Assembly: GCF_988242995.1 (NCBI RefSeq)
Contig: NZ_OZ547043.1
Length of the DNA stretch: 64,000 nt
Strand: one strand, 5' to 3'
Shown here: in pieces, positions 1-64,000 of the stretch
How positions within the stretch are numbered: position 1 is the stretch's first letter
Layout of the letters: each line of letters starts with the position of its first letter
The notes under the pieces: model-generated
What the model saw: the letters and a program-made list of their open reading frames with translations, nothing else
What the model was told of the DNA's origin: nothing
The model's database searches: none
Position numbers and translations under genes: made by a program

Positions 1-608
1 GCGCGGTCGATCAGATCCTGACTCGTTCTGGCAAGCTGGATTGTTTTATCGGCAATGCGGGCATCTGGGATCACAATGCCTCACTGGTTAATACTCCCGC
101 AGAGACGCTCGAAACTGGCTTCCACGAGCTGTTTAACGTCAACGTACTCGGTTACCTGCTGGGCGCAAAAGCCTGCGCTCCGGCGTTAATCGCCAGTGAA
201 GGCAGCATGATTTTCACACTGTCAAATGCCGCCTGGTATCCCGGCGGCGGTGGCCCGCTGTACACCGCCAGTAAACATGCCGCAACCGGACTTATTCGCC
301 AACTGGCTTATGAACTGGCACCGAAAGTGCGGGTGAATGGCGTCGGCCCGTGTGGTATGGCCAGCGACCTGCGCGGCCCACAGGCGCTCGGGCAAAGTGA
401 AACCTCGATAATGCAGTCTCTGACGCCGGAGAAAATTGCCGCCATTTTACCGCTGCAATTTTTCCCGCAACCGGCGGATTTTACGGGTCCGTATGTGATG
501 TTGGCATCGCGGCGCAATAATCGCGCATTAAGCGGTGTGATGATCAACGCTGATGCGGGTTTAGCGATTCGCGGCATTCGCCACGTAGCGGCTGGGCTGG
601 ATCTTTAA
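1..608 (+). CDS. hcaB: 3' portion of 2,3-dihydroxy-2,3-dihydrophenylpropionate dehydrogenase (short-chain dehydrogenase family); 5' end upstream of window
   Basis: Reading frame open from window start ([20 protein letters not shown]...) to stop at 608; SDR-type YxxxK region ([10 protein letters not shown]); followed 10 nt later by hcaD. Confidence 0.85.
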
Positions 609-1820
<1,212 letters not shown>

Positions 1821-1916
1821 CCAGGATAATTAGCGAATATCTCAATGCCTGGGGCGTGGCGAGGTGCAAGAGTGTGTATTACGTTTAAATCACATTATCT
1901 TGCAAAGGGATTGGTT

Positions 1917-2339
1917 ATGAACACACTACGTTATTTTGATTTTGGAGCTGCCCGCCCCGTTTTGTTATTAATTGCCCGTATCGCCGTGGTCTTAATTTTC
2001 ATTATTTTTGGTTTTCCCAAAATGATGGGCTTTGACGGTACGGTCCAATATATGGCCTCGCTGGGCGCGCCGATGCCGATGCTGGCAGCGATTATTGCGG
2101 TAGTTATGGAAGTGCCCGCCGCGATATTAATCGTGCTTGGCTTTTTCACCCGTCCGCTGGCGGTGCTGTTTATTTTCTACACGCTGGGTACAGCGGTAAT
2201 TGGTCACCATTACTGGGATATGACCGGCGATGCGGTTGGGCCAAATATGATTAATTTCTGGAAGAATGTCAGTATCGCTGGCGCATTCCTGCTGTTGGCA
2301 ATTACCGGGCCGGGGGCAATTTCTCTCGATCGGCGTTAG
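1917..2339 (+). CDS. yphA: DoxX-family inner membrane protein
   Basis: Hydrophobic ORF; internal ATG at 1917 gives 140 aa, the length I recall for YphA; track ORF starts upstream at 1845. Confidence 0.8.
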
Positions 2340-2345
2340 GAAAGA

Positions 2346-2377
2346 TGCCGGATGCGGCGTGAACGCCTTATCCGGCA
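2346..2377. repeat. REP (repetitive extragenic palindromic) element
   Basis: tgccggatgcggcgtgaacgccttatccggca imperfect palindrome typical of E. coli REP units, in the yphA/yphB convergent gap. Confidence 0.8.
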
Positions 2378-2386
2378 TTTTATAAA

Positions 2387-3259
2387 TTACAGTAACGCAA
2401 CCCGCAACGACATCTCTGAAGTTGTTGATTCCCCTGGTGCAAGCGCAATGAGATCCCCCCCTTCCGGGCGATGATGGTCATCCGGCGCATGGCTCATCGG
2501 TTCCAGACAGAAGAAATCAAACGCATATCCTTTATCAAACGCCGGGTCGGAAACAAAGATGAAATAACATGGTGCAGGTGGCGTCGTTTCCATGATGATG
2601 GCATAACCCTCCTGCGGCTGCTCGATGCGGGCCTGACCATTCCATCCGGCAAAGCCATTGTTCACCCACTGGTGCGGCAACGGCGCGAGCTGGTTGAAAT
2701 CCAGCTCTTGCGGTAGCTGCTCGCAAAACTCACCCGCCAGCCACTGCTCCCGCTCCCGCCAGTAACCGCTCGCCTGCGCCTGAATCCGCGTTTGTGGTGA
2801 CAACGGAAAATAAGGATGCCAGCCGGTACCAAATGGCAGCGTCTCTGCCCCTTGATTGGTGACAGAGAGCGTCACCGTCAGCGTATCTGCCGTTAAATGA
2901 AACGCCTGACTTACCCGATAGTGATAAACACCGCTGCGATGTTCATACACCAGACACAAGCTATCTTCGCTGCGCGAGACACATTGCCACTGCCCCAGCC
3001 AGCCGTCGCCGTGCAGATAGTGCGCATCCCACTCAACATTCGGTTGCAGTTGATACTCACGCCCCTGCCAGACAAAACGATTGCCGCTCACCCGGTTTGC
3101 AAACGGCACCAGCGGAAAACAAGAGGCATCGGTTGCCACACCGCTTTTTTTACCGGGACGTAAGAGCGGCGTCGCGTCACGCCAGAAGCCTTCGATGACG
3201 CCGCCCCGGTCAGAAACGTCCAGCTTTAGCGGCCCGTGAGATAAGGTATAGATGGTCAT
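2387..3259 (-). CDS. yphB: aldose 1-epimerase (mutarotase) family protein
   Basis: 290-aa ORF; last gene of the co-directional yphG-yphB cluster. Confidence 0.85.
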   Translation of the reverse strand: MTIYTLSHGPLKLDVSDRGGVIEGFWRDATPLLRPGKKSGVATDASCFPLVPFANRVSGNRFVWQGREYQLQPNVEWDAHYLHGDGWLGQWQCVSRSEDSLCLVYEHRSGVYHYRVSQAFHLTADTLTVTLSVTNQGAETLPFGTGWHPYFPLSPQTRIQAQASGYWREREQWLAGEFCEQLPQELDFNQLAPLPHQWVNNGFAGWNGQARIEQPQEGYAIIMETTPPAPCYFIFVSDPAFDKGYAFDFFCLEPMSHAPDDHHRPEGGDLIALAPGESTTSEMSLRVALL

Positions 3260-3270
3260 CCGCTGACTCC

Positions 3271-4332
3271 TTAATCCGGGAAGTTAATCACAACTTTCCC
3301 GCATTTACCGCTCGCCATCAGCGCATAGGCATCTCCTGCCTGTTCCAGTGAGAAGCGATGGGTAATGGCATTACGCGGCCACAGTTTCCAGTCCGTTAAA
3401 TCGTGGGCGCATTTTTCCATATGGAATAGACTGGTCACCCAGGAGCCAATAATCCGCCGTTGATGGTGCATCAGATCGGCGCTAACCTCGAACTCCACTT
3501 TTCCGGTTTCCCCGATGTAAACCACCCGTCCCCAGTCAGCAGTGGATTGCAACGCCAGTAAGCGACCTGCGGCATTACCGGAACAATCGAGCGCAACATC
3601 CGCGCCACCGTGGGTGAGTTCGGCGATAATCTGCGGCAGACCTTCGGTGGTTGCTAAATAGCCGTGATCCATCACCCCTAACTGTTTCGCCATCGCCAGA
3701 CGTTCCGGCAGCATATCAACGCCGATGATCCTTTTTGCACCGCGACCTTTCGCCAGCATCATCGCCATCATGCCGACCGGCCCCAGACCGACCACCAGCA
3801 CGTTATCGCTACCGGAAACTTCGCCGCGCAAAATCCCTTCATACGCTGTACCAACGCCGCAACTGATAAACGCACCATCTTCATAGCTCAGCGCGTCCGG
3901 CAGCAGGATCAGATCTTTTTCTTCCGCCAGCAGGTATTCAGCATGGCCGCCGTCACGCTGCCAGCCGTAAGCCGCTTTTCCTTTGCCAGTACAAGAGATA
4001 GGAAAGCCGCGGCGGCAGTTCGGGCAAAAACCACAGCCAGAAATGTGATACACCAGCACGCGGTCGCCCTCTTTAAAATGGCGGCAGCCTTGCCCCATCG
4101 CCACAATCTGCCCGCACGGTTCATGACCGTTGATAAATCCCTGGTATAACGGTTTATCGGGTGCCGCTGCCGTGGCACGGTGTTGATGATAGATATAGTG
4201 GACATCACTTCCGCAAATCCCGGAGGATTTCATTTTGATCAGTACCTGGTTAATCCCCGGCGTCGGCACCGCAACTTCCCGCAGATCGACGGTCGAATTT
4301 CCTGGTAAATAAGCTGCCAGCATCGTTTTCAT
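3271..4332 (-). CDS. yphC: zinc-dependent alcohol/polyol dehydrogenase (MDR family)
   Basis: GHEPCGQIVAMG zinc-ligand motif and GLGPVGMMA Rossmann motif; start moved to internal ATG (353 aa). Confidence 0.85.
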   Translation of the reverse strand: MKTMLAAYLPGNSTVDLREVAVPTPGINQVLIKMKSSGICGSDVHYIYHQHRATAAAPDKPLYQGFINGHEPCGQIVAMGQGCRHFKEGDRVLVYHISGCGFCPNCRRGFPISCTGKGKAAYGWQRDGGHAEYLLAEEKDLILLPDALSYEDGAFISCGVGTAYEGILRGEVSGSDNVLVVGLGPVGMMAMMLAKGRGAKRIIGVDMLPERLAMAKQLGVMDHGYLATTEGLPQIIAELTHGGADVALDCSGNAAGRLLALQSTADWGRVVYIGETGKVEFEVSADLMHHQRRIIGSWVTSLFHMEKCAHDLTDWKLWPRNAITHRFSLEQAGDAYALMASGKCGKVVINFPD

Positions 4333-4397
4333 AAATCCCTCATTAACAATACGATTAATTTTCATCCCTGCCGCACCCGCGCCAGGGGCGTTAAGGT

Positions 4398-5396
4398 TTA
4401 GCGTTTCGCTTTACTGCTACGCTGGGTCAGCAAGATATTCGCCAGCACCGCCACCACGATGATGACGCCGCGCACCACCTGCTGGAAAAAGGAGTTAATC
4501 CCGAGCAGCACCAGACCGTTACCGATTAGCGTAATCACCAACACACCAAGCAATGTACCAAACAGGGAACCGCGACCACCGGAAAGCGCCGTACCGCCAA
4601 CCACGACCGCGGCGATGACGTCAAACTCCAGACCGTTTGCGGCACCTGCGTTACCGGAACCGAGGCGCGCCGCCAACAAAATGCCGGTCACCGCTGCTAA
4701 TAATCCCGAAAGGGTAAAAATAAGAATGCGTACCCGACGAACGTTAATACCGCACAACTGTGCTGCAGTGGCATTACCGCCAACAGCAAAAACCGAGCGC
4801 CCGAAGGCGGTTTTGCGGCTAATGAACACAAACAGCGCAAATAACACCATCATGATCAGCGCGGATACCGGCACACCGAGAAATTGTCCCCCCAGCCAGT
4901 CCAGCACTTCGTTTTCGTCAATCGGCACTGGCAAGGCGTTCGTCATAAACAGCCCCATTCCGCGCAGGGCGCTCCACAGCCCCAGCGTGGCCACGAAACT
5001 TGGCACGTTAAACACGCCGCGCAGCACCCCGGCGAGCGTTCCCATCAGCGCGCCTAACAGCAACACCAGCAGACAAGCAATCGCCAACGGAACTTCAAAT
5101 TGCAGCAAAAATGCCAGGCACACCGAGACAAAAGCCACCATCGGCCCAACGCTGACATCAATTTCACCGGAGATAATAATCAGCGTCATCGCCCAGGCGG
5201 CAATCCCAATGGTGGCGGCATCGCGCAGCACGTTCATCTGGTTATTCAATGAGATAAAGCCCGGCGCGTTCAGGGAGAAGACCAGATAAAGAATGGCGAT
5301 CACCACCAGCAAACCGATCTCATTAATATGGCGACTGACAAATTGTTTGAGCGAGACGCTCTTGCCCTGCGGCAATGGTAATGACGAAGCAGACAT
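4398..5396 (-). CDS. yphD: ABC transporter permease (monosaccharide, CUT2 type)
   Basis: 332-aa polytopic hydrophobic ORF between the ATPase and dehydrogenase genes. Confidence 0.88.
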   Translation of the reverse strand: MSASSLPLPQGKSVSLKQFVSRHINEIGLLVVIAILYLVFSLNAPGFISLNNQMNVLRDAATIGIAAWAMTLIIISGEIDVSVGPMVAFVSVCLAFLLQFEVPLAIACLLVLLLGALMGTLAGVLRGVFNVPSFVATLGLWSALRGMGLFMTNALPVPIDENEVLDWLGGQFLGVPVSALIMMVLFALFVFISRKTAFGRSVFAVGGNATAAQLCGINVRRVRILIFTLSGLLAAVTGILLAARLGSGNAGAANGLEFDVIAAVVVGGTALSGGRGSLFGTLLGVLVITLIGNGLVLLGINSFFQQVVRGVIIVVAVLANILLTQRSSKAKR

Positions 5397-5420
5397 CTTC
5401 AGGTTCCTCGGTAAAATTCA

Positions 5421-6932
5421 TCAGTGCACAGACAGAATGGCGGACATCAGCTCATCCACATTGACCGGCGAGTGAAACTCCTGCGAGAACGTACCGTGCT
5501 GTAATAACAGGATGCGGTCACACACCAGCGGCAACTCCTCCACTTCACTGGAGATAAACACCACACTTTTTCCTTCGGCAGCCAGCTCGCGGACAATACG
5601 GTAAATCTGCTGTTTGGCTTCGATATCGACGCCACGCGTTGGCTCGTCGAGCAACAAAATCTGGCTGGCGGCATAGACCCAACGACCGATCACCACTTTT
5701 TGCTGATTGCCGCCAGAAAGCGTGCCGATGGGCGTTTCGCTACTGGCGGCCTTGACCGTCATCCGCTGCATCACCTCTTCGGTCAGGCGGCGGATGGTGG
5801 ACCATTGCAGCACACCGTTGGCGCTGATTTTTTGCCGATTGGTCAGCACTGTATTTTCGTCAACGCCCAGCCAGGGAATGATCCCCGCTTCTTTGCGGTT
5901 TTCTGGCGTATAGCCAATGCCGCGTTTCAGCATGTCGCCGTAATCGGGGCGCGTGATTTTCTCGCCGTTGATAACAATTTCGCCCTGTTCATACGTCTCC
6001 AGCCCAACTATGGCTTTCAACAATTCACTGCGCCCTGCCCCCAGCAGGCCAGCAATGCCGAGCACTTCGCCACGACGGAGCGTAAAGCTGATATCCTCCA
6101 GCTTGGGCTTATGGCGTAACGCACGGACTTCCAGCACAGCCTGATCGACAATTTCCTGAGGGGAAACCGGCGCAATATCAACGTGATCGCGCCCGAGCAT
6201 TAGCGACACAATATGATGCGTGGAGGTGTTTTCGAGCATCACATCGCCCGCTACCTGACCATCGCGCATAACGGTGGCACAGGAGGCAATGCGGCGGATT
6301 TCTTCCATCCGGTGGCTGACATAAATCACCGCCACGCCCAGTGCCGACATCTTTTTAACCGCGCTGATCACCAGTTCAACTTCCGCACTGGCAAGCGAAC
6401 TGGTAGGTTCATCAAGAATGACCACGCGCGGCTCGCCCTTCATCACCCGCGCAATTTCCACCAGTTGCTTTTGCGCCGGGCTTAGCGTTGAAACAAGTTG
6501 TTCAGGGCTAACGTCAACGCCCAGCGCCTGTAAGCAACGTTGGGCATCCTGCGCCATTTGCAGGTAATCAATCATGCCGTTGCGGCGGGGCCACTGACCG
6601 AGGCAGAGGTTTTCCGCCACCGTCAGTCCCTCCACCAGACTTAACTCCTGATAAACCGCACGAACCCCCAGTTCAGCGGCACGGCGAGTCAACGTAGCTT
6701 CGTCACCTTCCAGTCGCGTCTCGCCAATCCAGATATCACCGCTATCCGGACGTTCACTGCCGGTAAGCATTCGAATGAGGGTCGATTTGCCCGCGCCGTT
6801 TTTGCCTAACAGCGCACGAACTTCTCCTTTATTGAGCGTGAAGTTAACGTTATCCAGCGCAACGACGCCGGGATAACGCTTATTTCCAGCTACCACTATT
6901 GCTACCGGGACTGCCTCTGTTGCCGTGAACAT
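5421..6932 (-). CDS. yphE: ABC transporter ATP-binding protein with duplicated ATPase domains
   Basis: 503 aa with two Walker A motifs (GKNGAGKST and GLLGAGRSEL), as in RbsA/MglA-type sugar importers. Confidence 0.9.
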   Translation of the reverse strand: MFTATEAVPVAIVVAGNKRYPGVVALDNVNFTLNKGEVRALLGKNGAGKSTLIRMLTGSERPDSGDIWIGETRLEGDEATLTRRAAELGVRAVYQELSLVEGLTVAENLCLGQWPRRNGMIDYLQMAQDAQRCLQALGVDVSPEQLVSTLSPAQKQLVEIARVMKGEPRVVILDEPTSSLASAEVELVISAVKKMSALGVAVIYVSHRMEEIRRIASCATVMRDGQVAGDVMLENTSTHHIVSLMLGRDHVDIAPVSPQEIVDQAVLEVRALRHKPKLEDISFTLRRGEVLGIAGLLGAGRSELLKAIVGLETYEQGEIVINGEKITRPDYGDMLKRGIGYTPENRKEAGIIPWLGVDENTVLTNRQKISANGVLQWSTIRRLTEEVMQRMTVKAASSETPIGTLSGGNQQKVVIGRWVYAASQILLLDEPTRGVDIEAKQQIYRIVRELAAEGKSVVFISSEVEELPLVCDRILLLQHGTFSQEFHSPVNVDELMSAILSVH

Positions 6933-6954
6933 AGGGACCTCTGCGAATCAGCGA

Positions 6955-7938
6955 TTAGGGCAGACCATCAACGTGCGTTGCCAGCCACTGTTTACCGTCT
7001 TCCGTTTTGGTATAGAGATCGATAGGCACCTGAATCACTTTTTCACCGTCGGCTTGTTTATTGATAACCTTCAAAGTTTGCGCGAAAACAGCATTGCCCA
7101 TTTTCTTACCGGAAATATCCACCACCGCTTTCAGCACCTGATTGTTTTCCAGCTCCTGAGCAATTTCAGTGGTCATATCCGAACCGAAAACAGCAATTTT
7201 TCCGGTCTGATTTTGATTACGTACCGCTTTTACCGCGCCGAGTGTCGCACCGCCCGATTCCCCCATAATGGCGTTGAGATCCGGCGTGGAGATAATTAGT
7301 TTTTCACCAACGGAAATCGCTTTATCTAAAACAGTCCCTTCCTGATTAGCGACAATTTGCGCGCCGGGAACACGGATTTTTAATACTTCTTCAAATCCTT
7401 TACGGCGCTGCACACAAACTTCAAAGGCTTCGCAATTGATGACGGCAATTTTCGGCTGGTCAATTTTGTTGGCAATAAAATAATCGGCGGCAGCGTTACC
7501 CAGTTTTTTACCAAATTCCAGCGGATCGCCGACCAGATACGCCGAGACATATTTATCGACGCCTTTTTGATTAATACAGGTGTTGTAGCAAATTACCGGA
7601 ATACCCGCTTCACTGGCGCGACGAACGGTACGGCTACTGCCATTTTCAGACACTGCCGATAAAATAATGGCATCGACATTACGCGCCACGAGGGTATCAA
7701 CAAAGGTACTTTCTTTCGAAATATCACCCTGGGCGTTAGTTTCAATTAACTGTACCTGTACTGAAGAATCTTTTGCCGCATCCTGAACGCCCTGACGCAC
7801 ACCAGCGTAATATCCCTGGGTATCAAGGTATATTGCGCCAATGGTCATTTCTTTATCCGCAGCCCTGGCAAATAGTGCGCTACCTAATAGCGTAGCCATT
7901 AATAATAGATTACGGGTTGTTCTCATTTTTTTAGGCAT
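6955..7938 (-). CDS. yphF: periplasmic sugar-binding protein of ABC transporter
   Basis: 327-aa ORF with N-terminal signal peptide (MRTTRNLLLMATLLGSALFARA). Confidence 0.88.
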   Translation of the reverse strand: MPKKMRTTRNLLLMATLLGSALFARAADKEMTIGAIYLDTQGYYAGVRQGVQDAAKDSSVQVQLIETNAQGDISKESTFVDTLVARNVDAIILSAVSENGSSRTVRRASEAGIPVICYNTCINQKGVDKYVSAYLVGDPLEFGKKLGNAAADYFIANKIDQPKIAVINCEAFEVCVQRRKGFEEVLKIRVPGAQIVANQEGTVLDKAISVGEKLIISTPDLNAIMGESGGATLGAVKAVRNQNQTGKIAVFGSDMTTEIAQELENNQVLKAVVDISGKKMGNAVFAQTLKVINKQADGEKVIQVPIDLYTKTEDGKQWLATHVDGLP

Positions 7939-8034
7939 AGTACCTCCTGTAGGGTTTTTATTTACAACGGCTTATTTTAATTATTTGAGCGTGAGCGGCA
8001 GCGCGTGCCGCTCAAATATTACAGTTAATAAGGT

Positions 8035-11000
8035 TTAGCGAACGCGGTTAAAAATAAAAGGCATCACGGTGGTGAATAATGCTGCTTTCGGCCAGGCCGG
8101 ATTAATCGCCGTCAATTCAGCGCGAGCAGATTCATATTGCGCAACCTCCCCTAGTCCCGCGGACGCCAGCATCGCCACCATCAGGCATTTTTCTTTATGC
8201 TGCTGTTGTAAATCGCCATACAGCGACAACAGGTCAGGTTGCGAGACGGCAAAGAAATCCGCTTCGATACTGGTTTTCGCCATCTCTTGCGCCCACAGTT
8301 TCATTTCACTAAACAGTTGCTGTGCGGTGTGTTGTTCGCCCAGCAGTCGCAGCGCCATTCCTTGCCAGAAGAGATAATCAACCGGCTGATCGTTGTAATA
8401 ACTGTGGATGTTAATGGTGCGATCGCCGGTCGCCGCCAGACGTAAACAACGCGTCGCTTCAGTTTCATCGCCCTGCGCGTTGGCGCATATCGCCTGCCAG
8501 AACCAGATGTCGTTATCAGTTTGCCCCGGTAAACGGCCTTCGCTTAAATTCTCCGGATAATGCAGCGCGGCATGAAGCAGTTCGCTGGCCTGCTGCGGCT
8601 CTCTGGCATCAAGATGCTGCCAGGCGCGTAATAACTGGTTGAGGATAAACTGACTGGTGATCTTCCCTTCCCCGCCTTCCCACGGGTGGAATTTGCGCGT
8701 GGCGAGAATGTCCGCCGCTTTGTCTGCCTGACCCGTGAGATGCCACAAATTGAGCAGTTCTGCGGTCATGTCGTCGCGTTTCAGCGCAATTTCCAGATTA
8801 TTTTCCAGACGCGCCAGTCGTTTCTCCGGTGTGGCTCCACTTAACTTATCCAGCAAATCCCGTTCGAAAAGCAGACGTGCATCCTGCGGCGCAAGCTGAT
8901 AAGCATTATCAAGATAACGCGCGGCCAGCTCATAATCGTGTTGCTTATTCCACGCATGGATCGCTAACCCGCGCCAACCGTCGGCAAACTCCGGCGACAT
9001 CTCTACGCAACGTTGCCATAAAGTAATGGCTTTGTTGTAGCTGCGCTTGTTGTAGTAGAAGCAGGCCAGTAAATGACGGGCAAACCAGCACTCTTCAATA
9101 CTCTCCAGCGCCGCCACTTCTTCCAGCGTATTCGGGAAACGGACAAACTGCGGGAAGACATCAATGGCTTTTGCGACCAGTTCGCCGCGTTCGGCTTTCG
9201 GCAGCAAGCTGGCTTGCAGGTAAAGCGGCAGCGTGCGCTGGCAGTCCAGTGCGTTCAGCATCTCTGCCGCCAGGGTGGGCATTCCCCAGTTAATCAGTTG
9301 CCCGGCGGTCATCAGGGCGTTAACGTCGCGTCCCTGACACAGACCGCGCCACTGCGCGAGGGCTGATTCGCTACGACCATCGAACCAGTTCAGCCACCAC
9401 AGAGTGGCGTTCAGCGGATAATCGCGCAGCAGTTTCTCGCGCTGCAAACGCGCGTTGTCCTGACGACCACTTAACACCAGCAGCAGATTATGCAGGCAAA
9501 GCACTTCCTGATTGGTTGGGCAGGCGCGAAGACTTTGTTGGCAAAAATCCAGACCAGCATCGAAGTGACCATTACGCGTCGCCAGTCGTGCCAGACCATA
9601 ATAGCCGCCTGCTTTACTATTGCCGCTCCAGACCGCACGCCAGAAATCCTCTTCGGCTTGTTGATATTGTCCCTGACGTTCGTAAGCACTGGCGCGAATC
9701 AAACTGGCCTGTCCGCACTGCGGATTTTTGTTCAGCGCATGTGCGCGTTTCAGCGCCTGAGTGGCATACGCCACCGCTTGCGGGAAATCGGCGCGGTTAT
9801 ATTCCAGCATCGCCAGCGCCAGGTTACAGCGATAATCCAGCGGATCCAGCGCCACGCCGCGCAGGTAGTAATCGAACGGTGAACGGCTGGCGTGATGATA
9901 TTGCTCCAGATGCTGACCGATAAACCAGGCTTCATCTGTACTGGTAATGTCTTGTGCTGCCAGTGGCGCTTTGGCGACGTCCGGCAACGGCAACTCTTGC
10001 GGCTGATGTTCCTGATAACTCAGTATGATATTGCCGTCGGCATCGGAGAGTTCAATGGTCAGCCTTTCAGGATTGATACCGTGCAACACGCCCTGGATGG
10101 CGGTCGCTGGTGTCAGGGCCACGGCATCATCGAGTAACGCGTTGCATTTGCCGATTTCGCGGATCGCCAGACGGTATCCTTTCAACGGAGAGATGGCATA
10201 CAGCCCCCACTCAATCCCCCGCTCACTACGCTGGAGTTTTATCACCGCATCGCGGGAGGCATTTTGCACCATGCCCAGAGAATGATAAGGCAGGAAATAC
10301 TGCTCGAAACGCTTCTCTTCGTACGCATCAAGCCAGGTAAAATCAGGCTGGTTATCGGCAAAAATACCGGTCATCAGTTCGATATACGGGCCGTTATTGT
10401 CGGTCAGACTCTTATCCCACGCCTGGCCAAATTCACTGTGTCCCCAACTCCACTGTTTTTTACCTGGCGCAATATGGTGGTTGGCAACGTGCAGCAAACC
10501 GCCATCTTCATCGTGACACCACGCGCCAACAAAATCGTACTGTGATTTTTCAGCCATATATGAGGTTGGAACAGGCACATTTTTATAGCGAGAAATGTCC
10601 ACTCCAGCGGAGTAGTCCACTTTGTAGTAAGTGCCGGTGGCGATGGGGAAAGCAGAGACGGCCCGTTTGCCGTGATCAAACACCGCAGTCACATCCGGTG
10701 GGAAAACGCTCTGATGCCCTTCACCCCCTTTCACTGCCGGGTTGGCCCACCACAAGAAATGACGCGGCGTGGCGTTGCCGTTATAGACGCGGCTGGCGAT
10801 TTCCAGCGCCGCCCGGTCAGGACGCAGGGTGAAACCTGTCATCACCTGTAAACCATGCATCGGCTCCGTTTCGCCTACCCACACCGTCTGTGCGCCGTCT
10901 TCATGGGCTTCGAGGGTGAAATCAACGGGCATAAAGGTGGTCGGGCGATGGTGTTGCGGCCAGTTAAACTCAATCCCGCCGGAGATCCACGGTCCCAGCA

Positions 11001-11316
11001 GCCCCACCAGCGCCGGTTTAATGACTTCATTGTGATAGACAAAATCGCGCTGTTTCACTTTATCCCACGCGCGATGCACCCGACCGCCCAGTTCCGGCAG
11101 GATCATCACTTTGATGTAGTCGTTTTCCAGCCACACCGCCTGCCAGGATTTCAGGGTTTTCTGCTCGCTCAGCGTATCGGTCACGCCGTAGGGATAAACC
11201 GCGCCGGACGATCCCTGATAAACGCGATTTTCCAGGAACATGGGATGTATATCCTGCGGCCCGGTTTCATAGGTCGGGATCTCAACGCGCTCTTGCCACA
11301 CTTTTACTGGAGTCAT
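8035..11316 (-). CDS. yphG: large two-domain protein: N-terminal ~450-aa domain of unknown function plus long C-terminal TPR-like helical repeat region
   Basis: Track ORF 8035-11409 starts at TTG; I prefer ATG at 11316 because it is preceded by GAGGG; alternative start 11409 cannot be excluded. Confidence 0.8.
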   Translation of the reverse strand: MTPVKVWQERVEIPTYETGPQDIHPMFLENRVYQGSSGAVYPYGVTDTLSEQKTLKSWQAVWLENDYIKVMILPELGGRVHRAWDKVKQRDFVYHNEVIKPALVGLLGPWISGGIEFNWPQHHRPTTFMPVDFTLEAHEDGAQTVWVGETEPMHGLQVMTGFTLRPDRAALEIASRVYNGNATPRHFLWWANPAVKGGEGHQSVFPPDVTAVFDHGKRAVSAFPIATGTYYKVDYSAGVDISRYKNVPVPTSYMAEKSQYDFVGAWCHDEDGGLLHVANHHIAPGKKQWSWGHSEFGQAWDKSLTDNNGPYIELMTGIFADNQPDFTWLDAYEEKRFEQYFLPYHSLGMVQNASRDAVIKLQRSERGIEWGLYAISPLKGYRLAIREIGKCNALLDDAVALTPATAIQGVLHGINPERLTIELSDADGNIILSYQEHQPQELPLPDVAKAPLAAQDITSTDEAWFIGQHLEQYHHASRSPFDYYLRGVALDPLDYRCNLALAMLEYNRADFPQAVAYATQALKRAHALNKNPQCGQASLIRASAYERQGQYQQAEEDFWRAVWSGNSKAGGYYGLARLATRNGHFDAGLDFCQQSLRACPTNQEVLCLHNLLLVLSGRQDNARLQREKLLRDYPLNATLWWLNWFDGRSESALAQWRGLCQGRDVNALMTAGQLINWGMPTLAAEMLNALDCQRTLPLYLQASLLPKAERGELVAKAIDVFPQFVRFPNTLEEVAALESIEECWFARHLLACFYYNKRSYNKAITLWQRCVEMSPEFADGWRGLAIHAWNKQHDYELAARYLDNAYQLAPQDARLLFERDLLDKLSGATPEKRLARLENNLEIALKRDDMTAELLNLWHLTGQADKAADILATRKFHPWEGGEGKITSQFILNQLLRAWQHLDAREPQQASELLHAALHYPENLSEGRLPGQTDNDIWFWQAICANAQGDETEATRCLRLAATGDRTINIHSYYNDQPVDYLFWQGMALRLLGEQHTAQQLFSEMKLWAQEMAKTSIEADFFAVSQPDLLSLYGDLQQQHKEKCLMVAMLASAGLGEVAQYESARAELTAINPAWPKAALFTTVMPFIFNRVR

Positions 11317-11433
11317 GGTGCCCTCAATATTAACAAGACATACTGAATTAAAAGATTTGTGGCAGTGTATTGAACAATCTGGCAATGTTTTCGCGGAATA
11401 ATCACGCAATTAACTAAACAAGGTTTAGTGAAG

Positions 11434-12627
11434 ATGAGAGCCTGCATTAATAATCAACAGATTCGCCACCATAACAAATGCGTGATTCTGGAACTGCTGT
11501 ACCGGCAAAAGCGCGCCAATAAATCAACCCTGGCCCGGCTGGCGCAAATTTCGATTCCGGCGGTCAGTAATATTTTGCAGGAACTGGAAAGCGAAAAACG
11601 GGTGGTGAATATCGACGATGAAAGCCAGACGCGCGGGCATAGTAGCGGTACATGGCTGATTGCGCCGGAAGGTGACTGGACGCTGTGCCTGAACGTGACG
11701 CCCACCAGTATTGAGTGTCAGGTCGCTAACGCCTGTTTAAGTCCGAAAGGTGAATTTGAGTATTTACAGATTGATGCACCGACGCCGCAGGCGCTGCTGT
11801 CCGAAATCGAAAAATGCTGGCATCGCCACCGTAAATTGTGGCCGGACCGCACCATCAATCTGGCGCTGGCAATCCACGGTCAGGTTGATCCTGTGACCGG
11901 CGTGTCGCAAACCATGCCGCAAGCGCCCTGGACAACGCCGGTTGAGGTAAAATATCTGCTGGAAGAGAAGCTCGGCATTCGGGTGATGGTCGATAATGAC
12001 TGCGTGATGCTGGCGCTGGCGGAGAAATGGCAAAATAATTCGCAGGGCCGGGATTTCTGCGTGATCAACGTTGATTACGGCATTGGCTCGTCGTTCGTGA
12101 TTAACGAGCAAATTTATCGCGGCAGTTTGTATGGTAGCGGACAGATTGGTCACACCATCGTTAATCCGGATGGCGTCGTCTGCGACTGCGGACGTTATGG
12201 CTGCCTGGAAACCGTCGCCTCGTTAAGCGCATTAAAAAAACAGGCGCGGGTATGGCTAAAATCACAACCGGTTAATACTCAGCTTGATCCTGAAAAACTG
12301 ACTACCGCGCAGTTAATCGCTGCCTGGCAGAGTGGAGAACCGTGGATCACCAGTTGGGTTGATCACTCTGCCAACGCCATTGGTTTGAGTCTGTATAACT
12401 TCCTCAACATCCTCAATATTAATCAGATTTGGTTGTACGGTCGCAGTTGTGCCTTTGGTGAGAACTGGCTTAATACCATTATTCGCCAGACGGGATTTAA
12501 CCCGTTCGACCGCGACGAAGGACCGAGCGTGAAAGCGACGAAAATTGGCTTTGGGCAATTAAGCCGCGCACAACAGGTGCTGGGGATTGGCTATTTGTAT
12601 GTTGAGGCGCAGTTACGGCAGATTTGA
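11434..12627 (+). CDS. yphH: ROK-family (NagC/XylR-like) transcriptional regulator
   Basis: ROK zinc motif CDCGRYGCLE; N-terminal helix-turn-helix region; divergent from yphG; ATG at 11434 gives 397 aa. Confidence 0.85.
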   Translation: MRACINNQQIRHHNKCVILELLYRQKRANKSTLARLAQISIPAVSNILQELESEKRVVNIDDESQTRGHSSGTWLIAPEGDWTLCLNVTPTSIECQVANACLSPKGEFEYLQIDAPTPQALLSEIEKCWHRHRKLWPDRTINLALAIHGQVDPVTGVSQTMPQAPWTTPVEVKYLLEEKLGIRVMVDNDCVMLALAEKWQNNSQGRDFCVINVDYGIGSSFVINEQIYRGSLYGSGQIGHTIVNPDGVVCDCGRYGCLETVASLSALKKQARVWLKSQPVNTQLDPEKLTTAQLIAAWQSGEPWITSWVDHSANAIGLSLYNFLNILNINQIWLYGRSCAFGENWLNTIIRQTGFNPFDRDEGPSVKATKIGFGQLSRAQQVLGIGYLYVEAQLRQI

Positions 12628-12642
12628 TGGCGCGATAACGTA

Positions 12643-12670
12643 GAAAGGCTTCCCGAAGGAAGCCTTTTTT
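12643..12670 (+). terminator. intrinsic terminator after yphH (also abuts glyA 3' end)
   Basis: gaaaggcttcc-cgaa-ggaagccttttttc hairpin followed by T-run. Confidence 0.7.
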
Positions 12671-12690
12671 CAACAGATTAACCGTTTCGC

Positions 12691-13944
12691 TTACGCGTAA
12701 ACCGGATAACGTGCGCAGATGTCGAGAACTTTACCTTTGATGCGCTCAATAACCGCTTCATCATTGATGCTGTCCAGCACGTCACACATCCAGCCAGCCA
12801 GTTCTTTCGCTTCTGCTTCTTTGAAACCACGACGGGTAATCGCCGGAGTACCCACGCGAATACCGGAGGTCACAAACGGGCTCTTTGGATCGTTTGGTAC
12901 GCTGTTTTTGTTGACGGTGATGTTAGCACGGCCCAGAGCGGCGTCAGCTTCTTTACCAGTCAGGTTTTTATCAACCAGATCAACCAGGAACAGGTGGTTA
13001 TCAGTACCACCAGAAACCACTTTGTAGCCGCGTTCCAGGAACACTTCTACCATCGCTTTGGCGTTTTTCGCGACCTGCTGCTGGTAAGTTTTGAACTCAG
13101 GCTCCATCGCTTCTTTCAGAGCAACCGCTTTACCGGCGATTACGTGCATCAACGGACCGCCCTGACCACCAGGGAAAACGGCAGAGTTCAGTTTTTTGTA
13201 CAGCTCTTCGCTACCACCTTTCGCCAGGATCAGGCCACCGCGCGGACCCGCCAGGGTTTTGTGAGTGGTGGTAGTCACTACGTGAGCATGAGGAACTGGG
13301 TTCGGGTAAACGCCAGCAGCAACCAGGCCCGCAACGTGCGCCATATCAACGAACAGGTAAGCACCGATGCTGTCAGCGATTTCACGCATTTTCGCCCAGT
13401 CCACCACGCCGGAATATGCAGAGAAGCCACCGATAATCATTTTCGGTTTGTGTTCTTTGGCTTGTTTTTCCAGATCGGCGTAGTCGATATGACCGGTAGC
13501 ATCGATACCGTAAGGAACGATGTTATACAGTTTACCGGAGAAGTTAACCGGAGAACCGTGAGTCAGGTGACCGCCATGCGCCAGGTTCATACCCAGAACG
13601 GTATCGCCTGGTTCCAGCAGCGCGGTGTACACCGCAAAGTTAGCCTGGGAGCCGGAGTGCGGCTGGACGTTAGCGTAGTCAGCGCCGAACAGTTCTTTCG
13701 CACGATCGATCGCCAGTTGTTCAACGATATCAACATACTCGCAACCGCCGTAGTAGCGTTTGCCCGGATAACCTTCAGCATATTTGTTGGTCAGCTGAGA
13801 ACCCTGCGCCTGCATTACGCGCGGGCTGGTGTAGTTTTCGGAGGCGATCAGTTCGATGTGCTCTTCCTGACGTACTTTTTCCTGCTCCATAGCCTGCCAC
13901 AGTTCGGCATCATAATCGGCAATGTTCATTTCACGCTTTAACAT
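12691..13944 (-). CDS. glyA: serine hydroxymethyltransferase
   Basis: ORF matches GlyA ([23 protein letters not shown]...); start set at second ATG for 417 aa. Confidence 0.93.
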
Positions 13945-14197
13945 CCGCATCTCCTGACTCAGCTAACAATAAAATTTTTGGCCTTTATAGGCGGTCCTGT
14001 TGGACAACGGCGAACAGTATAACCGAATCATTGTGCGATAACAGGTCTTGACAAAGGAATTTACGCAAACGATTACCTTCAGGCTGCGCAAGGCTTTGGA
14101 GAATAAAGAGCTTGCAACCGGAAACGGATTTCTTTTCAGGTTTGTGATGCAAATTTTTCACTTCATCACATTCTTTCTGAAAAACACCAAAGAACCA

Positions 14198-14245
14198 TTT
14201 ACATTGCAGGGCTATTTTTTATAAGATGCATTTGAGATACATCAA
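14198..14245 (+). promoter_or_regulatory. hmp promoter (-35 TTTACA, -10 TATAAG) with overlapping FNR-like box TTGAG-N4-ATCAA inside a longer NsrR-like palindrome
   Basis: Hexamers at 14198-14203 and 14220-14225 (16-bp spacer); TTGAGATACATCAA at 14232-14245 just upstream of the hmp SD. Confidence 0.6.
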
Positions 14246-14272
14246 TTAAGATGCAAAAAAAAGGAAGACCAT

Positions 14273-15463
14273 ATGCTTGACGCTCAAACCATCGCTACAG
14301 TAAAAGCCACCATCCCTTTACTGGTGGAAACAGGGCCAAAGTTAACCGCCCATTTCTACGACCGTATGTTTACTCATAACCCAGAACTCAAAGAAATTTT
14401 TAACATGAGTAACCAGCGCAATGGCGATCAACGTGAAGCCCTGTTTAACGCCATTGCCGCCTACGCCAGTAATATTGAAAACCTGCCTGCGCTGCTGCCA
14501 GCGGTAGAAAAAATCGCGCAGAAGCACACCAGTTTCCAGATCAAACCGGAACAGTACAACATCGTCGGCGAACACCTGTTGGCGACGCTGGACGAAATGT
14601 TCAGCCCGGGCCAGGAAGTGCTGGACGCGTGGGGTAAAGCCTATGGCGTACTGGCTAATGTATTTATCAATCGCGAGGCGGAAATCTATAACGAAAACGC
14701 CAGCAAAGCCGGTGGCTGGGAAGGTACTCGCGATTTCCGCATTGTGGCTAAAACACCGCGCAGCGCGCTTATCACCAGCTTCGAACTGGAGCCGGTCGAC
14801 GGTGGCGCAGTGGCAGAATACCGTCCGGGGCAATATCTCGGCGTCTGGCTGAAGCCGGAAGGTTTCCCGCATCAGGAAATTCGTCAGTACTCTTTGACTC
14901 GCAAACCGGATGGCAAAGGCTATCGTATTGCGGTGAAACGCGAAGAGGGTGGGCAGGTATCCAACTGGCTGCACAATCACGCCAATGTTGGCGATGTCGT
15001 GAAACTGGTCGCTCCAGCAGGTGATTTCTTTATGGCTGTCGCAGATGACACACCAGTGACGTTAATCTCTGCCGGTGTCGGTCAAACGCCAATGCTGGCA
15101 ATGCTCGACACGCTGGCAAAAGCTGGCCACACAGCACAAGTGAACTGGTTCCATGCGGCAGAAAATGGCGATGTTCACGCCTTTGCTGATGAAGTTAAGG
15201 AACTGGGGCTGTCACTGCCGCGCTTTACCGCGCACACCTGGTATCGTCAGCCGAGCGAAGCCGATCGCGCTAAAGGTCAGTTTGATAGCGAAGGTCTGAT
15301 GGATTTGAGCAAACTGGAAGGTGCGTTCAGCGATCCGACAATGCAGTTCTATCTCTGCGGCCCGGTTGGCTTCATGCAGTTTGCCGCGAAACAGTTAGTG
15401 GATCTGGGCGTGAAGCAGGAAAACATTCATTACGAATGCTTTGGCCCGCATAAGGTGCTGTGA
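14273..15463 (+). CDS. hmp: flavohemoglobin / nitric oxide dioxygenase
   Basis: 396-aa ORF with N-terminal globin domain and C-terminal FAD/NAD reductase domain. Confidence 0.93.
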
Positions 15464-15469
15464 TTTGAT

Positions 15470-15495
15470 GTTGCCGGATGGAAACATCCGGCAAC
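15470..15495. terminator. GC-rich hairpin between convergent hmp and glnB; putative bidirectional terminator
   Basis: gttgccggatg-gaaa-catccggcaac perfect 11-bp stem; no strong U-tract on either side. Confidence 0.45.
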
Positions 15496-15507
15496 CCTTG
15501 ACGCGGT

Positions 15508-15882
<375 letters not shown>

Positions 15883-15906
15883 CTAAACGTAACACATAAC
15901 GCCAAT

Positions 15907-17241
15907 TCATTCCTTGAAATCGTTTGCATCCAGCTCGTGTCGGGAAAGCAGTTTATAAAATTCTGTCCGGTTGCGCCCCGCCATTCTCGCCGCGTGGGTG
16001 ACGTTGCCTTTGGTGATTTGCAGCAGCTTACGCAAATAGTTGAGTTCAAACTGATTACGTGCCTCAACAAAGGTTGGCAGCGCCGTATTTTCACCCTCCA
16101 GCGCCTGCTCCACCAGCGCATCACTAATCACCGGAGATGAGGTCAGCGCCACGCACTGTTCAATCACGTTGACCAACTGGCGCACATTACCCGGCCAGCT
16201 CGCGGTCATCAGGCGTTTCATCGCATCGGTAGAGAACGCGCGGACAAACGGTTTATGTCGCTCTGCCGCCTGGCGCAACAGGTGATTTGCCAGTAGCGGA
16301 ATGTCTTCTGTGCGCTCCGCCAGTGCCGGAATTTTCAGGCTGACAACGTTGAGGCGGTAATAGAGATCTTCGCGGAATTCCCCGCGCGCCATCGCTTTTG
16401 GCAGGTCGCGGTGAGTGGCGGAAATAATCCGCACGTCGATATCAATATCGCGGTTACTGCCCAGCGGGCGCACTTTACGCTCCTGCAACACGCGCAGCAG
16501 TTTGACCTGCAACGGTGCGGGCATATCGCCAATCTCATCGAGAAATAGCGTACCGCCTTCCGCCGCCTGGAATAAACCTTCGCGATTGCTGACAGCGCCA
16601 GTAAACGCGCCACGCGCATGACCAAATAGCTCCGACTCCAGCAATTGCTCGGGTAATGCGCCACAGTTAATAGCAATAAATGGCTTGCTGTTGCGCGGGC
16701 TGGCGTTGTGGATAGCCTGGGCGAAAATCTCTTTCCCGGTGCCGCTCTGGCCGTTAATCAAAACGCTAACGTCTGATTGCGCCACCAGCCGCGCCTGTTC
16801 CAGCAAACGCAGCATCAGCGGGCTGCGGGTGACAATCGCCTCGCGCCAGCGTTCATCGGTGGCTGGCGCGGATTGTTCCAGCGCATCGTCAATTGCCTGA
16901 TATAGCGCATCTTTATCGACAGGCTTGGTGAGGAAACTGAACACTCCCTGCTGTGTTGCAGCAACGGCATCGGGAATAGAACCATGTGCGGTAAGAATAA
17001 TTACCGGCATTCCCGGCTGCACTTTCTGGATTTCAGCAAACAGCTGCATACCATCCATTTCATCCATCCGCAGGTCGCTGATAACTAAATCTACTTTTTC
17101 GCGATTCAGTACCCGTAATCCTTCAGCACCACTTTCCGCCGTGACCACGCTGTAGCCTTCGCTGGTCAGGCGCAGGCCAAGCAGTTTCAGCAATCCCGGA
17201 TCGTCATCGACCAATAATAAATGCGCAGGTTTATGGCTCAT
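15907..17241 (-). CDS. glrR: sigma54-dependent two-component response regulator (NtrC family)
   Basis: Receiver domain (LLVDDD), AAA+ domain with GAFTGA motif, C-terminal HTH; start at ATG 17241 gives 444 aa. Confidence 0.88.
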
Positions 17242-17944
17242 CAGGAGTGACCTCATCGGTGGATGGCGCGGGCTTTTCACTCTCGTGTGGCGTATCCGGC
17301 GAGAAATTTCCAGCCGGTTTGCGGGTCGAGAGCTGGCGTTCAATATCAGTCAGGTTTTCCAGCTTGCGGGTGGTGAGTTCCAGTTGCTGCTGTAGAACGT
17401 GATGTTGCTGGCGCAAAGTATCCAGCTCGCTGTCGCTGGACTGCTGGAGTTTGCTGTAGCGTTGGCGCTCTTCCGCCAGTTGCAGTTGCAGCGCCTGACC
17501 GTCGCGCCAAAGTTGATACAGTGGGCGAACCTGTGCCGGGATCTCGGTACTTAACGCATCAATACGCGCGACCAGCTGGCGGCGCTCATACGGCGTAATT
17601 TTGGCATCGGCGAGCAAAATCCCTTGTTTAAAGGTATTTTGCCAGCTGCCGTCATCATATTGGCGGGCTTGCTGACGCGACTGCGCAGGCATTAAACGAT
17701 CAGCACAATCCATCACCCGCAGCCAGTAAAGCGGATTGGTTTCGGTTGATTTACCTTGCAGCGCCCAGATGTCGCTACATTCGGTAGAAAGATAGTCAGC
17801 CCGTTGATAAACCGGAATTTTTTCTTCTGCTGGCGTATCAATGGCTGGCTTATTGTGACTCTGCACGCAACCCAGCAATGCCAGACATGGCAGCCCTGCC
17901 AGCCACAGCCGTCGGGGCAATAATCGTTGAAAAATGTGTCGCAT
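17231..17944 (-). CDS. qseG: lipoprotein accessory factor of the GlrK/GlrR (QseE/QseF) system
   Basis: Signal peptide with lipobox LLGC; Gln-rich coiled-coil C-terminus; 3' end overlaps glrR start by 11 nt. Confidence 0.8.
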   Translation of the reverse strand: MRHIFQRLLPRRLWLAGLPCLALLGCVQSHNKPAIDTPAEEKIPVYQRADYLSTECSDIWALQGKSTETNPLYWLRVMDCADRLMPAQSRQQARQYDDGSWQNTFKQGILLADAKITPYERRQLVARIDALSTEIPAQVRPLYQLWRDGQALQLQLAEERQRYSKLQQSSDSELDTLRQQHHVLQQQLELTTRKLENLTDIERQLSTRKPAGNFSPDTPHESEKPAPSTDEVTPDEP

Positions 17945-18108
17945 ATTCACCAGACTTAGCGCCTTTCCCAGTGGGCGTAATTGTTACAGACAGTCTGGAC
18001 ATGGACAGCGCGGAGAAACCGGAGCGTACATGTCGTACGTGAGGATTTCGAGCACTGCCCAGGGCCAAACTGGCAAATAAAATAGCCTGATGGGATAGGC
18101 TGTTAGCA

Positions 18109-19536
18109 TTATTTCGTGTTTTTCGACGACGGCAATTCAATGCGGAAGCAAACGTCTTGCCCGCTCTCGTCGACCAGATACAGTTCCCCTTGCATACGGC
18201 GAATACAATCCCTGGCAATGCTTAATCCCAGACCGCTGCCCTTCACCGCCCCTTTTCGCTGGTGGCTTCCCTGAAAAAAGGGTTCGAAGATCATGGCGCG
18301 TTCCTCTTGCGGAATGGGTGTTCCTGTATTGATGACATCAATATAAACCCGCGCGCCATGTAAACTGCTGCGAAGGCAAATGTTACCGGATTCAGCCCCG
18401 TAGTGCACCGCATTGGAGTAAAGATTATCCAGTACGCTCATCAGCAGCATTGGCTCCGCCAGGCAAGCTGTTGCTTTGAGATCGACATCGGTATGCATCA
18501 TTTTAGCCCGCGCGGGCAGGCTATGAGCAGAAACCACCATTTCCACCAGTGGCGCTAACTCAACATTCTCCAGTTCCACCGCACTGTCCGCCTGTTTACG
18601 GTTGTAATCAAGCAGTTGTTCGATCAGTTTTTGCAAATTGCGGCTGCTGCTATCAAGAATGCTCACAACCTCTTTTTGCTCTGGCGTAAGCGGCCCGACA
18701 ACCTGGTCAGCCAGTAATTCAGTGCCCTCGCGCATACTCGCCAGCGGCGTTTTTAATTCATGAGATAAATGTCTTAAAAATTGATGACGTTGGGATTCCA
18801 GCCATGACAGGCGCTCACTTAACCAAAGAATACGTTGCCCAACCGAGCGTAACTCGCTCGGTCCACTGAACGAGACGCTATTGCCCAGAGAACGCCCTTC
18901 CCCCAGCCGGTTGATCATGCGCTCGATATTTTTCACCGGACCGATAATCATCCTCGTGAAAAGCAGTACCATCACCAGACTCACCAGAAATAGCACCAGC
19001 GATTGCCAACCAAAATATTGCCCACGTTCGGCGATTTCACGCTGAAGTTGCTGCCCACGAGAGAACACCACTGTGCGCGTGGCCTGTACCATTTCGGTAT
19101 TGGCACTGGCAAAGGCTTCAAGACGTGCGGCGGCGGCAGCATCGGGACCGCTGTTGTTACACTGAAGTTGAGCCAGATTGTTCAAATCCTGACGTAATGC
19201 CTGGTAGAGTTTATCGTCCGGCAGCACGCCTGCGTGGGCATCGAGCATTTCGCTGTAACGCTTGCGCTGGCTTTGATAAACCTTCGCAAGCGTAGGGTCG
19301 TCCAGCACGCAATACTGACGGTAGCTACGCTCCATCTCCAGCGCCGCGTTGGTCATCGCTTCACTGCGCCGGGCATCAATAAGCGTAGTGCGGTTAACCA
19401 GCGCCGCCTGATCGCTAAGCGCATTCAGGCTTTGCCAGGCTTGCCATGCCAGCACCAACAGGGGCAGCAGAATCAGCAAAAATGCCAGCATTACCAGTTG
19501 TCGTAATGAGCGGGGAAAAACGGGCCAGCGTTTCAA
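18109..19536 (-). CDS. glrK: sensor histidine kinase
   Basis: H-box LSHELKTPLASM plus ATPase G-boxes; start set at in-frame TTG (475 aa); track ORF extends to 19599. Confidence 0.82.
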   Translation of the reverse strand: MKRWPVFPRSLRQLVMLAFLLILLPLLVLAWQAWQSLNALSDQAALVNRTTLIDARRSEAMTNAALEMERSYRQYCVLDDPTLAKVYQSQRKRYSEMLDAHAGVLPDDKLYQALRQDLNNLAQLQCNNSGPDAAAAARLEAFASANTEMVQATRTVVFSRGQQLQREIAERGQYFGWQSLVLFLVSLVMVLLFTRMIIGPVKNIERMINRLGEGRSLGNSVSFSGPSELRSVGQRILWLSERLSWLESQRHQFLRHLSHELKTPLASMREGTELLADQVVGPLTPEQKEVVSILDSSSRNLQKLIEQLLDYNRKQADSAVELENVELAPLVEMVVSAHSLPARAKMMHTDVDLKATACLAEPMLLMSVLDNLYSNAVHYGAESGNICLRSSLHGARVYIDVINTGTPIPQEERAMIFEPFFQGSHQRKGAVKGSGLGLSIARDCIRRMQGELYLVDESGQDVCFRIELPSSKNTK

Positions 19537-19594
19537 GGTGTTACTCTCGTCAGACGCGAATAGCCTGATGCTAACCGAGGGGAAGTTCAGATAC

Positions 19595-19778
19595 AACAAA
19601 GCCGGGAATTACCCGGCTTTGTTATGGAATAAGGCGGTGCCTAACTCGACGTTTCGCCCGATGGTTGATATAGCTACGCTGATATCAGAAGTTGGACGGC
19701 AGGCACCTTGTTGTGCGTCATTCGAATTTTATGTAGCACGTCCCGAAGGGGCTGACATAAGTCGGTGAATGAGCCACT
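19595..19778 (-). ncRNA. glmY: GlmY small RNA (about 184 nt)
   Basis: Transcript read from 19778 begins AGUGGCUCAUUCACCGACUUAUGUCAGCCCCUUCGGG and ends in terminator caaagccggg-taat-tcccggctttg plus U-run (19597-19621); no ORF. Confidence 0.8.
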
Positions 19779-19789
19779 GGTTACTATTA

Positions 19790-20008
19790 TGCAGTAACTG
19801 TGCCAATAAAGAAAATAGTTTGGTAACGTACTGATTATACGCTGCTTTAAGGGATTTATGGCTTCTTCGCTATTTGAATGTAAATCAGCCACTGTGTCGC
19901 TAAAAAGAGACAACTTAAGATAAACTTATTAGATGCCATTAAAATCAATGAGTTAAGTGTCGCCAGAAAGCGACACGGTAAACCACCCATTGTCGTGATT
20001 TACAGACA
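19790..20008 (-). promoter_or_regulatory. glmY promoter: sigma54 -24/-12 element plus three upstream TGTC-N10-GACA activator sites
   Basis: Minus-strand TGGCACAGTTACTGCA at 19790-19805; palindromes at 19895-19912, 19958-19975 and 19991-20008. Confidence 0.75.
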
Positions 20009-20056
20009 CAAAAAAGCTCCCGAAGTTGGGAGCTAATAATAGTGGTTGGTGCTTAA

Positions 20057-20087
20057 TGCCGGATGCGGCGTGAATGCCTCATCCGGC
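20057..20087. repeat. REP element downstream of purL
   Basis: tgccggatgcggcgtgaatgcctcatccggc, near-identical to the REP at 2346. Confidence 0.8.
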
Positions 20088-20110
20088 TGCAAAACCAATG
20101 GGTTGACGGC

Positions 20111-23100
20111 TTACCCCAACTGCTTACGTGCATTGCGGAAAATACGCATCCACGGCCCATCCTCGCCCCAGTTTTCCGGATGCCAGGAGTTGCTGACAGT
20201 ACGGAAAACACGTTCCGGGTGCGGCATCATAATGGTGACTCGACCACTTTCAGTCGTAACCGCCGTAATACCGTTCGGTGAACCGTTCGGGTTAGCCGGG
20301 TAGGTTTCAGTGACTTTACCGAAGTTATCGACATAGCGCAGTGCCACCAGCCCTTTGCTTTCCAGTGCCGCCAGATGCGCCGCATCACGCACTTCCACGC
20401 GCCCTTCACCATGAGAGACAGCAATCGGCATTTGCGAGCCCACCATCCCCTGCAACAGCAGAGACGGGCTTTGGGTTACTTCAACCAGGCTGAAACGCGC
20501 TTCAAAGCGATCGGAGGTATTGCGCACAAAACGTGGCCACAACTCACTACCTGGGATCAGTTCGCGCAGATTAGACATCATCTGGCAACCGTTACATACC
20601 CCCAGCGCCAGCGTTTGCGGACGATGGAAGAAGGTTGCAAACTCATCGCGTACACGGTCATTGAACAGGATAGACTTCGCCCAACCTTCACCGGCACCCA
20701 GCACATCACCGTAGGAGAAACCACCGCACGCGACCAGGGCGTGGAAATCCTCCAGGCCCGTGCGTCCAGCCAGCAGGTCGCTCATATGCACGTCGATAGC
20801 ATCGAAGCCTGCACGGTGGAAAGCTGCCGCCATTTCAACATGTGAGTTCACGCCCTGCTCACGCAGCACAGCAACTTTCGGACGTGCGCCAGTGGCAATA
20901 TACGGTGCTGCCACATCTTCGTTGATATCGAACGACAGTTTTACATTCAGGCCCGGATCGGCGTCGTTTGATTTCGCCTGGTGCTCCTGGTCGGCACACT
21001 CCGGGTTGTCACGCAGGCGCTGCATCTGCCAGGTAGTTTCTGCCCACCAGACACGCAACGTGGTGCGGCTTTCGCTGAATACAGTCTGCCCGTTGGCGGT
21101 AATCACAAAACGGTCACCGGAAACCGCCTGCCCAACATAATGGACGCAATCAGCAAGCCCATGCTGTGCCAGTACCGCTTCAACTGCTTCACGGTCAGCG
21201 GCACGAACCTGAATCACCGCACCCAGTTCTTCGTTAAACAACGCCGCCAGGCGATCGTCACCCAGAGTGGCGATATCCGCGTCAATGCCGCAATGACCAG
21301 CAAAGGCCATTTCCGCCAGCGTTACCAGCAGGCCGCCATCCGAGCGATCGTGGTACGCGAGCAGCTTACGCTGTGCTACCAGCGCCTGAACCGCGTCATA
21401 GAAACCTTTCAGTTGCGCGACGTCGCGTACATCTGCCGGTTTGTCGCCAAGCTGACGATAAACCTGCGCCAGCGCCGTTGCGCCCAGCGCGTTATTGCCT
21501 TTGCCCAAATCAATCAGCAGCAGTGCGTTATCTTCGGTAGAAAGCTGTGGCGTGATGGTGTGACGTACATCTTCCACGCGGGCAAATGCAGAAATCACCA
21601 GCGACAGTGGCGACGTCATTTCGCGCTCTTCGTTACCTTCCTGCCAGCGGGTTTTCATCGACATAGAGTCTTTACCCACCGGGATCGTCAGGCCCAGCGC
21701 CGGACAAAGTTCTTCGCCCACAGCTTTAACGGCTTCATACAGGCCCGCATCTTCACCAGGGTGGCCTGCCGCCGCCATCCAGTTGGCGGAAAGTTTAATG
21801 CGTTTGATATCGCCAATTTGTGTTGCGGCGATGTTGGTTAACGCTTCACCGACCGCCAGACGGGCAGAAGCGGCGAAATCCAGCAGCGCAACCGGCGCAC
21901 GCTCGCCAATCGCCATCGCTTCGCCGTAGTAGCTATCGAGGCTGGCGGTAGTGACCGCGCAGTTAGCGACCGGCACCTGCCACGGACCCACCATCTGATC
22001 GCGCGCTACCATGCCGGTTACGCTGCGGTCACCAATGGTCACTAGGAAAGTTTTCTCCGCCACGGTCGGCAGGTGCAGCACGCGTTTCACCGCGTCAGCA
22101 ATGGTAATCCCTTCACGAACCAGCGCATCACCCTTCGCTTTCAGCGTTTGTACTTCGCGGGTCATCTTCGGCGTTTTACCAAGCAGTACGTCCAGCGGCA
22201 GATCGATCGGCTGATTATCAAAATGACGATCGTGCAAAGAAAGATGCAGTTCTTCGGTCGCTTCACCAATCACCGCGTATGGCGCGCGCTCACGCTTACA
22301 CAGTTCGTCAAACAGCGGTAACTGATCGGCAGCAACCGCCAGCACGTAGCGTTCCTGGGATTCGTTACACCAGATTTCCAGCGGGCTCATGCCCGGTTCG
22401 TCGCTCAAAATATCGCGCAGTTCGAATTTACCGCCGCGCCCGCCGTCGCTCACCAGTTCCGGCATGGCGTTAGAAAGACCGCCAGCGCCGACGTCGTGGA
22501 TAAACAGGATTGGGTTGGCATCACCAAGCTGCCAGCAACGGTCGATCACTTCCTGGCAGCGACGCTCCATCTCCGGGTTGTCGCGCTGTACGGAAGCAAA
22601 GTCGAGGTCGGCATCAGACTGACCAGACGCCATGGAAGACGCCGCGCCGCCGCCAAGACCGATGTTCATTGCCGGGCCGCCGAGAACGACCAGCTTCGCA
22701 CCAACGTTGATCTCGCCTTTTTGTACGTGATCGGCGCGAATGTTGCCGATCCCCCCCGCCAGCATGATCGGTTTGTGATAACCGCGCAGCTCTTCGCCAT
22801 TGTGGCTATTCACTTTTTCTTCATAAGTACGGAAGTAGCCGTTCAGTGCCGGACGACCAAATTCGTTGTTAAATGCCGCGCCACCCAGCGGGCCTTCGGT
22901 CATGATGTCCAGCGCGGTGACAATGCGCTCAGGCTTACCGAAATCTTCTTCCCACGGTTGTTCGAAGCCAGGAATTCGCAGGTTGGAAACGGAGAAACCA
23001 ACCAAACCAGCTTTCGGCTTTGCGCCACGTCCGGTGGCACCTTCATCGCGGATTTCACCGCCGGAACCGGTCGCCGCGCCCGGCCACGGAGAAATCGCCG

Positions 23101-23998
23101 TCGGGTGGTTGTGAGTTTCGACTTTCATCAGAATATGCGCCGGTTCCTGATGGAAATCGTAGCGGCCCGTTTCGTGGTCAGCAAAGTAGCGGCCCACTTC
23201 AGAACCTTCCATTACGGCGGCGTTATCTTTATAAGCAGAGAGAACGTGATCCGGCGTGGTTTCGAAGGTGTTTTTGATCATCTTAAACAGCGATTTCGGC
23301 TGCTGTTCACCATCGATAACCCAGTCGGCGTTAAAAATTTTGTGGCGGCAGTGCTCGGAGTTCGCCTGGGCAAACATATACAGTTCGATGTCGTTCGGGT
23401 TACGACCAAGCTTTGTGAAAGCATCCTGCAAATAGTCAATTTCATCTTCCGCCAGTGCCAGGCCAAGACGCAGGTTAGCGTCGATTAGCGCCTGACGGCC
23501 CTGCCCCAGCAAATCAACGCTGGTGACCGGAGTCGGTTGATGGTGTGCAAACAGCTGCTCTGCATCATCTAAAGCAAAAAAGACCGTTTCCATCATGCGG
23601 TCGTGCAGTTCAGCGGTAACCTGCTGCCATTGTTCATTGGTCAGCGTACCGGCTTCTATATAGTAAGCCACGCCGCGCTCAAGACGGTTTACCTGTTGCA
23701 GCCCGCAGTTATGGGCAATATCGGTCGCTTTCGAAGACCAGGGAGAGATGGTGCCAGGACGCGGGGTCACCAGCAGGAGTTTGCCTTGCGGGGCGTGGCT
23801 GGCGAGTGCCGGGCCATATTTCAGCAGGCGTTCAAGTTGTGCGTGCTCATCATCGTTTAACGGCGCATTGAGGTCAGCAAAATGGACATACTCGGCGTAA
23901 ATAGTGTGAACCGGGAGCCTGGCAGCCTGAAAACGTGCCAGCAGTTTGTTGATTCGGAATGCCGACAATGCAGGCGAACCACGCAGAATTTCCATCAT
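20111..23998 (-). CDS. purL: phosphoribosylformylglycinamidine synthase (large single-chain form)
   Basis: 1295-aa ORF with C-terminal glutamine amidotransferase domain. Confidence 0.95.
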
Positions 23999-24074
23999 AA
24001 GTCTCTCGTCTTCTAAGCTTTCGGTGTACCCAAGGGGGGGAAACGGGCGTCATTATAAAGAATCTGATGCGCTG

Positions 24075-24090
24075 ACGAAACCGTTTGCGT
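24075..24090 (-). promoter_or_regulatory. PurR operator (PUR box) upstream of purL
   Basis: acgaaaccgtttgcgt, reverse complement ACGCAAACGGTTTCGT, a 16-bp palindrome fitting the PurR consensus. Confidence 0.7.
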
Positions 24091-24255
24091 GGAAATAAAA
24101 TCACCATCGCGAATTAGCAACGCGTGCCGCCAATGGCTGTAATAAGTTGCCAACTGGCGCAGGTTTACGCAAAATGCCGCTCATTTATGAGTAAACCTTT
24201 CACTATTATTACGTTTTTTCAAGCTGGGACGCGCACGACACAGAGAATTAACTAA

Positions 24256-26357
<2,102 letters not shown>

Positions 26358-26369
26358 CTATGCTTTACT

Positions 26370-27005
26370 CTATTCCAGTTGCTGGAGTTCACCGCGCGGG
26401 GTTACTCGCCAACGATGCTGACAGAAATAAAGCAGCGGGTTGTCCTGATTACTGTCGCTATAGCCACTGTACAACCGCAGTGGCGTGCCGATTTTACGCT
26501 CCAGTTGCGCGACCTTCTCATGCCCGAGGCAACGCATCGTCAATACCCAACCACCATAGCCACGCTGAATCTGACTGGCGATAAGATTAACCCGCGGCAG
26601 CCAGGGAGTATCGAAATAAACCGCTTCAACCAGCGGCTGCGGAGAGCCGGTAATCAACCAGATATCAGCATCGGAACTTAACAGGTAGGTGGTTAATCGC
26701 TCCTGAACCAGCGGAAAGGCGGTAACATTGTCACGAAACCAGCGTACGAAATCGGCCTGCAACGCCTGCAAACGCGCTTCATTGTGACCAAAAGTGCATC
26801 CCCACAGAAGCAGACTCATCGGCCAGCGTGCCGCACGGCCTTTTATCAATAACGCAATGGCTATGATCGGCAACAACGGCAGGACAAGCAACGCATTCAG
26901 CGGTTGGCGACGCAGTAAATAACGCAAAAAACTGCCGAACATATCCTGCTGATGCAATGTTCCATCTAAGTCAAAAAACACCACACGACGCTCGTGAGTT
27001 GCCAA
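26370..27005 (-). CDS. pgpC: phosphatidylglycerophosphatase C (HAD-like)
   Basis: 211-aa ORF with HAD motif I FFDLDGTL. Confidence 0.85.
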   Translation of the reverse strand: MATHERRVVFFDLDGTLHQQDMFGSFLRYLLRRQPLNALLVLPLLPIIAIALLIKGRAARWPMSLLLWGCTFGHNEARLQALQADFVRWFRDNVTAFPLVQERLTTYLLSSDADIWLITGSPQPLVEAVYFDTPWLPRVNLIASQIQRGYGGWVLTMRCLGHEKVAQLERKIGTPLRLYSGYSDSNQDNPLLYFCQHRWRVTPRGELQQLE

Positions 27006-27213
27006 ACCATACTCCTCTGGACTGAAACATCCTGATTAATTTTCGCTACTACATAGCCTAACAGATAGATCATCACTTTTCCGGCAACAATCGACCGCAT
27101 CATGGCTAACTGGAATTTTTAATTCATGGAAATTAGCGGCAATGGAATATAAAATTCACTCGCGTTTGTCTCATATTGCCTGTTGTCGCCACTATTTCAT
27201 CGCGAGGAAAGAT

Positions 27214-28062
27214 ATGAACGGCTTACTTCGTATCCGTCAGCGTTACCAGGGGCTTGCCCAGAGTGATAAAAAACTGGCGGATTATCTGCTGCTACAACCT
27301 GATACGGCGCGCCATTTAAGCTCTCAGCAACTGGCCAACGAAGCCGGAGTCAGTCAGTCCAGCGTCGTGAAGTTCGCGCAAAAACTCGGCTATAAAGGTT
27401 TTCCGGCGCTTAAGTTGGCGTTGAGTGAAGCGCTGGCAAGCCAGCCGGAATCGCCCTCCGTGCCCATTCATAACCAAATCCGCGGTGATGATCCGTTACG
27501 GCTGGTCGGCGAAAAACTGATTAAAGAAAATACTGCCGCTATGTACGCAACGCTAAACGTTAATAGTGAAGAGAAACTGCATGAATGCGTAACAATGTTG
27601 CGCTCTGCGCGGCGGATAATTCTGACCGGTATTGGCGCTTCGGGTCTGGTGGCGCAAAACTTTGCCTGGAAGCTGATGAAGATTGGCTTCAATGCTGCCG
27701 CAGTGCGCGATATGCATGCGCTACTCGCTACCGTACAGGCGTCGTCCCCTGACGATCTGTTATTAGCCATTTCTTACACCGGTGTACGACGCGAGTTAAA
27801 CCTGGCGGCAGATGAGATGCTGCGAGTGGGCGGAAAAGTGCTGGCGATTACCGGCTTTACTCCGAATGCCCTGCAACAGCGTGCTTCTCATTGCCTGTAT
27901 ACCATTGCCGAAGAACAAGCGACAAACAGTGCTTCAATCTCTGCTTGTCACGCTCAGGGAATGTTAACGGATTTGCTGTTCATTGCGCTGATTCAGCAGG
28001 ATCTGGAACTGGCACCAGAACGTATTCGTCATAGTGAAGCGCTGGTGAAAAAACTGGTCTGA
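27214..28062 (+). CDS. yfhH: RpiR-family transcriptional regulator (HTH plus SIS domain)
   Basis: ATG at 27214 preceded by GAGGAAAG gives 282 aa; track ORF starts upstream at 27142. Confidence 0.8.
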   Translation: MNGLLRIRQRYQGLAQSDKKLADYLLLQPDTARHLSSQQLANEAGVSQSSVVKFAQKLGYKGFPALKLALSEALASQPESPSVPIHNQIRGDDPLRLVGEKLIKENTAAMYATLNVNSEEKLHECVTMLRSARRIILTGIGASGLVAQNFAWKLMKIGFNAAAVRDMHALLATVQASSPDDLLLAISYTGVRRELNLAADEMLRVGGKVLAITGFTPNALQQRASHCLYTIAEEQATNSASISACHAQGMLTDLLFIALIQQDLELAPERIRHSEALVKKLV

Positions 28063-28081
28063 GTAAAGAATGCGCGTATAA

Positions 28082-28378
<297 letters not shown>

Positions 28379-28522
28379 TATTCTACTCTGGATGTAGAGT
28401 GTTAATTATTTTATAGAGAAACCTTAACGCTATTATATTTATTTGATTGATGACATTGGCATAATCATTCACTAAGTTAATTTATATAGTATCTGCCCAG
28501 ACACTTATTTATAGTTATTAAA

Positions 28523-28552
28523 GGCGCGTCCGACTGGTTCACCGGACGCACC
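28523..28552 (-). terminator. putative terminator of the shoB mRNA
   Basis: ggcgcgtccg / cggacgcacc stem followed on the minus strand by a U-rich tract. Confidence 0.4.
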
Positions 28553-28571
28553 TTAAGTACGTTTCCTTGTG

Positions 28572-28652
28572 TTATAAGAACAGAAGGATCAGCTGTAAAA
28601 CAGCAATGATGATTTTGATAACCCGTTTAATCAGGTATCGGCAATCAGTCAT
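28572..28652 (-). CDS. shoB: 26-aa hydrophobic type I toxin peptide
   Basis: Minus-strand ORF ATG ACT GAT TGC CGA TAC CTG ATT AAA ... TAA = MTDCRYLIKRVIKIIIAVLQLILLFL; too short for the ORF track. Confidence 0.8.
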   Translation of the reverse strand: MTDCRYLIKRVIKIIIAVLQLILLFL

Positions 28653-28974
28653 TCGTTTTTCCTTAAACAAGGAATGCAGCCGTTCAGATTAGCCCTTACA
28701 TCACCCCAAAACTGAACGTGCGAGTTATTGGAATCGAGTGCTGCACTCCACATCAGAGCTTTGACGACACCACTCGTTTCAATGGGGGAATTCAGTGGCA
28801 TGGTGTAAAGCACAGCAAAATTGCCAATAACGAAACCGATTTTAATGTACTTATCAAAAAGCGGTCACGTTAATCTTTTCATCAATGTCGATTTCTTCGT
28901 AAAGGCTCGCGTTTTTTATGTCAGAGATTGCAAGTTGCTTGTACAGGTCAACTAAATTGATCCATAATCATTTC

Positions 28975-29055
28975 CGTTGGAATCGTGTGCTGCACAAAAT
29001 TAAAGTTGTAAAGTAAACCCCCTGTTCCTTACCAGTTCGGGGGTTTTACTTTTTA
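28975..29055 (+). ncRNA. ohsC: antisense small RNA repressing shoB (OhsC-like)
   Basis: Sigma70-like promoter (-35 TTGTAC 28939-28944, -10 CATAAT 28963-28968); 19-nt segment 28977-28995 matches 28728-28746 with one mismatch; terminator 29015-29055; ends inferred. Confidence 0.5.
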
Positions 29056-29072
29056 AAGAGAACGGTATTATT

Positions 29073-29453
29073 TTAACTTTCAATAATTACCGTGGCGCAA
29101 GCATAGTGGCGTTCATCTGCCAGCGTTACATGCATATTTACAACGCCGAGCTTTTCCGCCAGTTTTAATGCCTCGCCCCACAGTCGCAGCCGTGGCTTAC
29201 CAAGCTCATCGTTAAATACTTCAAACTGATTAAACGCCAGACCATTGCGGATCCCGGTGCCAAACGCTTTTGCTGCGGCTTCTTTTACGGCAAAGCGTTT
29301 CGCCAGAAAACGCACCGGCTGGTGGTGCGTTTTCCAGATTGCCCATTCGTTATCGCTTAATACGCGGCGTGCCAGACGCTCACCGGATCGGGCGATCACC
29401 GATTCAATGCGAGCGATCTCCACAATATCCGTACCTAAACCTAATATTGCCAT
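29073..29453 (-). CDS. acpS: holo-[acyl-carrier-protein] synthase
   Basis: 126-aa [20 protein letters not shown]...; start overlaps pdxJ stop by 1 nt. Confidence 0.93.
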
Positions 29454-30184
29454 TAGCCACGCGCTTCCAGCATCAAACGCTTCATTTCTGCCACCGCATC
29501 TTTCAGTCCGGTCATCACTGCACGACCAATAATGGCATGACCTATATTCAGTTCATGCATCTCAGGGATGGCGGCAATGGCTTTCACGTTGTGATAGGTC
29601 AGACCGTGACCAGCGTTAACTTTCAGACCGAGACTAGCGGCAAAGGTCGCGGCTTTGGCGATACGCGCCAGCTCTTGCGCCTGTTCGGCGTCAGTTTTGG
29701 CATCAGCATAGCAACCGGTGTGGATCTCGATAAACGGTGCGCCAACCTCTGCCGCAGCTTTGATCTGCTCTTCATCGGCGTCGATAAACAGAGAAACCTG
29801 GATCCCGGCCTCCGCCAGACGTTTACAGGCATCGCGCATTTTGTCACGCTGCCCTGCGACGTCCAGGCCGCCTTCGGTTGTTACTTCCTGACGCTTTTCC
29901 GGTACCAGACAGCAAAAATGTGGCTTCGTCTCAACGGCGATCGCCAGCATCTCTTCGGTCACCGCCATCTCCAGATTCATGCGGGTATCCAGCGTCTGAC
30001 GCAGGATGCGCACATCGCGGTCAGTAATGTGGCGGCGATCTTCACGTAAATGCACGGTAATGCCGTCTGCTCCCGCCTGCTCGGCAATAAACGCCGCTTG
30101 CACTGGATCCGGGTAAGCAGTACCGCGTGCGTTACGCAGCGTTGCAATATGGTCAATGTTGACGCCTAACAGTAATTCAGCCAT
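29453..30184 (-). CDS. pdxJ: pyridoxine 5'-phosphate synthase
   Basis: ORF with start set at [21 protein letters not shown] (243 aa). Confidence 0.9.
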
Positions 30185-30195
30185 GACAATCCTCA

Positions 30196-30924
30196 TCATT
30201 CATAATGTGTTTTCACCGTTCGCTTAGGCATAAACTGCCGGAACAGTTCCCTGCTCTTTAATGGTTTACCGCCAAGATACGGCTTAAGCGCCATGCGGGT
30301 AAAGCGTTTCGCGGCGCGCAGTGTGTCTGCGTCAGGAAATTCCCGCGCGTTTAACGCTTTTAACTGCCTTCCGGTGAACGTTTTATTGTCGATAACGACG
30401 CTTGCGATAAACCCTTTTTCTTCGCGATAACGATACGTCATGGTGTCATCTACCGGCTCGCCGCTACCCGCACAATGGGTAAAATTGACGCCATAGCCCA
30501 GATGCCCGAGCAGTGCCAGTTCAAAGCGGCGCAGCGCGGGTTCTGGCGTACCAGTGACCCCGGCAAGAGACTGAATGCAGTGCAAGTAATCGAAAAAGAG
30601 TTCAGAGAAGCGCGTCTCGTATTCCAGTACGCGGGAGAGAAGTTCGTTGATGTACAGACCGCTGTAAAGCGTGATACCGCTTAATGGCAGCGCCAGCGAG
30701 ACGGCTTCAGCACTGCGCAGCGTTTTGACTTCGCCACGCCCGCCGAAACGTAGCAAGAGAGGGGTGAAAGGCTGTAATGCACCTTTCAGAGTAGAGCGTT
30801 TAGAGCGTGCGCCTTTGGCAACCAGACGCACGCGACCCGATTCCTCCGTGAAGACGTCCAGCATCAGGCTGGTTTCGCTCCACGGGCGACTATGCAGGAC
30901 AAATGCGCGCTGCCAGCCTTCCAT
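30196..30924 (-). CDS. recO: DNA repair protein RecO
   Basis: 242-aa ORF in the rnc-era-recO-pdxJ-acpS gene string. Confidence 0.9.
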
Positions 30925-30935
30925 CGGAGTTACTC

Positions 30936-32548
<1,613 letters not shown>

Positions 32549-32790
32549 TCAGCACACGAAACAGACCTGATATACATGGCTCTGCTAACTGCTTCGCTGC
32601 AGTTTCAGTTTACCGGTATATGGGGACCAACGCTGTTTCGTGTGCCGTGGCAACCTGGAGGTGCCAACCTTAAACTTCGGGGGAATATTCTATACACAAC
32701 GACGGGGGATGTCGTTAGCCACGGGAGATTTATCTCATAAATAATTCACGTTGTCGCCATAACGGCGACAACGTGAACGAAGATGGGCTA

Positions 32791-33765
32791 TTAATGGATG
32801 CCGCCAATGCGACTTAAGCGCACACCTGTCGGCCATTCGCCTTCTTGCTTATCGAAGCTCATCCAGATAGCCGTTGCCCGACCGACCAGATTCGCTTCCG
32901 GCACAAAGCCCCAGTAACGGCTGTCCGCGCTGTTGTCGCGGTTGTCACCCATCATGAAGTATTGTCCCGGCGGAACAATCCAGGTTGCCAGTTGTTGCCC
33001 TGGCTGCTGGTAATACATCCCCACCTGGTCCTGCGCAATCGGCACTGTCAGAATGCGGTGCGTCACATCACCCAGTGTCTCTTTACGCTCGGAAAGACGA
33101 ATTCCATTTTCTTTGGTTTCGTTTTTCGGCACTTCAAAGAATCCGCTGGTCGCTTCCCCACCATTACGGCGTGAGAAGGTCTGAACGAAATCACTCGGTT
33201 CCACGTTTGAGTAGGTGACCGGCAGCGCGTTTTCACATGCCTGGCCGGAACTGCATCCCGGTTGAATCGTCAGCTCTTTTGAGACCGGATCATAAGTGAC
33301 TTTATCGCCCGGTAAACCCACCGCGCGCTTGATGTAATCAAGCTTTGGATCTTCCGGATATTTAAAGACCACGATATCGCCGCGTTTCGGATGACCGGTT
33401 TCGATCAGCGTTTTCTGGTAGATAGGATCTTTAATGCCATAAGCAAACTTCTCTACCAGAATAAAATCACCGATTAACAGAGTCGGCATCATCGAACCTG
33501 ACGGGATCTGGAACGGTTCATAAATAAACGAACGCACAATCAATACGATAGCCAGCACCGGAAAAACAGAAGCACCAGTTTCCAGCCAGCCAGGCTTCGG
33601 CGCAACCTTTTTCAGTGTTGCTTTATCCAGTGAGTCACCGGCAGCCGCCTGCGCCGCTGCCTGATGTTCCCGCCGTTTAGGTGCGAAAAAGAATTTATCC
33701 ACGCACCATAAAATGCCCGTCACTAGTGTGGCAATCACCAGAATCAGGGCAAACATATTCGCCAT
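32791..33765 (-). CDS. lepB: signal peptidase I
   Basis: 324-aa ORF with catalytic Ser region (SGSMMPTL) and two N-terminal transmembrane segments. Confidence 0.93.
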   Translation of the reverse strand: MANMFALILVIATLVTGILWCVDKFFFAPKRREHQAAAQAAAGDSLDKATLKKVAPKPGWLETGASVFPVLAIVLIVRSFIYEPFQIPSGSMMPTLLIGDFILVEKFAYGIKDPIYQKTLIETGHPKRGDIVVFKYPEDPKLDYIKRAVGLPGDKVTYDPVSKELTIQPGCSSGQACENALPVTYSNVEPSDFVQTFSRRNGGEATSGFFEVPKNETKENGIRLSERKETLGDVTHRILTVPIAQDQVGMYYQQPGQQLATWIVPPGQYFMMGDNRDNSADSRYWGFVPEANLVGRATAIWMSFDKQEGEWPTGVRLSRIGGIH

Positions 33766-33780
33766 GCCAACTCCTAAGGG

Positions 33781-35580
<1,800 letters not shown>

Positions 35581-35777
35581 AAAGTATGATTATTGTGCCT
35601 TAATGCCCGGTTAACCAGGCTTTTAGAAGTCGCTGTTCTGAGCTTAACGTCTGTATTAATAGAAACGCCGCATTCTACACTACAACATTGAGGCGAGGAA
35701 ATGTTCATACCGTATGGATTGTGGTATCTGGAAACGTCCTCGCATTTGTTATGCAAAATGCAACAAAGCCAGTGAAA

Positions 35778-36257
35778 TCACTGGCTCGCGTCTTCCGAAG
35801 ATGTTTCAAATCGCACAAGGCCAGGCGGCAATGCCACGCTTAAGATGATCGGTTGCCATTCAGACCGGGCAGCAAACTTTCGAGAGCAGCCACGTGCAAT
35901 CAGGAATCCACCAACGCCACCGAGAATCGCACCGCATAATGCTGCAATATCTGAAGCAAAGAGTAGCTGAAATAGTGAAGCGATGAGGAATAATCCCACC
36001 AGCGGCGACATATAAACCAGTAATGCGGAGCTAAGCAGGCTGCCTTCGGCGATTCCTAATTCTACTTTTTGCCCCGGCACTAACGGCTCATCACAGGGTA
36101 CGACAATGGTATGCGTGGTTTGCGGGCCAAGTTTATTCAACACGCGGCTACCGCAACCGGCACGTGAAGCGCAGCTGCTGCATGAGGCTTTAACATCACA
36201 ACTAACCAGCGCCTGCCCGTTTTCCCAGGAGACGACGGTAGCCCACTCTTTGATCAT
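35778..36257 (-). CDS. rseC: sigma-E regulatory protein RseC
   Basis: 159-aa ORF with Cys-rich N-terminus and hydrophobic C-terminus; start overlaps rseB stop. Confidence 0.9.
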   Translation of the reverse strand: MIKEWATVVSWENGQALVSCDVKASCSSCASRAGCGSRVLNKLGPQTTHTIVVPCDEPLVPGQKVELGIAEGSLLSSALLVYMSPLVGLFLIASLFQLLFASDIAALCGAILGGVGGFLIARGCSRKFAARSEWQPIILSVALPPGLVRFETSSEDASQ

Positions 36258-37210
36258 TGCGCTGCCCCGAACTTAATATTCTCGGCAATGCGTTTCGCCG
36301 TTTGCGGCGGCAGTTCACCGACAATGGTGATTTCGGCGTTATCACGTACGCTTGTACTGACGGTTCTGCGCCCGGTGCGCAACATCTGATCGGTGCTCGA
36401 TGGCGTAGCGCGGTTAACGTTTACCGAGAAGCTGAATAATCCGTCGGAATAGAGACGTGATTCGATAGGCATGTTGTCCATCGTCGGTAGCGGACGTCGA
36501 CTACTGGAAACTTCGCTAAAACCCTGTGGCAACCAGGTTGGCGTCCAGCTGAATTTAGCTTTTTCACCTACAGGAACAGAAAGCAACGGCGGCAAATTTG
36601 CCTTCGCCAGCGTCTGCATACTGCTGCTGATATCCTGATTGACATTAAAAGCAATCACGCGAAATTGTTCCAGCGTTTCACCATCGCGATCAAGGAGATC
36701 AACCCGCATCGGTAATTTCGATTCGGTGTCCATCCACACGATGTAGCTGTAGCGTGTACCATCTCGGGCAACCACACGAATGACTTCGCAAAGACGATCA
36801 GCAATACGCGTGCGCCCGACGGAGATAAAGTCGTAGTAAGGAGAAAGGCGTTTGAAATCGGTATAGATGAGCGATGGTAGAGAATCAACAATGTAATCGC
36901 CATTAAGCGTGAACGGTTCAAGTCCCGGTTCAAAATAGCTGATTTCATTGCCGCGCTGTACCACTTCCCGGCGCGGGCCATCCATTTGCAACAATTGTGC
37001 AAGAGGACGGTTATCGAGGCGTGCATGTCGATAACGCAGAGACTCAACACCCTGTTTATTGATGCTGATGAATGACAGCTCGTAATTCAGTGACTGACTG
37101 GCCAGGTTCATCTGCTGTAATAACGCCCCGGACGCGGGAGTGGCCGAGGCGTTAGCAGAGAATAACAGGCTACCTGTCACTAATGACATGGCAAACCAAA
37201 GTTGCTTCAT
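36254..37210 (-). CDS. rseB: periplasmic regulator of sigma-E, RseB
   Basis: 318-aa ORF with signal peptide; start overlaps rseA stop by 1 nt. Confidence 0.92.
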   Translation of the reverse strand: MKQLWFAMSLVTGSLLFSANASATPASGALLQQMNLASQSLNYELSFISINKQGVESLRYRHARLDNRPLAQLLQMDGPRREVVQRGNEISYFEPGLEPFTLNGDYIVDSLPSLIYTDFKRLSPYYDFISVGRTRIADRLCEVIRVVARDGTRYSYIVWMDTESKLPMRVDLLDRDGETLEQFRVIAFNVNQDISSSMQTLAKANLPPLLSVPVGEKAKFSWTPTWLPQGFSEVSSSRRPLPTMDNMPIESRLYSDGLFSFSVNVNRATPSSTDQMLRTGRRTVSTSVRDNAEITIVGELPPQTAKRIAENIKFGAAQ

Positions 37211-37860
37211 TACTGCGATTGCGTTCCTAAAGTTTGAATTCCTGGCACCTGTACAGCGGCTTGCTGAGTTTGCGCCTGCTCAAACTGAAGCTGTTCAGAG
37301 TGGAGTCGGCGTTGCAGTTCGTAATCCTGCAACATTGCATTAATGCGACGACGCTGCTCCTGTACCTGCTGCTGTTGACCATTATTTGCGGTCGCTTCAG
37401 AAGGTACTCCCAGGCTAACCGGGCTGGCTTTACCCATCATCGGCAGTGTATTAAATACCGGCGTTTCGGGCTGCTGGGACGTTTCAGATTGTCCATTATA
37501 GTGCTGGACCCCAACGATAACTGCAAGCGATACGCATGCTGCTACGCCCATTTGGGTAAGCTGTGCCGCCCACGGACGTACTTTCTGCCAGAATGGCATT
37601 TTCTGCCATTGATGCGGCGCAGGCTGGGCTTCCGGGATCAATGTCGCCGGTTGACGTACTGGCTCTTCTTCAATGACGGCCATCACGCGTGAAGAGATAT
37701 CGAAATGGAGCACCTCGGGAGTATCACCCCGCATTGAGTCACGGATTAAGTGATAGCTTTCCCAGGTTTTCTGCATTTCTGGGTTATGAGCCAGTTCGTT
37801 AAGCAGCTCACTATCCAGCGTTTCGCCATCCATTAAAGCGGAAAGTTGTTCTTTCTGCAT
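37210..37860 (-). CDS. rseA: anti-sigma-E factor RseA
   Basis: Start at MQKEQLSALMDGE (216 aa); single central transmembrane segment; Gln-rich periplasmic tail. Confidence 0.9.
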   Translation of the reverse strand: MQKEQLSALMDGETLDSELLNELAHNPEMQKTWESYHLIRDSMRGDTPEVLHFDISSRVMAVIEEEPVRQPATLIPEAQPAPHQWQKMPFWQKVRPWAAQLTQMGVAACVSLAVIVGVQHYNGQSETSQQPETPVFNTLPMMGKASPVSLGVPSEATANNGQQQQVQEQRRRINAMLQDYELQRRLHSEQLQFEQAQTQQAAVQVPGIQTLGTQSQ

Positions 37861-37892
37861 GCCTAATACCCTTATCCAGTATCCCGCTATCG

Positions 37893-38468
37893 TCAACGCC
37901 TGATAAGCGGTTGAACTTTGTTATCAATAGCTTCCCTCGCTCGGAAGATACGTGAACGCACCGTACCTACCGGACAATCCATGATAGCGGCTATCTCTTC
38001 ATAGCTCAGGCCATCCAGCTCCCGCAAGGTTATTGCCATGCGTAAATCTTCCGGGAGGGACTCAATAGTTCGGAAAACTATCTGTCTCAGTTCTTCTGAC
38101 AACATTAAGTTCTCAGGGTTCGAAATTTCTTTCAACGCGCCGCCACTTTCGAAGTTTTCAGCTTCAATGGCATCCACATCACTGGAAGGTGGACGACGCC
38201 CCTGAGCAACCAGGTAATTTTTCGCTGTATTTACAGCAATCCGATACAGCCATGTATAAAAAGCGCTATCTCCCCGGAACGAATCCAGCGCACGATAGGC
38301 TTTAATAAAAGCTTCTTGTACCACATCGGGAACATCACCCGACGGCACATAGCGGGAAACCAGACTCGCCACTTTATGCTGATAGCGCACTACCAGTAAG
38401 TTAAAGGCTTTCTGATCTCCCTTCTGGACCCGTTCAACCAGGACCTGGTCCGTTAACTGCTCGCTCAT
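37893..38468 (-). CDS. rpoE: RNA polymerase sigma-E (ECF sigma factor)
   Basis: Start at MSEQLTDQVLVERVQKGD (191 aa); track ORF extends to an in-frame GTG at 38501. Confidence 0.93.
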   Translation of the reverse strand: MSEQLTDQVLVERVQKGDQKAFNLLVVRYQHKVASLVSRYVPSGDVPDVVQEAFIKAYRALDSFRGDSAFYTWLYRIAVNTAKNYLVAQGRRPPSSDVDAIEAENFESGGALKEISNPENLMLSEELRQIVFRTIESLPEDLRMAITLRELDGLSYEEIAAIMDCPVGTVRSRIFRAREAIDNKVQPLIRR

Positions 38469-38620
38469 CCGAGGTAAAGTCTCCCCAAACCAAATTTCCA
38501 CGCGCTATCGAAACGCCACTCCATTAGCTGCAATTTGAGCAAGCAAAGGGTTAGAGTGTCTCGTTTTTGTAAAGTTCCGTAACGCATCTGTTTTTGTTTG
38601 TCATGCTGTAGACGGATCAT
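38465..38620 (-). CDS. rseD: 51-codon leader ORF whose stop overlaps the rpoE start codon (ATGA)
   Basis: Minus-strand ORF MIRLQHDKQKQMRYGTLQKRDTLTLCLLKLQLMEWRFDSAWKFGLGRLYLG in the +1 frame relative to rpoE; I recall a published rpoE leader ORF of this length but have not verified the sequence. Confidence 0.55.
   Translation of the reverse strand: MIRLQHDKQKQMRYGTLQKRDTLTLCLLKLQLMEWRFDSAWKFGLGRLYLG
38551..38578 (-). promoter_or_regulatory. sigma-E-dependent promoter of rpoE (autoregulated P2)
   Basis: Minus-strand GGAACTT-N16-TCTAA matches the sigma-E consensus; lies inside the rseD ORF. Confidence 0.75.
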
Positions 38621-38866
38621 TATCTATCATTATAAGTCTACAGAATCTGAACATCGCATTATCTGTGTAGAAATGCCCATTTAACTGCCTGAAGAGTAAC
38701 CCAACGGCCTTTTTATTTCACCACCTAATCCTCCACCAGCCAGTAACTTCTCTTTTTCTCGCCGCCCTGCGTCAACGTGTTTAGCAACTGTAACAAATAT
38801 TAAAATAGCAGGTGTTTATCCGCACAACATGATGCTATGCTGACCAAACCATGTTTAGTAAATTAA

Positions 38867-41220
<2,354 letters not shown>

Positions 41221-41351
41221 GAAAATAAAACCTTGCAGGAAAAACGGCGATAGCACCGGGTGAGAACAATACCCGAGAAGCGATATCCATACAAACAGAT
41301 GAAGATTGCAGCCGTAACGTCTATAATCAGCGCCCCACACAGAGGTAGAAC

Positions 41352-42686
41352 ATGACTGTAACGACTTTTTCCGAACTTGAACTCGACGAAAGCCTGCTGG
41401 AAGCCCTCCAGGATAAAGGTTTCACTCGCCCGACCGCCATTCAGGCTGCCGCCATTCCGCCTGCGCTCGATGGCCGTGATGTACTCGGTTCTGCGCCGAC
41501 AGGCACCGGTAAAACGGCGGCGTATCTGCTGCCAGCGTTGCAGCACCTGCTCGATTTCCCACGTAAGAAATCCGGTCCGCCGCGTATTTTGATCCTCACC
41601 CCAACTCGCGAGCTGGCGATGCAGGTGGCCGATCATGCCCGCGAACTGGCGAAACATACGCATCTGGATATCGCCACCATCACCGGCGGCGTAGCCTATA
41701 TGAACCACGCGGAAGTGTTCAGCGAAAATCAGGACATCGTGGTCGCCACGACCGGACGTTTGCTGCAATACATAAAAGAAGAGAACTTCGATTGCCGCGC
41801 GGTTGAAACGCTGATCCTCGACGAAGCAGACCGTATGCTGGATATGGGCTTCGCTCAGGATATCGAACATATTGCTGGCGAAACGCGCTGGCGTAAACAG
41901 ACCCTGCTCTTTTCCGCAACGCTGGAAGGCGATGCGATTCAGGACTTTGCCGAGCGTCTGCTGGAAGATCCGGTGGAAGTTTCTGCGAATCCCTCCACCC
42001 GTGAGCGCAAAAAAATTCATCAGTGGTATTACCGCGCCGATGACCTGGAACATAAAACCGCGTTGCTGGTGCACCTGTTAAAACAGCCGGAAGCGACTCG
42101 CTCAATCGTATTTGTGCGTAAGCGTGAGCGTGTACATGAGCTGGCAAACTGGCTGCGCGAAGCGGGCATCAACAACTGCTATCTCGAAGGTGAGATGGTA
42201 CAGGGCAAGCGTAACGAAGCGATCAAGCGTTTGACCGAAGGTCGCGTAAACGTACTGGTTGCCACCGATGTTGCCGCGCGCGGTATCGACATTCCTGACG
42301 TCAGCCACGTCTTTAACTTCGATATGCCGCGCAGTGGCGATACTTATTTGCACCGTATCGGACGTACCGCGCGCGCCGGTCGTAAAGGCACCGCAATTTC
42401 GCTGGTAGAAGCCCATGACCATCTGCTGCTGGGCAAAGTTGGTCGCTATATTGAAGAGCCAATTAAAGCTCGTGTAATTGATGAGTTACGCCCGAAAACG
42501 CGTGCGCCAAGCGAGAAGCAAACCGGCAAGCCATCGAAGAAAGTACTGGCAAAACGCGCCGAGAAGAAAAAAGCTAAAGAGAAAGAGAAGCCGCGGGTGA
42601 AAAAACGCCATCGCGACACCAAAAATATTGGTAAGCGCCGTAAACCGAGCGGAACGGGCGTGCCACCGCAAACGACAGAAGAGTAA
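41352..42686 (+). CDS. srmB: DEAD-box ATP-dependent RNA helicase
   Basis: Walker [13 protein letters not shown] box, SAT and HRIGRTAR motifs; Lys/Arg-rich C-terminal tail. Confidence 0.93.
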
Positions 42687-42690
42687 TCTC

Positions 42691-42722
42691 AATGCCGGGT
42701 TTAAGCCCGGCATTATTTTTAT
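42691..42722 (+). terminator. intrinsic terminator after srmB
   Basis: aatgccggg-tttaag-cccggcatt hairpin followed by atttttat; overlaps the stop of convergent yfiE. Confidence 0.7.
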
Positions 42723-43600
42723 CCCGGCAAAAAACACTCTTCAACACACTGAATAAAAGTGTGCATCGCCGGGCTAACCGCTTTTCCAGCATGGTGTGCG
42801 CACATGGCCGTAATGGTCTGCGACTGTTCGCCAAAAGGCAATTCGATTAATTCGCCACTCGCAAGTTCATTTGCCACTGTAAAGCGCGGCAGGTAACTGA
42901 CCCCGATATTTGCCGCGACACAACGCTTGATGCTTTCGATACTTATAAGCTCAATGGTGTTTTCCACCGTGATCCGCCGCTGGCGCAGCGTACTTTCAAA
43001 TAGCTGGCGAAAGACACATTGCGGTTCATTGATAATAAAACTACAGGCGTTATGTATTCCCGGCTCAGTAAAATCGACATCTTTAATTTGCGGTGAAGCC
43101 ACCAGCACCAATGATTGTTCACCCAACTCTCGTCGGTTCAGAGCATCATCATTCCCTACGCGATAAAAGACGCCGACATCAGCCTCATCATTCAGTAGCG
43201 CATCACGGATCACGTAACAGTTCAGAGACTGCAACGATAAACGCACTTTTGGTGCGCGTTGCCGAAAACGCTGCAACACCTGCGGCATTCGGTAAGAAAG
43301 CAACGTTTCGCCTGAAACAACGCGTAGTTCCCCGTCCGGATCCGACTCTTTTTTGGCAGCCTCACGAAGGGTATCCATCACTCTGGTGAGTTCATAAATG
43401 TGCGGCAGCAGCTTTTTTCCTTCGCGGGTAAGGCACATTCGTCGACCAATTTTCTCAAATAACTGGACTGAGAACTCCTGCTCAAGCTGCTGAATATGAA
43501 AAGTCACCGTCGATTGTGTGCAGCACAATTTTTGCGAAGCTCGCAAAAAGGAACCCTCTTCCACCACGGTTTTAAGCGTAATAAAACGGCGCAGATCCAT
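42719..43600 (-). CDS. yfiE: LysR-family transcriptional regulator
   Basis: N-terminal HTH (MDLRRFITLKTVVEEGSFLRASQKL...); start at internal ATG (293 aa); divergent from eamB. Confidence 0.85.
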   Translation of the reverse strand: MDLRRFITLKTVVEEGSFLRASQKLCCTQSTVTFHIQQLEQEFSVQLFEKIGRRMCLTREGKKLLPHIYELTRVMDTLREAAKKESDPDGELRVVSGETLLSYRMPQVLQRFRQRAPKVRLSLQSLNCYVIRDALLNDEADVGVFYRVGNDDALNRRELGEQSLVLVASPQIKDVDFTEPGIHNACSFIINEPQCVFRQLFESTLRQRRITVENTIELISIESIKRCVAANIGVSYLPRFTVANELASGELIELPFGEQSQTITAMCAHHAGKAVSPAMHTFIQCVEECFLPG

Positions 43601-43702
43601 AACCCCAAACCTATCGAAAATATCGAATTTAGAATGTAAAAACATTCATTTTTTTAAATGTTCTGTGTCGGGTACTGTCTACCAAAACAGAGGAGATAAC
43701 AA

Positions 43703-44290
43703 GTGACACCGACCCTTTTAAGTGCTTTTTGGACTTACACCCTGATTACCGCCATGACGCCAGGACCGAACAATATTCTCGCCCTTAGCTCAGCTACAAC
43801 GCACGGATTTCGTCAAAGTACTCGCGTGCTGGCAGGGATGAGTCTGGGATTTTTAATCGTCATGTTGCTATGCGCGGGAATTTCGTTTTCACTGGCTGTT
43901 ATCGACCCGGCAGCAGTGCATCTGTTGAGTTGGGCGGGGGCGGCATATATTGTCTGGCTGGCGTGGAAAATCGCTACCAGTCCAACAAAGGAAGATGGGC
44001 TTCAGACAAAACCAATCAGTTTTTGGGCCAGCTTTGCTTTGCAGTTTGTGAACGTCAAAATCATTTTGTATGGCATTACAGCACTGTCGACGTTTGTCCT
44101 GCCGCAAACGCAGGCGCTAAGCTGGATAATTGGCGTCAGCGTTTTGCTGGCGATGATTGGGACGTTTGGCAATGTGTGCTGGGCGCTGGCGGGGCACCTG
44201 TTTCAGCGATTGTTTCGCCAGTATGGTCGCCAGTTAAATATCGTGCTCGCGCTGCTGCTGGTCTATTGCGCGGTACGCATTTTCTATTAA
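43703..44290 (+). CDS. eamB: LysE/RhtB-family exporter (cysteine/O-acetylserine efflux)
   Basis: 195-aa polytopic membrane ORF. Confidence 0.88.
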   Translation: MTPTLLSAFWTYTLITAMTPGPNNILALSSATTHGFRQSTRVLAGMSLGFLIVMLLCAGISFSLAVIDPAAVHLLSWAGAAYIVWLAWKIATSPTKEDGLQTKPISFWASFALQFVNVKIILYGITALSTFVLPQTQALSWIIGVSVLLAMIGTFGNVCWALAGHLFQRLFRQYGRQLNIVLALLLVYCAVRIFY

Positions 44291-44324
44291 TGAAAAAAGC
44301 GGAAGAGGTCGCCCTCTTCCGCTT
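44291..44324 (-). terminator. intrinsic terminator of grcA (hairpin shared with eamB 3' end)
   Basis: aagcggaagagg-tcgc-cctcttccgctt stem; on the minus strand it is followed by UUUUUU. Confidence 0.7.
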
Positions 44325-44344
44325 AGTAACTTGCTACTTAAGCC

Positions 44345-44728
44345 TTACAGGCTTTCAGTAAAGGTACGAGCGATAACGTCGCGCTGCTGTTCCGGAGTCA
44401 GAGAGTTAAAGCGAACTGCATAACCGGATACACGGATGGTCAGCTGCGGATATTTTTCCGGATGCTTAACTGCATCTTCCAGAGTTTCACGACGCAGAAC
44501 GTTTACGTTCAGGTGTTGACCACCTTCAACGCGAACTTCTGGTTTCACTTCTACTGGAACTTCACGGTACTCAATGTCACCCAGTTTGCTTACTGCAACC
44601 ACTTCGTCTTCTGCAAAACCTGCTTTCGCAACGATGCAACGCGCTTCGCCTTTTTCGCTGTCCAGCAGCCAGAAAGAGTTCAGCAGATCGTCGTTAGCGG
44701 CTTTAGTAATCTGGATACCTGTAATCAT
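44345..44728 (-). CDS. grcA: autonomous glycyl radical cofactor protein
   Basis: C-terminal glycyl-radical motif RVSGYAVRF; start at [10 protein letters not shown] (127 aa). Confidence 0.92.
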
Positions 44729-44835
44729 GTGATGCCTCCCCGGCAAAATTATTTGATTTGTTCAGCCTGTCGCGGCCAATTGGTAAAACCATTGTTGCTT
44801 GAGTGTATATATACTCCTCAAACACCCTTGAATCT

Positions 44836-44902
44836 TTGATTTAAATCAATAAAAACCATACATCAAGTATGGTCGCAAATGGATTTTATTGTTTTACATC
44901 AA
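44836..44902 (-). promoter_or_regulatory. two FNR-type boxes upstream of grcA
   Basis: TTGATTTAAATCAA at 44836-44849 (perfect TTGAT-N4-ATCAA) and TTGTTTTACATCAA at 44889-44902, centres 53 bp apart. Confidence 0.7.
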
Positions 44903-45032
44903 CTTATACAGGTGTGAAATTTTACCAATTTACATTTTTTTGCACTCGTTTAAGTCTAAATAATGAGCATGATTTTGTTCTGTAGAAAGAAGCAGTTAAG
45001 CTAGGCGGATTGAAGATTCGCGGGAGAGCGAG

Positions 45033-45722
45033 ATGGCAAACGAATTAACCTGGCATGACGTGCTGGCTGAAGAGAAGCAACAACCCTATTTTCTTAATAC
45101 CCTACAGACCGTCGCCAGCGAGCGGCAGTCCGGCGTCACTATCTATCCGCCACAAAAGGATGTCTTTAACGCGTTCCGCTTTACAGAGTTGGGTGACGTT
45201 AAAGTGGTGATTCTCGGCCAGGATCCTTATCACGGACCGGGACAGGCGCATGGTCTGGCATTTTCCGTTCGCCCCGGCATTGCGACACCGCCGTCACTGC
45301 TGAATATGTATAAAGAGCTGGAAAATACTATTCCCGGTTTCACCCGCCCTAATCATGGTTATCTTGAAAGCTGGGCGCGTCAGGGCGTTCTGCTACTCAA
45401 TACTGTGTTGACGGTTCGCGCAGGTCAGGCGCATTCCCACGCCAGTCTCGGCTGGGAGACCTTCACCGATAAAGTCATCAGCCTGATTAACCAGCACCGC
45501 GAAGGCGTGGTGTTTTTGTTGTGGGGCTCACATGCGCAAAAGAAAGGGGCGATTATTGATAAGCAACGCCATCACGTACTGAAAGCGCCGCATCCATCAC
45601 CGCTTTCTGCGCATCGTGGGTTCTTTGGCTGCAACCATTTTGTGCTGGCAAATCAGTGGCTGGAACAACGTGGCGAGAAACCGATTGACTGGATGCCAGT
45701 ATTACCGGCAGAGAGTGAGTAA
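45033..45722 (+). CDS. ung: uracil-DNA glycosylase
   Basis: 229-aa ORF with motifs GQDPYH and HPSPLS. Confidence 0.95.
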
Positions 45723-45769
45723 ATTTGCAGGAAAACGCCGGATGGCAGCGTTGCCACCCGGCTGATTTA

Positions 45770-46807
45770 TCAGGCTTTATTCTGACGCCACCATTCACCA
45801 AGCAAAACGCCAGTTGCGACAGAGATATTTAGCCCGGCAACGTTGCCAGTACCGTCAATCTTCACGCGCAGATCGTTTGGATCGCGTGCGGCATCCGGTA
45901 ACCCTTCATATTCCTGACCCAGCACCAGTACCATTTTCGCTGGCAGACTGGTTTTGAACAGCGGTTTACCCTGCTCGCTGGAAGTGGTCACTACGGTGTA
46001 ACCCGCCTGACGGAAATCATCCAGCACGTTAACAATGTTGTCGCCAGTAATCGGCTGAACGTGCTCTGCGCCGCCTTCTGCGGTACGGATAGCCGCACCC
46101 GACTCCAGCAGTGCCGCATCCTGCACCACAACGCCTTTCACGCCGAAGTGCGCACAGCTGCGCATCATGCCACCCAGGTTATGCGGGTTAGATTCGTTTT
46201 CCAGTGCCAGTACACAATCCTGCACGCCTGCCTGGCTTACCCACTGCTGCACGGTTGTACCGTTACGCTTTTTGATCAGGAAGCAAACGCCGCCGTGATG
46301 TTCCGTGCCTGACGCTTTTGTCAGTTCCGCTTCATCCACAACATGGTACGCTTTGCGGTTTGCTGCCATCCAGCGCAAGGCTTCTTTAAAACGCGGCGTT
46401 ACACTCTGGATAAACCAGGCGCGAACAATCGCTTCAGGACGGCTCTGGAACAGTGCCTGACAGGCATTTTCGCCGTAGACGCGGGTTTCTTCCGCACGCT
46501 GACGACGCAAAACTTCCGGATCAATAAAACTTTTACCACTGATGCCACCGTGATCGGCCTTTTCCGGCGTCTCATCACCCGGCGCGCGGGAAACTGTGCG
46601 CCACGGCGACTCTTCCCACTTGCGGTCACGGGGCTGACTCTGTTTGTCATCGCGGGCGGGGCGACGGCCACCGTCAGCACGAGATTTTCCTGGACGCCCG
46701 CCCCCTTTCCCGGTACGCGGGTTGTGGGTACGTTTATCAGAATCATCATCACTGCGGACATACATCACTTTGACCTTGCCGCTTTTACCTTTCATTTCAT
46801 CGTTCAT
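45770..46807 (-). CDS. yfiF: SpoU/TrmH-family RNA 2'-O-methyltransferase with basic low-complexity N-terminal region
   Basis: C-terminal SpoU methylase domain; N-terminal Arg/Lys/Gly/Asp-rich segment; start at MNDEMKGK (345 aa). Confidence 0.85.
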
Positions 46808-47013
46808 GCTTTTCTCCACCAGCGCTGCGCGAAGCGCGCAGATTACCCGAAGTGCGCGCGGTTCGCCATGATTTCGTACCAAAGCCTGCGACTATCATAC
46901 CTATTGAATAAAACAGATTGTTGTCTGGAACAATGTCCCCGATAATATGTAACATATTAGAAACATACCGGCGTCATTGCCGATAAGTCTCCTTACTCAT
47001 CCCGAGGTTAGTT

Positions 47014-47433
47014 ATGAATACCGTTTGTACCCATTGTCAGGCCATCAATCGCATTCCCGACGATCGGATCGAAGATGCGGCAAAATGCGGACGCTGCGGT
47101 CACGACTTGTTTGACGGAGAGGTGATTAATGCGACCGGTGAAACGCTCGACAAATTGCTGAAAGATGATCTACCTGTGGTGATCGACTTCTGGGCACCGT
47201 GGTGCGGCCCCTGCCGTAATTTCGCACCAATTTTTGAAGATGTCGCGCAAGAGCGTAGCGGTAAAGTGCGCTTTGTGAAAGTGAATACCGAAGCTGAACG
47301 TGAATTGAGCAGCCGCTTTGGTATTCGCAGTATTCCGACGATCATGATTTTCAAAAATGGTCAGGTTGTCGACATGCTTAATGGCGCAGTGCCGAAAGCG
47401 CCGTTCGATAGCTGGCTGAATGAATCTCTTTAA
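47014..47433 (+). CDS. trxC: thioredoxin 2 (N-terminal zinc-finger plus thioredoxin fold)
   Basis: CTHC and CGRC pairs near the N-terminus, then WCGPC active site; 139 aa. Confidence 0.93.
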
Positions 47434-47501
47434 TCTTACCGGGGCGCATCTTGTGCCCCGTTTTCTCCTCTGCGACAATGGCGTTTTTTCGACGCTCCCT
47501 T

Positions 47502-48200
47502 ATGACCGAAAACGCTGTTCTCCAGTTACGCGCCGAGCGTATTGCGCGTGCAACACGTCCTTTTCTTGCCCGCGGTAATCGCGTTCGTCGCTGCCAACGC
47601 TGTCTTTTGCCAGAGAAATTATGTCTCTGTTCGACAATTACCCCAGCACAAGCAAAAAGTCGCTTCTGTTTGCTGATGTTCGACACCGAGCCAATGAAGC
47701 CCAGTAATACCGGGCGTCTGATTGCTGATATTTTGCCTGATACCGTTGCGTTTCAATGGTCGCGTACCGAACCCTCGCAAGATTTGCTGGATCTGGTGCA
47801 AAACCCGGACTATCAGCCAATGGTGGTCTTTCCCGCTTCGTATGCTGATGAGCAACGGGAAGTGATCTTCACACCACCTGCCGGTAAGCCTCCGCTATTT
47901 ATCATGCTCGATGGTACCTGGCCAGAAGCTCGCAAGATGTTTCGTAAAAGTCCGTATCTGGATAATCTTCCCGTCATTTCCGTCGATCTTTCTCGGCTTT
48001 CTGCCTATCGCCTGCGTGAAGCCCAGGCTGAAGGCCAATATTGTACTGCCGAGGTAGCCATCGCACTGTTAGATATGGCCGGCGATACCAGGGCGGCGAC
48101 AGGGTTAGGCGAGCATTTTACCCGCTTTAAAACACGCTATCTGGCAGGAAAAACGCAACATCTGGGTAGCATCACAGCAGAACAGTTAGAAAGCGTTTAA
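47502..48200 (+). CDS. tapT: DTW-domain protein (tRNA aminocarboxypropyltransferase)
   Basis: DTW motif (LDGTWPEARK) and conserved Cys cluster; start at MTENAVLQL (232 aa). Confidence 0.82.
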   Translation: MTENAVLQLRAERIARATRPFLARGNRVRRCQRCLLPEKLCLCSTITPAQAKSRFCLLMFDTEPMKPSNTGRLIADILPDTVAFQWSRTEPSQDLLDLVQNPDYQPMVVFPASYADEQREVIFTPPAGKPPLFIMLDGTWPEARKMFRKSPYLDNLPVISVDLSRLSAYRLREAQAEGQYCTAEVAIALLDMAGDTRAATGLGEHFTRFKTRYLAGKTQHLGSITAEQLESV

Positions 48201-48231
48201 AATCATTCGGTCACTTCTGCGGGAGACCGGT

Positions 48232-50892
48232 ATGAGTCAGCGAGGACTGGAAGCACTACTGCGACCAAAATCGATTGCGGTAATTGGCGCATCGATGAAA
48301 CCCAATCGCGCAGGTTACCTGATGATGCGTAACCTGCTGGCGGGAGGCTTTAACGGACCGGTACTCCCGGTGACGCCAGCCTGGAAAGCGGTGTTGGGTG
48401 TGTTGGCCTGGCCGGATATTGCCAGCTTGCCCTTTACACCCGACCTTGCGGTTTTATGTACCAATGCCAGCCGTAATCTTGCTCTTCTGGAAGAGCTCGG
48501 CGAGAAAGGCTGTAAAACCTGCATTATTCTTTCCGCCCCGGCATCGCAACACGAAGATCTCCGCGCCTGCGCCCTGCGCCATAACATGCGCCTGCTAGGA
48601 CCAAACAGTCTGGGTTTACTGGCTCCCTGGCAAGGTCTAAATGCCAGCTTTTCACCTGTGCCGATTAAACGCGGCAAGCTGGCGTTTATTTCGCAATCGG
48701 CTGCCGTCTCCAATACCATCCTCGACTGGGCGCAACAGCGTGAGATGGGCTTTTCCTACTTTATTGCGCTCGGCGACAGCCTGGATATCGACGTTGATGA
48801 ATTGCTCGACTATCTGGCGCGCGACAGTAAAACCAGCGCCATCCTGCTCTATCTCGAACAGTTAAGCGACGCGCGACGCTTTGTTTCGGCGGCCCGTAGT
48901 GCCTCGCGCAATAAACCGATTCTGGTGATTAAAAGCGGACGTAGCCCGGCGGCTCAACGTCTGTTGAACACCACGGCAGGAATGGATCCAGCGTGGGATG
49001 CGGCTATTCAGCGTGCCGGTTTGTTGCGGGTACAGGACACCCACGAGCTGTTTTCGGCGGTGGAAACCCTTAGCCATATGCGCCCGCTGCGTGGCGACCG
49101 GTTGATGATTATCAGCAACGGTGCTGCGCCTGCCGCGCTGGCGCTGGATGCCTTATGGTCACGCAATGGCAAGCTGGCAACGCTAAGCGAAGAAACCTGC
49201 CAGAAACTGCGCGATGCACTGCCAGGACATGTGGCAATCTCTAACCCTCTCGATCTGCGCGATGACGCCAGCAGCGAGCATTATGTCAAAACGCTGGACA
49301 TTCTGCTCCACAGCCAGGATTTTGATGCGCTGATGGTTATTCATTCGCCCAGCGCCGCTGCTCCCGCAACAGAAAGCGCGCAAGTATTAATTGAAGCGGT
49401 AAAGCATCATCCCCGCAGCAAGTATGTTTCTCTGCTGACGAACTGGTGTGGCGAACATTCCTCGCAAGAGGCACGACGATTATTCAGCGAAGCCGGGCTG
49501 CCGACCTACCGTACCCCGGAAGGAACCATCACTGCTTTTATGCATATGGTGGAGTACCGGCGTAATCAGAAGCAACTACGCGAAACGCCGGCGTTGCCCA
49601 GCAATCTGACCTCCAATACTGCAGAAGCGCATCTTCTGTTGCAACAGGCGATTGCCGAAGGGGCTACGTCGCTCGATACCCATGAAGTTCAGCCCATCCT
49701 GCAAGCGTATGGCATGAACACGCTCCCCACCTGGATTGCCAGCGATAGCACCGAAGCGGTGCATATTGCCGAACAGATTGGTTATCCGGTGGCGCTGAAA
49801 TTGCGTTCGCCGGATATTCCACATAAATCGGAAGTTCAGGGCGTCATGCTCTACCTGCGTACAGCTAATGAAGTCCAGCAAGCGGCAAACGCTATTTTCG
49901 ATCGCGTAAAAATGGCCTGGCCGCAGGCGCGGATCCACGGCCTGTTGGTGCAAAGTATGGCTAACCGTGCTGGCGCTCAGGAGTTGCGGGTTGTGGTTGA
50001 GCACGATCCGGTTTTCGGGCCGTTGATCATGCTGGGCGAAGGCGGTGTGGAGTGGCGTCCTGAAGATCAAGCCGTCGTCGCACTACCGCCGCTAAACATG
50101 AACCTGGCCCGCTATCTGGTTATTCAGGGGATCAAAAGTAAAAAGATTCGTGCGCGCAGTGCGCTACGCCCATTGGATGTTGCAGGCTTGAGCCAGCTTC
50201 TGGTGCAGGTTTCCAACTTGATTGTCGATTGCCCGGAAATTCAACGTCTGGACATTCATCCTTTGCTGGCTTCTGGCAGTGAATTTACCGCGCTGGATGT
50301 CACGCTGGATATCGCGCCGTTTGAAGGCGATAACGAGAGCCGGCTGGCAGTGCGCCCTTATCCGCATCAGCTGGAAGAATGGGTAGAATTGAAAAACGGT
50401 GAACGCTGCTTGTTCCGCCCGATTTTGCCAGAAGATGAGCCACAACTTCAGCAGTTCATTTCGCGAGTCACCAAAGAAGATCTTTATTACCGCTACTTTA
50501 GCGAGATCAACGAATTTACCCATGAAGATTTAGCCAACATGACGCAGATCGACTACGATCGGGAAATGGCGTTTGTAGCAGTACGACGTATTGAACAAAC
50601 GGAAGAGATCCTCGGCGTCACGCGTGCGATCTCCGACCCTGATAACATCGATGCCGAATTTGCCGTGCTGGTTCGCTCGGATCTCAAAGGGTTAGGCTTA
50701 GGTCGACGCTTAATGGAAAAGTTGATTACCTATACGCGAGATCACGGACTGCAACGTCTGAATGGTATTACGATGCCAAACAATCGTGGCATGGTGGCGC
50801 TGGCCCGCAAGCTCGGGTTTAACGTTGATATCCAGCTCGAAGAGGGGATCGTTGGGCTTACGCTAAATCTTGCCCAGCGCGAGGAATCATGA
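48232..50892 (+). CDS. patZ: protein lysine acetyltransferase: NDP-forming acyl-CoA synthetase-like domains plus C-terminal GNAT domain
   Basis: 886-aa ORF; CoA-binding N-terminus, ATP-grasp-like middle region, C-terminal GNAT region. Confidence 0.9.
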   Translation: MSQRGLEALLRPKSIAVIGASMKPNRAGYLMMRNLLAGGFNGPVLPVTPAWKAVLGVLAWPDIASLPFTPDLAVLCTNASRNLALLEELGEKGCKTCIILSAPASQHEDLRACALRHNMRLLGPNSLGLLAPWQGLNASFSPVPIKRGKLAFISQSAAVSNTILDWAQQREMGFSYFIALGDSLDIDVDELLDYLARDSKTSAILLYLEQLSDARRFVSAARSASRNKPILVIKSGRSPAAQRLLNTTAGMDPAWDAAIQRAGLLRVQDTHELFSAVETLSHMRPLRGDRLMIISNGAAPAALALDALWSRNGKLATLSEETCQKLRDALPGHVAISNPLDLRDDASSEHYVKTLDILLHSQDFDALMVIHSPSAAAPATESAQVLIEAVKHHPRSKYVSLLTNWCGEHSSQEARRLFSEAGLPTYRTPEGTITAFMHMVEYRRNQKQLRETPALPSNLTSNTAEAHLLLQQAIAEGATSLDTHEVQPILQAYGMNTLPTWIASDSTEAVHIAEQIGYPVALKLRSPDIPHKSEVQGVMLYLRTANEVQQAANAIFDRVKMAWPQARIHGLLVQSMANRAGAQELRVVVEHDPVFGPLIMLGEGGVEWRPEDQAVVALPPLNMNLARYLVIQGIKSKKIRARSALRPLDVAGLSQLLVQVSNLIVDCPEIQRLDIHPLLASGSEFTALDVTLDIAPFEGDNESRLAVRPYPHQLEEWVELKNGERCLFRPILPEDEPQLQQFISRVTKEDLYYRYFSEINEFTHEDLANMTQIDYDREMAFVAVRRIEQTEEILGVTRAISDPDNIDAEFAVLVRSDLKGLGLGRRLMEKLITYTRDHGLQRLNGITMPNNRGMVALARKLGFNVDIQLEEGIVGLTLNLAQREES

Positions 50893-51005
50893 GTAAGGTA
50901 CTGGAAATGTTGACCACTTAATCGGGACTGGTGTTATTATTGCCCGCTTATGTCGTCTGCATTGCACAGAGGACCCTTCAATGAACAGAGAAGAAATGCA
51001 CTGTG

Positions 51006-52361
51006 ATGTTGTCAAAATTTAAGCGTAATAAACATCAACAACACCTTGCCCAACTACCCAAGATTTCTCAATCAGTTGATGATGTCGATTTCTTTTACGC
51101 TCCCGCCGACTTCCGGGAGACGCTGCTGGAAAAAATAGCCAGCGCGAAGCAGCGCATTTGCATTGTCGCCCTGTATCTCGAACAGGATGACGGTGGCAAA
51201 GGCATTCTGAACGCGTTGTATGAGGCTAAAAGGCAGCGTCCGGAACTGGATGTGCGGGTGCTGGTCGACTGGCATCGTGCACAACGTGGACGCATTGGCG
51301 CTGCGGCATCTAACACTAACGCTGACTGGTACTGCCGCATGGCGCAGGAAAATCCGGGCGTAGATGTTCCGGTTTATGGCGTGCCAATCAATACCCGTGA
51401 AGCCCTTGGTGTTCTGCACTTTAAAGGCTTTATCATCGACGATAGCGTACTTTATAGCGGTGCCAGCCTGAACGATGTTTACCTGCATCAGCACGATAAA
51501 TATCGCTACGACCGTTATCATCTGATCCGTAACCGTAAGATGTCAGACATTATGTTTGAATGGGTTACACAGAATATTATGAATGGCCGCGGCGTTAATC
51601 GTCTGGATGATGTTAATCGGCCAAAAAGCCCGGAAATCAAGAACGATATTCGTCTGTTCCGCCAGGAGCTGCGTGATGCCGCTTATCATTTCCAGGGCGA
51701 TGCCGACAACGATCAGCTTTCCGTAACGCCGCTAGTGGGGCTGGGGAAATCGAGTCTGTTGAACAAGACCATTTTCCATCTTATGCCTTGTGCCGAGCAG
51801 AAACTAACCATCTGTACGCCATACTTCAACCTGCCAGCAATCCTTGTGCGCAATATTATCCAGTTGCTGCGCGAAGGGAAAAAGGTCGAAATTATTGTTG
51901 GTGATAAAACCGCGAACGACTTCTACATTCCGGAAGATGAACCTTTCAAGATAATTGGCGCATTGCCTTATCTCTATGAGATCAATCTGCGTCGTTTCCT
52001 GAGCCGTTTGCAGTATTACGTCAATATTGACCAGCTAGTGGTTCGGTTATGGAAAGATGACGACAACACCTATCACCTGAAAGGGATGTGGGTTGATGAT
52101 AAGTGGATGTTGATCACCGGTAATAACCTGAACCCGCGCGCCTGGCGTCTGGATCTGGAAAACGCCATTTTGATCCACGATCCACAACTGGAGCTTGCGC
52201 CGCAGCGAGAGAAAGAACTGGAGCTGATCCGCGAGCATACCACCATCGTTAAGCACTATCGCGATCTGCAAAGTATTGCCGATTATCCGGTGAAGGTTCG
52301 TAAACTCATCCGCCGTTTGCGCCGTATCCGCATCGACCGATTAATTAGCCGCATCCTGTAA
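51006..52361 (+). CDS. pssA: CDP-diacylglycerol-serine O-phosphatidyltransferase (PLD-type)
   Basis: Two HxK(x)4D-like phospholipase D motifs (HFKGFIIDD and HLKGMWVDD); 451 aa from second ATG. Confidence 0.92.
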   Translation: MLSKFKRNKHQQHLAQLPKISQSVDDVDFFYAPADFRETLLEKIASAKQRICIVALYLEQDDGGKGILNALYEAKRQRPELDVRVLVDWHRAQRGRIGAAASNTNADWYCRMAQENPGVDVPVYGVPINTREALGVLHFKGFIIDDSVLYSGASLNDVYLHQHDKYRYDRYHLIRNRKMSDIMFEWVTQNIMNGRGVNRLDDVNRPKSPEIKNDIRLFRQELRDAAYHFQGDADNDQLSVTPLVGLGKSSLLNKTIFHLMPCAEQKLTICTPYFNLPAILVRNIIQLLREGKKVEIIVGDKTANDFYIPEDEPFKIIGALPYLYEINLRRFLSRLQYYVNIDQLVVRLWKDDDNTYHLKGMWVDDKWMLITGNNLNPRAWRLDLENAILIHDPQLELAPQREKELELIREHTTIVKHYRDLQSIADYPVKVRKLIRRLRRIRIDRLISRIL

Positions 52362-52365
52362 TCAC

Positions 52366-52394
52366 AACCCCGTCCTGTACGGGGTTTGTTTTTT
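52366..52394 (+). terminator. intrinsic terminator after pssA
   Basis: aaccccgt-cctgta-cggggtt followed by tgtttttt; the T-tract runs into GGAGG, the likely yfiM ribosome-binding site. Confidence 0.7.
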
Positions 52395-52406
52395 GGAGGC
52401 CACGTT

Positions 52407-52730
52407 TTGCGTATTCTTTTTGTCTGCTCGCTATTGTTACTTTCTGGATGCAGCCATATGGCTAACGATAGCTGGAGCGGGCAGGATAAAGCTCAACACT
52501 TTATCGCCTCGGCGATGCTTTCCGCCGCCGGAAATGAATATGCACAGCATCAGGGGATGAGTCGCGATCGCAGTGCCACTTTCGGGCTGATGTTCTCTGT
52601 TGGGCTGGGCGCGTCAAAAGAACTTTGGGATAGCCGCCCCGAGGGGAGCGGCTGGAGCTGGAAAGATTTTACCTGGGATGTCGCCGGTGCAACTACTGGC
52701 TATACCGTCTGGCAGTTGGCGCATAATTAA
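52407..52730 (+). CDS. yfiM: small lipoprotein
   Basis: Signal peptide with lipobox LLSGC; TTG at 52407 lies 7 nt after GGAGG; the upstream ATG at 52386 sits inside the terminator stem. Confidence 0.65.
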
Positions 52731-54025
52731 AGGCGCATCCCCTTCCCTTTGCGATGTAGCATCAAAGAAACCAGAAACGCCACCACGGCCATCAAGGTCA
52801 CATACCAGAAGAAGGCTGTTTCCATTCCTATTGATTTCAGCGACAACGCTACATACTCTGCTGAGCCACCAAATATAGCATTGGCGACCGCATATGACAG
52901 ACCAACGCCTAATGCGCGAACCTGTGCCGGGAACATCTCAGCCTTCAGTATTCCACTGATTGAAGTATAAAAACTCACTATCAGCAGGGCGCACATCACC
53001 AGACCAAAAGCGGCATAAGGCGAAGAAACGTTCTGCAATGCTGAGAGAATAGGAACGGTAAAAATGGTTGCCAGCGAACCGAAACATAACATTGAGGTAC
53101 GACGACCAATCTTATCCGACAGCGCGCCAATAAGTGGTTGAATAAGCATGAATACAAACAATGCGGCAGTCATAATGCCACTCGCCACGTTGGCATGCAT
53201 TCCCGCAGTATTTACCAGATACTTCTGCATATAAGTGGTGAAGGTATAGAAACAAAGGGAGCCCGCAGCGGTAAAACCGAGAACCATGATGAATGCACGG
53301 CGATTGCGCCATAATCCTTTCAGAGATCCAGCTTCTTTTAAAGCGCGTGTTTCTTGTTGTGAAGTTTCATCTAACTGACGACGTAACCACAACGCCACAA
53401 CAGCTAACACAGCTCCTAACGCGAAAGGAATACGCCATCCCCACTCTCTGAGTGCAGCGTCTTCCATGGTGTGTTGTAAAACCACGACAACCAGTAGAGC
53501 TAGCAATTGCCCGCCGATCAACGTCACATACTGAAATGATGCGTAAAAACCTTTGCGCCCTTCAACGGCAACTTCACTCATATAGGTGGCGCTGGTGCCA
53601 TATTCTCCGCCAACGGATAATCCCTGGAATAAACGAGCAAGAAGCAATAATGCCGGAGCCCAGGTACCGATTGTTTCGTAGCCTGGCAAACAGGCGATAA
53701 CCAGTGAGCCGAAACACATCATACACACCGATAATAGCATCGATTTTTTGCGACCATGTTTATCGGCTATGCGGCCAAATAGCCAACCGCCTATTGGGCG
53801 CATCAGAAATCCCGCAGCAAAAACACCTGCTGTTTGCAGTAGTTGAGTCGTCGTGTTCCCGGAAGGGAAGAAGATGTGGGCGAAGTAGAGTGAACAGAAC
53901 GAATAGACATAGAAATCGAACCACTCGACCAGATTACCTGAAGAGGCCCCCACAATTGCCCAAATGCGGCGACGAGTATCACTACTTGTCAGTTTGCTGT
54001 CTGCCGTTACAGTACTTTCAGCCAT
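52727..54025 (-). CDS. kgtP: alpha-ketoglutarate:H+ symporter (MFS)
   Basis: Start at [13 protein letters not shown] (432 aa); polytopic MFS-type membrane protein; track ORF extends to 54127. Confidence 0.9.
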
Positions 54026-54344
54026 GCCATTATGTCTCCTGCCGTAATCCGATGCTTTTGTCGGTCGCTGTTGTTTATTTTTTTTGGTAAAGAAAATGTT
54101 ATACATTTGTTGCGTATCATTATGCAACCTTAACCATGAATTTAGTTAGCAGGAAAATGGTTATTGAGGAGCTTAAGGATAAATTTCTGGTAAGGAGGAT
54201 GTATGGAAGTGGGCAATTTGGGGAAACCGTATCCGTTGCTGAATCTGGCGTATGTGGGGGGATAATGCGGATATCTACACTCGCCGCAACTCTTCGTAGG
54301 TCGGGTAAGACGCGCCAGCGTCGCATCCGGCATTTATTCCGCAC

Positions 54345-54557
54345 CAGCGCAAAAAGGCCATCCGTCAGGATGGCCTTCTGCTTAATTTGATGCCTGGCAG
54401 TTTATGGCGGGCGTCCTGCCCGCCACCCTCCGGGCCGTTGCTTCGCAACGTTCAAATCCGCTCCCGGCGGATTTGTCCTGGTTGGGAGAGTGTTCACCGA
54501 CAAACAACAGATAAAACAAAAGGCCCAGTCTTCCGACTGAGCCTTTTGCTTTATTTG
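54345..54557 (-). terminator. rRNA operon tandem terminators T1 and T2
   Basis: Reverse complement matches the rrnB-type T1/T2 terminator block; hairpins at about 54517-54546 (T1) and 54351-54379 (T2), each followed by a U-tract. Confidence 0.85.
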
Positions 54558-54677
54558 ATGCCTGGCAGTTCCCTACTCTCGCATGGGGAGACCCCACACT
54601 ACCATCGGCGCTACGGCGTTTCACTTCTGAGTTCGGCATGGGGTCAGGTGGGACCACCGCGCTAAGGCCGCCAGGCA
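54558..54677 (-). rRNA. rrfG: 5S ribosomal RNA
   Basis: 120 nt; reverse complement reads UGCCUGGCGGCC...CUGCCAGGCAU. Confidence 0.93.
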
Positions 54678-54770
54678 AATTCTGTTTTATTAACCCGCTT
54701 GTCGCCGGTTAATTTAATCTGTATCAGGCTGAAAATCTTCTCTCATCCGCCAAAACATCTTCGGCGTTGT

Positions 54771-57675
<2,905 letters not shown>

Positions 57676-57868
57676 TCACAACCCGAAGATGTTTCTTTCG
57701 ATTCATCATCGTGTTGCGAAAATTTGAGAGACTCACGAACAACTTTCGTTGTTCAGTGTTTCAATTTTCAGCTTGATCCAGATTTTTAAAGAGCAAATAT
57801 CTCAAACATCACCCGAAGATGAGTTTTGAGATATTAAGGCAGGTGACTTTCACTCACAAACCAGCAAG

Positions 57869-57944
57869 TGGCGTCCCCTAGGGGATTCGAACCCCTGTTA
57901 CCGCCGTGAAAGGGCGGTGTCCTGGGCCTCTAGACGAAGGGGAC
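57869..57944 (-). tRNA. gltW: tRNA-Glu (UUC anticodon) in the 16S-23S spacer
   Basis: 76-nt reverse complement GTCCCCTTCGTCTAGAGGCCCAGGACACCGCCCTTTCACGGCGGTAACAGGGGTTCGAATCCCCTAGGGGACGCCA. Confidence 0.93.
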
Positions 57945-58029
57945 GTGTCAGTCTGCTTCGCAAGACGCCTTGCTTTTCACTTTCTATCAGACAATCTGTG
58001 TGAGCACTTCAAAGAACGCTTCTTTAAGG

Positions 58030-59571
<1,542 letters not shown>

Positions 59572-59752
59572 AAAAGTTTGATGCTCAAAGAATTAAACTT
59601 CGTAATGAATTACGTGTTCACTCTTGAGACTTGGTATTCATTTTTCGTCTTGCGACGTTAAGAATCCGTATCTTCGAGTGCCCACACAGATTGTCTGATA
59701 AATTGTTAAAGAGCAGTGCCGCTTCGCTTTTTCTCAGCGGCGCGGGGTGTGC

Positions 59753-59925
59753 ATAATACGCTTTCCCGCTACAGAGTCAAGCATTTTTTTTGCTTTTCTC
59801 TGTTGAGATTCTCAGGAGAACCCCGCTGACCCGGCGGCGTGTTTGCCGTTGTTCCGTGTCAGTGGTGGCGCATTATAGGGAGTTATTCCGGCCTGACAAG
59901 CAAAAAATATAAAAACTTTATCGTT
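59753..59925 (-). promoter_or_regulatory. rRNA operon tandem promoters P1 and P2 with AT-rich UP element
   Basis: P1 -35 TTGTCA (59894-59899), -10 TATAAT (59872-59877), GC-rich discriminator; P2 -35 TTGACT (59775-59780), -10 TATTAT (59753-59758); A/T tract 59900-59925. Confidence 0.75.
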
Positions 59926-59980
59926 CGCTCATTTTTCAGGCAAAACATCTTAAGCATAGTCTTTTCCGTCTAATTTATAG

Positions 59981-60008
59981 ACAAAAACGAGCCCCGAAGG
60001 GCTCGTTT
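59981..60008 (-). terminator. intrinsic terminator after clpB
   Basis: acgagccc-cgaa-gggctcgt hairpin followed by UUUUU on the minus strand. Confidence 0.7.
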
Positions 60009-60013
60009 TATCA

Positions 60014-62587
60014 TTACTGGACGGCGACAATCCGGTCTTCATTAACTTCCAGGCGAATAACTTTACCCGGAACCAATTCACCAGACAGTATTTGCTGTGC
60101 CAGCGGGTTTTCGATCTGCTGCTGGATAGCACGTTTCAGAGGACGTGCACCATAGACCGGATCGTAACCGTTCTCGCTCAGCAGTTTCAGCGCCTCGTCA
60201 GAAATGTGGATTTCATAACCACGTTCTTCCAGACGTTTGTACAGACGTTTCAACTGAATCTGCGCAATCGACGCAATGTGCTGTTCACCCAGCGGATGGA
60301 AGACCACCACTTCATCGATACGGTTAATGAATTCCGGACGGAAGTTATGGCTTACCACACCGAGCACCAGCTCTTTCATGTGCGCATAATCCAGTTCACC
60401 GAAGCGTTCCTGAATCAAATCGGAACCGAGGTTAGAGGTCATAATGACAACCGTATTACGGAAGTCGACCGTTCTCCCCTGCCCGTCAGTCAGACGCCCA
60501 TCATCCAGTACCTGCAACAGAATGTTGAAGACATCCGGATGCGCTTTTTCCACTTCATCCAGCAGGATGACGGAATACGGACGACGACGCACCGCTTCGG
60601 TCAGGTAGCCACCTTCTTCATAACCGACATATCCCGGAGGCGCACCAACCAGACGAGACACCGAGTGTTTCTCCATAAACTCGGACATATCGATACGGAC
60701 CATCGCCTCGTCGCTATCAAACATAAAGTTCGCCAGCGCCTTACAAAGCTCAGTTTTCCCCACACCCGTTGGGCCGAGGAACAGGAATGAACCAATCGGG
60801 CGATTTGGATCCGCCAGCCCCGCACGGCTACGACGAATAGCGTTAGATACCGCATCAACCGCTTCGTTCTGACCAATAACGCGATGGTGCAGCTCTTGCT
60901 CCATACGCAGCAGTTTTTCGCGCTCGCTTTCCATCATGCGAGAAACCGGAATCCCCGTCCAACGCGCCAGCACTTCAGCAATTTCGGCATCGGTCACTTT
61001 ATTACGCAACAGACGCATAGTTTTGCCTTCGAGCTGCGTTGCGGCTTCCAGTTGCTTTTCCAGTTCCGGGATTTTGCCGTATTGCAGTTCAGACATCCGC
61101 GCCAGGTCACCCACACGGCGAGCCTGTTCAATAGCGATTTTCGCCTGTTCCAGTTCCGCTTTAATGGTCTGTGTACCAGAAAGCGATGCTTTCTCTGCTT
61201 TCCACTCTTCTTCTAACTCGGAGTACTGACGTTCTTTGTCGCTCAGTTCTTCGTTGAGCATATCCAGGCGTTTTTTACTGGCTTCATCAGACTCTTTCAT
61301 TAACGCCTGTTGTTCCAGTTTAAGCTGGATGATACGACGATCGAGTCGGTCGAGTTCTTCTGGTTTTGAGTCGATCTGCATACGAATGCTGGATGCTGCT
61401 TCATCGATCAGGTCGATGGCTTTATCCGGCAGCTGACGGTCAGCAATGTAGCGATGAGACAACGTCGCCGCTGCAACAATTGCCGGGTCAGTAATTTGCA
61501 CATGGTGGTGCAATTCGTAACGTTCTTTCAGGCCACGCAGAATCGCAATGGTATCTTCAACAGAAGGCTCGGCAACAAACACTTTCTGGAAACGACGTTC
61601 CAGCGCAGCATCTTTTTCGATGTACTGGCGATATTCGTCAAGCGTCGTGGCACCTACGCAGTGCAATTCACCACGCGCCAGCGCCGGTTTCAGCATGTTT
61701 CCGGCGTCCATTGCGCCATCGGCTTTACCCGCGCCGACCATGGTATGTAATTCGTCGATAAACAGGATGACGTTGCCTTCCTGTTTGGCAAGATCGTTAA
61801 GCACGCCTTTTAAACGTTCTTCAAACTCACCGCGATATTTCGCCCCAGCCACCAGCGCGCCCATATCCAGCGCCAGTACGCGGCGGCCTTTCAACCCTTC
61901 CGGCACTTCGCCGTTGATAATACGCTGCGCCAGACCTTCAACGATGGCAGTTTTACCGACGCCGGGTTCACCAATCAGTACTGGGTTATTTTTAGTACGA
62001 CGTTGCAGCACCTGAATGGTACGGCGAATTTCTTCATCACGACCAATCACCGGATCGAGTTTGCCCTGTTCGGCTCGTTCGGTAAGGTCGATGGTATATT
62101 TTTTCAAAGCCTGACGTTGGTCTTCAGCACCTTGATCGTTCACGCTTTCACCTCCACGCATTTGTTCAATCGCTTGAGTAATGTTGGCGGTGGTCGCCCC
62201 TGCTGCTTTCAGGATGTCGGCCAGCGTGCCGCGAGACTCAAGTGCCGCCAGAACGAACAGTTCTGACGAGATAAAGTTATCACCACGTTTTTGCGCCAGC
62301 TTGTCGCAAAGATTAAGAACGCGCACCAGATCCTGTGATGGCTGGACATCACCACCAGTACCTTCAACCTGCGGTAAACGATTTAATGCCTGATTGATAT
62401 CTGTGCGCAACTGGCCAGCATTTATGCCAGCGGATGTTAATAAAGGACTAACCGAACCCCCTTCCTGATTCAGCAGGGCGCTCATTAAATGAAGTGGTTC
62501 GATGAATTGGTTGTCGTGCCCGAGTGCAAGTGATTGGGCATCGGCAAGAGCAAGCTGGAATTTATTAGTAAGACGATCCAGACGCAT
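60014..62587 (-). CDS. clpB: AAA+ disaggregase chaperone ClpB
   Basis: Start at [11 protein letters not shown] (857 aa); two nucleotide-binding domains (GEPGVGKT and GPTGVGKT) with coiled-coil middle domain. Confidence 0.93.
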
Positions 62588-62626
62588 AACTCCTCCCATA
62601 ACGGATCAAAGTTGCTACTGGAGATT

Positions 62627-62654
62627 AAATGAGGTCATCCCTCAATTATTCAAG
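62627..62654 (-). promoter_or_regulatory. sigma32 (heat-shock) type promoter of clpB
   Basis: Minus-strand CCTTGAA-N14-CCTCATTTAA resembles the sigma32 consensus, about 35-60 nt upstream of the clpB ATG. Confidence 0.55.
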
Positions 62655-62716
62655 GTTATTGACCAGATTAATGTGAAAAGAAAATCACGCGTACCGGATC
62701 GTCTTGATTCTTTAGG

Positions 62717-63448
62717 TTATATCAGCCAAATGAAACTTGCCATACGACCGGTGGTCTTGTCGCGACGATAAGAGAAGAAAGTCTCATTTTCCGTATATGT
62801 ACAACGGTCGCCGCCGAAAATTTGTTCAACACCAACGCTCGCCAGACGCTGCCGGGCAAGCTGATAAATGTCCACCAGATACTTATCACCATGCTGAATG
62901 AAAGCTGTACTCGCTTCGGCGTCTACTGCCATAAACGCCTCGCGAACCTCCGCCCCCACTTCAAACGCGCGTGGACCAATTGCCGGCCCTAACCAGGCGA
63001 GAATATTTTCTGGATTATCAGCAAAACAGGAAACTGTCTCTTCCAACACGCCTGCGCACAGTCCACGCCAGCCAGCATGAGCGGCGGCGACTTCCGTTCC
63101 CGCTCGATTGCAAAACAGCACAGGGAGGCAGTCGGCAGTCATCACTGCGCAAACCGTGCCGGGCGTATTGCTATAAGAGGCATCTGCTCGTTTTGAGGCA
63201 TAAGGTTCGCCAGTAAGCTTAAGCACATCTTTGCCGTGTACCTGCTCAAGCCAGACCGGTTTAGAAGGCAAATTGCCCGCAGCAAAAAGTCGCTTGCGAT
63301 TCTCCTCAACGTGAACCGGGTTATCGCCACAATGAGCACCGAGGTTGAGCGAGTCATACGGGGGCAAGCTCACGCCGCCGATACGAGTAGAGCTACAGGC
63401 CGCAACACCTTTTGGCAGCGGCCACTGCGGGACAATCAGCTTACTCAT
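62717..63448 (-). CDS. yfiH: YfiH/DUF152-family protein (peptidoglycan editing factor)
   Basis: 243-aa ORF; start overlaps rluD stop (ATGA). Confidence 0.88.
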   Translation of the reverse strand: MSKLIVPQWPLPKGVAACSSTRIGGVSLPPYDSLNLGAHCGDNPVHVEENRKRLFAAGNLPSKPVWLEQVHGKDVLKLTGEPYASKRADASYSNTPGTVCAVMTADCLPVLFCNRAGTEVAAAHAGWRGLCAGVLEETVSCFADNPENILAWLGPAIGPRAFEVGAEVREAFMAVDAEASTAFIQHGDKYLVDIYQLARQRLASVGVEQIFGGDRCTYTENETFFSYRRDKTTGRMASFIWLI

Positions 63449-64000
63449 AACCAGTCCACTTCATCCTTATGCTCTTCGAAATCGGCGCGCATCACCTCAA
63501 TCAGCTCCACCATATCTTGTGGAATAGGCGCATGCCATTCCATTTCGATGCCGGAGATCGGGTGATAAAGACGCAGCATGGTTGCATGAAGCGCCTGGCG
63601 GTCAAACTTACGCAGCGTGGAGATAAACGCTTCCGAAGCACCTTTTGGAGGACGCGGACGGCCACCATAAATCGGATCGCCCACCAGCGGATGAGTGATA
63701 TGGGCCATATGCACGCGGATCTGGTGCGTACGTCCAGTTTCCAGACGCAACCGCAGACGCGTGTGCACACGGAAGTGTTCCATGATGCGATAGTGAGTCA
63801 CCGCTGGTTTGCCCATCGGATGCACCGCCATGTGAGTACGTTTGGTCGGGTGGCGACTGATTGGCTCATCCACCGTACCGCCAGCGGTCATATGACCAAT
63901 TGCGACAGCTTCATACTCACGAGTAATTTCACGCCGTTGCAAAGATTCGACTAAACGCGTCTGAGCCGGAACGGTTTTTGCCACAACCATCAGGCCAGTG
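63445..64000 (-). CDS. rluD: 23S rRNA pseudouridine synthase D, 3' portion; 5' end beyond window
   Basis: RluA-family catalytic region (HRLDKDTSG-type segment); the track start at 63990 is an internal Met because the frame runs off the window. Confidence 0.85.
   Translation of the reverse strand, partial: TGLMVVAKTVPAQTRLVESLQRREITREYEAVAIGHMTAGGTVDEPISRHPTKRTHMAVHPMGKPAVTHYRIMEHFRVHTRLRLRLETGRTHQIRVHMAHITHPLVGDPIYGGRPRPPKGASEAFISTLRKFDRQALHATMLRLYHPISGIEMEWHAPIPQDMVELIEVMRADFEEHKDEVDWL

What the first reader, a model, noticed from the sequence alone, without database searches (positions are those of the whole stretch)
54381..54504. Duplicate of the 5S 3'-terminal sequence inside the T1-T2 terminator spacer
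The motif TTGATGCCTGGCAGTT that forms the 3' end of the 5S gene (54556-54570) recurs at 54386-54401, immediately after the T2 hairpin and about 170 bp from the real 5S end. It looks like a vestige of an ancestral duplicated or deleted 5S-terminator unit.
Basis: seen in the sequence. Interest (0 to 1): 0.3.

Follow-up and report, generated by a model that had tools for sequence, protein, structure and literature searches.

The report
Known repeat tag after 5S rRNA
The second copy of the 5S rRNA 3' end is real, but it is the already described end-tag of a small conserved RNA element (a tRNA-linked repeat, like E. coli rrB) that lies between the two terminators of some rRNA operons, not the remains of a second 5S gene.

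Summary
An exact 18-nt repeat (ATTTGATGCCTGGCAGTT on the + strand) lies at 54385-54402 and 54553-54570, 168 nt apart, and extends to 30 nt at 93% identity. The rRNA operon is on the minus strand, so the copy precedes T2 just as the 5S end precedes T1.

It is a known feature. Stenum et al. 2021 (PMC8144298) show this same 18-bp repeat in E. coli rrnA, rrnB and rrnD. [quoted passage not shown]

- The sequence between T1 and the copy has no similarity to 5S (z = -1.1).
- It is about 96% identical to K-12 rrA/rrB/rrF and shares a core with the tyrT TLRs (z = 9.3).
- It folds into stem-loops supported by covariation in 20 sequences from 14 genus-level groups.
- The tag follows the local 5S end, including variants in Citrobacter, E. 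coli rrnD and Idiomarina.

The modest new points: this copy sits in rrnG, which lacks it in K-12. An otherwise identical strain lacks exactly 168 bp. Arrays of 0 to about 2.3 units occur.

Verdict: already known, low interest.

The parts
54558..54677 (-). 5S rRNA gene of the rrnG operon (120 nt). It differs from K-12 rrfG at one position, G13U.
   Evidence: Rfam RF00001 match at 93.2 bits. Ends read from the sequence. Comparison with the K-12 5S genes.
54553..54570 (-). Repeat copy 1. RNA strand AACUGCCAGGCAU (5S nucleotides 108-120, the 3' strand of helix I) plus the flank CAAAU, which holds the RNase E site that frees the 5S 3' end.
   Evidence: The RNase E site assignment is from PMC8144298.
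54511..54554 (-). Terminator T1: an extended A/U-flanked hairpin followed by a U run.
   Evidence: Terminator scan, 20 pairs with a 4-nt loop. It differs from the T1 of O157:H7 rrnD at 1 position. In K-12 rrnB, T1 stops 87% of transcripts (Orosz 1991, as cited in PMC8144298).
54403..54510 (-). TLR body (rrB/rrF-type sRNA core). It holds stem-loops at 54453-54475, 54436-54450, 54425-54435 and 54406-54424, three of them with a GGA motif in the loop.
   Evidence: About 96% identical (5-6 differences in 108 nt) to K-12 rrA/rrB/rrF. 54403-54520 is 100% identical to the rrnD allele of many E. coli. Core shared with the tyrT TLRs, z = 9.3. Weak full-length Rfam RtT match, 24 bits against a threshold of 45. 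12 of 25 pairs show compensatory changes, and 96.6% of cells are paired against 83% in shuffles.
54385..54402 (-). Repeat copy 2, the TLR 3' tag. 54390-54402 is identical to the last 13 nt of 5S, and 54385-54389 is CAAAU. This is the object of the finding.
   Evidence: It is the family hallmark described in PMC8144298. It follows the local 5S end in other operons and species.
54346..54377 (-). Terminator T2: a 10-bp hairpin (AAGGCCAUCC / GGAUGGCCUU, 4-nt loop) followed by a U run.
   Evidence: Inverted repeat I2, 100% complementary. The hairpin is identical to that of K-12 rrnB/rrnA T2. In K-12 rrnB, T2 stops about 100% of transcripts (cited).
54382..54554 (-). Predicted 173-nt primary processed RNA, the equivalent of the long form of RrB. 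It starts 3 nt after the 5S end and stops 3 nt after the 18-nt repeat.
   Evidence: Inferred by transferring the S1-mapped ends of K-12 RrB onto the alignment. Not measured for this strain.
54299..54345 (.). REP-type palindromic element just downstream of T2. It is context, not part of the TLR.
   Evidence: Weak naRNA4 (REP-derived) matches on both strands, 25.5 and 20.7 bits, below the threshold of 59.5. The same element follows T2 in K-12 rrnA.

Best explanation
The second copy is the 3' tag of a tRNA-linked repeat (TLR) of the rrA/rrB/rrF type. This one sits in the rrnG operon of an E. coli strain.

The unit is 168 bp: an RNase E site, the T1 hairpin, a 108-nt structured body, and the last 13 nt of 5S. 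It lies between the true 5S end and T2, so the 18-nt sequence AACUGCCAGGCAUCAAAU flanks it as a direct repeat.

Shown here:
- The anatomy of the unit.
- Homology of the body to other TLRs and not to 5S.
- Conserved RNA structure in the body.
- A tag that follows the local 5S 3' end.
- Units that are gained, lost and amplified in whole periods.

Taken from published work on K-12 rrnB:
- About 13% of transcripts read through T1.
- The read-through RNA is cut 3 nt after the 5S end and 3 nt after the repeat, giving a 173-nt RNA.
- That RNA is trimmed to about 115 nt, is short-lived, and binds Hfq and CsrA.

Inferred:
- The tag with its A/U-rich flank in front of a hairpin recreates the context of the 5S 3' RNase E site, so the same enzyme frees the 3' end of the element.
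- Identity of the two copies is kept by unequal crossing-over or gene conversion between them, probably helped by selection for processing.
For: Anatomy:
-.

Literature:
- PMC8144298 describes the same 18-bp repeat, spaced 150 bp apart, in rrnA/B/D.
- It states the TLR hallmark and the mapped RNA ends, and proposes RNase E recognition.

The body is not 5S:
- z = -1.1 against 5S, and no Rfam 5S match.

The body is a TLR:
- About 96% identical to K-12 rrA/rrB/rrF.
- 100% identical to the O157:H7 rrnD allele.
- Core shared with the tyrT TLRs: score 40 against 17.7 +/- 2.4, 0 of 1000 shuffles (alignment).
- Full-length weak RtT match.

The hallmark holds at the founding locus:
- The 19-nt tRNA-Tyr 3' end occurs 6 times at tyrT, in 2 genes and at 4 TLR ends.

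Structure:
- 25 pairs, 12 with compensatory changes.
- 96.6% of cells paired against 83.0 +/- 1.0 in shuffles (0 of 500); slid controls gave 30-47%.

The tag tracks the local 5S end:
- 13 of 13 nt identical in 31 of 37 loci.
- The GACAU variant appears in both copies in K-12 and O157 rrnD, Citrobacter L011 and L019.
- The Idiomarina 5S end ACACCGCCAGACUUCAAAU is repeated in its own TLR.

Whole-unit dynamics:
- K-12 and CFSAN018748 rrnG lack the unit.
- Strain N3 lacks exactly 168 bp in a flank that is otherwise 100% identical for about 220 nt.
- About 2.3 tandem units occur in CwR94 and about 1.5 in Acerihabitans.
Against: - The Rfam RtT model scores this element at only 24 bits against a threshold of 45. 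It did not report the K-12 rr-type copies in a larger search. The link to tRNA-type TLRs therefore rests on a core of about 30 nt, the shared architecture and the literature.
- No expression or processing data exist for this strain or for an rrnG copy.
- The element is dispensable. 1482 of 5426 complete E. coli genomes gave no megablast match to the body, and deleting all three copies in K-12 gave only modest phenotypes.
- The tag can be lost: a 29-nt deletion in Kluyvera L027, and decay in Pseudescherichia L015.
- The mapped 3' end of RrB lies 5 nt beyond the position equivalent to the 5S RNase E cut (arithmetic). Use of the same site is therefore not proven.
- A helix between the tag and the 5' end of the element appears in most MFE folds, but it is no better than shuffled controls, with z from -1.8 to +1.2.
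Confidence: 0.88

Rival explanations
1. Vestigial second 5S gene. An ancestral tandem pair of 5S-plus-terminator units decayed, leaving only the last nucleotides of the second 5S.
For: The period of 168 nt equals 120 (5S) plus 48 (5S end to the end of the T1 region), so the copy sits where a second 5S would end. Operons with two 5S genes exist, such as rrnD.
Against: - In-register identity outside the tag is 30%, and local similarity is below the shuffle mean, z = -1.1.
- There is no Rfam 5S match at E <= 10.
- The interval is a conserved structured RNA, homologous to elements found after tRNA genes.
- rrnD carries both a complete second 5S gene and the element after it, and the tag matches rrfF rather than rrfD.
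- The tag is conserved and co-varies with the local 5S end rather than decaying.
Confidence: 0.03
2. Neutral by-product. The tag has no function. It is simply the junction of a tandem duplication whose boundary fell 13 nt inside 5S, and it is kept identical only by unequal crossing-over or gene conversion between the copies and between operons.
For: - Copy number varies in whole units, from 0 to about 2.3.
- T1 and T2 are nearly identical in some lineages.
- The same body allele is found in rrnD and rrnG.
- The tag is lost or decayed in 2 of 37 loci.
- The element is absent from many E. coli genomes.
Against: - The tag and its CAAAU flank stay intact across 14 genus-level groups, while T1, T2 and parts of the body diverge.
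- The same architecture, with a tag that ends the element, holds for tRNA-linked members.
- The mapped 3' end of RrB lies 3 nt after the repeat.
Confidence: 0.25
3. Insertion footprint. The 150 bp between the repeats (T1 plus body) is a small non-autonomous element that inserts at the 3' ends of stable-RNA genes. The 18-nt direct repeat is a target-site duplication.
For: - Homologous bodies carry locus-specific tags: tRNA-Tyr at tyrT, 5S here, and a divergent 5S end in Idiomarina.
- Filled and empty sites differ by exactly one unit, with one repeat copy left behind.
- Both the window-type flank and the K-12-type flank exist in filled and empty forms.
Against: - No enzyme or mechanism is known that makes 13-25-nt duplications at such sites.
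- Repeat length varies from 13 to 30 nt and can include the whole terminator, which fits recombination better than a fixed staggered cut.
- Gain at rrnG can be explained by conversion from another rrn operon of the same cell that carries the same body allele with a GGCAU tag.
- Precise loss is what recombination between direct repeats would produce.
Confidence: 0.08
4. Chance recurrence of a short motif.
For: None.
Against: 18 of 18 nt are exact, against an expectation of 0.03 matches even with 3 mismatches allowed. The same arrangement recurs in 36 loci from other genomes.
Confidence: 0

Closest known systems
rrA, rrB and rrF sRNA genes between T1 and T2 of E. coli K-12 rrnA, rrnB and rrnD (Stenum et al. 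2021, PMC8144298). This is the widely used 'rrnB T1T2' terminator cassette.
   Same: The architecture is the same: 5S, T1, structured body, 18-nt copy of the 5S end, T2. The spacing is the same (168 start to start). The body is about 96% identical and 100% identical to the rrF allele of many E. coli strains.
   Different: It sits in rrnG, which has no such element in K-12. Its body is the rrnD-type allele, but its tag is the GGCAU form that matches rrfG. Expression has not been tested.
tyrT/tyrV 178-bp repeats: RtT RNA (rttR), Rfam RF00391, the founding tRNA-linked repeats (Egan and Landy 1978; Rudd 1999, as cited).
   Same: It lies downstream of a stable-RNA gene on the same strand. Each unit ends in 18-19 nt identical to the 3' end of that gene. 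The core GCAACGGCCCGNAGGGUG plus a following stem-loop is shared. Tandem amplification occurs in both.
   Different: The tag is the 5S end, not a tRNA end. The 5' third is a terminator hairpin. It scores only 24 bits on RF00391, against a threshold of 45 and 133-137 bits for the tyrT copies.
Second 5S gene of rrnD (rrfD-thrV-rrfF).
   Same: A second occurrence of 5S sequence distal to the first 5S in one operon.
   Different: rrfF is a complete 120-nt gene that scores 90 bits on RF00001. Here only 13 nt of 5S are present, and the rest is unrelated.
3'ETS-leuZ and other sRNAs cut out of stable-RNA precursors by RNase E (cited).
   Same: A small RNA released from spacer or trailer sequence of a tRNA or rRNA transcript, so its level follows transcription of the stable RNA.
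   Different: 3'ETS-leuZ has no copy of the upstream gene's 3' end and is not a repeat family. Its partners are RyhB and RybB, not CsrA.
Partial tRNA-gene duplications at the ends of integrated elements (attL/attR). This comparison rests on my own background knowledge.
   Same: A direct repeat of the 3' part of a stable-RNA gene flanks an inserted segment.
   Different: There is no integrase or element-sized insert here. The unit is 150 bp, is transcribed with the operon, and is amplified in tandem.

Membership tests
tRNA-linked repeats (TLR), rr-type (rrA/rrB/rrF) | Lies immediately downstream of a tRNA or rRNA gene, on the same strand, within the operon. | tested here: met
   The element starts 4 nt after the 5S 3' end on the minus strand, distal to 16S, tRNA-Glu, 23S and 5S.
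tRNA-linked repeats (TLR), rr-type (rrA/rrB/rrF) | 18-19 bp at its 3' end are identical to the 3' end of the upstream stable-RNA gene. | tested here: met
   18 of 18 nt are exact, at 54385-54402 against 54553-54570. The definition comes from PMC8144298.
tRNA-linked repeats (TLR), rr-type (rrA/rrB/rrF) | Sequence homology of the body to recognised members. | tested here: met
   About 96% identical to K-12 rrA/rrB/rrF. 100% identical to the rrnD copy of O157:H7.
tRNA-linked repeats (TLR), rr-type (rrA/rrB/rrF) | Bracketed by two terminators, T1 and T2. | tested here: met
   T1 was found by the terminator scan. T2 is a perfect 10-bp hairpin with a U run, and the hairpin is identical to that of K-12 rrnB T2. 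Termination itself was not measured.
tRNA-linked repeats (TLR), rr-type (rrA/rrB/rrF) | Conserved stem-loops (numbers 2-4 of Stenum et al.) with GGA motifs. | tested here: met
   The consensus fold of 20 sequences has 12 covarying pairs, and both controls are clearly exceeded. GGA lies in the loops GGGAG (54462-54466), GGA (54429-54431) and AGGAC (54413-54417), read.
tRNA-linked repeats (TLR), rr-type (rrA/rrB/rrF) | Transcribed by read-through of T1, processed to RNAs of about 173 and 115 nt, and binds Hfq and CsrA. | not testable with these tools
   Known only for K-12 rrnA/B/D.
Rfam RF00391 (RtT RNA) | Covariance-model score at or above the gathering threshold of 45 bits. | tested here: not met
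   24.0 bits, E = 0.016, full-length match to model positions 1-130. The tyrT copies score 133-137 bits. It is a relative of the family as modelled, not a member.
5S rRNA gene or pseudogene (Rfam RF00001) | Similarity to 5S beyond the terminal helix strand. | tested here: not met
   No RF00001 match in 54200-54557 at E <= 10. Local alignment of the body against 5S nucleotides 1-102 gives z = -1.1.
tRNA gene or pseudogene | Cloverleaf detectable on either strand. | tested here: not met
   ARAGORN finds only tRNA-Glu in the window. No RF00005 match in the spacer at E <= 10.

The most novel reading that the evidence does not exclude
TLR units are not just local tandem duplications. They are a cryptic, non-autonomous family that colonises the 3' ends of stable-RNA genes, behind tRNA-Tyr and other tRNAs, and behind 5S rRNA from Enterobacterales to Idiomarina. 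On arrival each unit copies 13-25 nt of its host gene's 3' end, so the direct repeat is an insertion footprint of a mechanism not yet known.
Probability: 0.08. Interest if true: 0.6.

Novelty: already known. Interest (0 to 1): 0.12.

Why it matters
As a discovery it matters little. The repeat and the element it belongs to are published, and the sequence sits in thousands of cloning vectors as the rrnB T1T2 cassette.

Three points have some practical value:
- This element is not annotated in RefSeq, and Rfam's RtT model misses it at the gathering threshold. Scans will therefore keep rediscovering it.
- Its presence is strain- and operon-specific and changes in whole 168-bp units. This matters for rrn-operon typing, and for anyone who assumes that all E. 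coli make RrA, RrB and RrF.
- How the tags come to match the host gene, in tRNA and rRNA operons alike, is still unexplained. That remains a small open question about how stable-RNA operons evolve.

Tried and rejected
- **5S-derived body.** I compared the 120 nt before the copy with 5S in register (30% identity outside the tag), ran Smith-Waterman against dinucleotide shuffles on both strands (z = -1.1 and -1.2), and ran cmscan at E <= 10. All were negative.
- **tRNA remnant.** The body contains GGATTTGAAC, which resembles an antisense T-arm. ARAGORN and Rfam find nothing, so I dropped this.
- **A 5S-like closing helix** between the tag and the 5' end of the element (UGUUUGUCGGU), which is also an extension of the T1 hairpin (I1). 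It appears in the MFE fold of the window and of most loci. But duplex energies are no better than shuffled 5' segments (z from -1.8 to +1.2). It is absent from the RNAalifold consensus and broken in CwR94. Left as inconclusive.
- **The whole-transcript MFE** pairs the 5S 5' strand with the distal tag. This is a thermodynamic curiosity with no supporting evidence.
- **An E. coli genome with exactly this rrnG arrangement.** None was found among 5426 complete genomes. Only the empty form of the same flank (N3) and a filled form on the K-12-type flank (strain T2) turned up.
- **Later literature on TLRs or RrB.** Only PMC8144298 and an editorial were found. The mobilome preprint that mentions rttR has nothing on origin. 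Rudd 1999, Egan and Landy 1978 and Brosius 1981 are not in the library and are cited only through PMC8144298.
- **The species alignment in the paper's supplement** is an image and could not be read, so I made my own scan.

Full report
**1. What is in the window**

The region is the distal end of an rRNA operon on the minus strand.
- 16S lies at 59571-58030, tRNA-Glu at 57944-57869, 23S at 57675-54771, and 5S at 54677-54558 (5S ends read).
- The gene order around it is glmY, ohsC, rncO, rseC antisense, then kgtP next to the 5S end and ryfD beyond the 16S.
- 50000-53000 is 100% identical to several E. coli genomes. Together these identify it as E. coli rrnG.
- Read on the transcribed strand, the 5S is followed by a long A/U-flanked hairpin with a U run (T1, 54554-54511). 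About 108 nt of G+C-rich sequence come next.
- Then comes the repeated motif, then a perfect 10-bp hairpin with a U run (T2, 54377-54354), and then a REP-type palindrome.

**2. The observation**

- The 18-mer ATTTGATGCCTGGCAGTT (+ strand) occurs exactly twice, at 54385-54402 and 54553-54570. There are no further matches at up to 3 mismatches. The expectation is 0.03, and 0 of 100 shuffles reached two.
- In register, the similarity runs for 30 nt at 93% with a spacing of 168.
- Thirteen of the 18 nt are the last nucleotides of mature 5S (108-120, the 3' strand of helix I). The other five (CAAAU) are the flank.
Its phrase 'after the T2 hairpin' holds only on the + strand. In the RNA the copy precedes T2, exactly as the real 5S end precedes T1.

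**3. Is the spacer a decayed 5S?**

The period is suggestive, since 168 = 120 + 48. A second 5S gene plus its terminator would fit. It is nevertheless not a decayed 5S.
- The 120 nt that end with the copy, aligned in register with 5S, share 30% identity outside the tag.
- Local alignment of the 107-nt body with 5S nucleotides 1-102 scores 12, against 14.4 +/- 2.2 for dinucleotide shuffles (z = -1.1). The reverse strand gives the same result.
- A permissive Rfam scan of 54200-54557 (E <= 10) gives no 5S and no tRNA match.

**4. What the spacer is**

- The same permissive scan gave a full-length but weak match to Rfam RtT (RF00391): model positions 1-130, 24 bits, threshold 45, E = 0.016.
- RtT is the 178-bp repeat behind tyrT. 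In K-12 that locus has four copies scoring 133-137 bits.
- The 19-nt 3' end of tRNA-Tyr occurs there six times: in the two genes and at the end of each of the four repeat units.
- The window's body shares a core with those units (GAACGUUGC..GCAACGGCCCGNAGGGUG). The score is 40 against 17.7 +/- 2.4, z = 9.3, with 0 of 1000 shuffles reaching it. The signal is on the transcribed strand only (alignment).

**5. It is published**

Stenum et al. 2021 (PMC8144298) treat exactly this sequence in K-12 rrnA, rrnB and rrnD.
- The elements (rrA, rrB, rrF) belong to the tRNA-linked repeats, 22 copies at ten K-12 loci according to Rudd 1999. Their 'striking feature' is that 18-19 bp of the 3' end equals the 3' end of the upstream tRNA or rRNA gene.
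- The 173-nt RNA starts 3 nt after the 5S end, at the known RNase E site, and ends 3 nt after the repeat.
- T1 stops 87% of transcripts and T2 about 100%.
- The authors propose that the repeat is what RNase E recognises.

The window's element is about 96% identical to the three K-12 copies. Its body (54403-54520) is 100% identical to the rrnD copy of O157:H7 and many other strains. The identification is secure.

**6. Tests that go beyond the paper**

(a) Structure.
- I scanned one genome per species for a 5S anchor followed, at the right distance, by CGGCCCGNAGGG. The scan did not presuppose the tag. It returned 36 loci from 14 genus-level groups.
- A consensus fold of 20 distinct sequences gives 25 pairs, 12 of them with compensatory double changes.
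- 96.6% of cells are paired, against 83.0 +/- 1.0% in shuffles (0 of 500) and 30-47% when partners are slid.
- The body is a selected RNA, not decaying DNA.

(b) The tag follows the local 5S end.
- It is identical over all 13 5S nucleotides in 31 of 37 loci.
- Where the 5S end differs, the tag differs in the same way. GCCAGACAU appears in both copies in K-12 and O157:H7 rrnD, where it matches rrfF and not rrfD. It also appears in both copies in Citrobacter L011 and L019.
- In Idiomarina zobellii the 5S end is quite different (ACACCGCCAGACUUCAAAU), and it is repeated over 18-19 nt exact, or 25 nt allowing for the flanking AGUAGG.

(c) The unit is gained, lost and amplified whole.
- K-12 and CFSAN018748 rrnG go straight from 5S to a T2-type hairpin.
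- Strain N3 has a flank that is 100% identical to the window for about 220 nt, but lacks exactly 168 bp and keeps one copy of the repeat.
- Strain T2 (soil) has the K-12-type flank with a unit.
- Enterobacterales sp. CwR94 has two full units plus a third tag and terminator. Acerihabitans has about 1.5 units.
- In these lineages, and in Erwinia piriflorinigrans, T1 and T2 are 91-96% identical, so the duplicated segment includes the whole terminator.
- In E. coli, copies per genome range from none (1482 of 5426 genomes without a match) to nine.

(d) Exceptions.
- The tag is deleted in Kluyvera L027.
- It has decayed, and T2 is absent, in Pseudescherichia L015.

**7. How it most likely works**

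- Shown: the anatomy, the family, the selected structure, the co-variation of the tag, and whole-unit turnover.
- From the literature: read-through of T1, the mapped ends, and Hfq and CsrA binding.
- Inferred, step 1: the tag, its A/U-rich flank and a downstream hairpin copy the context of the RNase E site at the 5S 3' end, so the same enzyme frees the element. From my own recollection, the flank CAA|AUU also fits the reported RN|WUU preference of RNase E.
- Inferred, step 2: the two copies stay identical because they recombine, through unequal exchange or conversion, as the whole-period changes show. Selection probably helps as well.
- I could not separate selection from conversion. The neutral-junction rival therefore keeps appreciable weight.
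- A helix between the tag and the 5' end of the element would mimic 5S helix I. It appears in most MFE folds but is not better than chance.

**8. Verdict**

A duplication did include the 5S end and the terminator.
- The feature is already known.
- The only new points are minor: the rrnG location and its precise presence/absence polymorphism, tandem arrays behind 5S, an Idiomarina relative outside Enterobacterales, and the fact that Rfam and RefSeq do not annotate the element.
- How TLR tags come to match their host genes remains unexplained. An insertion-footprint mechanism is not excluded, but I rate it unlikely.

Noticed in passing
L022 8490-8643 (-) and L023 108-261 (+), Idiomarina zobellii: An rr-type TLR sits behind the 5S gene in Idiomarina, a genus that as far as I recall belongs to Alteromonadales (I did not look it up). 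That is outside the Enterobacterales range reported in PMC8144298. It has the same three stem-loops, with compensatory changes. Its tag copies the divergent local 5S end (ACACCGCCAGACTTCAAAT) and reaches further into 5S (AGTAGG).
   Followed up: partly
L043 from 226 (+) and L012 from 296 (+): Tandem arrays lie behind the 5S gene. Enterobacterales sp. CwR94 has two full 170-bp units plus a third tag and terminator, with three nearly identical terminators. Acerihabitans arboris has about 1.5 units. This parallels the 3.14 repeats at tyrT.
   Followed up: yes
window 54385-54557, compared with L047 (strain N3), L048 (strain T2), L001 (K-12) and L046 (CFSAN018748): The rrnG copy is polymorphic within E. 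coli. Both the window-type flank and the K-12-type flank exist with and without the 168-bp unit. No complete genome in the collection has the window's exact arrangement, although 3 kb nearby are 100% identical to several strains.
   Followed up: yes
window 54403-54520, searched against E. coli genomes: 1482 of 5426 complete E. coli genomes give no megablast match to the rr-type TLR body. The rest have 1-9 copies, with a median of 2. The element is unannotated in RefSeq ('none' under the matches).
   Followed up: partly
window 54340-54677 (-): The MFE fold of the whole 5S-T1-TLR-T2 RNA pairs the 5S 5' strand with the distal tag. The true 5S 3' end then extends the T1 hairpin into an imperfect helix of about 35 bp (also inverted repeat I1). 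This is a prediction only. Co-transcriptional folding would favour the normal helix I.
   Followed up: partly
window 54665 (5S position 13): The window's 5S gene has U instead of G at position 13. This differs from all eight K-12 5S genes, but strain T2's rrnG 5S shares it. Strain N3, which has an identical downstream flank, has G.
   Followed up: no
window 54299-54382: A REP-type palindrome lies directly after T2, with weak naRNA4 matches on both strands (25.5 and 20.7 bits, threshold 59.5). The same element follows T2 in K-12 rrnA.
   Followed up: no
window 54203-54265 (+): A 20-codon ORF (MEVGNLGKPYPLLNLAYVGG) lies at the position of K-12 yfiS (b4783), between kgtP and the 5S end and antisense to the rrn trailer.
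   Followed up: no
L027 (Kluyvera genomosp. 3) and L015 (Pseudescherichia vulneris): Two loci have an intact TLR body but no intact tag. One has a 29-nt deletion that removes the 3' arm of the last stem-loop and most of the tag. In the other the tag has decayed and no T2 hairpin follows. The tag is therefore not indispensable.
   Followed up: partly
window 57683-57791 (-): Rfam StyR-44 matches at 124.9 bits in the tRNA-Glu to 23S spacer. This is a known rrn-spacer RNA family and is not related to the finding.
   Followed up: no

What the first reader, a model, noticed from the sequence alone, without database searches (positions are those of the whole stretch)
59753..59925. Tandem rRNA promoters with A/T-rich upstream element
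P1 (TTGTCA-16-TATAAT, followed by a GC-rich discriminator) and P2 (TTGACT-16-TATTAT) lie about 120 bp apart. An A/T tract immediately upstream of P1 (59900-59925) is consistent with an UP element. Expected for an rRNA operon, but clearly readable.
Basis: partly seen in the sequence, partly recalled or inferred. Interest (0 to 1): 0.2.

Follow-up and report, generated by a model that had tools for sequence, protein, structure and literature searches.

The report
Tandem rrnG ribosomal RNA promoters
This is the well-known pair of promoters (P1 and P2, with P1's A/T-rich booster element and Fis-protein binding sites) that drives the rrnG ribosomal RNA operon of E. coli; it is read correctly and is entirely ordinary.

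Summary
On the minus strand, P1 (TTGTCA-16-TATAAT, discriminator GCGCCACC, +1 A at 59863) and P2 (TTGACT-16-TATTAT, +1 C at 59746) lie 119 bp apart. They sit between the clpB terminator and a complete 16S–tRNA-Glu–23S–5S operon. The locus is E. coli rrnG, collinear with K-12 at 97–98.6% identity.

P1 is the only 11-of-12 sigma-70 match in the whole 64-kb window. Its core is identical to K-12 rrnG, rrnA, rrnB and rrnC.

The A/T tract (−59 to −38) is positionally conserved in 117 distinct P1 regions from Enterobacterales, Aeromonas and Vibrio. It matches the SELEX UP consensus only moderately, with a good distal half and a T-rich proximal half.

Verdict: supported, already known, low interest.

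The parts
59980..60012 (-). clpB intrinsic terminator, upstream boundary of the promoter region. Core hairpin CGAGCCC-TTCG-GGGCTCG at 60005-59988, T-tail at 59987-59983.
   Evidence: Folds at -20.3 kcal/mol, z = -6.2 against shuffles. It follows the clpB stop codon (ORF 60014-62599). The hairpin is conserved in clpB-linked orthologues of other genera.
59968..59982 (-). Distal Fis-like site GTCTATAAATTAGAC (palindromic), centred at about -112 from the P1 start.
   Evidence: Perfect match to GNNYRWWWWWYRNNC, one of 13 in the window. G-N13-C with an A/T centre recurs at this place in Enterobacteriaceae orthologues. Fis binding is inferred, not shown.
59927..59941 (-). Fis site I, GCCTGAAAAATGAGC, centred at -71.
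   Evidence: Perfect match to the Fis pattern. Across 117 P1 regions, G at -78 is 92% conserved, C at -64 is 91%, and -74..-69 is an A-tract. The segment scores 16.1 bits on a matrix built from non-Escherichia P1s, rank 1 of 127,970 positions in the window.
59901..59922 (-). P1 UP element (-59 to -38), GATAAAGTTTTTATATTTTTTG.
   Evidence: 81% A+T. The tract is positionally conserved: 83-100% A/T at -57..-48 and 82-99% at -46..-41 in 117 P1 regions. It scores 10.5 bits on a non-Escherichia matrix, and only 10 of 127,956 positions score as high. It matches 8 of 15 positions of the SELEX consensus.
59894..59899 (-). P1 -35 hexamer TTGTCA.
   Evidence: Identical in K-12 rrnG/A/B/C.
59872..59877 (-). 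P1 -10 hexamer TATAAT, after a 16-bp spacer.
   Evidence: CTCCCTATAATGCGCC is invariant in all seven K-12 operons.
59863..59871 (-). P1 discriminator GCGCCACC (59871-59864) and start site A (59863).
   Evidence: The start is set by homology to the K-12 mapped TSS 2731448.
59784..59799 (-). A-tracts upstream of P2 (AGAAAAG and an 8-A run), at -53 to -38 from the P2 start. An UP-like region for P2.
   Evidence: A/T is 75-100% in the 7 positions at the equivalent place in 53 distinct P2 regions of other species. Function is inferred.
59775..59780 (-). P2 -35 hexamer TTGACT.
   Evidence: TTGACTCTG is invariant in the seven K-12 operons.
59753..59758 (-). P2 -10 hexamer TATTAT, after a 16-bp spacer.
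59746..59752 (-). P2 discriminator GCACAC (59752-59747) and start site C (59746).
   Evidence: Homology to the K-12 Cappable-seq TSS 2729354 in U00096.2, which is 2731332 in NC_000913.3. SMRT-Cappable-seq gives 2731329, 3 nt further into the C-run.
59703..59741 (-). Leader antitermination signals: boxB hairpin GCCGC...GCGGC (59741-59718) and boxA TGCTCTTTAACAA (59715-59703).
   Evidence: Exact boxA match. From boxA to the 16S gene the leader is essentially invariant in all seven K-12 operons. The boxB stem is read from the sequence. Function rests on established knowledge of rrn antitermination.
58030..59571 (-). 16S rRNA gene, the first gene transcribed from P1/P2. The leader is 292 nt from P1 and 175 nt from P2.
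   Evidence: Rfam SSU model, 1578.9 bits, full length. tRNA-Glu, 23S and 5S follow.

Best explanation
These are the tandem sigma-70 promoters P1 and P2 of the rrnG ribosomal RNA operon of an E. coli strain.

P1. RNA polymerase holoenzyme recognises the near-consensus hexamers. The two alpha-subunit C-terminal domains bind the A/T-rich UP element at -59 to -38. Fis bound at -71 (and probably at about -112) stimulates further through contact with alpha. Three features make the open complex short-lived: the 16-bp spacer, the imperfect -35 hexamer, and the GC-rich discriminator with C two bases after the -10 hexamer. Because of that, P1 output follows the concentration of the initiating NTP and is inhibited by ppGpp with DksA. 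This gives growth-rate and stringent control.

P2. It lies 117 nt downstream, has the same architecture, and starts with C. It provides a more constant level of transcription.

Both transcripts run through the boxB-boxA leader, which loads the antitermination complex, into 16S, tRNA-Glu, 23S and 5S.

Shown here: the positions, sequence identity, conservation, and start sites in the K-12 orthologue. Inferred from established knowledge of rrnB P1/P2: alpha-CTD and Fis binding, kinetic instability, and regulation.
For: - A complete rRNA operon lies immediately downstream on the same strand, with clpB upstream. The window is collinear with K-12 2,671,430-2,735,586, so the locus is rrnG.
- The P1 -35, spacer, -10, discriminator and start are identical to K-12 rrnG/A/B/C. 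The P2 hexamers are identical too.
- K-12 5'-triphosphate ends map exactly to the predicted starts: 6734 reads at P1 and 6154 at P2 in Cappable-seq, and 2731448 in SMRT-Cappable-seq, with coordinates worked out.
- P1 is the only 11-of-12 sigma-70 match in 64 kb.
- All four sequence criteria for iNTP-sensitive E. coli rRNA promoters listed in PMC3113569 are met by both promoters.
- The UP position and the Fis I position are conserved across 117 P1 regions from many genera. The window's segments score in the extreme tail of the window background.
- 23 loci from Escherichia to Vibrio have the same clpB-terminator-Fis-UP-P1 order.
- 49 of 63 loci with enough downstream sequence have a P2.
- PMC7069363 summarises the measured effects of UP elements (20-50 fold) and Fis sites (3-8 fold) at rrn P1 promoters.
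Against: - Nothing was measured in the strain the window comes from.
- The UP segment matches only 8 of 15 positions of the SELEX consensus. It scores 10.5 bits against a median of 19.3 for other P1s, so it may be a weaker UP element than that of rrnB.
- The SELEX consensus itself is quoted from memory, because the paper is not held.
- At the loose scan threshold the number of promoter-like sites is no more than chance.
- The P1 leader is identical in rrnA/B/C/G for about 80 nt, so operon-specific read counts may be affected by multi-mapping.
- The SMRT-Cappable-seq P2 coordinate is 3 nt from the Cappable-seq one. I attribute this, by inference, to trimming of 5' C-runs in that protocol.
Confidence: 0.97

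Rival explanations
1. The A/T tract is not a functional UP element. It is only A/T-rich intergenic DNA, such as intrinsic curvature, spill-over from the adjacent Fis site, or a nucleoid-protein site, and P1 strength comes from the core promoter and Fis alone.
For: The match to the SELEX UP consensus is modest at 8 of 15, and the proximal half is a T-run rather than an A-run. The score is below the median of other P1s.
Against: - The A/T richness is tied to position (-57..-48 and -46..-41), flanked by G/C-preferring columns at -59, -47 and -40..-37, in 117 distinct P1 regions. Composition alone would not give that pattern.
- Only 10 of about 128,000 positions in the window score as well.
- Per the title of Hirvonen et al. 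2001 and the summary in PMC7069363, UP elements were examined at all seven K-12 rrn P1 promoters. K-12 rrnG differs from the window at a single base (-39) in this segment.
Confidence: 0.03
2. P2 is a fortuitous consensus match inside the P1 transcript, not an independent promoter.
For: It lies within a transcribed leader. A 10-of-12 match occurs by chance about 7 times per 64 kb in shuffles.
Against: - Capped (5'-triphosphate) ends map 7 nt downstream of the identical -10 hexamer in all seven K-12 operons, with 5,000-10,000 reads each.
- TTGACTCTG...GCGTAWTAT is conserved in all seven K-12 operons and in 49 of 63 loci from other genera.
Confidence: 0.01
3. The operon is mainly transcribed by read-through from clpB, and the hexamers are relics.
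For: clpB is on the same strand, 114 bp upstream of the P1 -35 hexamer.
Against: A strong intrinsic terminator lies between them. It is conserved in orthologues. Primary 5' ends are mapped at P1 and P2 in K-12.
Confidence: 0.005

Closest known systems
E. coli K-12 rrnG P1-P2 promoter region (clpB-rrsG intergenic, NC_000913.3 2731158-2731599)
   Same: Same locus and gene order. P1 from -35 to +1 is identical and the P2 hexamers are identical. The UP and Fis site I positions, the boxB/boxA leader and the clpB terminator are the same.
   Different: There are 8 substitutions and 2 single-base indels in about 450 bp. They include T for C at -39, A for G at -69 inside Fis site I, one extra A plus G-to-A giving an 8-A run upstream of P2, and A for G in the P2 spacer (as in K-12 rrnC). 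The exact P1-region allele occurs in 90 complete E. coli records and the exact P2-region allele in 77, of about 5,400.
E. coli rrnB P1 / P2 (the experimentally dissected paradigm)
   Same: The core P1 and the P1-P2 interval up to about +80 are identical. P2 is identical except for one spacer base. Downstream of boxA the leader differs at a single position. The architecture is the same: Fis sites, UP element, 16-bp spacer, GC discriminator.
   Different: The UP element sequence differs. rrnB has AGAAAATTATTTTAAATTTCCT and the window has GATAAAGTTTTTATATTTTTTG. Sequence upstream of -60 is unrelated apart from the Fis I pattern, and the upstream gene is murI rather than clpB.
rrn P1 promoters of other Enterobacterales, Aeromonas and Vibrio
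   Same: TTGTC-N17-TATAATGCGCCNCC core, an A/T tract at -57..-41, G(-78)/C(-64) of Fis site I, a downstream P2, and often clpB upstream.
   Different: Spacer sequence, UP details and the P1-P2 distance vary. The P2 -35 hexamer starts at +61 to +90 in other species and at +84 here.

Membership tests
E. coli-type rrn P1 promoter (iNTP/ppGpp-sensitive sigma-70 promoter) | [quoted passage not shown] | tested here: met
   The spacer GGCCGGAATAACTCCC is 16 bp. The criterion is listed in PMC3113569.
E. coli-type rrn P1 promoter (iNTP/ppGpp-sensitive sigma-70 promoter) | -35 hexamer not full consensus, and no extended -10 (TGn) | tested here: met
   TTGTCA is 5 of 6. The bases before TATAAT are CCC, and the scan reports no TG.
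E. coli-type rrn P1 promoter (iNTP/ppGpp-sensitive sigma-70 promoter) | G/C-rich discriminator with C two bases downstream of the -10 hexamer | tested here: met
   GCGCCACC is 7 of 8 G/C, and its second base is C.
E. coli-type rrn P1 promoter (iNTP/ppGpp-sensitive sigma-70 promoter) | Lies upstream of, and on the same strand as, a 16S-23S-5S operon | tested here: met
   The 16S 5' end is 292 nt downstream. tRNA-Glu, 23S and 5S follow.
E. coli-type rrn P1 promoter (iNTP/ppGpp-sensitive sigma-70 promoter) | Primary (5'-triphosphate) transcript end at the predicted +1 | tested here: met
   Met in the K-12 orthologue, whose core sequence is identical: Cappable-seq 2729470 in U00096.2 and SMRT-Cappable-seq 2731448 in NC_000913.3. 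Not measured in the source strain.
E. coli-type rrn P1 promoter (iNTP/ppGpp-sensitive sigma-70 promoter) | Short-lived open complex; regulation by iNTP, ppGpp and DksA | not testable with these tools
   This needs in vitro kinetics or reporter assays. It is inferred from sequence identity with rrnB P1.
UP element (binding site of the RNA polymerase alpha C-terminal domains) | A/T-rich segment at about -60 to -40, directly upstream of the -35 hexamer | tested here: met
   Positions -59..-38 are 82% A/T. The enrichment is position-specific in 117 P1 regions and lies in the extreme tail of the window background.
UP element (binding site of the RNA polymerase alpha C-terminal domains) | Match to the SELEX consensus NNAAAWWTWTTTTNNAAAANNN (quoted from memory of Estrem et al. 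1998) | tested here: inconclusive
   8 of 15 specified positions match. The distal half matches 8 of 11 and the proximal half 0 of 4, being a T-run. Other P1s typically match 10-11.
UP element (binding site of the RNA polymerase alpha C-terminal domains) | Alpha-CTD-dependent stimulation of transcription | not testable with these tools
   Reported for rrn P1 promoters in general as 20-50 fold (PMC7069363). Not measured for this allele.
Fis-activated rrn P1 (Fis site I) | 15-bp G-N13-C site with an A/T centre, centred at -71 | tested here: met
   GCCTGAAAAATGAGC at 59941-59927 is a perfect match to the degenerate pattern. G-78 and C-64 are more than 90% conserved. The site ranks first in the window on a cross-genus matrix.
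Fis-activated rrn P1 (Fis site I) | Fis binding and activation | not testable with these tools
   This needs footprinting or a fis mutant.
rrn P2 promoter | Second sigma-70 promoter about 120 bp downstream of P1, with a 16-bp spacer and a G/C-rich discriminator | tested here: met
   TTGACT-16-TATTAT with discriminator GCACAC. The hexamers are 119 bp from those of P1. Conserved in 7 of 7 K-12 operons and in 49 of 63 other loci.
rrn P2 promoter | Independent primary 5' end | tested here: met
   K-12 rrnG P2 has 6154 Cappable-seq reads at 2729354 (U00096.2), the C 7 nt after TATTAT. SMRT-Cappable-seq is within 3 nt.
rrnG operon (as opposed to the other six rrn operons) | clpB immediately upstream, tRNA-Glu in the spacer, kgtP side downstream | tested here: met

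The most novel reading that the evidence does not exclude
This lineage carries minority alleles at rrnG. A T at -39 extends the T-run up to 2 bp from the -35 hexamer. A perfect AAAAA centre replaces AAAAG in Fis site I. An 8-A run with one extra base lies upstream of P2, and the P2 spacer has A for G. Together these might measurably shift rrnG promoter strength or the P1:P2 balance relative to K-12. That would be natural variation in rRNA operon tuning.
Probability: 0.15. Interest if true: 0.15.

Novelty: already known. Interest (0 to 1): 0.05.

Why it matters
It matters only as annotation. It fixes the transcription starts (59863 and 59746), the regulatory parts and the operon identity (rrnG) for this window. 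The rrn P1/P2 system is one of the most thoroughly studied bacterial promoter systems, and nothing here changes that picture. The cross-genus profile (UP element and Fis site I fixed in position from Escherichia to Vibrio, often downstream of clpB) confirms known biology and is not a discovery.

Tried and rejected
- The loose promoter scan found exactly the two promoters, but its count is not above chance. I replaced it with a whole-window scan at stricter thresholds.
- The terminator scan did not call the clpB terminator. This is probably because its A/U-extended stem absorbs the T-run. Direct folding shows a strong hairpin.
- The primary papers are not held: Hirvonen 2001 and Estrem 1998. 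I used papers that summarise them. The SELEX consensus is therefore from memory, and I added a consensus-free test with matrices built from other genera.
- A matrix for a possible conserved site at -98..-84 gave no signal in the window (-3.4 bits). The window's second Fis-like site is at -112 instead.
- Plus-strand ORFs of 40-44 aa overlap the promoter region. I disregarded them as mechanical ORFs in a region fully accounted for by promoter elements.
- The Fis pattern is not enriched across the window as a whole (13 found against 9.9 expected). Only its local clustering and cross-species conservation carry weight.

Full report
**What is at the coordinates**

Read on the minus strand, the interval contains the following, with coordinates checked by script and by the consensus scan.

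| Promoter | −35 | Spacer | −10 | Discriminator | Start |
|---|---|---|---|---|---|
| P1 | TTGTCA, 59899–59894 | 16 bp, GGCCGGAATAACTCCC | TATAAT, 59877–59872 | GCGCCACC, 59871–59864 | A, 59863 |
| P2 | TTGACT, 59780–59775 | 16 bp | TATTAT, 59758–59753 | GCACAC, 59752–59747 | C, 59746 |

The hexamers are 119 bp apart.

**Is it more than chance?**

- The loose scan gives two sites in 2 kb against 1.9 ± 1.3 in shuffles. The count by itself is not evidence.
- Over the whole 64-kb window and both strands, P1 is the only match at 11 of 12 or better (shuffles 0.5 ± 0.7).
- Only three sites reach 10 of 12 (shuffles 7.4 ± 2.8). Two of them are P1 and P2, on one strand, inside the 442-bp gap between clpB and the 16S gene.
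- Only 0.31% of 26-nt windows are as A/T-rich as the tract.

**Context and identity**

Rfam and ARAGORN place a complete operon immediately downstream on the same strand:

- 16S at 59571–58030
- tRNA-Glu at 57944–57869
- 23S at 57675–54771
- 5S at 54675–54560

Upstream is clpB (ORF 60014–62599), followed by a strong terminator hairpin (−20.3 kcal/mol, z = −6.2).

The 449-bp intergenic stretch matches the clpB–16S junction in 5,415 of 5,426 complete E. coli genomes at 80% coverage or more. The best match is 99.6% identical. The whole window is collinear with K-12 2,671,430–2,735,586 at 97–98.6% identity. The locus is therefore rrnG of an E. coli strain somewhat diverged from K-12.

**Comparison with the seven K-12 operons**

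- From −35 to beyond +1, P1 is identical to K-12 rrnG, rrnA, rrnB and rrnC.
- CTCCCTATAATGCGCC is invariant in all seven operons.
- The P2 hexamers are identical to rrnG/A/B/C. The single P2 spacer difference from K-12 rrnG is shared with K-12 rrnC.
- From boxA (TGCTCTTTAACAA, 59715–59703, exact match) to the 16S gene, the leader is essentially invariant.
- Against K-12 rrnG the window has 8 substitutions and 2 single-base indels in about 450 bp. None falls in a hexamer, a discriminator or a start site.
- The exact P1-region allele occurs in 90 complete E. coli records and the P2-region allele in 77. These are minority natural variants.

I converted the predicted starts to K-12 coordinates: P1 at 2731448 and P2 at 2731332 in NC_000913.3.

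- Cappable-seq, which captures 5′-triphosphate ends, lists rrnG P1 at 2729470 (6734 reads) and P2 at 2729354 (6154 reads) in U00096.2 (PMC4782308, supplementary table 2).
- The offset of 1978 is the same one needed for rrnD. For rrnH, which lies before any difference between the two assemblies, the published coordinate 223485 equals my prediction directly.
- SMRT-Cappable-seq was mapped to NC_000913.3 itself. It lists rrsG-operon starts at 2731448 and 2731329 (PMC6131387, supplementary file 4).
- The second of these is 3 nt further into the CCCC run than the Cappable-seq P2 start. I attribute this, by inference, to trimming of 5′ C-runs in that protocol.

So the starts are the A 9 nt after TATAAT and the C 7 nt after TATTAT, and the test is passed in the orthologue.

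One caveat: the P1 leader is identical in rrnA/B/C/G for about 80 nt. Operon-specific read counts, and the paper's three expression classes, may therefore partly reflect read mappability.

**Class features**

PMC3113569 lists four determinants of iNTP-sensitive E. coli rRNA promoters:

- a 16-bp spacer
- a −35 hexamer that is not full consensus, and no extended −10
- a G/C-rich discriminator
- C two bases after the −10 hexamer

P1 and P2 both meet all four.

**The A/T tract as an UP element**

They come from Enterobacterales plus Aeromonas and Vibrio. In 117 distinct upstream regions, A/T content depends on position:

- 83–100% at −57 to −48 (A-rich, then a T-run)
- 82–99% at −46 to −41
- G/C-preferring columns at −59, −47 and −40 to −37

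The window follows this pattern. On a matrix built only from non-Escherichia sequences it scores 10.5 bits. Only 10 of 127,956 positions in the window score as well, but the median for other P1s is 19.3.

Against the SELEX consensus (quoted from memory) it matches 8 of 15 positions. The distal half is good and the proximal half is a T-run.

I conclude the tract is in the right place and under positional conservation, and may be a weaker UP element than that of rrnB. Binding by the alpha C-terminal domains and the size of the effect are inferred. PMC7069363 summarises 20–50-fold effects for UP elements and 3–8-fold for Fis sites at rrn P1 promoters.

- **Fis site I.** GCCTGAAAAATGAGC (59941–59927) is centred at −71. 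It matches GNNYRWWWWWYRNNC perfectly. G at −78 and C at −64 are conserved in more than 90% of the 117 regions. It is the single best-scoring position in the window on the cross-genus matrix (16.1 bits).
- **A second Fis-like site.** GTCTATAAATTAGAC (59982–59968) is a perfect, palindromic match centred at −112. It has G-N13-C counterparts in Enterobacteriaceae orthologues. The window holds 13 such matches in all, so two within 56 bp is a local cluster, even though the window-wide count is not above chance (9.9 expected).
- **A-tracts upstream of P2.** They lie at 59799–59784, which is −53 to −38 from the P2 start. The equivalent positions are conserved in 53 distinct P2 regions.
- **The boxB hairpin and boxA.** They lie at 59741–59703.

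**Orthologous junctions**

23 of the 120 loci have clpB directly upstream. The species include E. albertii, Citrobacter, Siccibacter, Pseudescherichia, Erwinia, Pantoea, Mixta, Dickeya, Pectobacterium, Edwardsiella, Xenorhabdus and Vibrio ezurae. Their alignment shows the same order of parts: terminator hairpin, distal G-N13-C site, Fis I, UP, P1. 49 of 63 loci with at least 150 nt downstream carry TTGAC-N17-TAWTAT, beginning at +61 to +90 (the window's begins at +84).

**Mechanism**

*Shown:* the sequence anatomy, identity with characterised promoters, conservation, and primary 5′ ends in K-12.

*Inferred from the established rrnB P1/P2 model:*

- Sigma-70 holoenzyme binds the hexamers.
- The alpha C-terminal domains bind the UP element.
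- Fis at −71 activates through alpha.
- The short spacer and the GC discriminator make the open complex unstable, so P1 responds to iNTP, ppGpp and DksA.
- P2 gives a steadier output.
- The boxA leader recruits the antitermination factors.

**Rivals**

- An A/T tract with no UP function is contradicted by the position-specific conservation.
- A fortuitous P2 is contradicted by capped 5′ ends at P2 in all seven K-12 operons.
- Read-through from clpB is contradicted by the conserved terminator and the mapped starts.

**Verdict**

The feature is the already-known rrnG P1–P2 promoter region. The only open point is whether this lineage's minor allele differences change promoter strength, which would be of slight interest.

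Noticed in passing
window 54265-54545 (minus strand, just after the 5S gene): The window has about 276 nt here where K-12 rrnG has 65 nt. The extra sequence reads like the double-terminator module I recall from rrnB (T1, then a duplicated 5S 3' end, then T2). AACTGCCAGGCATCAAAT occurs both at the 5S end and again about 170 nt downstream, each time followed by a hairpin. The scan calls the first hairpin. The best full-length matches in complete E. coli genomes are only 93-94% identical and lie next to yjaB, that is, at another rrn operon. This suggests exchange between rrn operon ends.
   Followed up: partly
window 57945-58029: The 16S-tRNA-Glu spacer is 85 nt here against 171 nt in K-12 rrnG. 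This is a length variant of the internal transcribed spacer.
   Followed up: no
window 58324-58337 (inside the 16S gene, minus strand): A TACAAT box lies at 58337-58332, with an A 8 nt downstream at 58324. It corresponds to the internal K-12 start 2729910 listed by SMRT-Cappable-seq for tRNA-Glu. It also matches the TACAAT-associated start noted in Cappable-seq Note D, and the 'riRNA' promoter of PMC5179076.
   Followed up: partly
whole window, both strands: Strong sigma-70 consensus matches (10 of 12 or better) are rarer in the real sequence than in dinucleotide-preserving shuffles: 3 against 7.4 +/- 2.8. This is consistent with selection against spurious strong promoters.
   Followed up: no
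window 62568-62706 and 62588-62599: Rfam places the RyfD sRNA over the 5' end and upstream region of clpB. The mechanical clpB ORF begins four codons (MGGV) before the MRLDRL start annotated in K-12.
   Followed up: no
window 12666-12681 and 42691-42715: K-12 carries about 150 bp more than the window at each of these two intergenic points. These may be small repeat elements that are present in K-12 and absent here.
   Followed up: no
loci L011-L128 (for example L107 Vibrio ezurae, L112 Xenorhabdus, L117 Dickeya): An rrn operon directly downstream of clpB, with the terminator-Fis-UP-P1 order, is conserved well beyond Escherichia, out to a Vibrio.
   Followed up: partly
window 57783-57795: A second boxA-like sequence, TGCTCTTTAAAAA (one mismatch), lies in the tRNA-Glu-23S spacer. 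It overlaps the start of the Rfam StyR-44 match at 57683-57791.
   Followed up: no

Follow-up and report, generated by a model that had tools for sequence, protein, structure and literature searches.

The 129-bp gap between yfiH and clpB (62588-62716 of the window, by which we mean the whole 64-kb stretch of DNA analysed here) most probably holds two nested, co-directional units, both of them already described: the sigma-32 heat-shock promoter of clpB and the gene for the small RNA RyfD. We put the probability of this reading at roughly 85%. Sigma-32 RNA polymerase would recognise CTTGAA/CCTCATTT and start near 62619, so that the clpB mRNA would have a leader of some 32 nt, and RyfD would be transcribed from a housekeeping-type promoter of its own, TGaTATAAC, and would end 21 nt inside clpB. 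Since the RyfD gene (62709-62567) encloses the sigma-32 elements (62654-62627), the heat-shock promoter is nested inside the sRNA gene. Both elements were known before and there is nothing new in the motif itself, the heat-shock promoter being a classical one and RyfD being annotated. The locus does offer a correction, namely that a short intergenic gap need not exclude another element: here there is room for a whole sRNA gene that shares its DNA with a stress promoter and a start codon, and whose own promoter is tucked into the terminal codons of the preceding gene.

The stretch from 62400 to 62900 is 100% identical to many E. coli chromosomes; 5425 of 5426 complete genomes contain it, with yfiH and clpB as its annotated genes. 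For comparison across species, we searched one genome per species with a degenerate pattern for clpB codons 1-11, which yielded 120 loci (L002-L121), mostly from Enterobacterales. In about 115 of the 120, clpB is immediately preceded by yfiH, and the gap measures 119-135 nt in nearly all loci, even at YfiH identities of 55-60%. The gaps of the outgroups Psychrosphaera, Ferrimonas, Alteromonas and Photodesmus are quite different, ranging from 34 to 420 nt.

An in-frame ATG further upstream (62597-62599, minus strand) was considered as the clpB start and rejected, as it falls within the Shine-Dalgarno sequence and is replaced by TTG in, among others, Serratia and Photorhabdus. Because this upstream ATG is unconserved and lies inside the Shine-Dalgarno sequence, the comparison indicates that the RefSeq start at 62587 is the real one. 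RefSeq also carries a second clpB product, ClpB80, with an internal start at MG1655 2733729 (about 62143 of the window, minus strand). On the 3' side of clpB, the clutter of open reading frames at about 58030-59700 (minus strand) is accounted for by the 16S rRNA gene rrsG with its leader, a region for which a known RNase III site has been reported at MG1655 2731278 (about 59692 of the window). The features of the locus are collected in Table 1.

Table 1. Features of the yfiH-clpB region, in window positions
Feature	Position	Strand	Remarks
yfiH (pgeF) CDS	62717..63448	(-)	Stop codon TAA 62719-62717; RyfD promoter in the terminal codons
-35-like element ATGGCA	62738..62743	(-)	Weak (4/6), putative assignment; 16 nt upstream of the RyfD -10
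Candidate extended -10 of RyfD, TGaTATAAC	62716..62724	(-)	TG 62724-62723, TATAAC 62721-62716; overlaps the yfiH stop codon
RyfD sRNA, 143 nt	62567..62709	(-)	Holds the sigma-32 promoter and the clpB leader, Shine-Dalgarno sequence, AUG and codons 2-7
RyfD 5' arm, AAGACGAUCCGG.ACGCGUGAUUU	62682..62705	(-)	In the MFE and centroid folds
Sigma-32 -35, CTTGAA	62649..62654	(-)	CCTTGAA from 62655; single pattern match
Inner hairpin UGAGG-GAUGA-CCUCA	62630..62644	(-)	Lies across the sigma-32 spacer and -10
Sigma-32 -10, CCTCATTT	62627..62634	(-)	CCTCATTTAA = 62634-62625; 14 nt after the -35
Anti-Shine-Dalgarno, UCUCC	62620..62624	(-)	Just upstream of the predicted sigma-32 start
Predicted sigma-32 start	62618..62620	(-)	From promoter geometry only; leader of about 31-33 nt
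clpB Shine-Dalgarno sequence, GGGAGGAG	62590..62597	(-)	Read from the sequence; partner of the anti-Shine-Dalgarno
RyfD 3' arm	62570..62594	(-)	Part of the Shine-Dalgarno sequence, clpB AUG and codons 2-6; predicted fold
clpB CDS	60014..62587	(-)	857 aa; true start MRLDRL, ATG 62587-62585

The sigma-32 promoter of clpB

A previous, sequence-only reading of this gap had proposed a heat-shock-type promoter on the minus strand, and its core, CTTGAA..CCTCATTT, does lie exactly at 62627-62654; the 129-bp length given there for the gap, counted between the yfiH TAA and the clpB ATG, is also right. Sigma-32 promoters have a consensus of CTTGAA at -35 and CCCCATNT at -10, separated by a spacer of 13-15 nt. 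The clpB element matches the -35 at 6/6 positions, has a spacer of 14 nt (62648-62635) and matches the -10 at 7/8 positions, the one mismatch falling in the C-run. Unlike a plain consensus promoter, its spacer and -10 also form a hairpin in RyfD RNA.

When both strands of the 64-kb window were searched with the pattern CTTGAA-N13-15-CCNCATNT, this was the one match, as against a mean of 0.04 in shuffled versions of the window (at least one match in 4 of 100 shuffles). The strict pattern recurs in 90 of 103 distinct yfiH-clpB gaps of other Enterobacterales. CTTGAA is present in every one of the 89 gaps that bear RyfD and in 12 of the 14 that lack its 5' arm; 81/89 and 9/14 of these, respectively, have the strict form CCNCATNT at 13-15 nt, and 89/89 and 10/14 a looser form. 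The proposed sigma-32 assignment is therefore consistent with the sequence and with how it is conserved. Between the end of the -10 and the clpB ATG there are 39 nt; with a start 6-8 nt downstream of the -10, the leader is predicted to be about 31-33 nt long, in good agreement with the earlier estimate of a start about 30 nt upstream of the ATG. The native clpB promoter has been employed as a sigma-32-dependent promoter (PMC5507356), and CTTGAA-N14-CCTCATTT is the already-known sigma-32 heat-shock promoter of E. coli clpB.

The RyfD gene and its candidate promoter in the end of yfiH

The sequence-only reading had also held that the gap left little room for anything else, and that an sRNA annotated there would derive from the clpB leader and not be independent. 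These claims do not stand. The annotated RyfD gene (b4609; MG1655 2734153-2734295, equivalent to 62567-62709 of the window) spans nearly the entire gap, starting 7 nt past the yfiH stop codon and ending 21 nt into clpB. Rfam family RF02768 (Ysr155/RyfD) matches 62706-62568, which takes in the first 20 nt of clpB, over model positions 1-140, with a score of 125.3 bits (gathering score 42, E 1e-28). The RyfD 5' end precedes the predicted sigma-32 start by about 90 nt and is itself a start site: Table S2 of Kim et al. 2012 (PMC3415461) gives a start site at the annotated ryfD 5' end, with no flag as internal or upstream. The site is found in three data sets, namely the 5'-triphosphate-enriched set of Kim et al., that of Cho et al. 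and the 5'-triphosphate set of RegulonDB, two of which rest on 5'-triphosphate enrichment (PMC3415461). The Klebsiella pneumoniae orthologue, 143 nt in length, likewise has a start site (PMC3415461).

At the other end, the Term-seq data of Adams et al. 2021 (PMC7815308) place a very strong 3' end at 2734153, that is, at 62567, in three conditions. This end has no U-tract. A Rho-dependent origin is not supported, the bicyclomycin ratio at this end being just 1.28 (PMC7815308), with no clear Rho dependence. The hairpin at 62644-62630 was terminator-like in a scan and was rejected as a terminator, since RyfD reads through it to the strong 3' end. Just 3' of RyfD (62566-62553, minus strand) there is an A/U-rich single-stranded stretch, AAUAAAUUCC, with an AA|AUU that resembles the preference of RNase E/G; this could be an entry cut that precedes trimming to the helix. 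The codons in this stretch are not unusually conserved.

Given these ends, it is highly improbable that the sigma-32 promoter is the sole start in the gap and that any sRNA is a fragment of the roughly 30-nt clpB leader. RyfD does lie on the clpB strand, overlap the full leader and end in the first clpB codons, and such overlaps are often leader-derived, as has been discussed for Ysr155 (PMC3672283). However, at 143 nt it begins about 90 nt upstream of any sigma-32 start, at a 5' end that is a start site in three data sets (PMC3415461), and an RNA running from the sigma-32 start to the 3' end would be no more than about 53 nt long, without the helix that protects RyfD. Moreover, Ysr155, the Yersinia RyfD, was seen by Northern blot and is expressed regardless of temperature and hfq (PMC3672283).

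A candidate for the promoter of RyfD itself is the extended -10 TGaTATAAC, the last base of which lies exactly 7 nt before the RyfD 5' end. A sigma-70 promoter scan of 62400-62900 listed none; this one was missed because position 6 of its -10 is a C, the usual final T being absent. The element was spotted by eye and stays a candidate, backed by its conservation and by the published start sites. The motif TGN[TG]ATAA[CT] is present in 83 of the 89 loci with the RyfD 5' arm and in none of the 14 without it: 83 loci have both -10 and arm, 14 have neither, none has the -10 alone, and 6 have the arm with a near-variant of the -10 motif.

Conservation extends to the codons at the end of yfiH. Among the 89 arm-bearing loci, the penultimate codon is NTG in 87, even where the amino acid differs; NNA (the rare ATA, AGA or CGA) is the last codon in 86; the stop codon is TAA in 87, followed by CCT; and the Ala codon in the -35-like element is GCA in 84. 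Third positions of the codons within the promoter spacer vary freely in these loci. Judging from this pattern, the last nine yfiH codons (62716-62743) bear the imprint of the RyfD promoter, and coding alone does not explain their conservation. This conserved candidate extended -10 fits the RyfD 5' end exactly. RyfD is co-linear with the clpB leader and start codon, and so is not spatially independent, yet it is a separate primary transcript.

RyfD might instead be a stable processing remnant of rluD-yfiH read-through RNA, guarded by its long closing helix. The yfiH stop codon and the RyfD 5' end are only 7 nt apart, with no terminator between them, so any read-through must enter the RyfD region. 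The two RyfD ends fall a little beyond a helix of about 24 bp, which is what exonuclease trimming would give, and an RNase G mutant reportedly accumulates clpB mRNA, RNase G having been implicated at the clpB 5' end. We nevertheless consider this origin improbable: 5'-triphosphate enrichment captured the 5' end where it is annotated (PMC3415461), a conserved extended -10 stands at the right distance from it and is lost along with the 5' arm, and the region is absent from a table of known and top putative RNase III sites (PMC5371410). Excision of RyfD by RNase III, suggested by the long closing helix, was rejected, as the two ends overshoot the helix by 4 nt and 3 nt and the 5' end is triphosphate-enriched, the site again not being among those tabulated (PMC5371410).

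Fold and conservation across lineages

RyfD is predicted to fold with a minimum free energy of -52 kcal/mol (z -5.6), and its closing helix of about 24 bp pairs RyfD nt 5-28 (62705-62682) with nt 116-140 (62594-62570). RNAalifold, run on a structure-blind alignment of 90 sequences, returned three helices: AAGACGAUCCA/UGGAUCGUCUU, GAGG/CCUC and the anti-Shine-Dalgarno/Shine-Dalgarno pairing UCUCC/GGAGG. The first of these spans 11 positions, and in none of the 90 sequences is a pair broken at the first 10 (alignment columns 12-21), and UCUCC/GGAGG is intact in 100% of cells. Over the three helices, 99.5% of cells are paired, compared with 37-56% when the partners are slid. Double changes amount to 10 cells at 3 pairs, compared with 0.8 in shuffles, in sequences that are phylogenetically related; 7 double changes fall in GAGG/CCUC (GC to AU, in the Xenorhabdus group). 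Most changes in the helices are A-to-G in the 5' arm, which preserve a G-U pair. The covariation is therefore modest, and the helices draw their support mostly from conservation and G-U-compatible changes, which is supportive and not decisive.

Stronger evidence for the helix than this covariation comes from clpB itself. Synonymous sites in clpB codons 2-7 are identical in 84 of the 89 arm-bearing loci, whereas codons 8-9, just outside the helix, vary freely; in the arm-less loci, 12 of 14 have synonymous changes in codons 2-7. The predicted folds differ in the same way, with a mean of -51.9 kcal/mol (z -6.4) for arm-bearing and -26.4 kcal/mol (z -1.6) for arm-less loci. It should be noted that the arm-less class of 14 gaps was defined by a regular expression and is imperfect, as three of its members (L014, L088 and L085) still score above the Rfam threshold, at 54-65 bits. 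Their score comes from a conserved 3' half and an alternative upstream arm. In two of them, L014 (Klebsiella sp. BIGb0407) and L088 (an uncultured Cedecea sp.), the RyfD promoter and 5' arm have been replaced and the 3' half retained; in this variant region, about 115-170 nt upstream of the clpB ATG, yfiH contributes another segment, CCGGGCGCAUGG, that can base-pair with UUAUGCGUCUGG around the clpB start.

Lineages without the sRNA allow the two elements to be told apart. In Providencia, Moellerella, Morganella and Rosenbergiella, Rfam gives no match to RyfD, and neither the 5' arm nor the extended -10 is present. These same four genera retain CTTGAA-N14-(G)ACCTCAT at an unchanged distance from the clpB ATG. 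GAGG, in turn, is retained in 86/89 arm-bearing and just 3/14 arm-less loci, and CTCC in 88/89 and 4/14. Because the sigma-32 motif is retained where RyfD is absent, the promoter is selected independently of the sRNA. From this distribution, GAGG, CTCC, the 5' arm and the extended -10 belong to RyfD, and the heat-shock promoter is conserved in its own right.

It follows the same lines that the conservation of CTTGAA...CCTCATTT can hardly be ascribed to RyfD RNA structure (the CCUUGA/UUGAGG and GAGG/CCUC hairpins) instead of promoter function. Both hexamers do fall within predicted RyfD hairpins, and the compensatory change of GAGG/CCUC in the Xenorhabdus group turns the -10 into CCTTATCT, as a structural constraint would have it. 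However, the lineages that lack both a RyfD match and the 5' arm keep the promoter motif and lose GAGG and CTCC, and the literature treats the promoter as sigma-32 dependent (PMC5507356).

A possible link between promoter choice and the translation of clpB

The nesting of a heat-shock promoter inside RyfD suggests a way in which the two units could be functionally related. Transcripts from the RyfD promoter, and any read-through from yfiH, would have the clpB ribosome-binding site locked, GGAGG being bound by UCUCC, and the AUG and codons 2-6 by the 5' arm. Such locked transcripts would be trimmed to the base of the helix, leaving stable, ProQ-bound RyfD. Transcripts from the sigma-32 promoter would begin 1-2 nt beyond the anti-Shine-Dalgarno and far beyond the 5' arm, and would thus be translatable clpB mRNA. 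In such a scheme, the choice of promoter would decide whether sRNA or ClpB is made from the same DNA, a gating that we consider possible at somewhat less than even odds. We hold a little more tentatively still that the RyfD gene as such is a promoter-selective translational gate, and that its promoter and 5' arm, GAGG and CTCC, and the frozen synonymous sites would be acquired or lost together in Enterobacterales.

The probability of being unpaired is predicted to be 0.02 for the AUG in the long RNA from 62709, compared with 0.4-0.7 in sigma-32-type leaders, and for the Shine-Dalgarno sequence 0.13 in the long RNA, compared with about 0.15-0.2 in the short leaders. The masking structure is predicted at about -52 kcal/mol in the long RNA and, in sigma-32-type leaders, is a weak local hairpin of -7 to -9 kcal/mol. 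The modelled contrast between long and short leaders is thus clear only for the AUG and for helix stability; the Shine-Dalgarno sequence would be mostly paired in both. The weak hairpin of the short leader (62588-62619, minus strand), AACUUUGAUCCGUUAUGGGAGGAGUU, holds the Shine-Dalgarno sequence, and 88% of its cells pair in the 90 sequences, with little covariation; it could behave in a thermometer-like manner. For the long RNA, a thermometer was rejected, the helix of -52 kcal/mol being far too stable to melt at 42 C.

Since RyfD has reported partners in trans and also binds ProQ, a role in cis is not required to account for it. A specific pairing of RyfD with the lpp 5' UTR has been reported from TRIC-seq, in Salmonella RyfD ranks with the most abundant sRNAs bound to ProQ, and overexpression of RyfD alters biofilm formation and swarming. 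RyfD might accordingly act purely in trans, for example on lpp, with the overlap with clpB reflecting genome compaction and having no effect on clpB expression. We regard this as less likely than not: the strongest constraint falls on the pairings with the clpB Shine-Dalgarno sequence, AUG and codons 2-6, including the frozen synonymous sites, and any clpB transcript with a long leader would be expected from the modelled structure to take the RyfD fold. Roles in cis and in trans are not exclusive and may coexist.

If the gate exists, a single DNA segment would act at once as sRNA gene, heat-shock promoter and translation initiation region. Gating of this kind would account for the conservation and abundance of RyfD, for the frozen synonymous sites in the first clpB codons and for basal read-through not yielding ClpB outside stress, and it would provide a simple example of start-site choice controlling translation. 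The literature that we found on RyfD describes it only as close to or overlapping clpB; the sigma-32 promoter inside it, helices covering the ribosome-binding site and a promoter-selective gate for clpB are not described there.

With respect to known systems, the sigma-32 promoter of E. coli clpB was reportedly mapped in 1991 by Kitagawa et al. and by Squires et al., and the element in the window is identical to it in locus and sequence, with no difference, being the known element itself. RyfD, which is said to go back to Kawano et al. in 2005 and to have been annotated since that year, is present here with a full-length match to RF02768 (RyfD/Ysr155), yfiH-clpB synteny and ends that agree with the annotation and with Term-seq. 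In ROSE and fourU thermometers, for example that of ibpA, base pairing hides both the AUG and the Shine-Dalgarno sequence of a heat-shock gene. The RyfD fold is predicted to sequester the same two elements of a heat-shock gene but, unlike in thermometers, relief for clpB would come by way of another start site and not through melting. Finally, RyfD resembles the 5'-UTR-derived and ORF-internal sRNAs in having a strong 3' end a few codons into an ORF on the same strand (PMC7815308); unlike them, it does not share its start with the main regulated promoter of the gene, but begins at a promoter of its own, about 90 nt further upstream.
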